Source: Podarcis cretensis
Lineage: Eukaryota
Direction of reading: 5' to 3'
DNA: 64,000 nt
Assembly (NCBI GenBank): GCA_951804945.1
Contig: OX638149.1
Location: 117,056,001 to 117,120,000, forward strand
The notes beneath the pieces were generated by a model. That model was not told the origin of the DNA, searched no databases, and was given only the letters and a program-made list of their open reading frames with translations. Shown here piece by piece: positions 1 through 64,000 of this stretch. The translations under genes and the position numbers were made by a program. Numbering within the stretch: position 1 is the first letter of the stretch; the number at the start of each line of letters is the position of its first letter.

Positions 1-375
1 CATCATGGGTTTGAATGTTCCAACCACTGAAAACCATTGTGTCAGGGAAAGCTTTCTAGCCTAGTCGTCGTCCTGATGTGCTAGTTTTCTACAGCCAAGA
101 AGTTGCTGTTGTTGTTTTAATATGGCAGAGGTTTCAAACATCACAGTACATGTGGCTAATCTGTGCATGTGCAAATCAACTCTTTGCCTGTTGCCCAACA
201 TCTCTTTGTTGAGCTACAGCTAGCAACTGGTCCTCTCTCCTCCAGATCTAGTTACCTTGCACTACGTGTCACATAAATGCTGAAGAACCTGCATGCAACC
301 ACAGAAAGGAAGGAATGGAATCTATCTTGCTAGAAATTAGTTGCATGATTATGTATATATTTTTTAAAATTATAG

Positions 376-660
376 CTCCCGAGCCACCCCAGATTGAGAA
401 GGAGCTTCAGCCAGCCACCGTGGAGTCTGGAAAGCCAGCCCGCTTCTGTGCTGTTGTGTCAGGAAAGCCGCAGCCCAAGATCTCGTGGTACAAAGATGAA
501 CAGCCTCTTTCTTCAGGCTTTAAGGTCAAATTTCTTCATGATGCCCAAGAATACACCCTGTTGCTGATCGAGACTTTCCCAGAAGATGCTGCCGTTTACA
601 CGATTGAAGCGAAGAACGACTATGGAGTCGCCACTTCTTCTGCGTCCCTTTCTGTGGAAG
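376..660 (+). CDS. TTN: TTN Ig exon (about human exon 42), 285 nt, GC donor
   Basis: tatag|CT CCC GAG; [19 protein letters not shown]...SASLSVE; ends AAG|gcaagc. Confidence 0.93.
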
Positions 661-769
661 GCAAGCTCTCCCAGCAATCTTGAGCATTTTTGAAACTGGC
701 ATTGTCAATATTTTGCACTGTGTGCTCTTCCATGGAGGCTAATAATCACTCTTTGATCTTTTTCCTTAG

Positions 770-895
770 TCCCAGAAGTTGTTTCTCCTGATGTAGAAGT
801 GCCAATTTACCCACCTACTATTATCGCACCACTCCGTGATGCTATTACTTCTGAGGGACAGTCTGCTTGCTTTCAGTGCAGAGTTACAGGGACAG
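770..895 (+). CDS. TTN: TTN exon (about exon 43), 126 nt, N-terminal half of an Ig domain
   Basis: ccttag|; VPEVVSPDVEVPIYPPTIIAPLRDAITSEGQSACFQCRVTGT; |gttagt; not in ORF track. Confidence 0.93.
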
Positions 896-2089
896 GTTAG
901 TTTAACAAAGTCATAAAACACTTTTGTACTCCTTGTTCGACCCGGTGCACTTAGTAGGTTAAAAAACAGCAACAAGCAAACAAACCAGTTACTGAAGCCA
1001 GGCTTCCCATAGCCATGTAGATTCAGTTGTGTGTATACAATAACCTAACTTGTCTTATACTGACCAAGAGGTCCCATAGCCAGGGACTCCATTTTGCAGT
1101 GCTAAACATTAAAATGGTAGGCACAGTTGTAATCATCCTTCCACTTTTAATTCAAAGCGGCATTTTGCTACACTCTCCTAGGTTTCAAATGAGCCTGAAA
1201 AATGAACAAAGCCTTGGATGTCAGCTTCTGACACAACTTTGCCGTGGAAAGAATGGATCTTCACTGAGCAATAATTCTCACTTTACTTTTTGCACTTGGG
1301 TACATGTACTCAAGTAGAAATTCATGTGTGTTTAAATATGTAGGTTGAATTAGGAAGAAGATAATTAGAATTGTGTCCTTTAATTCCAAAATGAATTTTC
1401 AGTAAAGGATCATGTCCTTTTCCTAGCAGACACATGCCATTATTTTTTTTTAAAGGAGAGACATACACTTCATGTGTCTCTCATTTTTCTGGGAATATAT
1501 ATATATAACGAGAAAGGCGTTCCATGACTAGGAAAGTTGCTTGAAAAGGAATGTGGAAGAGAGATTAGAACCTATCCAAAATATTACTTGCAATCCATTC
1601 TGACCTCTCAACTTCATAATACTTCACTGTGTGATGTGAATTTTGCACTTAGTTACACGTACTTGAGTACCAAAAGTAAAGTGAGAATCAGCCCATGCTT
1701 CAGACATTTTATGGCTAAAAGAATTTATGTTACTCCTGCCCTGTCCACCATATTTCATGGAATCCAAGGATCAGCTAAACTAGCTCTGAAACCGAACCAT
1801 TGATAACCAGTACCCCCAGTAAACCAGATATCTAACTGCAGAATGATCTCATCATATATGCAAAAGTCTTGGGCAAATTAAAATCACGTATGCTCCAATA
1901 TCTTGCTGGTATGGGATCCCTAATATGTACACAGGGCTCCTTATAAAAGAGCTTCTATAGGAACAAAGAGCTATGTACTCTTTGTTGAAATGGGGCCAGT
2001 TCATCTGAGAGAACATAGACCTCTTGATCCACAGTCCTGGGTCACCAGCAGTTCTGATCAGTTTGACTGTTTGCATATGGTTACAGATA

Positions 2090-2093
<4 letters not shown>

Positions 2094-2135
<42 letters not shown>
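2094..2135. repeat. (GA)21 microsatellite
   Basis: Direct reading. Confidence 0.95.
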
Positions 2136-2138
<3 letters not shown>

Positions 2139-4015
2139 TGAGCAGTCTAGATATCTGGGTAAATGCCCCCTACCCCCCAAAACACTGAGCTTTATATAAT
2201 TTTAAGAGAAGAATGAAGTGCCACGTCATAATTTTAAAACTATCAGTAGTGCCACAATAGTTCAACTTGCATATAAAAACACTCATTATAGTTCTTTTAA
2301 TTCTCCCAGTGAACTTACTGAAACTCACACAATACTTCCTTCTTGCATATTTTAAAATTTGGATTAGATAGATTTTTTAAGTATAGATTTTAATAAGACG
2401 CACATAAAAATCCAAATGGACGATTCGCTTTTAAATTAGATAAATACAGATATGTACTCGAAATGAGATATTATCCCTAGGAAAACAATTCGTGAACATA
2501 CGATCCATTTGCACGATGGGTGTATCAGTGATGAACTGAGGATCCCGAAAAGGGCTCAAAAAGTTCTATTCCCCCACCTGCCCTGCTCCAGCCTGCACAT
2601 GCACAGAGAGCACAAAATGACAGGGATGGGGTACCTGTGGCCTTTTGGATTCCAACTCCCATCAGCCCCAGCCAACATGGCCAGTGGCCATGGATGATGA
2701 GAAATGGAACCCAACAACATCTGGAGGGTCACCGTTTCCCCATTCTTGCTTTGAGAGTTACACATATGCCAAGCAGAAATGAGTTGCACTGTGCAGGGGG
2801 CAGAAAGAGGGAAAGTAGCTTGGGGATGAAGAAGGCATGCACAGACCACTCATTTCCCCCAGACATAACAACTATGCTGCTCTCCATGTGCCCAAGTTGA
2901 TATGTAGGTGGGATATACGGGTAAAGAAAGGAACTTCCAGGCATTGGTTGGCGCTACGCTCAAGGTGCATATGGATCATGTCCCTAACTACAAAAAGAAA
3001 ATTCTGATAGGACTTTTAAAAACATGTCATCATAAAAAGCATGTAGGAGTTTACACTGAAAATATTGGCAAATTTTGAGCTGTGCAAAAGCATGTCAGAA
3101 TGATTTATGTATATATACATATATATACTCATATGGGTATATATATCATTTTGATGTGCATGTTGAAAGCTACAGCATTTCTATATGTATATATTTGTGG
3201 AACCAGAGCATGGGGAATTGTTCTTGGGAACGCCCGCTCTCTTTGTATTGTTCATGAATGTTTCTGCATATGACTCAGTACAGCATGAAATTATCCTTAG
3301 AATAGTTCTTTGTCACGGCCCAGATCAAACCTGCTCATGTGCTCCTCCACTGCCCCCAAATATCCAAAGCTGCCAGTTTCCAGAATAGTATTGTTCATTT
3401 TTCATGCTCACTGAAATTCTGGATGAAAAAGGAGAACAAAAGTTTGAGGTTCACTAGGTGTACACGGAGGATAGAACTACACGTGATGCTCAACATGGGA
3501 CTGCCACCAACAGTGACCTGTGTCTTCCCCTGCCTTTCCCTGAAATACTTTAATCAGACTTCCTATGCCATTTCCCTGGCTCCACATCATTGGCTGTTGC
3601 TTGCAGGGGTAAGGGAACACCAGGTGGGGATAAGTGGATTTCCCAAAATCAGTGAGAATATTGCTCAAAATTGGCATCAATCCTGGTACCACTTCTCCAC
3701 CAGCTGTTGAAGGCGGCAGGGTGGGTGGCACAGGTGGCAGCGGGAAACAACATGGATTGATCTAACAGTGCATTCTTAGGCTTCACTTTTCAGAAATCAG
3801 TCCTGTTGAATTCACTAGGACTTGTTTCCAGAAAACTGTGTATTGCAGCCTAAACATTACAGTGGAGGGGGAAGAACTCAGTGCAGTGTTGCCGTATCAA
3901 GTATCTCTTTAGTTCTGATCTCCCAACTTGTTCATCAGTTTGCTCCCCAAGTGAAACTAGAAACCTTACATGTATATCTCTCTCTTTTTTATTTTGTTTA
4001 TTTTCACTTGAGCAG

Positions 4016-4204
4016 ACCTCAAAGTAGCTTGGTATAGCAAAGACAAAGAGATCAAGCCATCCCGCTTCTTTAGGATGACTCAGTTTGAAGACACTTTCCA
4101 GCTTGAGATTGCAGAAGCATACCCAGAGGATGAAGGAATTTACACCTTTGTCGCAGGCAATTCTGTTGGCCAGGTGTCAAGTACAGCTGCACTGAAGCTG
4201 GAAG
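4016..4204 (+). CDS. TTN: TTN exon (about exon 44), 189 nt, C-terminal half of the Ig domain
   Basis: Long pyrimidine tract, gagcag|; DLKVAWYSKDKEIKPSRFFRMTQFEDTFQLEIAEAYPEDEG...LKLE; |gtacag. Confidence 0.95.
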
Positions 4205-5610
4205 GTACAGAGTACTGTCTAAATAGACACTGTGTAAATTTGCATGTGTTTTAACATTAATTTATATTTATATATATCTTTAAAACTACGTGTAATTGTC
4301 TGTCATGTCAGTGTCTTATAACTCGAATAACCAACCCCATTGTCTGATGTCGATAGCGCCCATCTGGTCTCCACAGTATAAATTCTGCAGAGTGTCATTT
4401 CACGTTGTTCCAGTGTTCCATAGTTTTCATCTTTCCATTCTGTTTCCAATGAGTATCCAGCACGCACCAAAGATAAACGAATAAATAAACCCCCTCTGAC
4501 ATAACCAGATTCCCAGAATTTATTTGTCATGCCAAATCACATTTCTGTTCAAAGGAAGTGAAGGCGTGTATCTAAAGAACTGTGCGATATAACTCAATAC
4601 AGACAATGGGGGTTTAGGTTTGTCAAACAGGAGCACTCCCAGTCCCATGTTGTGTGGCAAACCAATTCCGAGACTGAGGTCAGAAGGATGCCTATTGCCT
4701 GCCAATGCTAAAAAGCAGTGTCCCAGAGTCTCCTCCTCCTCCTTTTTTGTATCTTGCAATACAAAAATGTGTGATGTGCTGATTGTTCTTTCCGCCTGTT
4801 TACAAGTGGGAAGCTCATCACAAAATGAGGCCACATCACATGGTTTTTACATTAATACATGCTAAAAGGGAACAAAGAGAAGATGTAGAGCTGAGATGGC
4901 TGCAGCCACCATGCATGTGCCATAATATCTAATTCTAGTTTTGCGAGGCATGAGGGTGCTTAAAAAGCAAATTGTGATATGGCATGTGGATGATGAGCGA
5001 ATCTGTTTATTTTCTGTCCGTGTCACTTTCACACATGACTCCGTCCCATTTCCACATTAATTAAACGACATTAAATAATTAGGCATCGCTAATGTTGGCG
5101 AAATTGCATTTATGTATGAAAAAGACGAGCACCTTACACTGAAAATAGAAATGAATGCCCCGTTGAAAAGAAATGTCTAACCTCCTTACCATTCCAACAC
5201 CTGCTGAAACACAAGGGGAAGCCCAGAACCTGCAATACAATATTGATTTTGTTGCTGTTTTTCAGGGTAATATATCTAGAATGATTTGAAATGCCTGTAG
5301 CAGGCATTAAAATCATTGGGATTTAATTGACTTGCATCATGCCAATTCAAATGTGAATATTTGTCAGAGGAAACAAATATTCAGATACGTGACACGAAGA
5401 GCATTTATACATTTAAACTCAGCTGGTTTTCAAATGTTTTGCTTTCCACTCTGCTTGTACCCAGAGCCTAAACATTGTCACTTAGGGAAAGGACGAGTGT
5501 CATGCTGTAAGAATGTGTTTGTAAATAAAGAGAAAGGGCATGTAGGGCGGCTAGAGAAAATTGACTGGTGTGCAGGGTAAGAAATTAAAAGTTGACATGC
5601 TTCTTTTCAG

Positions 5611-5982
5611 GCTTTAAGGTTGAAGAAGTTACCTCACATTCCCAAAGGCATGTTTCTTCATCTTTCTCCATTAAGAAGGACCCCGTTGCCCAAAGGCCCA
5701 ACTTTATCCAGCCTATCTCAAGCTGCAGAGTATGCAGCGGGGAAACAGTCAGATTCCAAGCCAGGGTTTCCGCCATGCCGAAACCAGAAATCCTCTGGTT
5801 TCATAATCAACAGCTAATGTTGCCAACCAAAGGCGTAGTTTTCCATTTTGATGAGTCGACAGGCACAGCCACATTGATAATAGTAGATGCTTTCTCAGAA
5901 AATGCCGGGCAGTACTCTTGCAAAGCCAGAAATAGTGCTGGAGATGCAACTTGCATGGCTACACTTACAGTGACTGCTGAAG
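5611..5982 (+). CDS. TTN: TTN Novex-1 exon (exon 45), 372 nt
   Basis: ttttcag|; GFKVEEVTSHSQRHVS...GETVRFQARVSAMPKPEILWFHNQQLMLPTKGVVFHFDESTG resembles mammalian Novex-1; |gtaaag. Confidence 0.93.
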
Positions 5983-6655
5983 GTAAAGCCCCGCTTTTGT
6001 TCCTAGGGAATTCTGTTTGTTGCATAAACCACACTTTTTCTACACTGTGACTAATGACCTTCTCTTCTTCCTCGTTTCACACTTTTTTATTTTATTTTTA
6101 GAACTAGCAGTGCCGTCACTAATGTCAGTAGTCCTAGCGGTAACCAAATAAACCACTCTCGTTTCCTGTACTTTCAAAGTGTCGTGTCATGTAGAACTTG
6201 CATCCTGGTCTATTGCTCAGATAATACACCTGTTTTTTGGTAGACTAAACACACGCACACACTTCAAGGCAGTGAGTTGTTGGCAGTTGGTAGCATTCTC
6301 TGACGTTTGCTCTACTCGGTTTTTAAAGGGAAAGAAGGGATATTGTTAGGGTATCAAAAAAAAAAAAATGCCTTCAAATTGCCATGGACAACTGCAGTGG
6401 AAAGAAGAGTCAAATAATTACCACATATTACCAGCATGAGCATATTTCATTTTTTCCCATCCATCATTGTGGCTGTTCTTTTTTGTAAAATATTTGCTGC
6501 CTCCTGAGGGCACCTTTAATGAATGCAGCTGGCATGCAAGGCTTTCAAAGGAAGACATTTCATTCTTATCATCTATGGCATAGCGTTTTGCTTTTAACGT
6601 GGCCCACTGCAGTGCATTAGATATTAATCATATGTTTTGTTACTTGATTACACAG

Positions 6656-7234
6656 TGCAAGCCTTAGATAGGCTAAGTTCTGGGAAAGATGTAAAAGAGT
6701 CTATCCAGGCAAAATCAGAAGTGCATATTGCTTCCCCCTTTGCAAAGAAGGAAACTCAAGTGTATGTAAAAGAAATTAAGTCCAAGCAGGAGGCGTCACG
6801 GGAAATGGTTGTGCAGGCCTTTGAACACCTTTCTGGAACTTCTACTGTGAAAGCTGAGATTGGGACGGAAGGAGAAAGCTTCAGTGCCACAGCCATTACT
6901 CAGAAGTCAGAAAGCACCATGGTATCTGCAACCTCAATTCAAGTGCTGAGAGAGGCGCCCCCAAAGATTCTTCTGAAACTTCATGATCTCACTGTGAGAT
7001 GCGGCGACACTGCTCAGTTTATGTGCGCTTTGGAAAGCGAAAACTTCTCGGACGTTTTGTGGTCCCACGAGGGAGAAACTTTACAGGAATCTGAACGAAT
7101 AAGGCTGTCACAAAATGGAAGTGTTCTCTTCCTCACTATAAGCAATGTCCAACTTTTAGATCAAGGACTGTACAGCTGTACTGTTCGTAACGACTATGGA
7201 GAAGTAACAACAACTGCTATACTAACCGTAGAAG
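6656..7234 (+). CDS. TTN: TTN Novex-2 exon (exon 46), 579 nt
   Basis: cacag|; VQALDRLSSGKDVKES...LTVRCGDTAQFMCAL...SQNGSVLFLTISNVQLLDQGLYSC resembles Novex-2; |gtggtt. Confidence 0.93.
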
Positions 7235-8428
7235 GTGGTTATCTGATTTTTAACATTATATGATGTTACTTCATTTCATCCTCATCATCACTGCCTGTAG
7301 CTCCTGTGCTAGTATTTAATTTAGAATTACAGTTTTGAGTTCCATTTCCCCCAACCCTCTACATTTCGGGCTCTATTCATAAAGTAACCACATGCACAGG
7401 TACTCTGTGTAATTTGCTAGTAAAGTAGGAACCATACCTTCCCCTGGCAAGTTACAGAGGTATCGGGTTCATCTCCAAAAGCAAGGACTAGTCAATTTGC
7501 AGTGAAATACTGAAGCAATTTGGAAGTTTCCTATAGGATCAAAGAAAAGTACAAGAAGTTGTTTACAATTATTTCTTCTTTACTGGCTGTTAATTTTTGT
7601 GAAAGCTTTTTTAAAAAAAAACAACATGCTATGTAGTCTAACTTTTAATTTAGGCTATTCTAGTTTACAAAGAGTTTTATGCAGATATTGACTGCCATTA
7701 ACAGAACCATTCTCTGAATGCCCTTTCCCACCCATACCAGTTTTCTTTTAAAATTGGAATTTTGCATCTTTTTTTCATTCTTTTATTGACCACAACAATT
7801 TGTTACGGTTAAGGCAAAGAAACTTCCACATGTCATGTGCCTTGCTTTTCCTTATCCAACACCAGATGATGAAGGTGCCACAAATGTTTTTACCTATAGT
7901 CCCCTCTTGTGTTTAAGCAATGAAGACTAAGAATTGACTTTTGGTTTTCTTCTCATGGCATGGAAATAGCTGCACGATTAGCACACAGAAGAGTAGGAAC
8001 AACAACTTGAACCCCAAACAGTGCCAAATATCCTGCTTTTACAAACTGGTGGATTTCCTGACTTTTCTACACATCACTGAAAAGCATTGCAGCTGCAGCT
8101 GCCTTCTAGGCTATGCAGAAGAAGCCTTGACTAAAACTGAAGATGTCCTTGTAAAAATTACTGTGGGCCAATCCTATTTCCTCTGATGTCAGTGACGCAA
8201 ATCCTGTGGATCTAATTGCACCTTCTATTTAACCTGGCATGAATAGAGCCCTTAAATGTGGAACACGATAGTATAAAAGACTGAAAATTCAATTGTTTTT
8301 TGCACTAACACGCTGAACATTCTTTTTACCATACTAATGGCTTTTATATACATATATATTGCTGAGTATAGATTTTTTTTTTTTTGCTGCAAAACATCTA
8401 ATCTTATCCTAACTTTATTCTTGCCTAG

Positions 8429-8950
8429 CTAAAGAAGCACAAGCCAGAACAGTAACAAAAATTACCCTTGAAACAGATACTAAAAGCATTAAAACAAGCA
8501 AAGAGTCTCAGATTAAAACAGCCTATGAATATAAACAAGAGTCTTCCACGGAAACAACGAGCGTGACAATATCTACAGCTCAAAAAGCACAAGAAGCTGA
8601 GAAACTGAGGATCAGAGACTACTACCCTGATGTTGTGCCGTGCGAAGACATCGCCGAAACTGGTGCCACAGTACCAGTCTTCCTTGAAACTCTGCCCCCA
8701 GAAAGCTTTGTCAAAGAAGGAGATAATGTCTCGCTGTTCTGTGTAATCAAGGGGTTCCCTACACCTTGTGTCATCTGGCTGTATAACCAGCTAATAGTTG
8801 AGGATTCCGCATTGTGCTCTTTGAGGCACGATGGCCCACTGTGCAGTTTAAACTTACTGAAAGTTAAAGAGAATCAGAGGGGTATATACAAGTGCAGAAT
8901 AGTTAATTCTGCGGGACAAGCCGAGTGCAGCACACATCTGAGAGTGACAG
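8429..8950 (+). CDS. TTN: Additional Novex-like TTN exon (linker + one Ig domain), 522 nt, phase 1-1
   Basis: cctaac branch-like site, ttgcctag|; open 174 codons AKEAQARTVTK...PVFLETLPP...FCVIKGFPTPCVIWLYN...GIYKCRIVNSAGQAECSTHLRVT; |gttggc. Confidence 0.85.
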
Positions 8951-9224
8951 GTTGGCAACTGCATGTTCCTTCCATATACTCCTCTTGTGTACCGTCGTTG
9001 AAACCTGTTCAATCCACAGTCCGTGATATAATGAAGCGGTTGTGGATTGTTGAATATTTTCCTCATGGTGTTAAAGGCATGTTAAAGGCATGTTGAATTA
9101 GAAAAAGAAAGAGACGGAGAGGGTGGGGATAGGGAAAGGCTCCTTTAAAATGCTGTGGGGGGAAATCCCCAGTACTTTAGCATCCTCCCACTATTTGTTT
9201 TCAACTTATCAGGCACTTCCTGGC

Positions 9225-9262
9225 ATGTATGTGTATGTATGTATGTATGTATGTATGTATGT
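9225..9262. repeat. (ATGT)n microsatellite
   Basis: Direct reading. Confidence 0.9.
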
Positions 9263-9365
9263 TTATGTGGTTTTTTCCTCCCCCTGTCAATGCAACATTT
9301 TTATTTTCTTCTCTTGCAACATTCAACTCGCTTTCCATTAAATCACACTTTTATTTTTATTACAG

Positions 9366-9422
9366 CCCTGGAAAGAGTTCTGCAGGAGAAGATAGAACAA
9401 CAGATTGAAATGGAAGTGAAAG
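9366..9422 (+). CDS. TTN: TTN exon 47 equivalent, 57 nt
   Basis: ttacag|; ALERVLQEKIEQQIEMEVK; |gtacag; size and peptide match the short exon preceding Novex-3/N2B. Confidence 0.93.
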
Positions 9423-10557
9423 GTACAGTCGCACACAAACGTTTATATGGAAAGGAAGGTTTAGCATTAAAAAAAACCCCAGTAACCCCTTTGAAAAGCT
9501 GATACGTATGACCAAGAAAGCAAAACATATTCTGAAGCATATCTGAATATGCCGCATGTTTTGTTTTAATATGCTCAGGATAACCTGCATTATTACAAAA
9601 AGGATACAAGTTTTAAAGTCCATTTAAAACTTTTCATTTTCACAGATTTGCCCGTCTTTACTTTCACGTCGTGCTATGCAGCTGGTTGCAAAAGCTTTTC
9701 TTTCGTATACCTTCTTGTAATGCATGGGACAATTTTAGACTGTTGCTTCGGATGGTTTCAGAACACATTAGTCCTCTAACATGAATGAGTTGGTCAAAAA
9801 CCATGGGCTGGCATCTGTTTAAGATGCAACACTTTGCAAGATGGGAAAGGGGCCTGTTTCCATTGTTGACCTCCCATTTCATGAACATGATATTAATTCT
9901 CCTTTATGGAAATTCTTACACTGGCTTGCAGATAGCATAGTTGGGCCATGTTGCTTGCTTTCTTTCCTTTTTTCTTTTTTTGCATAACATTGTGAAGTTA
10001 GCAGCTGTATTAGTTCGAATAAACGCCTTCTCATTTTGTTTTAGCAAATTACTTACAGTTGACTTTTTTTTCATATCTTTGAAAAATATCTTTTCTATTG
10101 TTTGACCATTTTAACCCACAATCAAAGGGATCAGAAAGGGCGTTTATTCTACTGTCTGCAAGTCAGGTAAGATTCCCCTCCCCTTCTTTGCAAAGAAGAA
10201 ATGCAAAAATAAAAAAATACAAAAAAATAAAAAGCTTTTCAGGCAGTAAAACATGCACCCACAGGAACATGTCATTTTGAGATTCATTTTGCTTGTTGAT
10301 GAAGAAATTTCCGCAGTTGGAAGAAAGAACCGACAGCGAACGATTTTCGTGTCAGAATCTTTAAAACAGAGCAAGGCGTTGCGTTTATTCGAACAAATAT
10401 GGTGAGTGAATTTTTTTTTTAATGGATTTGTGATGAATCTGTTGCATGCTCATTATTTAATTTCATTTATAGCTATTTCATTTCTTTTCATTTTTTTTTC
10501 CCAACTGTGTGATGGAAAGGACGGAGTACGCTGTAATGTAATGGTATTCTTTTGCAG

Positions 10558-13500
10558 AACTGTTCTTCGGTGAAGAGCCAGAATATGCAGAAAACCCGGC
10601 TGGCAAACAGGCTGCTTCTGCTGATTCCATAGATCTTCCGCAACATGGATCTCTCCCGGATCTGAAGGGCACAAGTGGAATGTCATTTATGCATTCCTGG
10701 CCTGAGAAACAGAAACCTTCTTTCACACAAAAGTTAAAGTATCGGTCTGTTATGGCTGGAGAGCCAGTTGTTTTCCAGTGCAAATTGAGTGCCCTTCCTT
10801 TGCCCCAAATAACATGGTACCATAACAACAGGCAAATCCCCCAAAGTCTGCGAAGGCGAATAAAGAGTGAGAGCTGCATGGATATGCACAGCTCCAGTCT
10901 AGAGGTAAAAGAAGTTCAGGAAAGGGACTCAGGGAGTTACAAGGTTTTTGCTATTAACAGTGAGGGTTCAGCTGAGTCCACTGCTTCATTGTTGGTAGCA
11001 CATGGGGACAAACAAAATGCCAAATACCTAGAGTTTTTGAGACAGTCAGAGAGTACTTGTGAACGTATAGAGCATCTGGCGCAGAAAAGGAGAGGCGATA
11101 GGCTCAAAGTTGATCTGCGGTGTATTGGTTCTCCGTTTGATAAGAAGCAGGAAACCGAGAAAGCGCTGAGAGCTTTTTCTCCTACCAAAGGGATGGTGAG
11201 GACCATAAGCTTTGAAAGCCTCTCGTCCTTAAGAAAAGGATTTGTATACGATAAGGATTGGGTAAGAAACAGGCGTGCAGGTAGGGGGTGTAGTGAGGGA
11301 GAGGCTTTGCTTGACGAGGAAACAAAAGTAAAGTTGCAGCGACTTCGTGAGGCAAAAAAAGCCATGCTGGAAAAGAAAAAAGTGCTTCTATCACAGGGAT
11401 CAACAGAGGAACACCTTCCCTCTGCGAAAATTGTAGGAATTGGAAATAAAAGAGGCCCGTTGGCTCGTTCAATCTGTGCAGCATCTCATGTAGAGACAAA
11501 GGGACTTGCTTTCCAAACTATAGAGCAGATTAATGAAAAGGCCATGTTACCGACAGCGTCAGGCACTAAAGAAGTTACTGTAGGAAGTTCTAGCAGGGAG
11601 CTTGAGAAAACATCAGAAAAATTTCAGGTTAGAATGGAACGGATCCTGGGCCTTCCTGGACCTCCTCAGATTCTCCAGGATTTTCCTGATAAAAGCAATA
11701 GGGGAGGAATGTTCCGGAGACAGGAGGTAGTAGCCTCTAAAGGGAACGTGAAGCCACAAGTTCCAGAAAAAGATCCAAAGGCAATTGGGAACACAGGATG
11801 GATGAACTATACTTATACCCATGGAAAATCAGAAGAAGCAAGAATGGATACTCAAGACTTCAAGGCGACAAAAACCATTAAGAAAAACCCCTCTCCCCTG
11901 GTATATGTACTTTTGACTGATGATGTCAGTGAGAGAGAGAAACATGATGTCAGTGTGAGAGAGAAAGATGATGTCAATGAGAGAGGGAAACCTGATATGA
12001 TGATGTCTGATACAATCACATTGAACATTAATGAACCTGCGCCTGTTTTTGAGATCAGGGAAATGAGCAAAACTGTAGAAATGGCAATGTCAGTAAACAA
12101 ATGCTCCCTTGAAACTGAAGAGTCTGCGTTGGCTGAGGTCACTGAAACAGAAACGGAGATAACAGAACCACCTGACAAATTGGTGAGGCCTCTTCCAAAA
12201 TATCTGGAGCCATGCCCCCCTTTCTTTGTTCATGAAATTGAATCACAAGAAGTAAGCGAAGGAGAGAGCTGTATTTTTAATTGTGATTTCCAAGGCCATC
12301 CACAGGTCACAGTCACTTGGTATAACAATGACAAGCCGCTGTCACGTAACCAAGAATGTAACATCAGAACCACAGAAAATAGTTCCACACTGACATTCTC
12401 CACCATTGTCCGTGATCAGGAAGGCTCCATTACTTGTGTGATATTTAACCAGCATGGGACTGCTACAACTTCAGGAACGCTAAAAGTGAAAGTAAAGGAA
12501 AAGCCTGAATTTGAACCATTCAGTATATGTAAAGTTGAGCTTTCACCAGACTATGCAGAAGAAGAAGAGGAACTCAGTTTGGCATTTGAGTATTCAAAAA
12601 AAGATGAACCTGATTTAAGTATGGATGGCAGAGCCACTCTCCTCCCTCCACAGATTAACCTGCCCAGACCTTGCATTTCTGATCCAGATCTGCTTTCACT
12701 TCCTGTGGAAATAAAAATAATCGCTCCAACCCCAACTCCAGAACAAGATGAAGAATTTAAAGAATTAACTCAGTTTGTTGAGTTTGTGCCTGAAGAACCC
12801 CCTGAAGAACAAACTTCTGCAGGACTAAAGCATAAGTTTAAATTTTCATTTGATGTGGCTCATGAACCCCCCAAAATCTTAAAAGAAATTCAACAACACG
12901 TTAGATGTAGAGAAGGGGATTCGGTGGTACTTGAATGCTTAATATCTGCTGAACCACTGCCAATTGTAACATGGCTGCAGAATGATGGGATTTTAATCCC
13001 CACTGAAAAGTTTTACTTTGAGGAGGGAGATGGCGTTTATAGGTTGCACGTTTGCAAGGTTTCCATATCTGATGCTGGCATGTACAAATGTGTTGCCGAA
13101 AACAAAGCTGGCATAGTCGAAACTGTTTGTTATCTTTCAGTTGATCCCACCATGGAAATATTTTTGGATGAAACTGAGCTCAAAGCTGTCGAAAGCCAAG
13201 TCAGAGGAACTCAGGACCAGATTGCAAAAGAACATTTGGGGAGTTATTTTGAATCCTCAGTAGGACTTACGGAAAGTAGTTTTAGCGATAAAGCATATTC
13301 TGTAAGCCAGCAGTTCCACAGTGTTAGTAAACTGGATTTCGGAGGGGAAGAAACAGGTAGACCAGCCCAGGAAATGGAATCCCAGCTGCCAAATTATCTA
13401 AATGATGTAATGAAGTCTCTACTTGCTGATGAAAGTGAACACCCACATTTCCAGATCTGGGAGCAAAAAGAAGTATATAAAGAGATGGAGTCAAATGCAA

Positions 13501-16500
13501 AAGAAGAACAAAAGGTAGCCAGTATTTCAGAAATTTTAGCAGACACTCCACTTGTTGAGGAATTTAGAGATACAGCTGCTGAGCAAGCCAAAGTAGAAAG
13601 CACATATAAACACGCAGCTATGGAAATATCATCAAGCTGTCAATTTGAAATGGTTGTAGAGAGTCATACGGAAAGAGAGAAGTCAGTTACAGGAGAAGAC
13701 ATTTCTGTAAGTCATGATGTAAAAGATGAAGGGAAAACTGTAAGAGACATATTTGAGAAGATGCAGAAGATTTCTAAAGATCAGGAATTCACACTAGCAT
13801 ATCTGGAACCAGAATCGGAGAGTCTTCAGTATGGACCAACTCAAGGTATATCACACGAGGAAATACCTTCAAGTGAGATAATCACAGACATACCATTTAA
13901 GGAAGTTAAAGAACAAATCTGCACTTTTGAGCAGGAGTTAAGTGCAAAAGAATCTATGGATCATAGGTTTTCCACACTGCTGCAAGAAGACAGTGATATC
14001 CATGAGAAGGATCAATGTTTTACTGATATATTAAGCAAGAATTCTAAGGATCAGTCAGCCATAGAAAAGAGAAGTATGTTACATCTGCAAAATATAAACA
14101 ATGAACTCCAAAGTGCACCTAAGGAAGAACAACTTGACGATGAGGTTGTAAACAAAGAAAATCTGCAGGAGGCAGTAGCCAATGAACACCAAGAACTGTT
14201 CAGAGTAGAAAAAGAGCAAGCATTCAGAAGTTCTATCTCTGACAAAGAGAAAGACACTTTGATCCATGAGGAAAAGTTCACTAGCTTTGGTGAGGGGAAA
14301 GAGAAGGAAATCCATTGTGGTGAAGAATTGGTAGGAAAAGCAGATGTAAGTGTGCCTGAATTTGTATTTGATTTAAAACAAATGCTTACTATTAAAGACA
14401 ACGTAGATAAGAATGCTCAAGAACAAACTGAAACTCAGGAACTCATAGGCCCAAGCTCAATTGCTGGCAAACTTGATATCTCACTTGATGGAATGCCGGT
14501 TCATGCAGATACAGAAACTGCTGATGAACAACAAAACAGACTTAAGTCAGAGGAAGTGTATGCCAAGGAAAAATGTTTGGTTTCTGAAATAATACAAGCT
14601 AATACAAACAAAATCACAGAATCAGCCCAAATCGGCATATCAGCTCTAGAACAAAGATTGGATTCTAGTCAAGGTATTTCTAAAGAGGGTGAACTTGTAA
14701 AGGAAGCAAATTATGCCCAAGAAGATGCATTATGCCTAGAGAAGGAAGAATTTGGTTTACATCCAGCTTCCTTAGGCACAGAAACTGTTGTTGAGGAACA
14801 AGAGGAAATCGTTATCAAAGAACTTTCAGATTTTGAAAGAACAGAGCTAGGCAAGATAATAGAAAGTGCAGAAATAGACACATCAGCTGAGAGTTATAGC
14901 CAGGATATCAACAAAGAGAAGGAACTGGGAGAAGGAATATTTGATTTAAAGCAACTTTCTCTGCATGTAGAAAATGATAGTCAAAACCAGGACGATGTCC
15001 TTGTGAAAGCTCTGCATTCCGGTTCTGAAGAAATGAAACTAGATGTCAACAAAACCCCAGAAATTGTACAAGCTCCCACTTTGTTTGTAGAGCAAGAAAG
15101 AGCTTCTCAACAAGAGCTTTCCCAAGATACTGAACCAGTAAAGACAGAATACAGTTTCAAGGAAGCTATCTTATCCTTTGAAGAAGAATTTCCCTCCAAA
15201 CAATCTAATTATAACATAGAAATTGTTGTTCAGAAGGAAGTTCACATTGAGGAAAAACAGACTCATGAAAAGGATCAAGATTCTGTTTTTACTGTTCCAC
15301 ACACAGAAATTATTGGGGGGAAATATGTTAAAACTGAATATTCAGTTGCTGAAAGCCTGGAAACTGACGTGGCTGAACATGCACACAAAAAATCAGATTT
15401 AGAGGTTTCCAAAATAAATGAAACTATAAAGGAAGAAAGTGGTGCACTGCAACAATCATTACCCCCTAAAAATGGCATTTTTGACTTAAAGCAAGCTTAC
15501 TCAAATATAGAAAAAAATAGCCACCTACCAGAGACAGAAGAAACATACTTAAAAAACCTCTATTCCGCTTCTGAAGGAGTTCAGGCTGATACACAGAGTA
15601 CCATGGAAAATGCACGTCAAATAATGCATTCTTGCCAAAAAGATTCCTTCTCTTTGAAAACCATGATGGAAGAAGAAAATGTTCAGGAATGTACATCCCC
15701 CGAAAACAAAGACATTGATTTAAAATTAGCTTTTCTGAATCTAGAAAATGTTGATCAACAGCAAGAAGAGAAGTTGCCACGGGGGCAAATACCTCTCAAA
15801 TTCCTGTATTCTGCTTCAGAGGAAATGGAAGCCTTTCAAGGGCAGCAGTTGAAATCCACTGAAAGCAATGTCCTCTACAAAAGCAGCAACCACAAAGAAT
15901 GCACCCTGTCCCCAGAGAAAGAACTACAAACACAAGAGCAAATGTTTGATCTGAAAGCACATGCTGCATCTTTATCACAAGGCTTTTCATTGAAGGAGGC
16001 TGAAACATTACCAGAGAAAGAAGTGGGTTCCTTTAATCTGAGGTCGGCTTTTGAGATGGTAGGTACAGAGACAGAGAGTTTCATAAAACAGCTACAGAAG
16101 GCAAGCGTACCAGAGGAAGGAGTTTCTCTAAGTGAGGAACTTCGTCAGAGCTATACGGTGCGGCTGGAGGGAGAGAATTCCCTAGAACAAAAATTACAAG
16201 CGGAAGCAGAGCTGACAGTGACACAAATACTGAAGAAGGCCTTAGAAACTGTTAGCCTTTCTACTGAACAGGAGTCTGCTACAAAACGGCATTGCAATCA
16301 GGAGGGGAAAATTTCTGAGGAGGAAGTGCTTAGGATGCCAGATGAAGCCTTTCTGTGGGGGCAGCCAGAACCCATCCCTCTCAGTCAGTATTTTCAAAAC
16401 CAAGTGGAAGAAACTGGTGTCCTCGAAGCTGATAGTTTCATATCTGATTTGAAGAAAGCTGCACATGGAAAGAAGCCTCAAAGCGTTCATGAAACAGGGG

Positions 16501-18920
16501 GAGAAAAGGCACGTGTTACTGAGAGGACTACTGATATCGAGAAGCCTTTTGATAGCCAAATAATGCCTGACAAACAACCATCATCACACAGCTCAGCCAA
16601 GGAACCCTCGTTGGCCCAGTTCCTTCTTTCCTTAAAAGATGAATCACTTATAAGCCAGGGAGGTGTGACAGGAGAATGTGAAACTACTGAATTCATGAAT
16701 CCTCCTCTAGGAAATCTAACTGAAGGGGCTACCAAAGAAAGTACTCTTCACGCTCAAGAACCTCCTCCTCGTCCTCCTACTCCTCATGAAGGAGCAGATT
16801 TCTCTCTTACAAAATATTTGCTTGCTGCCAGAGAACAGGAGATCCCAGTTGCCAGAGACAGCTCATCCAGGACTCTGACCAGGGAGGGATCTATCACATC
16901 CTTGGAGGTTGAAGATGTTACATTTAGCACCGTATATGATTATTACAAGCAACAGCAAGAACTGACCCGCCCTTTTTCTCCCGAGTCAGAAATGTCTATT
17001 GATATTGACAGCATGAGCGGAGACGAAATGGTAGAGGCTGAGGGATTCTACACACCACCATCTTCAGTGGATAATTTTGAATCTCCCATGTCTTTTGAGT
17101 CTTATCACACACCAATTGGCAGCCCAGAACGATATTCTACGCCTTCAGAGGAACGATACTCTACACCGTCAGAGGAGCGATATTCTACACCGTCAGAGGA
17201 GCGATATTCTACACCATCAGAGGAGCGATATTCTACACCAACTGCAGAGTCAAACAGAGCTTCAATGAGGTCTCCTGCAAATCTAGTGAGGGGAAGTACC
17301 CCACCAGAACGTTACCAAACACCCCGTGGCTCTCGTTTGCAACACAGGAGCTCTTCTCTCGAAGAGCTACGTGCTGAAATGTTCGGTACACCTTGTGAAG
17401 CATTGGAACCAAAGGGAAACGAAATTCCCCCTGCATTTATTAAGCCATTGACTAAAAGAAAAATCTATGAGAACACCACATTGCGTTTTATTGCCGAGGT
17501 CATAGGGATTCCCATACCTGATGTGAAATGGTATAGAAATAAGTCATTGCTTGAGCAAGATGAAAGGGTCAAAATACAAAAAGAAGGTGATGTTTGTATC
17601 TTAGAAATCCGCAACATTCAAAAAACAGACGGAGGGGAATATATGTGCCATGCAATAAATATCATAGGCGAATCCAAGAATATCGCACAAGTACAAGTGT
17701 TACCCCATGATGGAAGAGCTTTGGCTCTTCCTCCTCCAGTAACTCATCAACAGGTTATAGAGTTTGATATAGAACAAGGGTCAGCGTCACGAACACCTTC
17801 GCCTCAGGAAATTCTCCTGGAAGTAGAGCTGGATGAAACTGAGATTAAGGAATGTGAGAAGCAAGTGAAAATAGCCACTATTCCTGAACTCACTTCTGAT
17901 AATCAAAGTATGATTGTGTCTCTTGATGTTCTCCCTTTATCTCTGGTGGAACACACAACGGCTTCTTTTGGGAAAGAGAACAAAGATGTTACAATTGACT
18001 TTGAAGTCACCGAGATGCCTCCACGCTTTACCACCCCTGTCTTTGACATAGAGGTTCCAGAAAAATCTGAGGCATTGTTTCATTGTACAGTCGCAGGCTG
18101 TCCTACCCCAGTAGTGCAGTGGTTTAAGGCAAATCAGTGCATTTCTTCAGACGCTTTGAAGTACACTGTTAGAAGTGAGAATGGAAGTCATAGTCTTAAA
18201 ATTCAGAATGTACAGCATTCTGATAGTGGCATGTATTTGTGTAAGGCTGTTAATGCTGTTGGAGAAGCTATATGCAGGTGCTTGTTAGCTGTAACCGAGG
18301 GCCAAGGGGCTCTTGCAGTGACCAATGATGGAAGTCAGGCAGATTTAAGTTTGGATAGCACTAGTGGTAGGCCTCAAAAGATTGATTTGCTTGTTGATAA
18401 TACTATCCAAAATGGCAACCAGACGGAAATAGAGCTGGAGTTTGAGTTTGAAGGTGACACTGATGATTCTCAGAAAGCTGTTAAATTGGTAGCTGTTACA
18501 GAACAGGAGCAGGAAGAGGAAGGAGAAGCATGTGTAAATATTAACTTTGATGTATTTGCTGAACCATCCAAAGAAGAGCAGATTGAATTTAAAGGTGAGA
18601 GCACAGACAGCTGCAGCTTTGAATTTCAAGTTACAGAAGCACCTCCAAAGTTTATGAAACATATTTCTGATTGTGCTTCTTTCAAGGGTACCTCTGCAAG
18701 TTTCCAGTGTTTAGTAGTTGGTTCTCCAAAACCGGCAATAAGCTGGTTTAAAAATGGGGCATTGATTCATGAAGAGAGATACTGTGTGGAGGAAAGTCAG
18801 GAAGGTTGTCACAGTCTGACTATAAGAAGCTTAGTCCAAACTGATGAAGGCGAGTATAAGTGTGTAGCAACCAACAAAGCAGGGACTGCCTATAGCAGTG
18901 CTTTGTTAACAATCTGCTGA
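10558..18920 (+). CDS. TTN: TTN Novex-3 alternative terminal exon (exon 48), about 2787 aa, six Ig domains, TGA stop
   Basis: tttgcag|AA CTG TTC is in frame with ORF 10680-18920; KPSFTQKLKY, ERYSTP repeats, PPAFIKPLTKRKIYENTTL; ends ALLTIC-stop. Confidence 0.96.
11919..11990 (+). repeat. 24-bp coding tandem repeat (DDVSEREK-like) x3 in Novex-3
   Basis: gatgatgtcagtgagagagagaaa / catgatgtcagtgtgagagagaaa / gatgatgtcaatgagagagggaaa. Confidence 0.9.
17127..17240 (+). repeat. 24-bp coding tandem repeat (ERYSTPSE) x4.75 in Novex-3
   Basis: gaRcgataYtctacRccNtcagag repeated. Confidence 0.95.
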
Positions 18921-21900
18921 ATGTCCTGCTTTCAAAATGTATTTATTCTTAAAGAGACAGCACATTTGCACCGCATTTAGAGATCCATCCTGGTAGACTA
19001 TGTAGCAGTAATTTTGATGCTTCTTGTTATTTGAAGCAACCTTATGAGTGGGATTCACTGGCCCCTCCCCAAGGCTCTCCCTACCGGGAACTACTGTGGA
19101 GATGAAGTGATGCTTAGCTCTTATTACAGGCTAAGCGAGTTCCATTGATCCCAACACCGTACGCATCCTTGTAATGATATCATTGTAATTGTCACCCACA
19201 TGTGTACACCATCTTTGTCTGATACATGTAAATATGATTGTTTTATTTAAAAGGTGCATTCACATTTTTGTTAAGAGGGTCTTGAAATATTTGATACCCC
19301 CTTTTTTCTTATAACTGACTTTTTGGGAATTGTACTTTATATGCACACTGAATTTTAAACGCAGTACCAGAAAAAAAAAGGATTTCCCTCTCGCAATGTT
19401 GTATCAGAAAATAACACTCTCTCGTGAACAGATCCTGAAATCTTATGTTATTTCTCTCCCACTGAAGTAACTGAGACTTATGTTGATCTCATTCCAATTC
19501 AAATGAAGAGTATTAACATGACACCAGTTGAAATACCCTGATTCCAAGAGAATCAGAGACCAAATTGGCCCATTTGGGTTTTCTGTCACAGTGGAGATTG
19601 CAGAAAAAACTTTCAGATTTATTTTTCTTTTACCAAGTTAAAACTACTTGTTAACTAGAGAAAAAGCAATGCAAAACAGGCAAATGTGCTAATGTGAACC
19701 TAGCATAAATAAAATATATTGAAATTAAACTTCTTAGAAATGGTTACACTTTAGGTGGGTCAATTAATCTCTAGCAATGGATAAAATGAAACAGAACCCT
19801 GAAATCCATCTCAAGCCAAGGCCTTGATAGCCAACATTTTTTTAAAAAATACAATTCTTTATCGAGGGATATTCATGTTATTCTGTTGCAGAAAAATAGT
19901 AGTCTTGCGAACCTTCAAAGGCTAGCAAATTTATTATGTCACATTCACACAAAAAATATACCATAATAAATTTGATAGTCTTTCAAGTATCATAAAACTC
20001 TTTGCTGTTTTTAAACTTCTGTCATCATAGACTAGAAGAAGTATGAATTTAAAACCATGTTTTTCAGTATATGAACAGACATGAATATTGTCCACTGTAC
20101 AAATTTCATTCAGTAAAATGTTTTGTGCTGTGGTTGCATGCAAGCTTAGCTGGGACCAAATCCCATTGGAAACAATGGGATTTTACTCCTGAGTAAACAT
20201 GCCTAGGTTTGGGACTCTAAGGCTGCAGTTCCAGACCCTATATGCCTGAGAGTAAACCTAAATCAACACAATGGGGCTTACCTCCAAGTTGATCTGTATC
20301 ATAGGAGCCAACTCCTAGGGGCTGAGCTCCTTTCGCCCTCCCATATGTTATTTGAGAGGGTTGGTGGCTCTCCAAAGTTGATGGGCATTGCCATTTAAAT
20401 GGGCGGGTGTGCCATGTCTTGTGATCAATTATGTGGGGTGAGGCTTACCTACCCCCCTCAATATTTTATTCAAGATGGCACCCCTGATCCGTATAGGACT
20501 TCACTCCCTGTGTATATGAAAAAAAGAAAAAGAAAATACATAGGTAATCTAGTCACTATTGTGATCAGCACCAAAAACACATTCTCTAACTCAGACATAT
20601 TGATAAACGAAAATAGCCTTTTAACACTAGAAAAGAATACACCACTTGACTCTGAGACAGCTACCTTTAAATATGAAACTGTACTTTTGAGAGTTCCTGC
20701 TTTATATTATTTTCAACACTGATATTTAAAAGAAGCACGGTAATTTATACTTAAATAAATTGGTGCATTTATATACTCAGTTGTGCACATGCATGCTCTT
20801 ATTTCTATATTTATGAGCTCAGTCTTTCATCAAAAATCTGTGGCTTTAGGCACCACATAATCCCAAAACTGATGCTATATTACTAGGAATTGCTGAAGTT
20901 CCCAAATATGTTAGAATTACTCTTCAAAATATAGAGCAGGTCATGTAAAAAAAAAGAGACACCCTGTAAATATGCCCGCCCCCATACCATCAACTTTTAT
21001 CGGTGGTTCTCATCACAGAATCTTACATAGGGCAAAGACAGAAGCTTTGCTTCGAAACGCAGAGCTTCTTGCCCGAGACATGCATAACATGTTTTGTCAA
21101 ATAGCTTGGGTGATCTGTGGAAAGCAGCCCGTATGGCTCCTTTATCACAGGATCCTCAGAACGGAAATCTCGCCGCCACTGATTTCAAAATTACAAGTTT
21201 GATTCTGTTTCCAGCCAAGCCATTTTCAGTCTCAGTTGACTAGAAATTTCAAACAGTTTAGACACCTGGTAACATACTAGGCATTTATATGTAAAACCTA
21301 AGGAAAGAAGTAAAAGGGGGGGAGGGTGTTTCCTTTTGGAAACACTAAACTGATACAATGGATATCACAGGGTATTTCAGCACTCTCAACGTGCTGACAG
21401 TAGGCATTAAAATAATTTGCATGGCAGTTAAAATGTTTCAATAGTGTAAGAGTATAAGAGAAATGAAATTTCTGATCCAGCGTTGAGCTGGGTAAAAATT
21501 GCTCATAGCATTGTGTCCATTGTCATTCCCGATACAGTTGACTAGCAGTTTTGGAGCAAATGAAGTGCAGCTATCCCAGCATATTAGGGAAAATGCATTG
21601 AATGTATTATATGGTCTGATGCTATCAGAAAACCCACGCTGTTTCACTCTCAAGAAGTTCAGCCACCATATCTGACCTCTCACACTCACTTCCAGCTTGT
21701 AGTATCTTTGCATTCACTTTATCTGTGGCCTGATCCTGTAAATCCAAACCGTTGGTTACGGTCAAAATCATGGCCAAGCAGTTGTGATGAAAGCAAAGAC
21801 TGGCAGCTACACCTGTAGCATTGCATGCAACTATGCCCTACTCAGAGTTGACCCATTTAAATTAATGGATGTAATTTAGTCATACCCATTAATTTCAGTT

Positions 21901-22092
21901 GGCTCTAAGTAGGACTAATGTTGGCTACAATTCCCATCTTCCAAAGCTAGCATTTAAGCTATACACTTTTCCAGTATCAACTCAGATGTCTTTTTTCATA
22001 GTTACAGGGTATTTAAAAAAAAAGAGGAACGAAAGAGCTTTATTTGTTCATATTTGATGTTACATTTTAAATGTCAATGTATATATTGTTTT

Positions 22093-22098
22093 AATAAA
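22093..22098 (+). terminator. Candidate Novex-3 poly(A) signal (other AATAAA at 19708, 19965, 20754)
   Basis: AATAAA followed about 25 nt later by GU/U-rich tttggtttcgtattctt; which hexamer is used cannot be determined from sequence. Confidence 0.35.
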
Positions 22099-23075
22099 AG
22101 TTCAAAATACAGTATTCGACTTTGGTTTCGTATTCTTCATTGAGCATACATTGATGAATTAATTATCAACCTTTAAACAATGGTGGTATGTATGTGAAGG
22201 TCATAACCTTTATGCCCATCCTTCTAGACATATGAAACTAGAAACACATCATTTTTTCTAGAGTTGAACAGAGGGTGGGATGTTGGGAAAGTTCTCATTG
22301 TAACTGTCAAACAAAGAACAGTTAACTTACTCTGGCATTTAAATTTAAAAACATGTACCAGTCATTTGCACACATGCTCAGTTAATCATTAGTAGACAGC
22401 TGCAGTGTTCTAACAGAGTACTTTAAATGTTTGTAGGGGAAATGTAATGTTGCATACCTGCAGTTTAGAGCCGCAAAGGTATAGAGGCCTCCTTAGAACC
22501 TTGAAGGTACACAAAACTCCCATGGTTCTCTGTGACAGAGACAAAGAAAATTCTGTGCTGCCAGGGATTCTCCCCCCCCCCCATAGTTTTTAGGTAGAGC
22601 TATATCGTTTGTTTGTTTGTTTGATTGATTGATTGATTGATTTAAATTTGTATACCGCCCTATGCCTGCAGGTCTCAGGGCAGTTACAACATAATATCAC
22701 AATAATATAAAAACACAAAATACATAATAAAAAAAGAAACAGAAAATATCTTTATTGTACCACTTGACCTGGAAGTAATAGCTGTATAGTCCTCCTCATA
22801 TCATAGTTTAACCATTTGTGAATCTTAATTGCCATTTTAGAAAAAGGGAGGAATTTATAGTATTTAGTGCGGCAAAACTGAGTGGTTTTGTAAAAGTCCC
22901 GAAAACATGTCCGCCTCTATACCATCAACTTTATCTGTGGTTATCATTGCAGAATCTTACATAGGGCAAAGACGAAAGCTTTGCTTCGAAACACTGAGCT
23001 GCTTTGTTTTGTAGTTTTGTAGAATTTGTAGTATTAAGTGTGGCAAAAGTGAGTGCATGGATTAGGAAGTCAATA

Positions 23076-23362
23076 CAATGGTGCCTCGCAAGACGAAATG
23101 AATCCATTCCGCGAGTCTCTTCGTCTTGCGGTTTTTTTGTCTTGCAAAGCACGGCTATTAGCGGCTTAGCGGCTATTAACGGCTTAGCAGCTTAGCGGCT
23201 TTAAGAAAAAGGAAACAAACTCGCAAGAACTCGCAAGACGTTTCATCTTGCGAAGCAAGCCCATAGGGAAATTCGTCTTGCGAAGCACCTCAAAAAACGG
23301 AAAACTCTTTCGTCTAGTGAGTTTTTTGTCTTGCGAGGCATTCGTCTTGCGGGGCACCACTG
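23076..23362. mobile_element. Non-autonomous Tc1/mariner-type MITE, copy 1
   Basis: TIRs CAATGGTGCCTCGCAAGACGAA ... TTCGTCTTGCGGGGCACCACTG, TA target duplication, internal TTAGCGGC repeats; near-identical copy at 52482. Confidence 0.88.
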
Positions 23363-23767
23363 TATCTAACTGATCCATGCCCCCATTGGAGGACTTACAG
23401 AAGCTCATGCACATAAGAAAGGATGGCAACCAATTGGTGGGGAAAGCCAAATTGTTTTCTGACTGCTTGTCTGCCTGGCACAGTGTATGTGGACCATTTG
23501 TGGACCACAGAGCAGCCTTAGGTCTTCTGATCAAGAGCTGAGAACCACGTGGCTTCTGAGTATTAAGAAGATGAATGTTTTCCTTCCAGAGGAAGGCTAT
23601 ACTGCCTAGGATACCTTATATGATCAAATACCTCTGGGTAGAGAAAGAAACACTGGCACTATCAATACTGAACCATATGGTTGATGGTCCGACTTGGCAT
23701 AAAATAGTTGTCTGTGTCTTTGACTTGGAACTAATTTTTGCTGGCTGAGCTCTAGAACATCCTGTCT

Positions 23768-23856
23768 TAGGGCTAATATTGTATTTTAATATTCTGTTGG
23801 AAGCCGCCCAGAATGGCTGGGGAAACCCAGCCAGATGGGCGGGGTATAAATAATTA
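23768..23856 (+). mobile_element. LINE/SINE 3' tail fragment
   Basis: ggaagccgcccagaatggctggggaaacccagccagatgggcggggtataaat, recalled as a lizard retroelement end. Confidence 0.5.
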
Positions 23857-25035
23857 TCATTTCCAACACCATAATTCTATGTTTCTACTGAATGGCATGA
23901 AGTGGAGTGCATTAGTTGTGCTTGACTGTTTAATTCAGTTGAAATGAATGGGATTTATGGTTCATTGATTTCAGTGGGACTTAAGCATCTCCCCCCCCCC
24001 CCCCGGATTGGTGCTGTATAATCAATAGCACCATTTCAGTGAATAGCTTTTATTTCACTTACCATCCTACACCTCAGACCACATTCCTTTTTCTGATATA
24101 AAACAGCCCCATAAAGCAAATCCAATAAGAATAATTGCTGAATCTACCTCCAGGTGTTAAGTGTACTTTAAGTCACACAAAAAATACGTAGAAGATTATA
24201 TACCAGTGTAAAAAATTATTACAAGTTTAAATATTTATTATTGTGTGATATGTTACTGAATCCCTATCCCAATTAATATTCTCTTTATGACTTTATGACT
24301 TGGAGTGAGATTTCCTTTTCCATTAATAGAAGGGTTCCTTTCTTCTGCAGAAGTTTCTCTGTTCCAATAGAGGATCCCGCTGACAGAAAATGTGAGAGCA
24401 AATTTTTGTGGATTCCTCCTTCCCCTTGCATTCTCATGCCACAGGAGGGTTCCCCAAATTTGCCAGAGCAAATTTTCAGGGGGATGCAGGGTGAAGCAGC
24501 AAAATTTTCCTTTTCTTCCTTCTGTCAGCAGGAACACCCCATAATGAGCATTCAGCTCATGGATCTGCAGTACCAATTTTTTTTTTAAAGGGGGTATTTA
24601 AATCATCAAACATTTATTGCAGACTCTTGTATCTCCCAGATCAACTTTCCTCAGCCTGGTATCCTCCAGATGTCTGAGGCTCTCAGCTCCCATCATCCCT
24701 GACCGACAGCCATACTGGTTGGAGCAGTTGGAAATTGTAGTCCAAAACATCTGTAGAATAGCAGGAGAGGGAAGACTGCCCTTGATGGGGAACTTGTGGC
24801 CCTCCAGACTTTGCTAGATTTCAATTCCCATCAGTCCCAGCCACAATGGCTAATGTTCTAGAATGATGGGAGCTGTGATTTTGCTTTTTTAGTACTAATG
24901 GAAAAGTGAACATCTGAGTCTGTCTATACATATTAAACACCAACCCATATATCTGAGATGTATTATGCCTTCAGTTTACGTATATGCAGATATTCCCCAA
25001 TATTCATGCACTGATTAAATGGGAAATTGTCAGTA

Positions 25036-25274
25036 CAGTGGTACCTTGGTACTTGGTTCCCAAACAAATCGACTCCCAAACGCCGCAAACCTGAAAAGTG
25101 TACTGGGTTGCGAATGTTTTTCGGAAGCCTAATGTCCGATGTGACAGACAAGTGGCTTCCGATTGGCTCTTGTGATTGCAAGAGCCAATCAGACGCCGTG
25201 CCTTGGAAATTGAACGTTTCGGAAGTTGAATATCCTTCTGGAATGGATTACGTTCAACTTCTGAGGTACCACTG
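25036..25274. mobile_element. Tc1/mariner-type MITE, related family
   Basis: TA|CAGTGGTACCT ... AGGTACCACTG|TA. Confidence 0.8.
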
Positions 25275-25469
25275 TATAAACTGAATCCTAAAATAATGTC
25301 CACCCTTTGATTCAAGGTATATTTTAAAATATATGAATGTTTTAATCATCTTGCAGCATTACAAAGTGTTGTCTTAACATGATAATTGATTGATAGTATC
25401 TGGTAGATACAAGATGAATTTTTCAAGAAAGCATTTTAGTAAAATGTAAATAATTTTTTCCCCATACAG

Positions 25470-28400
25470 AGATTTCTAGCTCTATTATTGTGTCTTCTGA
25501 GGAAGAAAGAACTGAGAGTTACACCAGCGGCCTACAATTATGTGATAGAGATAAAACACTTGAACTCATGCCTGAAAATCCAGTTTATTCTAGCAGTTTA
25601 GAGGTGAAAAGGGAGAAGAGCAATGTCCCAACCTTCCTCAAGCATGTGTCAAATGTTGAAATAAGTTTAGGAGATTTAGCTAGACTTTCTGTTGTAGTTA
25701 CTGGGGATCCAAAACCACAGATACAATGGTATTTCAATAGTGTTAAGCTGACATCATCTGCAGACTATAAGTTTGTGTTTGATGATGAAAACTATAGCCT
25801 CATTATTCTCTCCACAAAATTTGACCATGAAGGGGAATATACTTGCATTGCTAGTAATATCCATGGAGAGACAGCCTGCTCTGCTTATCTGAAGGTCAAT
25901 CCTAAGGGAGATGAAAGGGAACTGGAGGCAGAATTCACTGCAGAGAAGACAGGAAGTCCTCGACCTCCATATTTTGTTAGGAAGCTAAACCCTGTTCAGT
26001 GTGCACAAGGTGCTCCTGCTGTGTTTGAGTACAAAGTGGCTGGGGATCCACCTCCAGAGATTCAGTGGTTTAGGGGAAACAACCAGATTTTCTCCTGTGC
26101 ACGATACACTATCATTCATAACCGAGATGGTTCTGGGTCACTAACGGTGAACAACTGCCAGGGGGCCGATGGTGGCTTATACATCTGTAAGGGAATCAAC
26201 CTCATAGGTGAAGCCTCTAGCAGTGCAGAACTTCTTGTTCTCTTAGACGTGCCTGGGGAGGCTCCATATAAGGAAAAGAAGAGTAAACAGAAAACACGCA
26301 CCAAGTCATATAAAGAAACTGTAAGTGACGAGGCTACTGTCTCACGGATATATGCCGTTAAACTGCCTGGTGATGATAGGCATGATGGGCAGCATGTGAT
26401 GTATACAATTGGAACTGAAGATAGGCATTCACTACATAGTGAAGAGGTAGATGTTTTGCAGGTGGCTTCCTACTCAACAGCTACTGTACAGCAGGAAGCC
26501 CTTCTGACCCAACAAGTAGCCTTGCTTGAGTCTCACAAAGTTGGAGAAATTGCAGATCCATTTTCTCAGGCCAATGAAAAGGTGGCTTCTTCAGCTTTTA
26601 CCACATGTGAGGTGAAGGAGCACCCCGGTTTCCTAGAGCAACACTCTGAACCAATTCAAAGCCCACCAATAGTCGAATTGCCGGGTTCCTGGTGCCACCA
26701 AGTTTCTGACATCTGTTTACCTGTTGTGGAGGAAATAAACCAAGAAGACAAAGAAATGGGGCTGCAAACCAAGCTTCCAGAAATGGTCAGGCCAACGTCA
26801 GCTATCGAGCAAACATCTCAGTTTGCCTCCATTCTGTCTGAGGAGAAATATGTGGTAAGCCCCGGTGAGTCTGCTGTATTCTCAGTCCCAGGAGCTGAGG
26901 AAGTCATTGAAACCAGTGAGCCTAAACATGCAGTGTGTGTTCCTAGAATTGAGGGCACCCAAGAATTGTCCAAGGAAAGTTCTTTGGCAGACCACACACA
27001 CAAGTGGGAGAATGTCACACCTGCTAAAGAACGAGGCAGCTTTTTTCAGTCTGTTGTAGCAGCAGAACAATGCAAGATAAGTGAAGCTCATGCTGAGGCA
27101 ATTGATTATGCTGATTCACCTGCAGAAGTTCGTCCAACCCAAGAATCATCCAACTTATTGCATGTGGCTACGATTGCCTCTGAACAGATGTTCCCCAAAG
27201 AGTCCGCCTTTGATGCAACCATTGCAGAGCAGCAGAAGGGCTCGCTGGAACAGGACAGGCTTGTCCAAACAGCTCTGGTTGCTGAAGAAAAGCAGCAGCT
27301 CTCTGATGAACACACTGAGGACCTTCCCAGGTTAGACTGCACGGTGGTAGCAGAAATCCAAAGAGAGGGTGAAAAGCCACTGCATTTGCCTGTTGTACAT
27401 GGACAAGGCTTGCTTCCTAGAGAAGAGCATTTTAGTTCTGAGGTGCCCCTGGAAGATGAGGCGCTGTCTAGGAAAAGCCCATGTTTGCTACACTGCTTAG
27501 TAACAGAAGAACAAGTTTCCACGTCTTGTGAAGATGCTAAGCAGTTTCCTCCTCTGGCAGAGGCAGTTAGCATTCAGGTCACCCAGGAGCCCATTTCTGT
27601 GTTGCATCTCCAAACGACCCAAACTGAGCAAGTGTTGCCTAAGGAAGGCATCTTGGCTGTACAAGAACCCGAACCCCAAAATGCTTTGCAGAAAGCTGAA
27701 ATAATGCTCAAACGTGCTGTGGCGTCTGAGGAAAAAAACCAGATAGCTGCCGAGGCCCTAGAGGCTTTTCAGAGTGGCATTGCTGGAGAATACCCTGTGG
27801 CTATAGCAGAGCCTCAGCTTCGTAAGTGTCTGACCACTGTGGCTGAGGAGATGCTTCTGCCCAAAGAGGAAATCCTCCCCGAAGCAGAAAAAGAGCAGAA
27901 AGCTACCCTGAGGAAGGAAGACTTTCAAACAGTGATGCAGGTATCTGATGTGACTGAAGAGAGGGTCTTGGATGTAGGACATGCTGAGCCATTTGAGGCT
28001 GTTCAGGCCATGAGTTGTGAGGTGGTGTCTGAGCCCAGGTTGCCTTCAGAATCCACCTGTGTTGAGGAGCAAGGTGTTCCGATAGAGAGCATCGATCTCT
28101 TGGAAGCCACAGAGCAAGAATTTGCAGCCCGCATCCAAGAAGGTCAGTCAGTCAGGCTCCCATTGTTATTGGAGGAAAAACAGCCATTAAAGGAAGAGCA
28201 CTTGGACAAGATCGCAAGGCCAGATGCTGAGAATGTAAAGGCCCAAAAGCAACTGGGGCTGCTTATGGGTGTGCCTGAAACGTGGGAAAACAAAGTGCTT
28301 CGGAAAGAAGAAGAACTTGCAGCTGAGACTCCAGTATGTTGTAGCTTAGATATGAAGGCTCAGATCAGAAGGGCCCTGAAAGTAGCTCTGACAAATGAAC

Positions 28401-29333
28401 AGCACTTATTTCCATTGGATGCTTTCGATGATATTGAGAGCGTTCAATTAAAGACTGTAACAGTGATCAAAGAACATCAACATGCAACATGCACTTGCCT
28501 TATAATCTTGGAAAGTTCCAATACTGCAGAAATAACTCTCTCTCTAGATGGAATATATTCTCAGACAGCTGATTTCAAAAGTGAATTGCAAGCTGCTGTT
28601 CACTCCATTATTTATGATGAGAAACATATTCTGACAGCAGAGGAACCCAGTGCCATAGCAGAACCTAAACACCACAAGTTGCTTACTTCTTGTTCACCTT
28701 CCAAACTAATGCAGTCTGCTACTGTAACTGAGACACCTGTTCAGCAACAATCTGTCAGTAATATTATTGGTTCACCTGAGCTACATCATGCTTACCTGAG
28801 TACTGAATCAGAAATACAGGAGGACCAACTTGTGTCTATTCAAGAAGTCCAAACTATTGCTCTCAGTGAGCACATTAAAGATGTAGGTACAACCACACTC
28901 ACCCTTGATATTCCTGTAGCAGCAGCCCCAGTTGAGAGGTTAATAGATGCTCTAAAAGTGAAAGAGAGAAAGGAAGAACTTTTTGAGGAAAATGAAGAGG
29001 AGGCACATGTAGTTAAGGCTAGCAAACAAGAAGACAGTCTAGCGAGCAGGGGTTGTCCCATCATGCGCCAAAGTTTTATAGACACTGTTGTTGAAGAAGG
29101 TGACAGCGTAAGTCTTACTTCCATTATAGAAAATGTTAAAGTGGTGAATTGGTATTTTGGGGATAAGCTGGTATCTTCAGGAAATGAGTTCAAGTGCTTG
29201 CAAGACCATGACACATACACACTAGTAATCAACCAAGCATTCAAGGAAGTCCATCAAGGAGAGTACACCTGTGAGGCTCTGAATGAAGGTGGAAAAACAA
29301 CAGCAACAGCGAAACTCACAGTTGTAAAAAGAG
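25470..29333 (+). CDS. TTN: TTN N2B exon (exon 49), 3864 nt: two Ig + N2B unique sequence + Ig
   Basis: atacag|AG ATT TCT; PTFLKHVSNVEISLGDLARLSV, SADYKFVFD, EFKCLQDHDTYTLVI, AKLTVVKR; |gttgga. Confidence 0.96.
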
Positions 29334-30232
29334 GTTGGAATATGGGGATAAAATATTGCTTTCCTATTTTCACTCATTTGCTAACTGAATAGAACACACA
29401 TATATATATTTGTATCTCTAGTAGCATTTTGGATACAGATATAAGAAGTATATAAACTTCAGCTGTGCACCACCAAACTAATCACAGATCCTCCACTTTT
29501 TGTTTCCTCTTTAGAACTTTTATTTCTTTAAATATATTTCTTATTCACACCTTTTATTTGCATTTTGCACTTTTTGGTACTGAAAGAAAATTAAATTTTG
29601 TTTCATGAATGATGATTGTTAAATAAACTATTTGTAATGTCAGATTTTTTAAAAAAGAGTGCATGTCTTAGGAGCACTTTCATCCCCATATCCACAGAGC
29701 AACTTGGTTCACTTTTCCTTTTCATTGCTACAATAAAGATGCAATCCTGAACACGCTTACTAGGGAGGAAGCCCCACTGAGCACAGTGAGACTTGCTTCT
29801 GAGTAGACGTGCCAAGAGATTGCACAGCACGTTGTAGAAGTCATTGCACCATTTTAGCATAATGTCACACATTTCATGTTGAAAATGTTCTGGTACAACC
29901 TGGTATAATTTCATATATCATGTTGTTTGCATGCCTTTAGTAGTAAGTAGCACATCAGAGTATCTTCAGAGTTCCATTATGCACTGCAATGTATGTAGCC
30001 CTCTGGTAGACTGAGCACTGCTTTCGGTTTGCTTTCACCTCTGACAACCATTTTTCTTTACAGCCACTTTCCCTGGATAGCTCATGAAACCACACATCTC
30101 ATTTCTCTTGGTCACTTTATTAACAGTGTTTTGGAATGTACACTTATAAGCACCATACATGCTATTAGTATTACAATATCCACATGAACGTGGATGGTTG
30201 TAACCACATTATTCTTTGACTTTTAACTTCAG

Positions 30233-30511
30233 TTGGACCCATACTGAGGAGAAGGCTGGAATCCCAAGAAGTCGCTGTGAACCACCTTGCCAAGTTCACC
30301 TGCGAGATCGAGATGGCGCCAGACGTACGGTTTCAATGGTACAGAGCCGGTCGGGAAATCTATGATGGCGACAAGTATACCATACACACCGCTAATTATA
30401 CATCCACTCTTCAAATCCCGAGACCGCAAGTAGTTGACTGTGGCGAATACAGCTGCAAAGCTTCCAATAAGTATGGCAGTGTAAGCAGCAAAGCAACCTT
30501 AACGGTAACTG
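30233..30511 (+). CDS. TTN: TTN Ig exon 50, 279 nt
   Basis: VGPILRRRLESQEVAVNHLAKFTCEIE...ATLTVT; consensus donor |gtaagt. Confidence 0.95.
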
Positions 30512-31344
30512 GTAAGTGCGAGACATGAACCCTGTGCTGCTTCCTTGTTAGGTAACTGAATGTGTTCACCATTAGTATGTGGTAAAATGCATCTAGGGCC
30601 AATAACAGACTAAGGATTTCCATTTCTGTGCATATAGAAATAGAAGAAAATACCAGGTATTTGGCCCCCAGGTTCAACATACATATCCAGGAGCAAAAAA
30701 TATATTTTCATCGGAAGCTGAGTCAAAGAACAGATTTGTAATTATTGTATATTATTTCCGAACTCTTTTAAACGTGGAGGAAAACTTACGAGTAATAAAG
30801 GGAATACTCTAGTTCATTTCAGATGTGCACCATTTGGTACAATCACACACACTACAAGCACCTCTCTCTAGTGATGGAAGAACTGCAGTTGGTGAAGGAG
30901 ATTGTAGGCAAGAACTTCCACACTTAAAGCATTTCACACTGGGGTCGGGAGGAGAGAAGAAGGCAGCAATGGCATGGATTGTGCCCAGAGGCATTTGAAA
31001 TGTTTTTTGATTCCGTCATATTCACCTATAAACATTCACTCTTAAATGTCTTAAGCTTCTCAAAAAGATTATAGTATTAACTGAGTCGTCTGGTCATGAT
31101 CTTGCTGGGATGCAGTTGATTTTATTTACTCTTTGAGATCCATGCTTACAGACGTAGTGGGTAGTGGGAGCCATCTTGAAATGAATAAAGGATACATAAT
31201 GACATCGCTCTTTTAAAAAGATCTCCCTAGGCCTTTTTATTACTATAATAATTGCCTATACCTTTCATCTTACTGGAATCTGTATTGCTGATTGATTCAT
31301 GACATGCACTTCAAATCCTCACATGTAAACCTAATTTCATGACT

Positions 31345-31424
31345 AAATAACTCTTGCTAGATGGCTTTTAAAACTGCTCTTTTAGATAACAAATAACTCT
31401 TGCTAGATGGCTTTTAGAACTGCT
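31345..31424. repeat. Local ~34-bp direct duplication
   Basis: aaataactcttgctagatggcttttaRaactgct at 31345 and 31391. Confidence 0.85.
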
Positions 31425-31592
31425 AGATCATCCTAATGATTTACTGGATGTATTGAGTCTTGGGAATCTTTACTGCACATTATTTCTAGGCAATTTAATG
31501 TGTTTCTGTCTCCTTTCTTTGGTGCTGGGGTGTGGGGGAAAGGTTGCTGTATTGGCCAAGTCCATGTCAACTTTCCCCCCTTTCTTTTGCAG

Positions 31593-32156
31593 AAGCGTTT
31601 CCTCCAACCTTTCTAACCAGACCCGAATCTATTACTACTTTTGTGGGTAAGAGTGCCAGGTTCCTCTGCACAGTGGCAGGCACCCCCGTAATCGACACAG
31701 TGTGGCAGAAAGATGGTGCCGCAATTTCTTCCACAGAACATTGTAAGATTTCAGCTTCTGAGAATAAGCACAGTTTAGAGATTCCACGCCTCACCGTAAA
31801 TGACAGGGGGGTATATACCTGCAAAGCCTCAAACAAATTTGGAGCAGACATCTGCCAGGCAGAAATAGCTGTCATTGATAAACCACGATTCGTCAAGGAA
31901 CTGCAGTCTGTTCAGTCTGCAGTCAATAAGAAGATCCATCTTGAATGCCAAGTGGATGAAGACAGGAAAGTCACAGTATCCTGGAGCAAGGATGGAACCC
32001 GAATACCTCCAGGCAAAGATTACAAGATTTGCTTTGAAGACAAGATAGCATCACTTGATATCCCTCTGTCTAAACTTAAAGATTCGGGAACATATGCATG
32101 CACTGCTGCAAATGAGGCTGGAAGTAGCTCTTCTTCGGCCACTGTAACAATCAGAG
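31593..32156 (+). CDS. TTN: TTN exon 51, two Ig domains, 564 nt
   Basis: EAFPPTFLTRPESITTFVGK...IDKPRFVKELQSVQSAVNKK...TVTIR; |gtaagg. Confidence 0.95.
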
Positions 32157-32835
32157 GTAAGGAAATTGTCGGCCTGCTAAACTTGGTGCCATTTATGTCC
32201 CCTTATTTATAGTAGTTGCGCTTCAAAGAGGAGCTGCCAGAGTCACTCCACGGGTTTAAGTGGGCCCTGGCCACGCCCCCACAGTGCCCTGATTGGCCAC
32301 CTGGCAATGGCGTGGCCGGGTCACCCTCAATGTGACGCAGGATGCTATCCTGCACCATGCTGAGGCAGGGCTGGGGCCTGGTGGCCTGAACGCAACCCGG
32401 TCCCACGCGGAACCAATTTGTTAGTTCCAAATAATGAAGAAGTGAGAGGTAACATTGAGAAGGAAAAAGCTAATCATAGCACATTTCTCCAAGTGTGGTG
32501 TGGTGTTCCTTTGTAAAAAGAAAAGCTACAATCTTTTTCACTCGTCTTTGTGTCTTTACTAAAGCTTATTGTCTGATTTCCTTAAATGTGCAAACTTTAT
32601 TCCAGTGTTGACTAAAACTGTCATTTATTTATTTTTCCGTCCTAGGTGATTCTTTAGAGAAGTCATGATTTACCATGATAAAAAGCAGAATTGAGAGCAA
32701 TGGCAGGAATTGGAGTTTTGTCCTGGATAGATATCTGCATGCTTCTCAATAGCTTGTCTTTGTAATCGTCCTATCAAATCGATCTTCTTAAGGTGTTATA
32801 TTTCAGGCTTCTTTCTTTCTGAACTTTTCTTCTAG

Positions 32836-33117
32836 AGCCACCATCGTTCCTGAAGAAAGTGGACCCCTCTTACTTGTTGACTCCTGGAGAGTCAGCACAC
32901 CTTCAGTGCAAAATCAAAGGGTCTCCTGAGATCCAGGTGACATGGTACAAAAATAACAAAGAAATTAGAGAGAGCGACACACAGAGGATGTCTTTTGCCA
33001 ATAACGTGGCTGTGCTAGATATTACCAATGTGAAAGTTGATGACAGTGGAAGTTACTCATGTGAAGCAGTTAATGATGCTGGCAGTGACAGCTGTAGTAC
33101 TGAGATTGTTGTCAAAG
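32836..33117 (+). CDS. TTN: TTN Ig exon 52 (282 nt)
   Basis: EPPSFLKKVDPSYLLTPG; AG/GT flanks. Confidence 0.93.
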
Positions 33118-33221
33118 GTTTGTTCTTAAACCCAGGGATGCTTTCTTTTCAAGGTGCTCTGTTCTGTTGCAAGTGTACTATCGGTCACTAATTCTTTATT
33201 CATGCTTTGATGATTTTATAG

Positions 33222-33500
33222 AGCCTCCTACTTTCATCAAAACTCTTGAGCCGGGCGACATAGTGAGAGGAATGAATGCTACTCTTCATTGTGAGGTTTC
33301 TGGTACTGGACCGTTTGAAATCAGTTGGTTTAAAGACAGGAAACAAATTCGCAGTAGTAAAAAATACAGGTTGACTTCCCAAAAGTCTCTTATCTCTCTG
33401 GAGATTTCTTCATTTAATAGTGCAGATGTTGGTGAATACGAATGTTCCATAGCGAATGAAGTTGGAAAATGTGTTTGCAGTGCAACATATATACTTAAAG
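33222..33500 (+). CDS. TTN: TTN Ig exon 53 (279 nt)
   Basis: EPPTFIKTLEPGDIVRG; AG/GT flanks. Confidence 0.93.
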
Positions 33501-34501
33501 GTTAGTGAGCAAGTGAACAAACAAAACCTATTTTTAACATAGTGCAAAAGGAGAAAATAACTCTTTCGTGGAAACCAATTTTTCTTTTTTAGTTGTCTCC
33601 TTTCCTTTCCTTCTCTTTCTGTGTCTTGTTACATCTTGGAATCTTTTCTTATATTCTTGAATGCAGGAATAAAAGCAGATAACAGATTTCATTGAAATTA
33701 ATTCTCAAGCAAGAGGCTGTTTTACACAGTCAATTCAGTTCTCTTTTAAAGGTGACCTTGCCTTTCAAAACAATATGCAGACCAGAATACAGCCATCCTT
33801 TAAAATTCACACTTCTTTGAATTTTGCAATGCATTGTTCCAACTAGGAAATGAACACTAAAATGAAAAATAGTTTTGGGAAATAGTGAATATTGGGCAAA
33901 ATAGCATTAAAAATGTGTGTAGTAGAAGAAATTAATACTAAACTGCTGATAAATTTTCACGAGAACTTCTTTTAAAAACTGCAAACTGATGTGGAAATGT
34001 GAGGACTCAATTTAAGACTTTTAAAAAAGAGGAACTGATAGGTTTGCCCATCCCTACACATGATATGTAAAGAGTTTATTGCTTCTGTCAGCTTGTGATA
34101 CAAATGTAAAACCTACCCAAGTCAGCATTCTAATTTGAAATGCTAATGCATCTTTTCATCTCCCATCCCCAAAATTATCAGTACTCAAAGTTCCACCAAG
34201 TATTGAAAGAGGAGCCCAAAGGCAATTCATATGTTAAAAATGCTCTTAGCATTCCCACACACTTACTTAAAAGTAAGCCTCACTGAACTCAATGGGACTT
34301 ACCTCTGAGTAGGCACGCCTATGGTTGGTCTGTTAGCCTTTCCTTTGATAAGTATAGTGTCATGAAATTAAGGGGTTTCCAACATAAAGCATAGCCAAAA
34401 GGCAAAATCTCTACTCCTGACATCCTTCTGAGAAGCAAACTTTGGTGCCCAGTAAAAGAATTCCTCTTTTACTCTTCCTAGTCCCCTCATTTACACCAGT
34501 A

Positions 34502-34737
34502 GTGGGGAACCTGTGGTCCTCCAAGTGTTGCTGAACTACAATTCCCATCAGCCTCAGCCAGCATGGCCAATTTGTAGTTCATCAACATCTGGAGGACCAA
34601 AGGTTCTCCACTCCTGGTTTACATCAATGATGGGGAACCTGCAGCCGTCCAGATGTTGTTGGACCCCATAATTCCTGACCATTGGCTAATGGGGTGGGAG
34701 TTGGAGTACAATATCTAGAGTTCCACAGGTTCCTAAC
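34502..34737. mobile_element. Two adjacent short palindromic MITE-like repeats
   Basis: ggggaacctgtggtcctcca...tggaggaccaaaggttctccac inverted ends; related copies near 2626-2742 and 24630-24875. Confidence 0.6.
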
Positions 34738-34996
34738 CTCTACTTCACCTGGATTAATTTGCCTGCTGTCAAATGTAAGACATTTACTTATTGCTCAACA
34801 AATAATGGTCCCTCTGTCTCCAGATTGAAATGGTAGATTTCCCCCTAACATTCAGAGGTAGAAATCCATAAAAGACGTTGCCATTGTATCCAGAAGGCAA
34901 TTTATTTTCTTTAAAAAGCCTTAAATGCAGCACCAATCACCATATGATGCAATGATAGATAAGGGTTTTTCTTCCTTCCTTTCTTTTTCAAATTAG

Positions 34997-35275
34997 AACC
35001 TCCCTCTTTCATTAAGAAAATCGAAGATGTTACTGCACTCGCTGGGGATGAAGTTTTCTTACAGGCAGCTGTGAGAGGCTCAGCTCCTATTTCTGTCACT
35101 TGGATGAAGGGGAAAGATATTATTAAAGAAGATAACAAAGTCAAAGTGACCTTTGAAAATGGCATTGCAACTTTGCAAATCACAGATGTCCAGATTAGTT
35201 CTGGTGGTAAATATACATGTCTAGCTGAGAATGATGCAGGAAGCCAAACATGTTTTGGAGAATTAGCAGTTAAAG
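34997..35275 (+). CDS. TTN: TTN Ig exon 54 (279 nt)
   Basis: EPPSFIKKIEDVTALAG; AG/GT flanks. Confidence 0.93.
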
Positions 35276-35373
35276 GTCAGTGTGTGAGCACTTTAAGATC
35301 GCACAATTCTTCTTATACACAGGCATATTGTTCGCATTAGGTCTATAATGACCACTGTTTAATTCTGTTATAG

Positions 35374-35652
35374 AGCCTGCTACTATTGTTGAGAGAGCTG
35401 AATTCATTCAGGTGACAGCAGGGGACCCAGCAACTCTGGAATACACTGTTGCAGGCACTCCAGAGCTAAAAACGAAATGGTTCAAAGACGGAAAGCCTCT
35501 GGCTTCTAACAAAAAGTATAGAATCAGTTTCAAGAACAATGTTGCTCAGTTGAAATTCTACACCGCCGAATTGCACGATACTGGCGAAATCACCTTTGAA
35601 GTTTCAAACGATGTTGGACGCAGTTCGTGCACCACCTCATTTACTGTGTTAG
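35374..35652 (+). CDS. TTN: TTN Ig exon 55 (279 nt)
   Basis: EPATIVERAEFIQVTAG; AG/GT flanks. Confidence 0.93.
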
Positions 35653-35784
35653 GTTGGTAATCCAGCAGCGCTACTGCGATTTAGATGGTAGAACAATTAG
35701 AAGGCGGGAGGTGGGAGGGGACACTCCTAAAACACTCTTTTTGATATATATTGGTTTTCTTTTCTTTGCTGTGCCTTGGAACAG

Positions 35785-36072
35785 ATCGCACCCTTCCTCC
35801 ATTCTTTACCAAACCTCTGCGGAACGTTGATAGCGCGGTTGGTGGCTCCTGCCACTTTGACTGCAAAGTATCAGGTTCTCTTCCAATAAAAGTGTCTTGG
35901 TTTAAGCATGACAAAGAGATCACTGCCAGCGCCAAGTATGCAATACGCTACGAAGAAGGTTCAGCGTCTTTGGACATCAAACACCTGGATACCAATGACG
36001 CAGGAGTGTATTCCTGTAGAGCTACTAACTCTGCAGGGGGCAAGGAAAGCCATGGAACTTTAACAATAAAAG
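35785..36072 (+). CDS. TTN: TTN Ig exon 56 (288 nt)
   Basis: DRTLPPFFTKPLRNVDS; AG/GT flanks. Confidence 0.93.
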
Positions 36073-36205
36073 GTTTGACATCTTCTTTTGCATTCTCTTC
36101 TCAGTATCTCTTTTAACCGTTCTTTCCCCACCCCCTTTTTAACTCCTCACTGCATTAAGTTGAACTACTGATTCTTTCCAACTCTTTCTTTCAAACAATG
36201 TGTAG

Positions 36206-36484
36206 AGCCACCTAGCTTTGTGACAGAGCCAGAGTCTCAAGAAATATCTCCCGGGTCAACAGTGCGTTTGAAGAGTACATTTAAGGGAACAGCACCACTC
36301 TCTGTACGATGGTTTAAGGGTGATGCTGAGCTAACCACTGGCGGAGCTTGTTACATCATGACGGAAGCTTTGTCGAGTTACTTGGAGCTTTACGCTGTGA
36401 AACCTGCTGATTCAGGCGCCTATTCTTGCAAAGTCAGCAACGCGGCTGGTTCAGCCTCATGCAGTGCAAACTTGTTTGTCCAAG
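36206..36484 (+). CDS. TTN: TTN Ig exon 57 (279 nt)
   Basis: EPPSFVTEPESQEISPG; AG/GT flanks. Confidence 0.93.
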
Positions 36485-36599
36485 GTTTGCACAACTCTTT
36501 CTCTTATGATGATATGCTTGGGTGGCGATTTGAGGTGCCTCTTATTTTTCCTTAACCTCTTTCTACAACTCTTCTTAATAACATTCTTTAATTCCACAG

Positions 36600-36881
36600 A
36601 ACCCGCTACTTTCGTGGAAAGACTTGAGCCGTCGCAGTTGATTAAGAAAGGAGAATACGCCCAATTAGAATGTAAAGTTACAGGCACGCCTGAAATTAAA
36701 ATCTCTTGGTTCAAGGATGACAGGGAAATTAAAGACAGTGCCAAACACAAGATGACTTTGGTGGGCTCCACAGCAGTACTCAGACTCCTGGATGTCACTC
36801 TTGAAGACTGTGGTGAATATACATGTGAGGCAAAAAATGATGCTGGGAAAGATACCTGCAGTAGTGTCGTGGTTGTAAAAG
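36600..36881 (+). CDS. TTN: TTN Ig exon 58 (282 nt)
   Basis: EPATFVERLEPSQLIKKG; AG/GT flanks. Confidence 0.93.
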
Positions 36882-36993
36882 GTGTGTGCAAAAGTACCCC
36901 TCCACTCAATTTTCTCAGCAAGTCTTTCGAGCCTTTTAAAGGTCCCAGAACCAATTAACAACCCCCACTCTTTCTTTCTGTCTTGTGCTATAG

Positions 36994-37272
36994 AGTCACC
37001 TTACTTTGTCAAGGAATTTGAACCAAGGGAAGTGTTAAAAGACTCAGATGTGATACTGGAATGTGAGGTCTTAGGTACCCCTCCATTTGAGGTCTATTGG
37101 TTAAAGGACAACAAACCTGTGAGGAGCAGTAGAAAGCACAGAATAAGCATTGAGAATTCCTTGATTAGCCTCCAGGTTTTCAAGTTTGACTCTTCAGATG
37201 CAGGAGAATACCAGTGCAGGGTAACAAACGATGTAGGAAGTTGTGTCTGTAGCTCTGAGTTGGCTCTGAAAG
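36994..37272 (+). CDS. TTN: TTN Ig exon 59 (279 nt)
   Basis: ESPYFVKEFEPREVLKD; AG/GT flanks. Confidence 0.93.
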
Positions 37273-37357
37273 GTCAGTACCGCCTGGAAAATATAATCAT
37301 TTAATTCTGATGTTTAGTTGAGGCTAATACTCACCAAGGCATCTATTCTTTCAATAG

Positions 37358-37636
37358 AACCCCCACAATTTGTGAAGAGGATTGAGAACATTAGCTCACT
37401 TAGAGGAGGCACAATAGTGTTTCAAGCAACTATTAAAGGTTCCATGCCTATAACAGTCTCTTGGCTGAAAGATAATGATGACATTGTTGAAGACGATAAC
37501 ACCAAAATGACCTTTGTGAACAATGTGGCCACTCTTATGATCAGGGCCATAGAAGTGAAGCACGATGGGAAATATTTTTGCCAGGCTAAAAATGATGCTG
37601 GAATCCAAAGATGTTCTGCTTTACTAACAGTAAAAG
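37358..37636 (+). CDS. TTN: TTN Ig exon 60 (279 nt)
   Basis: EPPQFVKRIENISSLRG; AG/GT flanks. Confidence 0.93.
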
Positions 37637-37740
37637 GTTTGTAGAGCTTACTCCCACCTCCTTAATTTATAGCATCGCGTTTTGCTAACATCTACACTTC
37701 AAGTCACCCAGACTCATATTTGCTCCTGTATTTATCACAG

Positions 37741-38019
37741 AGGCAGCCACCATCACTGATAAAGCTGTTTCAATTGATGTCACGGAAGGCGACCCAGCCA
37801 CATTGCAGTGTAGATTTTCAGGAACAAAAGATATTACTGCCAAGTGGTTCAGAGATGGAAAGGAGTTGACATTGGGACACAAATATAAAATCAGTGTTAC
37901 CGATACAGTCTCTATGCTAAAGATTGTTTCTACAGAAAAGAAAGATAGCGGCGAATACACATTTGAGGTTTCAAATGATGTCGGAAGCAGTAGCTGTAAA
38001 GCTAGCATTAATGTCTTAG
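37741..38019 (+). CDS. TTN: TTN Ig exon 61 (279 nt)
   Basis: EAATITDKAVSIDVTEG; AG/GT flanks. Confidence 0.93.
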
Positions 38020-38159
38020 GTTTGTATTGTGTATCCCTCTTCTCTTGGGGCTGGGTTGGTTGGTGGGTGCTGGCCGCAACTGCAATTCTTATTTTCTTTT
38101 TCTGCCAAAGAAAAGCAAAGTGGCTTCTAATACATATCTTTTTGGTTTGTCTTGGGTAG

Positions 38160-38447
38160 ATCTGATCATACCGCCTAAATTCACCAAAAAGCTAAAGAAA
38201 ATGGATAGCATTAAGGGCTCTTTTGTTCACCTTGAGTGTATAGTGTCTGGTTCACACCCAATAAGTATCCAGTGGTACAAGGATGGCCAAGAGATAACTG
38301 CTAGCGAAAAGCACAAGTATTCTTTCCATGATAACATGGCATTCTTGGAGATCAACCAGCTTGAAGGTGCGGATAGTGGATCTTATACCTGCGAGGCAAC
38401 AAATAAAGCTGGAAGCAACCAGTGCAGTGCCCATTTAACCGTCAAAG
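38160..38447 (+). CDS. TTN: TTN Ig exon 62 (288 nt)
   Basis: DLIIPPKFTKKLKKMDS; AG/GT flanks. Confidence 0.93.
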
Positions 38448-38579
38448 GTTTGGACAGCTTGTACTTTTTCTCCTAGGCGGCAGGCTTATTTGCCACGTCG
38501 CTTTGATTCTGGTTTTTGTTTATCGTTCCAAAATGAATGACCTCCCTCTTTTCCTGGTCTTTCTCCCCACTCTTTGTAG

Positions 38580-38858
38580 AACCCCCATGCTTTGTTGAAA
38601 AGCCACAGTCACAAGATGTGGTACCAGCTGCCAGAGTCCAACTCAAAGCTCTCGTGAGCGGCACGCCTCCCATACAAATAAAGTGGTTCAAAGATAGCAA
38701 AGAACTCCTTTCGGGAGCTTCTCGCTCAGTTTACAAAGATGACACTTCAAGCGTGCTGGAACTCTTTTCAGCCAAGACATCTGATTCAGGGAACTATATC
38801 TGCCAATTAAGCAATGACGTTGGGACAACAACCTGCAAGACAACTCTTTTTGTGAAAG
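38580..38858 (+). CDS. TTN: TTN Ig exon 63 (279 nt)
   Basis: EPPCFVEKPQSQDVVPA; AG/GT flanks. Confidence 0.93.
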
Positions 38859-39066
38859 GTCTGCACTTTTACATCCCGGGTTATCAGTTGCGATTTGCAC
38901 AGCTCAGTCCTATGCATGTCTACTTGACTGTAAGTCCCACTGTGTTAGATGGGGATTACAGTAAGTATGTGCATAGGATTGCAATCTACCTTAGTTTTTT
39001 TGGTTGGTTTGTGTTTTTTAAAGCCAATTACTATTTTCTAAATAATTATTTTTAATTTTATTTTAG

Positions 39067-39348
39067 AGCCCCCTAGGTTCCTTCAGAAGCCTAGCCCTGT
39101 AGTAGCTTTGAGAAAAGGACAGTCTACCACTTTTGAATGCCAGGTAGCGGGTACACCAGAAATCCGTGTCCTTTGGTACCTTGATGGGAACGAAGTGCTG
39201 GACCATGCTAAATATGGAGTCTCGTTTGTAGACAACATGGCGACTTTTAAAGTTTCCAACGCTAAAGTGGAGGATAGCGGGACCTACATTTGCGAGGCCC
39301 GCAATGACGCAGGTAGTGAGAGTTGCAGCACTGAACTGAGAGTGAAAG
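39067..39348 (+). CDS. TTN: TTN Ig exon 64 (282 nt)
   Basis: EPPRFLQKPSPVVALRKG; AG/GT flanks. Confidence 0.93.
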
Positions 39349-39446
39349 GTTAGTTGCTAAGAATGTCTTTTTGCAGCTCCTTCAGCCATGTGGTTGGGTT
39401 CCTCCCCTTATTTCTGAGGTTGCTTTGTTTTCTTCTACTACTTTAG

Positions 39447-39725
39447 AACCTCCCACATTTGTGAGGGAGCTAAAACCTGTGGAAGTAGTAAGAACCTACG
39501 ATGCTGTGTTAGAATGTGAAGTCACAGGGACTCCTCCGTTTGAAGTGACCTGGCTGAAGAACAACAACGAGATCCGAAGTAGCAAGAAATACACCATGAC
39601 TGATCAGCAATCTGTTTTTGCCCTTCATATCATGAACTGTGATGTTCAGGATGTTGGCGAATACCAGTGCATTATTTCAAATGAAGGGGGCAGCTGTTCC
39701 TGTAGCACGAAAGTCAGTCTGAAAG
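39447..39725 (+). CDS. TTN: TTN Ig exon 65 (279 nt)
   Basis: EPPTFVRELKPVEVVRT; AG/GT flanks. Confidence 0.93.
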
Positions 39726-39854
39726 GTCAGTTCAGTAATCATAGTAGGGGGAAAGCCTAAGAAACATTCCGTTTGTTCTCTCACCTCCTTTAGCAAATTT
39801 TAAACCTTACCCAGGTTTCATTCCGGGTTTTTTTTATATTTTTAATAAACACAG

Positions 39855-40133
39855 AACCCCCATCCTTCATCAAGAAGTTAGAAAACGTCCACGCTGTTTT
39901 GAAGAGCTCTGCTGTATTTCAATGCACTGTGGCTGGTTCTCAGCCTTTAACAGTGTCTTGGATAAAAGACGAAAGAATCATCGAAAACGATGACAGCTTC
40001 CACATTACATTTGAAAACAATGTGGCGAAATTGAAGATCAGGCATGTTGACCTCGGTCACAGTGGGAGATACACCTGTCAGGCAAAGAATGAGTCAGGAG
40101 TTGAGAAGTGTTTTGCTTTACTTTTAGTGCAAG
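39855..40133 (+). CDS. TTN: TTN Ig exon 66 (279 nt)
   Basis: EPPSFIKKLENVHAVLK; AG/GT flanks. Confidence 0.93.
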
Positions 40134-40238
40134 GTTTGTGAGTTTTGATTCCTATTTTGATTCCTCAGTAAGCACCAGTCTTCTGCCAGTTACTCATCGG
40201 AAGACTTCAATATATTTTTGTTTTTATTCTTACTCCAG

Positions 40239-40517
40239 AACCTGCTCAGATCATAGAAAAAGCTAAATCAATTAAAGTTACAGAGAAAGACCCAGTCACT
40301 CTAGAATGCACTGTGGCTGGAACACCAGAACTTCAAGTAAAATGGTCCAAAGATGGCAAACAACTCATGCCCAGTAGATATTACACCATGAGCTTTGACA
40401 ATAATGTGGCTAGGTTCAGGATTGAATCCATTATGAAAGAGGACAGCGGCACATACACCTTTAAGGTCGAAAATGAGTTTGGAAGCAACACCTGTGAGGC
40501 TACTTTGTCTGTACTAG
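40239..40517 (+). CDS. TTN: TTN Ig exon 67 (279 nt)
   Basis: EPAQIIEKAKSIKVTEK; AG/GT flanks. Confidence 0.93.
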
Positions 40518-40654
40518 GTTTGTATTTTGTTTGGTCAAAATGGAGCATGTTCTTTTTCAATCAACATTTTAATTGCCTGTGTATTGTTCATGAAGAAGAA
40601 AGACTAGAGCAAGGAATCTGATGCTACTTGCCTTCTTCCCTTCCTTCTGGGCAG

Positions 40655-40942
40655 ATCAAGCAATCCCTCCTTCGTTTACCAAAAAATTGCCAAAAATGGA
40701 TAAAATTCTGGGATCATCTATTCATATGGAGTGCAAAGTCTCTGGCTCACTCCCAATTACTGCAAAATGGTTTAAAGATGGAAAAGAGATACCCGAGAGT
40801 GCAAAATACAGGCATCTATGCCATGAGAACACTGTATCGCTCGAGGTTAATTACCTAGAGTTGACAGATTCTGGAAATTATACTTGCAGCGTAACAAATG
40901 TTGCAGGAAGTGACTCATGTAGCGCCGTCTTAACTGTGAAAG
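40655..40942 (+). CDS. TTN: TTN Ig exon 68 (288 nt)
   Basis: DQAIPPSFTKKLPKMDK; AG/GT flanks. Confidence 0.93.
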
Positions 40943-41182
40943 GTTTGGATTTATATCTTCTTTCTATACACTGTATAAAAATATAAATCTTTTTCAACTT
41001 CACATCATTATCTTAAGATCTTTGAATGTAGATCCCATTTAATGTTATCTATATAGAACCTTTCTTTTCTTATTAACTTTGACACATATTTTATTTCTCT
41101 TTATTGGTTTGCTGTGGCTTGCCAGGCCATATTTCTTGCGCCGGAACCTAATTAGTTTTTTTTTGTTTCTTAAAACCTTTAG

Positions 41183-41461
41183 AGCCACCAAGCTTCTTGG
41201 TAAAACCAGAAAGTCAATCAGCTATACCTGATTCAACAGTGGAATTTAAGGCATCTTTAAAGGGAACACCGCCTTTTAAAATAAAGTGGTTTAAAGAAGA
41301 TTTAGAACTTGTGTCTGGACCTAACTGTTTATTTGGGATTGAAGGGTCAGCTGGTTTCTTAAATCTTTATTCTGTGGATGTATCAAAAAGTGGAAACTAT
41401 ACTTGCCAAGTTTCCAACGATGTTGGCAGCGATTCTTGTACAACCACACTGAGCATAACAG
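41183..41461 (+). CDS. TTN: TTN Ig exon 69 (279 nt)
   Basis: EPPSFLVKPESQSAIPD; AG/GT flanks. Confidence 0.93.
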
Positions 41462-41671
41462 GTGTGCTAATGTGTTCTGTGTTGCTCTTTTCTTAATTGT
41501 CTTCTGCAGTCTTTTGTGTAAATGTTTCTGAGTTACTTTTCTTCCTGCATTGCTAAAACTAGAAGTTAAGCGCCCCTTTAGATGTCTCTCCCCTCTTATT
41601 CTATATACCTTTCAACACAATCCCTCTTTTCTTCCGATTTACCTTGCTTTCACTTTTCTTCCATTTCCCAG

Positions 41672-41953
41672 AACCTCCAAAGTTCATTAAGAAGCTAGAC
41701 CCGTCTAAAGTTATTAAACAGGGCGACTCCACACGACTTGAATGTAAAATCAGTGGCTCTCCAGAAATCAAAGTGGTATGGTACAGAAATGACACTGAAG
41801 TCCATGCCAGTGAAAAATTCCAGATGTCATTCACAGATTCTGTGGCAGTCATTGAAATGAGGCATCTTGGTGCAGACGATAGTGGAGATTACATATGTGA
41901 AGCACAGAACCCTGCTGGCAGGGCAAGCTGCAGTACTAAACTCCTAGTCAAAG
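41672..41953 (+). CDS. TTN: TTN Ig exon 70 (282 nt)
   Basis: EPPKFIKKLDPSKVIKQG; AG/GT flanks. Confidence 0.93.
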
Positions 41954-43101
41954 GTTAGAAAACATGCCTTGGCAGAACTCCTTCTCTTTGACTAACTATC
42001 TCTAAAAAGATTGAGATTAGCTCATTCTGATTCTTGTATGGCTAAGCTAACTGTTAGATTGCTATAACTGCCCATTGTGGACAGGGTCCTATTTCTCATC
42101 TAATTAGTCTCCAGGTTCATTTTAAACAAGTATTCTCTAACCTGTGGCTTTCACTCTTTCCCTCAAGAATGTTCAAAGGGATGTGGTGTATTTACTATTA
42201 TTTATTTAGGTTATTTAATTATTGCAATATTTGTATGCCACTATTAAACCAAAAAACCAAAGTGGTCTACAACAACCGCATAGTAAAAACTACATTTAAA
42301 AAAACAAACAACAACAACAACCCAGAGATCAATTAGCTATTACAGAAAGATGTTTTCTTAATTACCTGCATAAGCTTGGTGGCAATTATAACCCACTCTT
42401 CATTAACATCAATGAGTGGGGTACTTAAATCAAGGCTGCAACCATCAGTCAATCAAATTTGCATCACAACACTGAGAGGGTGACAAAACATCTCCTCCAG
42501 TCAACTAATCAAATGCTTGAGTAGATGTCAGGGTTGGTGTCCACTGAATCTGCAAGAGTGACCATCACAGCTCTCTACCTGTTACAGAAAGGATAAGTAA
42601 TCAGTCAGTAGGACTATATTCCATGTGAAAGGAGGAGAAAATGGGTGTTAAATGCATTCCTGCACTCACTCTTTTGGCCCAGCATTCTAGGATGGTCATT
42701 GCTTTTATTACTGAAATGACCAATTACCCTATTCCGGGTGGGCAACAGTTGCGGCCTCTTGCGGGCTGGCTGCCAGCCATTCCCAAGTGCTGGGACTCAT
42801 GTGCACATTAAAGATCATCCGGCTGGCCACACTGCAGGGTGAGATTGCCTGCCAAATACACTAAACTGCCCAATCATGGGCATCTTAGTGGGTAGAGCTT
42901 TGCTGGCGGACTGGGACATGCATGCTTCCACCCTAGTCCGTTGGCTACCCTTAAAAACCAGCTGTGAAAAGAAAAGGTGCTGCTTCTGCTGCATGCATGC
43001 CTTAGCACTGGCAATTCTCACATTATATTCACATTAAACTAGCAACATATATATTGAGCTAACTTTCTTAAAATGACGCCTGATTCTTCCTTTCATCCTA
43101 G

Positions 43102-43380
43102 AACCGCCCATCTTTAGCAGGAAGCCGTCTCCAGTAGATACACTCAAGGGTACTGAGGTTAGCCTTGAATGTGAGATTTCTGGGACGCCACCTTTTGATA
43201 TTACGTGGTATAAGGATAAGAGGCAAATCCGTAGCAGTAAAAAGTACAAAGTCGCATCCAAAAACTACCATGCAAGTGTTCACATTCTGAATATTGAAGT
43301 ATCTGACATTGGTGAATACCAGTGCAAAGCTCAGAACGATGTCGGAAGCGACACTTGCGTTTGTATGGTAAAACTTAAAG
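43102..43380 (+). CDS. TTN: TTN Ig exon 71 (279 nt)
   Basis: EPPIFSRKPSPVDTLKGTEVSLECEISG; not in + ORF track; AG/GT flanks. Confidence 0.93.
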
Positions 43381-43484
43381 GTAGGTATTATTTGAAGAAA
43401 TACAGTGTGCAATCATCATTGTCTTTATAAAAATGCACAATTCTTGTTGGAACTCTTGATGCCCACTGGCTCTTTCCTCTTCAG

Positions 43485-43766
43485 AACCACCAAAATTCGT
43501 GACCAAAATTAACAACCTTACTGTTGTGGTGGGTGAACCAGTAGAGTTGCAGGCCACCTTGGAAGGCTCTCAGCCGATTTCGGTGACGTGGCTCAAGGAC
43601 AAAGAAGAGGTCATCAGAGAAAGTGCTAACAGGACAATAACATACGTGGAAAATGTTGCCACTTTGCAGCTTGCCAAAGCAGAACCAGCAAGTGCTGGGA
43701 AGTATATCTGTCAAATCAGTAATGATGCTGGAACCCGGGAGTGCATAGCTACTTTAACCGTTCTAG
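43485..43766 (+). CDS. TTN: TTN Ig exon 72 (282 nt)
   Basis: EPPKFVTKINNLTVVVG; AG/GT flanks. Confidence 0.93.
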
Positions 43767-44210
43767 GTTGGTAATGACACAAACTTGGCTTTTTATTTTC
43801 TTTAAAAAGAGAGAGAGAGTTAGTTTTAAAAGTTGGGAAGGCAAAATAACATTCAGAGCCTTGAGGTTGAGGGGGGGGCATGTCATCAGTGCACATGGTG
43901 CATTACAGAGTATTGGAGAACAGGTTCTGAAGCAAAATGTTCAGGTAACCCACTGGTGGCTTCATACTGCTCTGCTCCTATTGGTTGGGCAGTCAGCTCC
44001 TCTTCTCTGGAAGACAAATAAGTGGCATGGTGGTGTTTACTCTGTTTCTCAATTCTAGAAAAGAAAAGCCATTAATAGCTTTGTAGTGGCTCCTTTCCAA
44101 AGCAGAAAACTGTGGCTTTAGAGAAGTGATTTCTCTAATTGCAGTATTAAGCCATGTGGCTAAGGAGACAGTGATATTCACACGTAGATATTGCTTGAAT
44201 CTCTTTCCAG

Positions 44211-44489
44211 AGCCAGCTGTCATCACCGAGAAGGCAGAACCAATGAAAGTCACCGTCGGAGACATTTGTACCCTAGAGTGCAAAGTGGGTGGAACACCAG
44301 AACTTTCAATAGGCTGGTTTAAGGATGGAAAAGAATTAACAACTAGCAACAAATACAAAATTACCTTCTACAACAAAGTGTCCACACTTAAAATTCTTGA
44401 TTCAGAAATGGAAGACAGTGGCTTATACACTTTCGAGGTGCAGAACAATGTTGGCAAAAGCAGCTGCACAGCTTCCGTCGATGTTCTGG
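44211..44489 (+). CDS. TTN: TTN Ig exon 73 (279 nt)
   Basis: EPAVITEKAEPMKVTVG; AG/GT flanks. Confidence 0.93.
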
Positions 44490-44584
44490 GTCAGTTCTGT
44501 TGTTTCTCTTCATTGTATTTCCACCAGGAAATGGTTCTCCTTTGTGGGGTCCTCATTTTCTTTTGTTTACCTCCTCTTACACAG

Positions 44585-44872
44585 ATCGGATTATTCCACC
44601 TTCTTTCACAAGAAAACTTAAAGAAACTCATGGTGTACTGGCTTCTTCAGTGATTCTTGAGTGCAAAGTGGCTGGATCCCTTCCCATTACAGTCGCTTGG
44701 TTCCATAATGGACATAAACTCACCAGTGGGGAAAAACATCAAATCTCATTTTCAGACCATGTTTGCAGTTTGCACATTGGTTCACTGAACTCATCTGATA
44801 CAGGAACTTATGCATGTAAAGCTGCTAATGTGGCAGGCTCTGATGAAACCAAGGCTGCTTTGATTGTACAAG
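44585..44872 (+). CDS. TTN: TTN Ig exon 74 (288 nt)
   Basis: [17 protein letters not shown]; AG/GT flanks. Confidence 0.93.
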
Positions 44873-45034
44873 GTCAGTATTCAATAAGTGGCTAACACTT
44901 TGCAGAAATCTTCCATAATCTTTATTCTTGCAAAATTGCATTCTCTTGGTGCTGTGATTTGAGGAAAGTTTTATTTTAACTTTATGATTCATTCATTATC
45001 GACTGATCTGTTGTTACTTTCAATCCTTCTTTAG

Positions 45035-45313
45035 AACCACCCTCTTTTGAGAAGGTACCTGAATCTGTGGATATTTTACCAGGCAAAAGTGTTACATTTT
45101 CTGCTGTTATTAGAGGAACACCACCATTTAAGGTGAGGTGGTTTAGAGGCGTCAATGAACTCGTACCAAGTGATAAATGTAACATCTACTTGGAAGATTC
45201 GGTCACAGACCTGGAGCTGTTTGATGTAGAGCCACAACAGAGTGGAGAGTATACTTGTGTTGTGACTAATGAGGCTGGCAAAGTGTCTTGTACGGCACAT
45301 CTTTCTGTAAAAG
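45035..45313 (+). CDS. TTN: TTN Ig exon 75 (279 nt)
   Basis: EPPSFEKVPESVDILPG; AG/GT flanks. Confidence 0.93.
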
Positions 45314-45401
45314 GTTGGTACAGGTTGCACTTTTTCGCTTTGGAATGTTTAGGTGTTTGTGCAGCGTTGATGCCAATACTTGACTTCTTATTGCTCACTA
45401 G

Positions 45402-45680
45402 AACCAGCCGTTTTTGTGAAGAAGCTCAGCGACCATTGTGTGGAGCCAGGCAAATCCATAATTCTAGAGAGCAGGTACACTGGTAGCCTTCCGATTTCAG
45501 TGACATGGAAGAAGAACGGCGTAACTTTAGGCCAGTCTGAAAAGTGCAGCATCACCACAACAGAGAAGTCATGCATTCTGGAAATTCTTAACAGTACAAA
45601 GGATGATCAAGGAGAATACACATGTATGGTTGAGAATGAGGCTGGAGAAGATATCTGTGAAGCACTGGTATCCACTTTAG
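45402..45680 (+). CDS. TTN: TTN Ig exon 76 (279 nt)
   Basis: EPAVFVKKLSDHCVEPG; AG/GT flanks. Confidence 0.93.
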
Positions 45681-45791
45681 GTCTGTCTTTAGCACCTTCT
45701 TAATAATATTTTTTTTATTTAAAAACCTCATTGTTTCTTCATTGTGGCGTTCAGGTGCCATTATCCTAATGCTGACTCTTTGTGTCCCCAG

Positions 45792-46070
45792 AACCTCCTT
45801 CCTTCGTCACTCACTTGGGACCTCTTGAGGTGTCAGTTGGAGACTATACCACTTTGCAATGCCAAGTTACTGGGACCCCAGAAATTACAATATCTTGGTT
45901 CAAAGGAGATACAAAATTAAGATCTACTCCTGAGTATAAGATGTACTTCAAAGATAATGTTGCTACACTTATTTTTAACAAAGTGGATGCCAGTGACAGT
46001 GGGGAATATATTTGCAAAGCAGAAAACAGTGTCGGAACGGCCTCTTCAAAGGCTGTCTTAGCAGTTCAAG
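45792..46070 (+). CDS. TTN: TTN Ig exon 77 (279 nt)
   Basis: [17 protein letters not shown]; AG/GT flanks. Confidence 0.93.
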
Positions 46071-46196
46071 GTGATTATTTTATCTGGGATTGGTTAAAAA
46101 CTCATACTTACAGATCTTTCACTCTTTAAAAAACGTTTTCACCTGTCCTGATGCCTGCATAAGCCGTATGTTCATTGCATGCTTCTTTTCTTGCAG

Positions 46197-46484
46197 AGCG
46201 AAAACGTCCACCTTCTTTTGCAAGGAAATTAAAGGATACAGAGCAAACCGTTGGCTTCCCAATCAAATTAGTTTGCCGTCTAAATGGGTCAGAGCCAATT
46301 AGTGTTACATGGTATAAGGATGGTGTGCCTTTAAGAGATGACTTTAATGTGCAGGCCTCTTACATAGATAACGTGGCAACTCTTCAGCTGTTGCAAACTG
46401 AGATGAGTCACACTGGGCAATATTCTTGCACAGCAACCAATCCTGTAGGGACTGCTACTTCTAGCGCTAGGCTCACAGTCTCAG
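46197..46484 (+). CDS. TTN: TTN Ig exon 78 (288 nt)
   Basis: [17 protein letters not shown]; AG/GT flanks. Confidence 0.93.
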
Positions 46485-46616
46485 GTTAGTTTCATACTCT
46501 CTTGTTTTCATCTGTTACGTTCAACCACTTTTCCTAACCTCTAAAAACATTTTACAGTATTTAGCTTTAGCGCGTCTGAAAGAAATCCAATCGTTCCTCT
46601 TCATTTTATTCCCCAG

Positions 46617-46904
46617 AACGCAAACAAGCTCCCTCCTTTGATATCACACCCGAGTCCAAAGATCTTCCTGTTGGAGAAAGTGCTGACTTTGAGTGTCATG
46701 TTACTGGAGCCCAACCTATACATGTAACGTGGGCTAAAGATGGCCGCGAGATCCGTACAGGAGGAAACTATGCCATTACCTTTGTAGCAAATACAGCCCA
46801 TTTGAGAATTCTGAGAGTAGGCAAAGGAGACAGCGGACAGTATACTTGCCAAGCTAGCAATGATGTTGGGAAAGACTTTTGCTCGGCTCAACTTAATGTG
46901 AAAG
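46617..46904 (+). CDS. TTN: TTN Ig exon 79 (288 nt)
   Basis: ERKQAPSFDITPESKDLPVGESADFECHVTG; open, not in + ORF track; AG/GT flanks. Confidence 0.93.
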
Positions 46905-48016
46905 GTATTTGAATTTAAGTTGGCTGATCTTTTGTGCAGAAAAGGGATTTTCTTGGGATTTCTTTTCCACAGAATTCTTTGTTTCTAACTGTTAGAAGCT
47001 AAAAAGAAAAAGGCAGACCTCTTTCAAATTAACAAAAATTCATAGGAAACTATCTGTAAGTATTTAAGTTCCGAACTATTTTCTTCTCCTTACTGTGTCT
47101 TGAAACCCCAGTAGAGCAAAAGAATAATGTTTGCGCTCATAGAAATGTGATGGATTCTTATGACAAATTACACGCGCCGGTTGTGATTTACAGATGCCCA
47201 TGTTAAATATAGCTTTTATAGCATTCTTTGGTTTTTCTTTGCTGTTGTAAAAGTCGAGGTGGATTTGATTCATTTACAGTTTATGTATAATTTACATTCT
47301 AAAAAATAGTTGCATGGGAAAATATACATAGATAGCTTGATCCATTAGCAGGGATTTATCAAGAGTTTTGCACAGGAGTTTTGCACAGGAGTTTTGCACA
47401 AGATGTCGACAAGTTGAAAGGGGAGTGGGGAAATAGCAATTGGCCTCTGCACTCGTGCACCTGTCAGGGATGTCATCTTAGCATCCCACCCCCAGGCTGA
47501 AATTTTGAGAGGGCTTTGAGTGCCAGTCAACAAACAGATGAGATGGAAGCAGATGGAACGCTTGGGCACAGATAGGCTCCTTCCTCCCCTCCTCCAGATT
47601 ATTGTACCTGGGAGAGGCTTATCTCATAAGTATTGATTCTCAAAATATCCATCTGTTTTGGGGAGCACAGGTGCAGGAGAAGAGTTCTCCTATGTTGATT
47701 CTGGGTGCTAATTTCCCGCCAATCTCCCTTCTTTGTAGTGGACTGGCATTAAGGGAGGCATGAGGAAACAAAAGCTGTATTTTGCTGTGTTTGCTGTTCA
47801 GTGAATCAGTGCCATGGCTTATTTCAGCAGAAATGTCAGAATTTTTGCAGTTTTTTTTTTAAAAAAAAATAGAGGTTTCTCATACACTTACTAATTTTTG
47901 TTGTTATCCTCCTTGATAATACCATATTATGATTCCCACTGCAAATTTTTTTTGCGTGTTCTTAATAGTTCTTATTCCTCTCTATATTGAATATTACTTT
48001 CCTTCTGGCTTGTCAG

Positions 48017-48298
48017 AACCTCCTAAATTTGTGAAGAAACTGGAACCATCAAGAATGCTGAAACAGGGCGATTCATGTCAACTTGAATGCAAGATCAGTG
48101 GTTCCCCAGAAATCAGAGTTGTGTGGTACAAGAATGACCACGAAATCCATGCTAGCGACAAGCACCGTATGGCATTCAGTGACGGCACAGCAGTGCTGAT
48201 CATTGTTGATGCTACCCATGAAGACAGTGGAGATTACATTTGTGAAGCTCTTAATTCTGCTGGCACCGCAAGCTGCAGTACAACAGTCACAGTGAAAG
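48017..48298 (+). CDS. TTN: TTN Ig exon 80 (282 nt)
   Basis: EPPKFVKKLEPSRMLKQG; AG/GT flanks. Confidence 0.93.
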
Positions 48299-48381
48299 GT
48301 TAGATGCCAATGTCTACTCTGACTTCCTCCACTCTACCCAACCCTTAGGAGCACTGGAAGGTGTTTTGTTTTTTTCCCATA

Positions 48382-48554
48382 CGGAGTCAGACCATTGGTC
48401 CATCTACCTTAGTGTTATCTTCACTGACTGAGAGTGGCTCTCCAGGATTTCAGTCAGGACTCTCTCCCAGCCCTACCTGCAGATGCTGGGGAGTTGAACC
48501 TGAGGTCCTCTTCATTCAGAGCAGATGCTCTACCAGTGAGCTGCAGGCATCCCC
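48382..48554 (-). mobile_element. tRNA-derived SINE (squamate Squam3-like)
   Basis: Minus strand reads GGGGATGCCTGCAGCTCACTGGTAGAGCATCTGC...GGTTCAACTCCCCAGCATC (A/B-box-like head) followed by non-tRNA body. Confidence 0.7.
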
Positions 48555-48855
48555 CTACTTTACCCTTAAATGGTTGGATGATAATGCTATAATGCTGGGG
48601 ACGCATAGTCAAAAGTACTGACAAAGGACTGAGATGTTTGAAATCCAAAGACTCCTCGACTGTAGTGAAAATGGCAGTGCTGATCAGGAGGTCAGGCACA
48701 CTATGCAAATAGATATAGTAAAGCAGTCTTGAAAATGTTAAGAGCGGGAGAAGCAGTCTTAGAGGATTAGTGGCCCCTCTAGCCTTTACCTATCACTGGC
48801 CTGTGTCAGAAATTACAGAACTGTGAAGTAGCACAGGAAGGAAAAGAGTAAAATC

Positions 48856-48896
<41 letters not shown>

Positions 48897-48898
48897 AT
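48856..48898. repeat. (TAT)n microsatellite
   Basis: Direct reading. Confidence 0.95.
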
Positions 48899-49045
48899 CA
48901 GTGCTTTTTTCTGGGGAGATGCAGGGGTACACATACCCCTAAACATTTTGTAAATCTAAGTTTGGCCTCATTGAGGGGCAGTATTTCAATATGAGTAGGA
49001 AAATGAGAGTACCCCTAAGCATTTTTTTTAGGAAAAAAGGCACTT
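48899..49045. mobile_element. hAT-like MITE
   Basis: TIR CAGTGCTTTTTT / AAAAAAGGCACTT with near-perfect 8-bp flanks attattat / gttattat. Confidence 0.65.
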
Positions 49046-49054
49046 GTTATTATC

Positions 49055-49392
49055 AATATTCCCTGCCTGTTTCCTTGACTGGACTTAAGGTGGCTTACAG
49101 ATAAAAATAAGAACCACTACCAACACAGAAAAACAATCATTAAAAAATAATTAAACATTGGCAGAATTAAAGCTATATACATATCTAAACATCTGTTAAA
49201 CCCATACCAATAATTACCATAAAAACAACACAGCACCAGCCCTTTCACTAAAAGCCGTCAGTTCCCAAAATCCTGTTGGAACAAGAAAGTCTTCACCTGC
49301 TGGCTGAAAGACAAGAAGCAGGAAGCCAGCCTAGCTTCTCTAGGGAGGGAGTTCCAAAAAAAGTCTGGGAGCAGCCACCGAGAAGGCCCTCT
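49055..49392 (-). mobile_element. Degraded LINE (L2/CR1-like) 3' fragment
   Basis: aagaaagtcttcacctgctgg...gggagggagttcca...gcagccaccgagaaggccct resembles reptile L2 3' regions from memory; similar fragment near 57945-58145. Confidence 0.45.
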
Positions 49393-50159
49393 ATTCCCTG
49401 AAAATTCAGTTTACAGGCAGTGAAAGGTTTAAAGATAACCTATGCCTCAGTTAGGATATACTCCTTGAGCATCTGATTAATAGCTAGGAAGTTGACAAGA
49501 AGAGGCAACAGGTGAACGGATCAAAGAAGTGGGTGATAATGCAAGATATAAGGTTACAGGAGTAGGAGGACCAGTTTTCTCTTGTGTGTGCCAGCTACAC
49601 AATCTGCCAGGTGATCGTCTGTTACTTCCTAGCAACGCTCTATAGTTAGATAAGACATAAGATGTGAATTGCAGTTGCAGGGGACAGTGGGGAAAGAGTT
49701 ACAGGATTTCTTCTATTTAAAAATAAAATAAAATACAGTACTTATAGAGATAAGGAGGAGGACCATAAGAAAATAAACCTTTGGCCATGGAAGGTTTAGA
49801 GCATGTGTTTGAGGGTGTCAGTTTGAGAATAGCAGATGTGGGAGTGGAAAACGTTATGCGGAGGTACACACCCATGCTTATTAACTGCATTTATTTGGAA
49901 AACTCAGTGCCACATGCAACAGGAATTTGTGGGGGGGATGACAAAGTTTCCAAGCAAGACTTTGCAGCTTTAGAAATAGAAATGACCTAAAATTGACCTC
50001 CTATGCACTTGGGAGAACTAGAGAAAGAATCTTCTTAGGCACCTAAATGGGGATTTACAAGCATACCTTTTGCCTTCTGTTTCTGGATGTCTTGCCCCTG
50101 TTAGCAATAAACCCCTCCCAGGAGTCCCGTTACATGTCCTCGTCTCCTTTCTTTTATAG

Positions 50160-50438
50160 AACCTCCCGTTTTTAGCAAGAAACCCAGCCCCATAGACACA
50201 CTCAAGGGCTCCGATGTCACCCTTCAGTGTGAAATAGCAGGCACGCCGCCATTCGAAGTCGTCTGGCTCAAGGACAGAAAGCAAGTCAGGAGCAGCAAGA
50301 AGTTCAAAGTGACAACCAAGAACTTCAGTGCCAGCGTCCACATTCTCAACCTCGAAGCGGCAGACCTTGGGGAATATCAGTGCAAAGCCACAAATGAGGT
50401 CGGAAGCGACACTTGCTCTTGTGCTGTGAAGTTCAAAG
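50160..50438 (+). CDS. TTN: TTN Ig exon 81 (279 nt)
   Basis: EPPVFSKKPSPIDTLKGSDVTLQCEIAG; AG/GT flanks. Confidence 0.93.
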
Positions 50439-50552
50439 GTTAGTAATGAGTGCGACTGCGGTGCAAAGTCTGCGGGCACGCTTTCCTTTGCCTTTCTTTT
50501 GCGGCTCCCTTGCCACCTTCCTCTTACCGTAAGGAATTCTCTTCCCTGCCAG

Positions 50553-50834
50553 AACCTCCTCGGTTTGTTAAGAAGCTGAGTGAAACCTCCACCTATGCCG
50601 GGGAACCCACAGCACTGCGGGCCGTAGTAGAAGGCTCCCAACCCATTTCCGTTGTTTGGCTTAAGGACAAAGGCGAAATAATACGGGAAAGCGAAAACCT
50701 CAAGATTTCCTTTTCGGATAACATCGCAACTCTTCAGATTGCAAGTGCCGAAGCCACCAACAGCGGGAAGTACATCTGCCAGATTAAAAATGATGCTGGA
50801 ATGAGAGAATGCGCAGGGCATTTACAAGTTCTAG
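50553..50834 (+). CDS. TTN: TTN Ig exon 82 (282 nt)
   Basis: EPPRFVKKLSETSTYAG; AG/GT flanks. Confidence 0.93.
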
Positions 50835-50961
50835 GTTGGTACAGGCACCCATCCCCTTCTAAAAATTGAATCTTGGCTGCCTTGGCCATTGCAGCTAATT
50901 TGCTTCTTAAGTCTTGGTTTTCTCGAAACTCAAGTTCTCTGGATTGTCTCCCTCATTCCAG

Positions 50962-51240
50962 AGCCGGCTGTGATTTTAGAGAAGCCCGAGCCCATGACGG
51001 TGACCTCTGGCAATGCTTTTACTCTGGAGTGCACGGTGGGTGGCACTCCAGAGCTAATTACCAAGTGGTTTAAGGACGGAAGAGAACTCACCAACAGCCG
51101 CAAGCACCAAATCAGCTTTTCCAACAAGGTGGCGACACTTAAAGTTCTCTCCGCAGACATGAATGACAGGGGATTGTACACTTTTGAAGTACACAATGAA
51201 GTGGGGAAAAGCAGCTGCACTTCCTCCGTCGACATTTCAG
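50962..51240 (+). CDS. TTN: TTN Ig exon 83 (279 nt)
   Basis: EPAVILEKPEPMTVTSG; AG/GT flanks. Confidence 0.93.
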
Positions 51241-51333
51241 GTTAGCTTGGGATCTTTTTCGTTTCTCACTAGCCCTTCTCTTCTGTTGTTTCTCCTCTTA
51301 AAAGTTGGCTCTTTGTTGCCTTTTCCTACCCAG

Positions 51334-51621
51334 ACCACGTCGTCCCTCCTTCTTTTATAAGAAGATTGAAAGAAACCTTTGGCGTGCAGGGCTCCTCGGT
51401 TGTTTTGGAGTGTAAAGTTGCCGGCTCCCTTCCTATTTCAGTCACTTGGTTTTATGGAGGAAATGAAATTTTCCCAGGGGACAAATACGAAACCGGCTTT
51501 TCAGATAATGTCTGTGCTTTGAAGGTGAATGCTCTGGACTCGTCTGATACAGGTCCCTACACCTGTGCTGCCCAGAATGTAGCCGGTTCTGACGAATGCA
51601 GTGCCTTTTTGACAGTGCAAG
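51334..51621 (+). CDS. TTN: TTN Ig exon 84 (288 nt)
   Basis: DHVVPPSFIRRLKETFG; AG/GT flanks. Confidence 0.93.
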
Positions 51622-51761
51622 GTCAGTAAAGGATAGACAAGGCATCCGTTGCAAATCTTTCCCGTGCGTGTTTATCTTGCTTTCTTGACAACCTGTTTTA
51701 TACAGATGTTAGCTACCTGGCACATTTGCGTTAACTTTTTAAATGTTGTGTGTAATTCTAG

Positions 51762-52040
51762 AACCACCCTCTTTTGCAAAGACGCCAGACCCGCTGGAGG
51801 TTTTACCTGGAATGAGTGTAACGTTCAGGAGTCTGATTAGGGGAACTCCTCCATTCAAAGTGAACTGGTTTAAGGGGAGTAGAGAACTGGTGCCAGGGAA
51901 AACGTGCAACATCACCTTGGCAGATTCATCTGCGGAGCTGGAATTGTTCGAAGTGGGACCACTCCAGACCGGAGATTACACCTGCCTTGCCACAAACGAT
52001 GCTGGCAGTGCTTCTTGCACCACACATCTTTTTGTAAAAG
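51762..52040 (+). CDS. TTN: TTN Ig exon 85 (279 nt)
   Basis: EPPSFAKTPDPLEVLPG; AG/GT flanks. Confidence 0.93.
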
Positions 52041-52183
52041 GTTTGTCCAAATGCTATTATTATGGCATGTACACATGTTAAGTGTGCGTGCACGTCTGTG
52101 TGATATACACACACACACACATAGAGAGACACCCATTTTGCAGCTCTTGGTTTAACCACTTCTTTCATATGACTTTATCTTAG

Positions 52184-52462
52184 AGCCTGCTGTGTTTGTG
52201 AAGAAGCTGAGCGATTTCAGCGTAGAACATGGGAAATCCATAATTCTAGAAAGCACATTCAGCGGAACTCCTCCACTCACAGTAACGTGGAAGAAGAACG
52301 GCTTAAACATCACACAGTCTCCAAAATGCAATATAACCACCACAGAAAAATCAGGCATTCTGGAAATTCTTAATAGTTCTACAGAAGATGAAGGAGAATA
52401 TATCTGTGAAGTTGCAAATGATGCTGGGGAGGATGTATGTCACGCCCTGGTATCAATCATAG
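52184..52462 (+). CDS. TTN: TTN Ig exon 86 (279 nt)
   Basis: EPAVFVKKLSDFSVEHG; AG/GT flanks. Confidence 0.93.
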
Positions 52463-52481
52463 GTGTGTTGCTGTCTTAATA

Positions 52482-52783
52482 CAGTGGTGCCTCGCAAGAC
52501 GAAAAGAATCCGTTCCGCAAGTCTCTTCGTCTTGCGGTTTTTTCGTCTTGCGAAGCAACCCTATTAGCAGCTTAGCGGATTAGCGCTATTAGCGGCTTAG
52601 CGGCGCTTAGCGGCTTAGAAAAAGGGGGGGAGTGAAAAAACTCGCAAGACTTGCAAGACGAAAACGTCTTGTGAAGCAAGCCCATAGGGAAATTCGTCTT
52701 GTGAAGCGCCTCGAAAAGCGGAAAACCCTTTCGTCTAGCGGGTTTTTCGTCTTGCGAGGCATTCGTCTTGCGGGGCACCACTG
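52482..52783. mobile_element. Non-autonomous Tc1/mariner-type MITE, copy 2
   Basis: TA|CAGTGGTGCCTCGCAAGACGAA ... TTCGTCTTGCGGGGCACCACTG|TA. Confidence 0.9.
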
Positions 52784-52871
52784 TAGTTGGTTAACCATTC
52801 TTGTACTAATTGCCATCTTCTGATGTGCTTAGATTGACTGTGGGTATTGACTATGATTATTTCTGCTGCAG

Positions 52872-53150
52872 AACCACCTCATTTTGTTAAGCACTTGGAT
52901 CACTTGGAGGTGACCATCGGAGAGCCTGCAACTTTACAGTGCCAAGTGGCTGGAACACCGGAAATTAAAGTGTCATGGTACAAAGGAGATACCAAACTAA
53001 GATCTACGCAGGCTTATAAAATGCACTTCAAGAACAATGTGGCTTCACTCGCCTTCAGCCGGGTAGAGAACGCTGACATTGGCGAATACACCTGCAAAGC
53101 AGAAAACAGCGTTGGGTTTGCTACTTCAATGACAACAATCACCATCAAAG
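52872..53150 (+). CDS. TTN: TTN Ig exon 87 (279 nt)
   Basis: [17 protein letters not shown]; AG/GT flanks. Confidence 0.93.
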
Positions 53151-53587
53151 GTGATGGCTCTTTTTAAAATAATTGACCCTTGTCATATTACACACAACGT
53201 TTGTGTGTAATATGCTGAAGTGTGTGACCCACTTGAATCACAGGCATGGTGACGGGGCTCTCAGCATGTCCACAAGCTGCTTTGCTGAGCTGTAAGGAGA
53301 CTGAGATATCTCTGAGTTCTTTCTGTGTCTCTGTGCAGCCTTCCTTCCTTTCTCCAAACCCTGCAAATTACTGAACTTGCATGAGTTCAAAAGGGATGTC
53401 TGGATGAGGGTATGGGAGGCACACACAGACCTCCTATTCCCTATGTGTGCCCATATGGGTAGGGGGCATGAGGGCTTAGGAACAGAGAACATGGCTCTGT
53501 TTATTTTTATTGGAATACTGGCCCAGGTATTCTTTTTAGTCTTCTTGCATGGCCAGTTATCATACCCTGCAATTTATTTTTTTGCAG

Positions 53588-53875
53588 ATGTTAAACTTCC
53601 TCCTTCATTCACGAGAAAACTGAAAGACGTGCAGGAGACTCTTGGTTCTCCTATAGCCTTTGACTGCCGCATTGTTGGCTCTGAGCCACTTGAAGTGTCT
53701 TGGTCAAAGGATGGGGTGCAGCTGAGAGATGACGACAACATTCAAACCACCTTCTTAAGCAATATAGCGACGCTTCAGATCTTGCAAACCTCCATGGCTC
53801 ACGCTGGCCAGTACACTTGCACAGCTCACAATGCTCTTGGGACTGCTTCTTCCAGTGCCAAGCTCCTACTCACAG
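53588..53875 (+). CDS. TTN: TTN Ig exon 88 (288 nt)
   Basis: [17 protein letters not shown]; AG/GT flanks. Confidence 0.93.
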
Positions 53876-54038
53876 GTTTGTAAACAACTGAGTCCGAAGT
53901 TGTTGCATGCTGGTTCAGTTTTGAAGAACGTGAACGAGTCACAGGGCCGTAACAACAGACTAAGAGTTTGCTGTTTGAAGGGAAGGCAATACGTCCTGCC
54001 ATGCCTTTTCACTTTTTGATTTTCTTTCTTTTCCTTAG

Positions 54039-54326
54039 AACACCTGAAACCACCATTCTTTGATGTGAAGCCTTTGCCCCTTGACGTTGCTCTTGGGGAA
54101 AGTGGTTCTTTCAAGTGTCATGTCACAGGTTCAGTGCCAATGAAAGTCAGCTGGGCAAAAGATAACCGTGAGATCCGCCCTGGTGGCAATTACAAGATTA
54201 CACTGGTAGAAAACACTGCCACACTGACCATTCTTAAAGTAGGCAAAGGTGATGGTGGACTGTATACTTGTTATGCAAGCAACAGTGCTGGGAAGGATTC
54301 TTGTGGGGCTCAGCTGAGTTTCAAAG
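54039..54326 (+). CDS. TTN: TTN Ig exon 89 (288 nt)
   Basis: EHLKPPFFDVKPLPLDV; AG/GT flanks. Confidence 0.93.
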
Positions 54327-54351
54327 GTAATTTGATGGAAAGTGCTGTCAT

Positions 54352-54399
54352 TTCTTCTTCTTCTTCTTCTTCTTCTTCTTCTTCTTCTTCTTCTTCTTC
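54352..54399. repeat. (TTC)16 microsatellite
   Basis: Direct reading. Confidence 0.95.
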
Positions 54400-56272
54400 T
54401 CCTCCCCCCCCCCATTTTGTAAAAATAAAGACATGTTTGAATCTTCCAGCTAAAATGGGCACAAGCGGGTGGCATTCTGTATCTAGAGTAGCAGCTGATA
54501 AAAATCTTCTTGAAGTTATTTTCTTGAGCATATTAATACCACACCAGGGTTTTCGTTTATTGCTTACAAGCCTGTTTAAAATTAGCAGCCTGTGGAAATT
54601 TATTAGGCCGTAAACAGGCTGAACATAGACTCTCCTTTTAATATGTGACACTTGAGTTGTGGTATCATGTTTTCCACTGAAGTGCGATTAAGCTGGGAAA
54701 TCTGTGATCCAGAATAAGAAAAAAGACTTGGTGTTTATTTGTGCGATAAGAAAATACAGTGTTGTATCCAGTCTTCTCTCTCCATTGATAGAAGGCTCTT
54801 GGATCCACTGGAGGCTTCCATCAGTGGAACAGGGAGGGAGGTGACGTCAAGAAATTCTCCCTCCCCACAACCTCTCATACCACCTTTCACTATGTTTCAA
54901 AGGATCCCCCAACCCTCTGGAACACTTTTGATGGGTGCCTGGGGCTGCTGATGGGAGGAGAAATTGCAAACATTTCCTTCTCATTCTTCCAATGGAATCT
55001 TCCACTCAATCAGTCCAGTGGAGGGACACCACTGGATTGCAACCCATGCAGCCATTATTTAAATGGGCAAGAGTGTTATGAGCTTCCATAACTTTAACTG
55101 GACATAGACAAGCTTTAGGGAAAACTTCAGGCCGGATCTGAAATCATATTACATAGAGAAATCAGCCTTCAGATATTGCACGTTTAGAAGGAATCTGAGT
55201 GGCTATTGATGTAAACAACTCCTGCTGAGTTGTTTCTATCAAGGCCCTTGGCATTGTATGAATAGCTTTCCCCAGCATGATAATGCAACAATAGGGGAAG
55301 CTTTACCTGCTGAATACCCTCCTAATGCACAGTTGCCAAAGGCACAAAATCACTGCTCCCCTGCCTAATCTCAGAATACTAGGCTAGATTTAGAAGTAAG
55401 CCCCATTCTGCAGAGAATGTGTATGGAAGGCATGTTCAGCCAGGTCCACTGCATTTCCCTAGCCTGGTACAGTGCAGTAGTGATGGTAGATGTCAATTCC
55501 TGGCTGTCTCCATGCATTCTAGGAGGAACGCAAGGATGGAAGAGGAGCAAAATGTTGCTGGGGTAGTCAGCAATATTGACAGCCTCCTTCTTAAAGTTGG
55601 AAGGGAGGCTCAAGCAAATAGATCACAGTGTGGGTTACTAACTCTGGATAAAGTATTTGCAATGGTATGTGCACAAGAGTTCTGCTGGATCAGATCAAAA
55701 GGTTCTCTAGTCCAGCATCGTCTTTCCCACAGTGGCCAATCAGATGTCTCTGGGAATTCCATAAACAGGAGATGAGGGCAATAGCTCTCTCCCACTGTTT
55801 CCCTCCAGCCATTTCTATTTGGAGGCTTGCTGCCTCTGATCTGATCCTGGAGGTAGCCTACAGCCATCATGACTTCCATCCATTGAGAGCCTAATCCTCT
55901 GTGGTTATATTTATCAGTTGTATTTCTCCTTTTTTGTCTTAGTGTAGTGTTGCATATAATGGAGATAATTCTAATTTTACAAGGAGGGACTGATAGAATC
56001 CCCTGTGCTTCCATGTGTTCTTCTCCAGTCCAGTCTTTTTATCATACCACCACCATGAAATAGACTTCTGAGGCAGATGTGGTTTGAACTGTTCTTGAGT
56101 GCTCTATGACTTGACTTGTAAGGGATCAGTTTGCCTCCGTAGATTGACCGTAAACTCTTTGCCAGTACACTTTGATAGCTAATATAGATGACACACATTC
56201 CTGAGATCTTGCAAAATTAACACAAGCAATTTTATGTATTCATTTCCTTTCCTTGTTGTTGTTTTTTAATAG

Positions 56273-56554
56273 AGCCACCAAGGTTTATTAAGAAGTTAGA
56301 CTCCTCCAGGGTTGTGAAAGAGCACGATTCGACTAGATTTGAATGCAGAATAGGTGGCTCTCCAGAAATTAACATTGTGTGGTACAAGGGTGAAACTCAA
56401 ATTCATCCCAGTGACAAATTCAGCATGTCATTCATCGATTCTGTGGCAGTCATTGAAATGCACGGTCTGAGTGTTGAAGACAGTGGAGACTACACTTGCG
56501 AAGCCCAAAATGCAGCGGGTAGTGCGAACAGCAGTACTTCACTGAAAGTGAAAG
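56273..56554 (+). CDS. TTN: TTN Ig exon 90 (282 nt)
   Basis: EPPRFIKKLDSSRVVKEH; AG/GT flanks. Confidence 0.93.
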
Positions 56555-56815
56555 GTCAGAACCTGCTCTTCCTTTGCTTTCTCTACCCTTCCTGTTGTAG
56601 AAGGTTGCTAGGGCTTGCCGTCTCCTACTAAGCAAGCCAATATTGGTTTCCATTAAAGGCCACTAGTAGGCCCCTTTATTTGGAATGGGAAATTTCCTTT
56701 GCATGTCTCTTCTCTCCCATTTCATTGCAATCCTTCATTCTTAATGGTGTGCTCTCTGTTCTTTCAAACGTTGCTCCTTTGCATTTAACAGAAATCCAAA
56801 CCTCCTCTTTTGTAG

Positions 56816-57094
56816 CTCCTCCTGTTTTCCGCAAGAAACCACGGCCAGTAGAGGCTCTGAAAGGTTTCGATGTTCACCTTGAATGTGAGCTTCAAGGCAC
56901 TCCTCCCTTCCATGTTTCATGGTACAAAGATAAAAGAGAAATAAGAAGCAGCAAAAAGTACAAGATTTTGTCTGAGAATTACCTTGCTAGCATTCACATT
57001 CTCAACGTTGATGCGGCAGACGTTGGGGAATATCACTGTAAAGCTGTCAATGATGTGGGAAGTGACACTTGCATCTGCTCTGTGATGCTGAAAG
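56816..57094 (+). CDS. TTN: TTN Ig exon 91 (279 nt)
   Basis: APPVFRKKPRPVEALKG; AG/GT flanks. Confidence 0.9.
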
Positions 57095-57197
57095 GTTGGT
57101 AAAAGACTTTCCATTGCCATGTTTTCCCCGGCCGCTCCAGGTTTTTAAAATCTCACTCTCTTTTCCATCACTTACATATTTTCCACCTCTTGATCAG

Positions 57198-57479
57198 GAC
57201 CCCCAAGGTTTGTGAAGAAACTTAATGATACCACTGCCGTTGTTGGGGATCCAGCAGAACTGCAAGCTACGGTAGAAGGTTCTGAGCCAATTTCTGTTGT
57301 TTGGATGAAAGACAAAGGTGAAATCATCAGAGAAAGTGAAAATGTCTGGATGTCATATTCCGATAAAGTTGCCATCCTTCAGGTTGTAAATGCAGAACCA
57401 AGCAACACTGGGAAATATACCTGCCAGATTAAAAACGATGCCGGAAGTCAGGAGTGTTTTGCTACTTTATCAGTTCTAG
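57198..57479 (+). CDS. TTN: TTN Ig exon 92 (282 nt)
   Basis: GPPRFVKKLNDTTAVVG; AG/GT flanks. Confidence 0.92.
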
Positions 57480-57588
57480 GTTGGTATAGAGTAAAAACAA
57501 CAACAACACAAAAGCATGCTGAAGAATAAATATTTTAACATATTAACATCTTATTTACAAATGTGACTCGTTTTGCATCTTATTCCAG

Positions 57589-57867
57589 AGCCAGCATCTA
57601 TAGTGGAGAAACCAGGACCAATGAAAGTCACAACTGGAGATTCTTGTACTTTGGAGTGTACAGTAGCTGGGACACCAGAGCTGACTGCTCGGTGGTTCAA
57701 GAACGGACATGAGCTCTCTTCCAACCACAAATACAAAATCACTTTCTTCAACAAAGTAGCTGGGCTTAAGATTCTGAATACAGGAGTAGAGGACAGTGGA
57801 GAATATACATTTGAGGTGAAAAACAATGTAGGCCAAAGCAGTTGCAAAGCATCAGTCCAGGTTTCAG
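57589..57867 (+). CDS. TTN: TTN Ig exon 93 (279 nt)
   Basis: EPASIVEKPGPMKVTTG; AG/GT flanks. Confidence 0.93.
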
Positions 57868-58354
57868 GTTAGTTGAATGACTTGGGAATATGCCATCTGC
57901 GTCTTGATATATGGACTTATCTAATTCAGTGATTTCATATACTGCTTAACCACTGAAATTTCCAAGTGCTGTATGATCAAACCAGACAGCGGATAAAATA
58001 AATTTAAGTGAATGATTAAAGATGGAAAGCTTCCTTAAAATGCCTACTGAAATAAGAAGGTCTTCAAAAAGTGCCTGATGTTGAACAGAGAGCGGGCTGC
58101 TCTAATGTTGGCTAGGAGAGAGTTCCACATAATTGGGTCCACAATACTGGATGTGGAGACAAGGAGAAGCCATGGACATGTCTCTAAAATGAAGAGAGTG
58201 CATATGTCTGCTTTCAAGATCCATCTCAAACTTCTTATGCCAATAAATAGTTTAATTATTGTTAAGCCCTTGGGAATCTATTACTTTTTTAACTAAATAA
58301 AAAAGCCTGTGAAGACAAGCCATAACGTTTCTACCTTGCCTTTGTGCTCCACAG

Positions 58355-58642
58355 ATCGCATTATACCACCTTCATTCACAAAGAAGCTGAAGGAAACACA
58401 TGGGCTCTTGGGTTCATCTGCTGTACTTGAGTGCAAAGTAATTGGGTCACCTCCCATTTCTGTCTTTTGGTTCCATGATGGAGAAGAGATCACTAGTGGA
58501 GAAAAGTATCAAGCAACTCTTACAGATAACACTTGCTCTTTAAGAGTGAATGCTGTTCAAGAGTCAGATGCTGGAAATTACATTTGCACAGCAACTAATG
58601 TAGCTGGATCTGATGAATGTGATGCATATTTCATTGTCAGAG
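58355..58642 (+). CDS. TTN: TTN Ig exon 94 (288 nt)
   Basis: DRIIPPSFTKKLKETHG; AG/GT flanks. Confidence 0.93.
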
Positions 58643-58803
58643 GTAAATACTGAAACTTGGGTAGATAATAAGAACCGGATATCAGTTTTTTAAAAAAACA
58701 AAACAAAACCATGTTCCTTATATTCTTTATATCTTTTGTAAATGCAGCTGCTTGCCTTTCAACCATAACTATGTTTCATTAACCTCTTTTTACGTATGTC
58801 TAG

Positions 58804-59082
58804 AACCTCCATCTTTTGTGAAGAAACCAGAACCTCTGCAAGTTTTATCTGGGGCAAATATAACTTTCACAAGTATCATTAAAGGAAGCCTTCCCCTTGA
58901 TGTGAAATGGTTTAGGGGTAGCGTTGAACTATCCCCAGGACATAGATGTAACATCTCTCTGGAAGAATCAGTGGCTGAACTGGAGCTGTTTGATGTACTC
59001 CCAGCCCAAAGTGGAGACTATACTTGCATTGTTAGTAACGAAGCTGGCAAAATCTCTTGCACAACCCAACTCTTTGTAAAAG
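58804..59082 (+). CDS. TTN: TTN Ig exon 95 (279 nt)
   Basis: EPPSFVKKPEPLQVLSG; AG/GT flanks. Confidence 0.93.
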
Positions 59083-59180
59083 GTTTGTTCTTTGTTTCAG
59101 CTTCCTTTGTTTACACTGGAACAAAATCCCAAATCTCAGGCAATTATCTTAAACGTTTGCTCTCATGTTATTTCTGATAG

Positions 59181-59459
59181 AACCAGCGAAATTTGTGAAG
59201 AAACTGAATGACTTTAATGTTGAGAAAGGAAAGCAATTAATCCTGGAATGTACATATACTGGGACACCTCCTATTGCAGTGTCCTGGAGGAAAAATGCTA
59301 TAAATATAGCACAGTCAGAAAAATACAGTATCACCACTACTGAAACATCTGCCATACTTGAGATCTCTAGTAGCAAACTGGACGATGCTGGGCTGTATTC
59401 TTGCCATATAGAAAATGACTCAGGACAAGATAATTCACAGTCTACGGTCTCAATACTAG
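59181..59459 (+). CDS. TTN: TTN Ig exon 96 (279 nt)
   Basis: EPAKFVKKLNDFNVEKG; AG/GT flanks. Confidence 0.93.
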
Positions 59460-59573
59460 GTTTGTAGATTGTTTTAAAAGTGACCGCCCTTTTTATCATT
59501 AACTTTATGGTTGTTGTGACGTGTGGAAGGGTTTGACTGGTTTTGTAACTGAGTCTGTGTGCTTATTCTCTAG

Positions 59574-59852
59574 AACCACCTTATTTTGTCAGAAGCCTGG
59601 AACCTACTCAGGTGACAGTAGGGGATTCTGCATCATTGCAGTGCCAAATTGCGGGCACACCAGAAATCACTGTGTCGTGGTACAAAGGAGACACCAAACT
59701 GAGAGCAACTGCTACCTCTAAAATGCACTTTAAAAACCAAGTTGCCACGCTGGTGTTCACTCAGCTGGGTAGCAACGATGGTGGAGAGTATATTTGCAAA
59801 GCAGAAAATAGTATTGGAGAAGCTTCCTGTTCAGCACTGCTCTCTGTTCAAG
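59574..59852 (+). CDS. TTN: TTN Ig exon 97 (279 nt)
   Basis: [17 protein letters not shown]; AG/GT flanks. Confidence 0.93.
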
Positions 59853-61038
59853 GTGAATATGGCAATATGCTTTTGAAAGCCCCAGGGACAATGATTTATT
59901 GCTCTTTTAAAATGTGCCCGTGCGTCAGGACAGGAATTGTATTCTATGCCGTGACCCCGGACTTCCTTATTCTTGTGCCTTCACGGTGGTGTGTGCTCAT
60001 GATGGTGTTGCAGCAGTGATCTGGCTTTCAAAACTGCTTGTGCCCACAAAGTTTTGACAGTGGACATGCTGCTTCTTTCCAATCCATGCACATCCCATGG
60101 GTCCTGCTAAAATCCTGTAACTTTTCATGCCACACGTTTCATGTAGCATAGGGGGTTTTGTCCCACTTTTGCAGTGCTGTGGTGCAAGAGTGTCTCTCCA
60201 GGTTATCAATGAGGGAGTAACACACTGGAGAAGCATGGCATGGCCGGTAATAATGACCGCTCCCCACATAAAACAGGGGGCGCCCTTTGCGTGGACGTGC
60301 GCAGCCCCTGGATCTGGAGCGGCTCCATTAGCATAGGCTTGGCTTTGCATTCCCTCAGGTGGGATACCTGGAGGTTTCTGCCTAACCCAGTCAGTTGTCC
60401 AATCCCACCTGGGGGAAGCGTTGCCAAGGAGATCAGGCCAGGTAGGGGAGGGATTACCTGCCCACACAATAATATGGAATAATGTGTGGACAGTTTAAAT
60501 CCATCACTATTGCACTATTATTGCATCGATGGCATGGTGCAGAATATATCTGCCCAAGATCCCCATGTTTCTACCTGTTCTTTATTCCTCAACAGCAAGT
60601 TTCCATAGATTTAATATAAACAAGTTATGATGCTTCATTATAGAACCATCTGTGCCATGGACCTGACTAGAACTTCTCTATGCCATAACTTCGTTCCTGC
60701 CCACAGGATTCAATCTTTCTGTTCTTGCTAATGGTGAATTATCAAACATCGGCTAATCTTTAAAAACGAATTCCATCTTCTATGCCATTCACTGTTTATC
60801 AGTAATGTTTGAAAAAAAGACAATGACTCCTGTTCAACTTTAGCAGCCAATTAAGCTAATTCTCACTTATTTTAATGGGATTTAGGCATCACTGCCTTTA
60901 GCTAGATTGGGGACATATGTTGCTACAAATGTGCATACTATTTACCTCTATGAAAAATCTTAAGCAATGGAAATATAGTACAACAACTGAAACATTTGGT
61001 CAACAACACTCCAATGTACAATATTTGTTCCCTTGCAG

Positions 61039-61326
61039 AGCTTAAACTTCCTCCTTCATTTTCCCGGAAATTAAGAGATATTCACGAAACTGTTGGATTA
61101 CCAATTACATTTGATTGTGGCATTACTGGTTCTGAACCCATTGAAGTAACCTGGTATAAAGATGGCGCACAAATAAGAGATGGCTATAATGTGCAAACGT
61201 CATACTTAAACAACGTTGCAACTCTGCAGATCTCGCAAACTGACATGAGTCTTGCCGGACAATATACTTGCACAGCTTCCAATGCTATTGGAACTGCTTC
61301 TTCTAGCGCCAAACTCATACTTACAG
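61039..61326 (+). CDS. TTN: TTN Ig exon 98 (288 nt)
   Basis: [17 protein letters not shown]; AG/GT flanks. Confidence 0.93.
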
Positions 61327-61544
61327 GTTTGTCAACTGTCAAATGTACTTTTCTTTGATGTCATCAATGGGATGTTTCTATGGCACATCCCCACTTACGT
61401 GCCTATTCTAAAAGATGCATATTCTGTGACCCTGGGACCTGGGCCTCTTCCTGTAATTACCATGTGTTTCTTTCTTAACAACGTAACTCATCTGGATTAA
61501 CATGTGCAAAGTTACACCTTATTTTTACTTCTTCCAATCTTTAG

Positions 61545-61832
61545 AAGGGAAGACTCCTCCGTTCTTTGACATCCCAGTTGCACCTGTTGACGCCGTTGCT
61601 GGTGATGGTGCTGACTTTGAATGCCACATTTCTGGAACACGCCCAATAAAGGTTACTTGGTCAAAGGATAACCGAGAACTGCGAACTGGAGGGAACTACC
61701 AGATCAGCTATGTGGAAAATATAGCCCATTTGACAATTCTGAAAGTTGGCAAAGGGGATTCTGGAAAATATACGTGTCATGCTAGCAACGAAGTTGGAAA
61801 GGACTCTTGCACAGCGCAACTTAATATTAAAG
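61545..61832 (+). CDS. TTN: TTN Ig exon 99 (288 nt)
   Basis: EGKTPPFFDIPVAPVDA; AG/GT flanks. Confidence 0.93.
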
Positions 61833-62502
61833 GTACTGGGTGCTTAATCTGTACCAGCTTCCATTATATCATATTGGCTTCTCTCTAAAGAACAGTCAGC
61901 AGATTTTCACATGTGGGAAGGGTTTTGTTTTTGTTTACTTCTCCCCGCATCTTCCAAAAAGTCACATTTGAATTTCAGAGGATGACCTGTAATAGTGTGT
62001 GATGCAGTGCAGGAGGTGTCCGTACCTGGCATTGGAATCGACAAACTCTGGAGACCCCTTGCATGAGTGCCTTCCACTTGTCTAGGAGGTCTCAGAGTTC
62101 AAGCTACAATGACAATGTGATGCTTTGGAAAACATCACAACATCTGTATTTTGACAAGACATACTGGAGGAAACTGAAAATACGCATTTAAGAGTGTTCA
62201 GGTGGTAGCCCATGGCATGTGAGCAGATTTCCATTTGTCCATTGGGACTTCCCCTTCCTCTACTTCCCCATGCAGTCCCATGAACTCCCACAAATATGTT
62301 CTTGGGGGGCAGTCAATCCTCTGGAGCAGATTTGTGGGAGCACTTTTGGTCTTCGGGGGGAACCGAGAAGAATGGGAAGTCTCATCATGCAAGTGCAAGT
62401 TTGTTCTTCTGGATGTGAGCCACTGATGGTAAACGGGGAAATCTAGGAGAATAGAAGACAGTTGTTCGGAGGGTGACAAAGATTTTTCTTCTTTTCTGAC
62501 AG

Positions 62503-62793
62503 AACGACAAACTCCACCTTCCTTCACCAAAAAGCTGTCAGAAACTGTAGAAGAGACAGAAGGGAACACATTTAAACTTGAGGGCCGTGTTTCTGGCTCC
62601 CAGCCTTTGACTGTTGCCTGGTACAAGAATAACCAGGAGATTTATGAAAGCCCTAATTGCGAAATATCATTCAAGAACAACACTCTTCTCCTTGAAATTA
62701 AGAAATCAGGACAAGCTGATGCAGGTTTATATACCTGCAAAGTGTCCAATGAGGCTGGGAGTGCACTCTGTACTTCTTCTGTGGTGATTAAAG
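62503..62793 (+). CDS. TTN: TTN Ig exon 100 (291 nt)
   Basis: ERQTPPSFTKKLSETVEETEG; AG/GT flanks. Confidence 0.93.
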
Positions 62794-63859
62794 GTCAGTT
62801 GGCAGCCTCCATGGTATTTATTTTTCTTCTTAAGCCCATAAGCTCTTGGTGTTTTCTGATGGTCTAATTGCGCTAGAATACTCATTAATTGCTATTACTT
62901 TTCTACATTGGGTGATGAAATCCAGTCCCACGTTATTTATTCATAGGACTTGCAGGACTGTAAGACTGTAAGACTAGGAAAATAGTAGGCAATTCTTCTG
63001 AAGCTGTTCATTACTTGACATTTCTCTTATTAAAAATGTTCTGCTGTTTACTAAACTCTTTAATAATGCCGCTTTATGCATACTTGAAGAGGCAAAAATA
63101 GTGATTGTTTGAAAAAGACATCTTCCAGATGTTTTTCTGTAAATGCTAAGCCTTCTGAAAAAGTTATATTATCTTTTCATAGCTTTTTTATATAAATAAT
63201 TAGTGCTCGTACTTATTGTTAACAGTGCATAAAAAATTCATCCATTAAAAACATGTTTTGCAAATAAATCCATTAAAGACTGCTTCAAAAGTTAGAAAGT
63301 GTTTAATGCTTCCCAAAACTTGAAGATATAGCTGCATTTGTGAGAGTCTGATCAGATATGCAATATATTGAGTGCCTGCTTTTTCTTACATGGAGCTGCT
63401 ATCCATGTAAGGACTCTTTGAAATGCTTTTCCCCCTTAACAATATCACATTAAAGGCATCCAAGGTGAAGGATTGCAACCAATTGTGTAATATATTGTTC
63501 CAACCTTTCTGGCTTGTACATCTTTGGTAGCTTGGTGTGAAATCATCAAATTTTGGGCTGTTAACATAAAAGGCGATAATGCATATTTTGCAGCTAATTC
63601 AATGCTTTCATATTCCTTTCTCTTTGCAAAATAACAGCTTTATGTGCTACCTTAACGTATGCATACTTCACACCTCCATTCTTTTTGTACTACTTCTACC
63701 ATATAAATGCTGTACCGGGAAAATGGAATGGATTCATCAGCATCCGCTGCATAATATTATTCAAACCCAGATCTGTATCTTGTTATGGAAGAGAAATTAT
63801 TACTTAACATCTTTTCTTCTCTTGCTTTCATTATTTTGTCCCTTCGAATGGCATTACAG

Positions 63860-64000
63860 AGCCCAAAAAACCACCAGTATTTGATCAACCTCTTAAACCG
63901 GCAACAATAGAAGAAGGTAAAATCTTGCAGCTCAGTTGCCATGTCAAGGGATCACAGCCCATCAGAATCCAGTGGCTAAAAGCTGGGAAAGAGCTAAGAT
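63860..64000 (+). CDS. TTN: TTN Ig exon 101, truncated by window end
   Basis: ttacag|; EPKKPPVFDQPLKPATIEEGKILQLSCHVKGSQPIRIQWLKAGKEL. Confidence 0.92.

Follow-up and report, generated by a model that had tools for sequence, protein, structure and literature searches.

Among the titin exons described so far, the closest to the one reported here are Novex-1 (exon 45, Ig I16) and Novex-2 (exon 46, Ig I17). Both lie between exons 44 and 47 in phase 1-1, and each consists of a unique linker followed by one I-set Ig domain. Their inclusion is low, and their donors are prone to read-through. Novex-3 (exon 48) is one large exon, which holds six Igs and its own stop and ends a short titin. In PMC5852582, exons 44 to 48 were compared with the human reference; the accessible sections of that work describe a further, frame-shifting exon of the cluster, termed exon 48', and give the stretch from Novex-2 to exon 47 as a single intron in human, chicken, lizard and frog. 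They also report Novex-1 together with Novex-2 in chicken and frog, and thus textbook exclusivity fails even for the known members.

In the numbering of human Ig domains, I16 and I17 (PMC11033294, in part) are followed by I18-I23 in Novex-3 (PMC13649281, in part), which leaves no slot for another domain. For elephant shark titin, only Novex-I to -III are named in the available part of PMC12241362, and that of PMC7370890 holds nothing on the exon described below. In titin, the Igs I67 and I69 carry a triad of cysteines, CysB, CysF and CysG, which is known to permit disulfide isomerisation (PMC5766482, in part).

The DNA analysed here, called the window, is a stretch of 64,000 nucleotides from the lizard Podarcis cretensis (contig OX638149.1) and covers an I-band part of titin. 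The 372-nt Novex-1 and the protein tree likewise suggest a lizard-like sauropsid. Between Novex-2 on its 5' side and exon 47 on its 3' side lies a 522-nt exon (8429..8950, + strand), named exon X in the following (Table 1). The flanking exons were matched to exon 44, exon 47 and the Novex-3 start of bat titin, and their numbering agrees with Table 1 of PMC5852582 (exon 44, 189 nt; Novex-1, 372 nt; exon 47, 57 nt); intron 45 measures 673 nt here, against 671 nt in the published lizard. Exon X shares with Novex-1 and Novex-2 its place between exons 44 and 47, its phase, the unique linker with one I-set Ig, the low inclusion and the read-through-prone donor. Unlike them, it has neither a human exon nor an Ig number, no named mammal matches it, and it is found joined to Novex-2 and not in its place. 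Exon 48' is likewise a conserved exon of the same cluster that had gone unannotated; however, it shifts the frame and came to light by comparison with the human reference, whereas exon X is coding, preserves the frame and would escape a comparison anchored on human. A description of exon X was not found in the literature consulted on Novex and titin exons, and 'novex-4' gave no match; the chicken (2007), zebrafish (2017) and turtle (2018) titin papers, as well as figures, were outside this scope. Exon X is an overlooked titin exon, whose sequence is already present in NCBI and UniRef, filed as unrelated genes.

Table 1. Features of the Novex cluster and of exon X (positions in the window)
Feature	Position	Strand	Basis or remark
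Titin exon 44, 189 nt	4016..4204	+	RNA joints to 5611 and 9366; 85% to bat titin
Novex-1 (exon 45), 372 nt	5611..5982	+	both RNA joints seen; size matches PMC5852582 Table 1
Novex-2 (exon 46), 579 nt	6656..7234	+	donor splices to exon X in RNA
Two ACTAAY motifs (QKI-type or distal branch-point candidates)	8304..8338	+	sequence
Branch-point candidates, pyrimidine tract and acceptor AG of exon X	8398..8428	+	sequence; RNA joint lands here
Exon X, phase 1-1 titin exon (linker and I-set Ig)	8429..8950	+	sequence, Pfam; acceptor used in RNA contig
Variable T/E/K/S/A-rich linker part (aa 1-55)	8431..8595	+	identity birds 58-61%, gar 40%, shark 25%
Conserved pre-Ig segment (aa 56-81, contains YYPDVVPC)	8596..8673	+	identical 16/26 shark, 15/26 gar
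I-set Ig, CysB C104, CysF C155, CysG C166, also C113, C129, C138	8674..8949	+	
Donor G/GTTGGC, then TGCATG at +10	8950..8965	+	sequence; read-through peptides
11-nt tandem duplication (two GCATG) and in-frame TGA 9094-9096	9069..9096	+	sequence
Titin exon 47, 57 nt	9366..9422	+	RNA joints; bat titin match
Exon 48' candidate, 85 nt	10317-10401		AG and GT present; fits PMC5852582
Novex-3 start	from 10558		bat titin match
N2B start	from 25470		

Exon X is a real, intact and ancient titin exon. It is flanked by an AG (8427-8428) and a GT (8951-8952), and its frame is free of stops, divisible by three and in the same phase as the adjoining exons. Upstream of the acceptor, CCTAAC (8408-8413) and CTAAT (8398-8402) are candidates for the branch point. 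Pyrimidines make up 13 of the 17 nucleotides before the AG, against a range of 9-15 in 47 further Ig exons of titin from the window. The donor reads CAG/GTTGGC, and GTTGG also starts the intron behind 6 of the 50 other Ig exons in the window. The sequence thus bears out the earlier note, in which an intact, frame-preserving 522-nt phase 1-1 exon with CCTAAC, a pyrimidine tract and a GT donor had been described. Not one of 500 dinucleotide shuffles of 7235-9365 gave an open frame of 174 codons on the + strand. Exon X is also single-copy, the next-best match in a search of its own genome being 41%. That exon X is merely a chance frame was rejected on the shuffles, the intact and conserved frame and the predicted Ig fold.

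The encoded linker of 81 aa is rich in T (17%), E (12%) and K (11%), and it is followed by an Ig that matches the Pfam I-set family PF07679 with an E-value of 3.5e-17 (62.7 bits against a cut-off of 23.7). There are seven cysteines, six of them in the Ig and one in the linker. This agrees with the T/E/K-rich linker of about 80 aa and the complete, Cys-rich I-set Ig that had been noticed before. With AlphaFold2, a complete beta-sandwich was predicted, its Ig blocks reaching a pLDDT of 95-99 (about 98 for the domain) on an alignment of 66 rows; 14 close sequences alone gave 39.5. The predicted domain overlays titin I21 and I67-I69 with an rmsd of 0.8-1.1 A. C104, C155 and C166 align to the three cysteines of I67 in 3B43, and by these positions in strands B, F and G the domain is classed as a cysteine-triad Ig. 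Unlike I67 and I69, it carries three further cysteines, and all six are found in the shark sequence as well. A search of the ESM Atlas with exon X returned generic I-set clusters only. The conserved segment before the Ig is predicted to be unstructured, its first 20 residues having a pLDDT of 54-57. As a separate observation, the YYPDVVPC segment (8596-8673), kept from shark to lizard, is a candidate for a binding or tyrosine-phosphorylation motif.

Proteins were searched in three length ranges, 304-2000, 95-303 and 79-620 aa, which yielded 6, 15 and 24 matches; giant titin isoforms fall outside these ranges, up to 15 members per cluster were considered, and most Logan members carry no species name. 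Identity over the full exon is 68-71% in birds, including chicken, 59% in gar and 49% in sevengill shark. Partial models come from two turtles, a frog, reedfish and pike, along with unnamed Logan frames. The expectation that the exon may already appear in non-mammalian gene models was thus correct. When 234 collected proteins were compared with the Ig, 83 reached at least 50%, and the next best stood at 41%. In the same proteins, the exon X Ig is conserved as well as or better than that of Novex-2 (birds 76-80 vs 68-72%, gar 70 vs 53%, shark 58 vs 55%). An Ig that is 58% identical to shark, together with the intact frame, points to selection on the protein.

In NCBI and UniRef, the orthologues are found only as misnamed stand-alone models or fragments. 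XP_046777693.1, XP_054066394.1, XP_015214368.1, XP_067843003.1 and XP_058888175.1 contain Novex exons, and models of this kind from birds, gar, sturgeon and shark are labelled 'MLCK-like', 'MyBP-H-like', 'SPEG-like', 'myopalladin-like' or 'twitchin-like'. The chicken model XP_046777693.1 and similar ones are stand-alone proteins of 262-541 aa. Exon X is part of them, in most cases with an identical acceptor and a join to Novex-2 or Novex-1, but they are named as unrelated genes and end by read-through of the donor; they are read here as pieces of titin. No named mammal was among the matches of the protein searches or of three cluster look-ups with exon X. In a search of representatives, the best 150 matches were taken up by multi-Ig proteins, with one new frog-like orthologue (P0143) and no mammal. 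When metagenome contigs were scanned with a pattern for the exon 47 donor, 11 loci were obtained, and none matched titin.

A quick tree of 80 Igs over 91 columns, from which lizard middle-Ig domains beyond 41000 were left out, places the 11 exon X rows in one clade (SH-aLRT 99) with a long stem and a branching order like that of the species. Neither Novex-1 nor Novex-2 is the sister of this clade, the deep forks of the tree being poorly resolved. The Ig is identical at 25/92 positions to Novex-1 and at 20/92 to Novex-2, and identities range over 22-27%. The likeness to Novex-1 and Novex-2 that the earlier note had described holds for the linker-plus-Ig layout and not for the Ig phylogeny. A recent duplication of Novex-1 or Novex-2 was rejected, given the separate clade and the 22-27% Ig identity.

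Contigs from 4 of the 24 listed runs were aligned to 3900-9900. Two of these runs, X1 and X2, belong to the same study; that these two are RNA is presumed, and the GT..AG joints show spliced molecules. Exon 44 is joined to exon 47 in 4/4 runs and to Novex-1 in 3/4, while Novex-1 is joined to exon 47 in 2/4. Thus, exon X is skipped in the main isoforms. The joint from Novex-2 to exon X (7234>8429, GT..AG), which the earlier note had put forward as a check, was seen in one of the 4 runs, in a single contig of depth 4.2, whose shorter side of the joint covers 28 nt. In this contig the two exons are joined, and exon X is therefore not an exclusive alternative to Novex-2; mutual exclusivity with the other Novex exons fails. 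The two other proposed junctions, 4204>8429 and 8950>9366, were absent from the 4 runs, as was any joint into Novex-2. Of the additional I-band isoform that had been proposed, the acceptor side was thus seen and the joint to exon 47 was not. In a gene prediction from frog (P0076), exon X is joined to exon 47.

In both contigs that cross it (runs X1 and X2, depth about 4), the exon X donor is read through, although contigs cannot show transcript ends. Depth over exon X (4-6) equals the intron background (about 2-6). In intron 47 it is as high as in the exon X read-through, which fits unspliced precursor. A contig of run X8 is spliced into Novex-1 and then reads through the Novex-1 donor. As Novex-1 is a proven cassette, read-through alone does not define a last exon. 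Differences to the RNA organism, counted on all but 19 of the aligned pieces, are fewer in exon X than in its flanking introns (7/557 vs 21/559, p 0.011, in run X2; 5/509 vs 16/380, p 0.003, in run X1). Few differences were also observed in the intron stretches 8059-8384 (4/326) and 9469-9900 (4/432), with about 4% in intron 44; both stretches are likely to be conserved regulatory sequence.

Just behind the exon X donor lies an apparently deeply kept signal that was absent from the earlier note. The sequence across the donor is G/GTTGGCAACTGCATG, and it contains a TGCATG at +10, which we take, from the name and positional rule of the motif, to be an RBFOX-type site. QKI acts on ACUAAY and RBFOX on UGCAUG. 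The conservation of UGCAUG was deduced from read-through peptides alone: past the end of the Ig, 78 of the 83 orthologous proteins carry a tail of the form GW[QH][LM]H[VA]. The other five comprise the query, three chimeric models and the frog model in which exon X is joined to exon 47. Many of the 78 tails are close bird sequences, but shark, gar, reedfish, frogs and lizards also contribute. The donor G/GT-TGG is preserved in all 78, and the changes L>M, V>A and Q>H are each compatible with a GT donor and TGCATG. After this constant start the tails diverge, stop after 13-58 aa and are out of register between related sequences. A constant start with a variable length speaks for selection on RNA signals and not on a C-terminus; GWQLHV as a functional C-terminus was rejected for the same reason. 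We read the tails as the trace of a conserved donor with a putative RBFOX site, not of a conserved peptide. In the window, the + strand holds 34 TGCATG. Read-through past the donor ends at TGA 9094-9096 after 48 codons.

Upstream of exon X, both ACTAAY motifs that had been reported, at 8304 and 8333, are present. The pair is unusual: when the upstream intron was shuffled 2000 times, two such motifs fell within the last 150 nt in 8 cases, a test chosen after the motifs had been seen. As a side observation, two ACTAAT follow the Novex-1 donor at distances of 68 and 136 nt (6050-6123) and mirror the pair before exon X; five of the window's 21 + strand ACTAAY fall within 6050-8338.

In the human gene, the accessible text of PMC5852582 and PMC5874998 places no exon between 46 and 47, in line with the earlier statement that only Novex-1, -2 and -3 are described at this place of human TTN. 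Table S5 of PMC5874998 gives sub-threshold junctions from 42 human muscle samples. Exon 44 is joined to 179618736 in 18 samples with 454 reads (44>45, 11 reads; 44>46, 58 reads), and 179618355 to exon 47 in 2 samples with 224 reads. The two junctions outline an unannotated exon of 382 nt, not a multiple of three, in TTN intron 46 (chr2:179,618,355-179,618,736, hg19), which the consulted text of that paper does not discuss. Its use is about 0.3%, relative to 132,355 reads for 47>50. It ends 447 nt before exon 47, and exon X ends 415 nt before its own; the match is one of position only, the human exon being 140 nt shorter and having exon 44, not 46, as its upstream partner. It may be a decayed exon X or an unrelated cryptic exon. 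Among titin chains in the PDB, none exceeds about 30% identity to the exon X Ig, and the Igs of bat Novex-3 titin do not exceed 30%. The proposal of an ancestral Novex-type exon, lost or unannotated in mammals, thus stands as to its ancestry (shark to birds) and its missing human annotation; for the loss, there are the searches that matched no named mammal and a human candidate placed by position only. Neither outcome that had been named as speaking against the exon was obtained: no annotated human exon matched, and a joint was seen and the frame is conserved.

Exon X is probably a rarely included titin cassette that follows Novex-2 and goes on to exon 47 in a minor isoform. Most transcripts skip the Novex cluster or take Novex-1, and in a small share Novex-2 is joined to exon X, as in the joint seen once. 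The donor of exon X would then join exon 47 slowly, possibly helped by RBFOX bound to the conserved UGCAUG at +10; QKI on the ACUAAY motifs upstream may keep inclusion low. An included exon X would add 174 residues in frame (the 81-residue linker and the Ig) to the proximal I-band, near the Z-disk end of the spring. Novex-1, Novex-2 and exon X (124, 193 and 174 codons) could be stacked in frame and so lengthen the spring, and the cysteine triad might make the added Ig redox-tunable. More tentatively, the coding exon may have decayed in mammals and left the 382-nt, frame-breaking exon in about 0.3% of human muscle transcripts.

The main rival reading, conceivable if rather unlikely, is that exon X is an alternative last exon. 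Transcripts joining Novex-2 to exon X would then read through the donor to the stop and be polyadenylated, giving a short titin of an estimated 3,800-3,950 aa, smaller than Novex-3. Only then would exon X resemble Novex-3, which has its own stop, whereas exon X keeps a donor and lacks a conserved C-terminus. The contigs of X1 and X2 that read through, the missing joint to exon 47 in the 4 runs and the NCBI models of birds, gar and shark, which end past the donor without that joint, are all in favour of such an ending. However, the tails vary in length and register as described, and the GT donor is preserved from shark to lizard. AATAAA is absent from 8951-9365, where the only related signals are weak variants and an ATTAAA at 9337, inside the acceptor region of exon 47. 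Moreover, the depth of intron 47 equals that of the read-through, and Novex-1 reads through likewise. The very low apparent inclusion, the stop at 9094, the apparently conserved intronic motif and a human candidate exon that breaks the frame and is still spliced (PMC5874998, in part) would fit splicing that is mainly regulatory, with the unspliced donor leading to a premature stop and transcript decay and the protein being secondary. This is improbable, as the shark identity of the Ig and the intact frame require selection on the protein.

That Novex-2 and exon X (sometimes with Novex-1) form a small gene of their own inside titin, under an internal promoter, is very improbable. The stand-alone models such as XP_046777693.1 and the lack of any listed RNA joint into Novex-2 would suit it, but the model starts vary (inside Novex-1, in intron 45 or inside Novex-2), the three exons are all in phase 1-1, and for the heart of chicken and frog, the accessible part of PMC5852582 gives RT-PCR products that link exon 42 with Novex-2. 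A dead relic or chance frame is hardly credible: contig depth at intron level is what one would see, yet the conserved intact frame, the exon X clade, the shuffles, the predicted Ig fold and the lower number of differences than in introns oppose it. For non-mammals, the dead-relic reading is already refuted by the intact, conserved frame.

A wider and somewhat doubtful proposal is that exon X is a fourth Novex exon common to jawed vertebrates, its coding frame having been kept for about 450 million years together with the RBFOX site, either stacked onto Novex-2 or ending a second short titin, and that this frame was lost in mammals, with the 382-nt frame-breaking remnant still spliced in human muscle. 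If this remnant reading is true, variants in TTN intron 46 could raise the use of the 382-nt exon and give unrecognised titin-truncating alleles; a latent frame-breaking exon there would be relevant to deep-intronic variants. The exon maps of titin follow the human gene, and thus exons lost in mammals vanish from comparative work. Recognition of exon X corrects a set of bird, gar and shark models that are wrongly named as genes of their own, and the spring region of non-mammalian titin gains an Ig that is rich in cysteine and strongly conserved. It also provides a testable case of exon loss in the evolution of heart and muscle.

Some minor observations concern the rest of the cluster. The exon 48' candidate has a weak pyrimidine tract (7/17) and a TGCATG downstream at 10443. 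The Novex-3 frame (10558-18920) comprises about 2,790 codons and six Igs; the exon is shorter both in the published lizard (8,039 nt) and in human (6,455 nt). Two sites within this frame, 11920-11996 and 17130-17239, carry 24-nt tandem repeats that keep the frame. In the shark model P0232, residues 132-228 form an extra Ig, with a linker like that of Novex-2 on one side and the Novex-2 Ig on the other; it groups with none of Novex-1, Novex-2 and exon X, and is possibly another Novex-type domain.

What the first reader, a model, noticed from the sequence alone, without database searches (positions are those of the whole stretch)
10007..10407. Putative competing-RNA-structure switch masking an intronic poly(A) signal at the exon 47 / Novex-3 / N2B branch point
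Seen: GTTCGAATAAACGC (10013-10026) contains AATAAA (10018-10023) and is the exact reverse complement of GCGTTTATTCGAAC (10381-10394). The helix extends to 20 positions (10007-10026 with 10381-10400; one mismatch, one G-U). The same upstream sequence also pairs perfectly over 11 nt with GGCGTTTATTC (10139-10149), so the two pairings are mutually exclusive. Each partner lies just upstream of a near-consensus 5' splice site that belongs to no known exon (CAG|GTAAGA at 10166/7; ATG|GTGAGT at 10401/2). The AATAAA follows a strong pyrimidine tract with AGs (9951-10004) and precedes U-rich sequence. The interior shows no TIR/TSD signature. Known: docking/selector pairing controls Dscam exon choice, and U1 binding or RNA structure can suppress intronic polyadenylation. 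Inference: a one-docker, two-selector switch choosing between premature termination, microexon use, Novex-3 and full-length titin. I know of no such description for TTN.
Basis: partly seen in the sequence, partly recalled or inferred. Interest (0 to 1): 0.8.

Follow-up and report, generated by a model that had tools for sequence, protein, structure and literature searches.

The report
Inverted repeat touching titin exon 48'
A real 19-20-base inverted repeat lies in the titin intron just upstream of the Novex-3 exon, and its right arm appears to be the end of an already published small cassette exon (48'), so it may dampen use of that exon, but nothing shows it works as a poly(A)-masking switch.

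Summary
10008-10026 pairs with 10381-10399 (18/19, plus a G-U at 10007/10400), and 10017-10027 also pairs with 10139-10149. Repeats of this quality are rare in simulated sequence (0.05 per 64 kb), but the real window holds four such loci and the other three look like transposon relics.

The interpretation needs correcting. The "orphan" donor at 10401/2 most likely belongs to exon 48', an 85/100-nt cassette exon between TTN exons 47 and 48 that is conserved from fish to human (PMC5852582). Here, 10317-10401 is the only 85-nt AG..GT interval in the intron. It is open in frame, makes a TGA at the junction with Novex-3, and has CpG o/e 2.1. So the right arm is the end of that exon.

AATAAA is at background frequency (40 in the window, 3 in this intron). 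Folding is not robust: the far pairing wins in a 500-nt context, and the near pairing wins in the whole intron.

My best reading is an intronic inverted copy of the exon 48' end that could mask that exon's donor. A neutral relic is about equally likely. A poly(A) switch is unsupported. Interest is modest.

The parts
9366..9422 (+). Titin exon 47 (57 nt, phase 1 in and out; peptide ALERVLQEKIEQQIEMEVK). Its donor at 9422/9423 starts the intron that holds the finding.
   Evidence: Sequence and splice sites. The 57-nt size equals exon 47 of human and lizard in PMC5852582 Table 1.
10008..10026 (+). Left arm (L) of the inverted repeat. It holds AATAAA at 10018-10023. Degenerate complementarity continues to about 10057.
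10130..10149 (+). Near partner (M) of the left arm: 11 nt perfect (10139-10149), or 17/18 with a 2-nt bulge against 10017-10034. Duplex energy -22.6 kcal/mol.
   Evidence: (I11). It is the dominant partner in whole-intron folding.
10045..10166 (+). Pseudo-exon-like interval with a good acceptor tract, ending in the donor-like CAG|GTAAGA at 10166/7. It has a stop in phase. There is no evidence of use.
10317..10401 (+). Probable exon 48' (85 nt; an alternative acceptor at 10304/10305 gives 97 nt in the same frame). Donor ATG|GTGAGT at 10401/2. Read in phase from exon 47 it encodes VGRKNRQRTIFVSESLKQSKALRLFEQI and forms a TGA with the first base of the Novex-3 exon.
   Evidence: It is the only 85- or 100-nt AG..GT interval with a usable donor in the intron. 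CpG o/e is 2.12 against 0.19-0.35 in other introns. It matches the 85/100-bp frameshifting exon 48' of PMC5852582. No direct sequence comparison with that paper was possible.
10381..10400 (+). Right arm (R) of the inverted repeat, equal to the last 20 nt but one of exon 48'. It ends one base before the donor. Degenerate complementarity begins at about 10350.
   Evidence: L:R duplex energy is -27.9 kcal/mol for the core and -35.9 kcal/mol extended.
10558..18920 (+). Novex-3-type terminal exon (acceptor at 10557/10558; open to the stop at 18918-18920).
   Evidence: ORF. Six I-set stretches. Closest proteins are from snakes (72%) and turtles (68%).

Best explanation
The right arm is not anonymous intron. 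It is the 3' end of the small cassette exon 48' (10317-10401), which lies between titin exons 47 and 48 and whose inclusion ends the reading frame at the junction with the Novex-3 exon. The left arm is an inverted copy of that exon end, 290 nt upstream of the exon's acceptor.

In the pre-mRNA the two can form a 19-20-bp helix (about -28 kcal/mol, or -36 with the bulged extension). This helix buries the exon end up to position -2 of its donor and loops out its acceptor. The expected effect is less exon 48' inclusion, and therefore more in-frame 47->48 (Novex-3) or 47->49 splicing. A nearer partner (10130-10149) competes for the same left arm and would free the exon.

Shown:
- the sequences and their non-randomness;
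- the exon assignment, by size, frame, donor strength and CpG retention.

Inferred:
- that the helix forms in vivo;
- that it changes splicing;
- that it is under selection.

The AATAAA inside the left arm is most likely incidental.
For: - The helix and its competitor are real.
- A helix of this quality is rare in simulated sequence (0.05 per window).
- Against the specific 42-nt exon end, the inverted match scores 40, while the null maximum over 400 simulated introns is 32.
- The arms extend degenerately to about 50 nt.
- The exon 48' assignment rests on four points: it is the unique 85-nt AG..GT interval, it is open in phase, a stop forms at the junction, and CpG o/e is 2.12. It matches PMC5852582.
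- The left arm and M keep all their CpGs, in a window with CpG o/e 0.34.
- The intron is 1135 nt here and 1021-1105 nt in eight vertebrates. A recent 392-nt insertion is therefore unlikely.
- Helices that overlap weak or cryptic splice sites and loop out exons are a documented way of lowering exon use (PMC8052449). Competing pairings control ATE1 (PMC7797038).
- RBM20 does not regulate this region (PMC5852582), so some other control is needed.
Against: - There is no cross-species sequence, covariation, junction reads or structure probing.
- In partition-function folding of the whole intron, the near pairing L:M has probability about 1 and L:R about 0. Forcing L:R costs 20 kcal/mol. L:R wins only in the 9950-10450 context.
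- The 500-nt region is no more stable than shuffles.
- The exon 48' assignment is inferred from size and sequence features, not from an alignment with the published exon.
- The 30-aa peptide search found nothing, though its power was low.
- In this window the other three repeats of equal quality are transposon-like, so the base rate for function is low.
Confidence: 0.38

Rival explanations
1. Neutral relic. A short piece of the exon 48' end was copied in inverted orientation (and partly in direct orientation, M) into the upstream intron, for example by template switching. It has no measurable effect on processing, and the donor-like and AATAAA motifs are background.
For: - Real genomic sequence in this window has far more such repeats than simulation: 4 loci against 0.05 expected.
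- The fold is not robust and is not more stable than shuffles.
- AATAAA and donor-like motifs are at background frequency.
- No functional evidence of any kind was obtained.
Against: - The outer 19 nt show 1 change, while the inner 31 nt of the same arms are much more decayed.
- Both CpGs of the left arm are intact.
- A perfect 14-bp core next to a donor would be expected to have some effect if it forms.
Confidence: 0.36
2. The left arm is a docker whose pairing hides an intronic poly(A) signal. Choice between the two selectors decides between premature termination, microexon use, Novex-3 and full-length titin.
For: - AATAAA lies inside the left arm, with U-rich sequence downstream.
- The two pairings are mutually exclusive.
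- RNA structure has been proposed to help suppress intronic polyadenylation in general (PMC8052449).
Against: - AATAAA occurs 40 times on this strand of the window, and two more copies (10208, 10226) lie unpaired in the same intron.
- There are no 3'-end data.
- A terminal exon ending here would be only a few tens of nt long.
- One of the 'orphan' donors is explained by exon 48'.
Confidence: 0.05
3. A MITE-like transposon of 392 nt (10008-10399), with TA-flanked terminal inverted repeats and a subterminal copy of the arm motif.
For: - Its size, the TA at both ends, the degenerate arms of about 50 nt and the internal extra copy all resemble true MITEs in the same window. Those are 23073-23365, 52480-52785, 25034-25276 and 1272-1690.
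Against: - There is no second copy in 64 kb, whereas the true MITE family has two to three.
- It has no CAGT-type termini.
- TA is its own complement, so it cannot count as a target-site duplication.
- The right arm lies in a CpG-rich 85-nt interval that fits an exon conserved since fish.
- With the element, the intron has the ancestral length; without it, the intron would be about 740 nt.
Confidence: 0.06
4. Pure coincidence in AT-rich intron sequence.
For: - The 14-nt core alone occurs in 28% of simulated windows.
- The scan covers very many windows, and the features were chosen after seeing them.
Against: - A helix of at least 18 nt with at most 1 mismatch occurs 0.05 times per window.
- The extension and the third copy are each individually unlikely.
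Confidence: 0.08

Closest known systems
TTN exon 48' (Chen et al. 2018, Genes 9:86, PMC5852582)
   Same: It lies between exon 47 and the Novex-3 exon. It is 85 nt, with a second acceptor a few codons upstream. Inclusion truncates the Novex-3 reading frame. The intron length is about 1.1 kb.
   Different: The long form here would be 97 nt, not 100. The identity is inferred from size, frame, donor strength and CpG retention, not from an alignment. The paper describes no RNA structure.
Competing long-range RNA structures in vertebrate splicing (ATE1 R1/R4 versus R3, PMC7797038) and docking/selector pairing in Dscam1 (PMC12962786)
   Same: One segment has two mutually exclusive complementary partners, each placed beside an alternative splice site.
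   Different: Those systems are defined by deep conservation, compensatory changes and mutational tests, none of which is available here. Here one partner lies inside the exon, not in the intron next to it. There are no mutually exclusive exons.
Pairs of conserved complementary regions that loop out exons or cover weak or cryptic splice sites (PCCR catalogue, PMC8052449)
   Same: The helix is intronic-exonic, of similar length and energy, lies near a splice site, encloses a cassette exon's acceptor and abuts its donor.
   Different: Conservation is untested. That catalogue covers human genes, its authors state a substantial false-positive rate, and TTN is not mentioned in its text.
Tc1/mariner-type MITEs of this same window (23073-23365, 52480-52785)
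   Same: Short elements with terminal inverted repeats, TA at the ends, and extra internal copies of the arm motif that give several alternative pairings.
   Different: Those are multi-copy and have TACAGT ends. The finding's repeat is single-copy in the window, and one arm lies in a probable ancient exon.

Membership tests
Titin exon 47 / Novex-3 / N2B region | 57-nt exon 47, followed after about 1.0-1.1 kb by a giant terminal exon with six Ig domains and a stop | tested here: met
   Exon 9366-9422 is 57 nt and the intron is 1135 nt. The ORF runs to 18920 with 6 I-set stretches. Sizes agree with PMC5852582 Table 1, and six Ig domains agree with PMC13649281. The closest proteins are reptile titin fragments.
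TTN exon 48' | Cassette exon of 85 or 100 bp between exons 47 and 48 whose inclusion shifts the Novex-3 frame | tested here: met
   10317-10401 is 85 nt and is the only such interval in the intron. It gives a stop at the junction. The long form here is 97 nt rather than 100.
TTN exon 48' | High sequence similarity from fish to human | not testable with these tools
The only indirect sign is CpG o/e 2.12. The peptide search was blank, with low power.
TTN exon 48' | Seen in heart RNA | not tested
Docking/selector or competing-helix splicing switch | One segment with two or more mutually exclusive complementary partners | tested here: met
   L:R is 18/19 and L:M is 17/18. They overlap on 10017-10026. 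Energies are -27.9 and -22.6 kcal/mol.
Docking/selector or competing-helix splicing switch | Conservation with compensatory substitutions | not testable with these tools
   No related sequences were available.
Docking/selector or competing-helix splicing switch | Pairing predicted robustly and better than background | tested here: inconclusive
   L:R probability is 0.97 in 9950-10450 but about 0 in the whole intron, where L:M is about 1. The z-score is 0.03.
Structure-masked intronic poly(A) site | A poly(A) signal that stands out from background and is used when unmasked | tested here: not met
   The hexamer occurs 40 times in the window and 3 times in this intron. Its use could not be tested.
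MITE (Tc1/mariner-like) | Terminal inverted repeats with a TA target-site duplication | tested here: inconclusive
   A 19-nt repeat, degenerate to about 50 nt, begins and ends with TA. But TA is self-complementary, so it is simply part of the repeat.
MITE (Tc1/mariner-like) | Multiple copies in the genome | tested here: not met
   There is no second copy in the 64-kb window, while the true MITE family has 2-3 copies there. A genome-wide count was not possible.

The most novel reading that the evidence does not exclude
The left arm, the near partner and the exon 48' end form an ancient, vertebrate-wide competing-helix switch. The switch sets how much titin pre-mRNA is terminated by exon 48' versus spliced to Novex-3 or on to full-length titin. 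Its spacing requirements would explain why this intron has kept a length of 1.0-1.1 kb from fish to human.
Probability: 0.12. Interest if true: 0.7.

Novelty: new member of a known kind. Interest (0 to 1): 0.33.

Why it matters
How cells set the amount of the short Novex-3 titin is an open question. PMC13649281 calls for work on its regulation, and PMC5852582 shows that RBM20 does not control this region. Suppose the pairing between the upstream intron and the exon 48' end is conserved. It would then give a concrete element to test in a minigene for the choice between a truncating cassette exon, Novex-3 and full-length titin, and a target for antisense oligonucleotides. If it is confined to this lizard lineage, it is an ordinary intronic inverted repeat. 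The practical correction for the scan is that the "orphan" donor at 10401 is best explained by a published exon.

Tried and rejected
**Routes that failed**
- Reads: the look-up of sequencing runs found holders in eight organisms, plus probable RNA runs. So there are no junctions, 3' ends, variants or depth.
I also withheld the right arm (10381-10400), because it is their reverse complement. Folding, alignment and counting after one search were done only in the closed script machine, from window.fa.
Both metagenome scans, one with P0002 and one with the window's own protein, were empty.
- P0004 and P0006 (52-54% identity, source organism unknown) were not pursued. No contig that I took for human was fetched.
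- Rfam found no match in 8000-12000.
- The peptide of exon 48' without the right arm (30 aa) had 0 hits against 1.84 billion representatives. At that length a blank says nothing.
- Literature searches for a described structure, poison exon or complementary regions in this TTN intron found none.
- The earlier-findings word search was empty.

**Readings considered and rejected**
- The ATG at the end of exon 48' as a start codon for a Novex-3-only protein: the frame closes after 24 codons in the Novex-3 exon (read).
- A 231-nt insertion with a 10-nt target duplication splitting the right arm: the gapped alignment shows the left arm matches the exon end along its whole length.

**Spliced model**
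- The exon 47 -> 48' -> 48 model was only translated locally.

Full report
**Observation.**
- The 14-nt exact core is 10013-10026 / 10381-10394.
- It extends to 18/19 over 10008-10026 / 10381-10399, with a G-U at 10007/10400.
- AATAAA is at 10018-10023.
- A second, mutually exclusive partner lies at 10139-10149. It is 11 nt perfect, or 17/18 over 10017-10034 / 10130-10149 with one 2-nt bulge.
- Donor-like 9-mers are at 10166/7 and 10401/2, each one mismatch from MAG|GTRAGT.

**Chance.** The 14-nt core alone is unremarkable: 28% of Markov-simulated 64-kb windows have such a seed within 600 nt.
- A helix of at least 18 nt with at most 1 mismatch is rare in simulation, at a mean of 0.05 per window.
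- The real window has four such loci. The other three are transposon-like.
  - Two are copies of a roughly 300-nt MITE with TACAGT ends and several internal copies of the arm motif (23073-23365 and 52480-52785).
  - One is an element with 47-nt arms (1272-1690).
- So the repeat is non-random, but in this genome non-random inverted repeats are usually not regulatory.
- The accessory features are at background. AATAAA occurs 40 times on the + strand and three times in this intron. There are 26 donor-like sites on the + strand against 15 on the - strand.
- The 9950-10450 region folds no better than shuffles (z = 0.03).
- Rfam has nothing here.

**Context.** The window is the titin Novex region.
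- An Ig exon ends at 8950.
- A 57-nt exon lies at 9366-9422.
- A giant exon runs from the acceptor at 10557/8 to a stop at 18920. It has six I-set stretches, as described for exon 48 of Nx3 (PMC13649281).
- Its start is 72% identical to snake proteins and 68% to turtle proteins.
- Exon 47 of 57 nt and an intron of about 1.1 kb match Table 1 of PMC5852582.
- The finding therefore sits in the 1135-nt intron between exon 47 and the Novex-3 exon. Its right arm is 158 nt upstream of the Novex-3 acceptor.

[quoted passage not shown] In the window:
- 10317-10401 is the only AG..GT interval of 85 or 100 nt with a usable donor.
- A second AG 12 nt upstream gives a 97-nt form in the same frame.
- Read in phase from exon 47 it is open, and it forms a TGA with the first base of the Novex-3 exon.
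- It holds 7 CpGs in 85 nt (o/e 2.12), against 0.19-0.35 in other introns of the window.

The right arm of the repeat is then the last 20 nt of that exon.

**What this does to the explanations.**
- A 392-nt MITE is now unlikely.
  - Its right end would be an exon conserved since fish.
  - The intron has the ancestral length with the element in it: 1135 nt here, 1021-1105 nt in eight vertebrates.
  - There is no second copy in the window.
- The left arm looks like an inverted copy of the exon end.
  - Against the last 42 nt of the exon, the inverted match scores 40, while the null maximum is 32.
  - With small gaps it runs over 10008-10057 / 10350-10399. The inner part is significant on its own, at p about 0.002-0.02.
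  - The outer 19 nt are nearly perfect and keep both CpGs, whereas the inner part is decayed. That pattern fits either constraint on the core or a short, young copy. I cannot tell which.

**Likely mechanism.** If the helix forms (-27.9 kcal/mol for the core, -35.9 extended), it covers the exon end up to position -2 of the donor and loops out the acceptor.
- From what is known of such pairings, this should lower exon 48' inclusion and favour in-frame Novex-3 or full-length splicing. Known pairings obstruct weak or cryptic splice sites, and looped-out exons show lower inclusion (PMC8052449).
- The near partner M would compete, as in ATE1 (PMC7797038).
- Folding does not settle this. L:R has probability 0.97 in a 500-nt context. 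In the whole intron, L:M has probability about 1 and L:R about 0, and forcing L:R costs 20 kcal/mol.
- M is also transcribed first.
- I put 0.38 on an effect on exon 48' and 0.36 on a neutral relic. These are nearly tied.
It rests on a hexamer that also occurs twice more, unpaired, in the same intron.

**What could not be done.**
The tool states that this filter also trips by chance and is no evidence of anything, so I draw nothing from it.
Later folds, alignments and counts ran only in the closed script machine.
No orthologous intron was seen, and conservation and covariation remain untested.
- The 30-aa peptide search was blank, which at that length is uninformative.
- The spliced reading 47 -> 48' -> 48 was only translated locally.

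**Verdict.** The locus annotation is improved, with an orphan donor assigned to a published exon. The poly(A)-switch idea is unsupported. A known kind of mechanism, a long-range helix at a cassette exon's donor with a competitor, remains a fair but unproven candidate. Interest is modest until cross-species or RNA data are added.

Noticed in passing
window 23073-23365 and 52480-52785; related element 25034-25276: Two copies of a roughly 300-nt MITE with TA|CAGTGGTGCC ends and several internal copies of a TCGTCTTGCGA motif in both orientations. A related TACAGTGGTACC-ended element lies about 230 nt upstream of the N2B-like exon.
   Followed up: partly
window 1272-1690; 24681-24878: Two further inverted-repeat elements in titin introns: one with 47-nt arms at 77%, and one with 62-nt arms at 71% and a 74-nt spacer.
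   Followed up: no
window 17130-17239 and 11920-11996: 24-nt tandem repeats inside the Novex-3 exon. The first gives 4.6 copies of an ERYSTPSE peptide unit, and the second has 3.2 copies.
   Followed up: no
window 10317-10401: The probable exon 48' has CpG o/e 2.12 (7 CpG in 85 nt). Its 28-residue tail is basic and ends in a stop made across the splice junction, which suggests a conserved alternative C-terminus rather than a mere frameshift.
   Followed up: partly
window 10045-10166: A pseudo-exon-like interval of 122 nt, with a good pyrimidine tract and the donor CAG|GTAAGA, and a stop in phase. The left arm overlaps its acceptor tract, and M lies 17 nt before its donor.
   Followed up: no
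window 10384-10390 / 10404-10410: A small local hairpin across the exon 48' donor, predicted with probability about 0.95 in the whole-intron ensemble.
   Followed up: no
window 9423-10557: This intron is 1135 nt. The literature gives 1021-1105 nt for the same intron in eight vertebrates, while neighbouring introns vary several-fold. This length constancy is unexplained.
   Followed up: no
window 9232-9262 and 9069-9094: A (TGTA)n microsatellite and an 11-nt tandem duplication in the intron between the Ig exon and exon 47.
   Followed up: no
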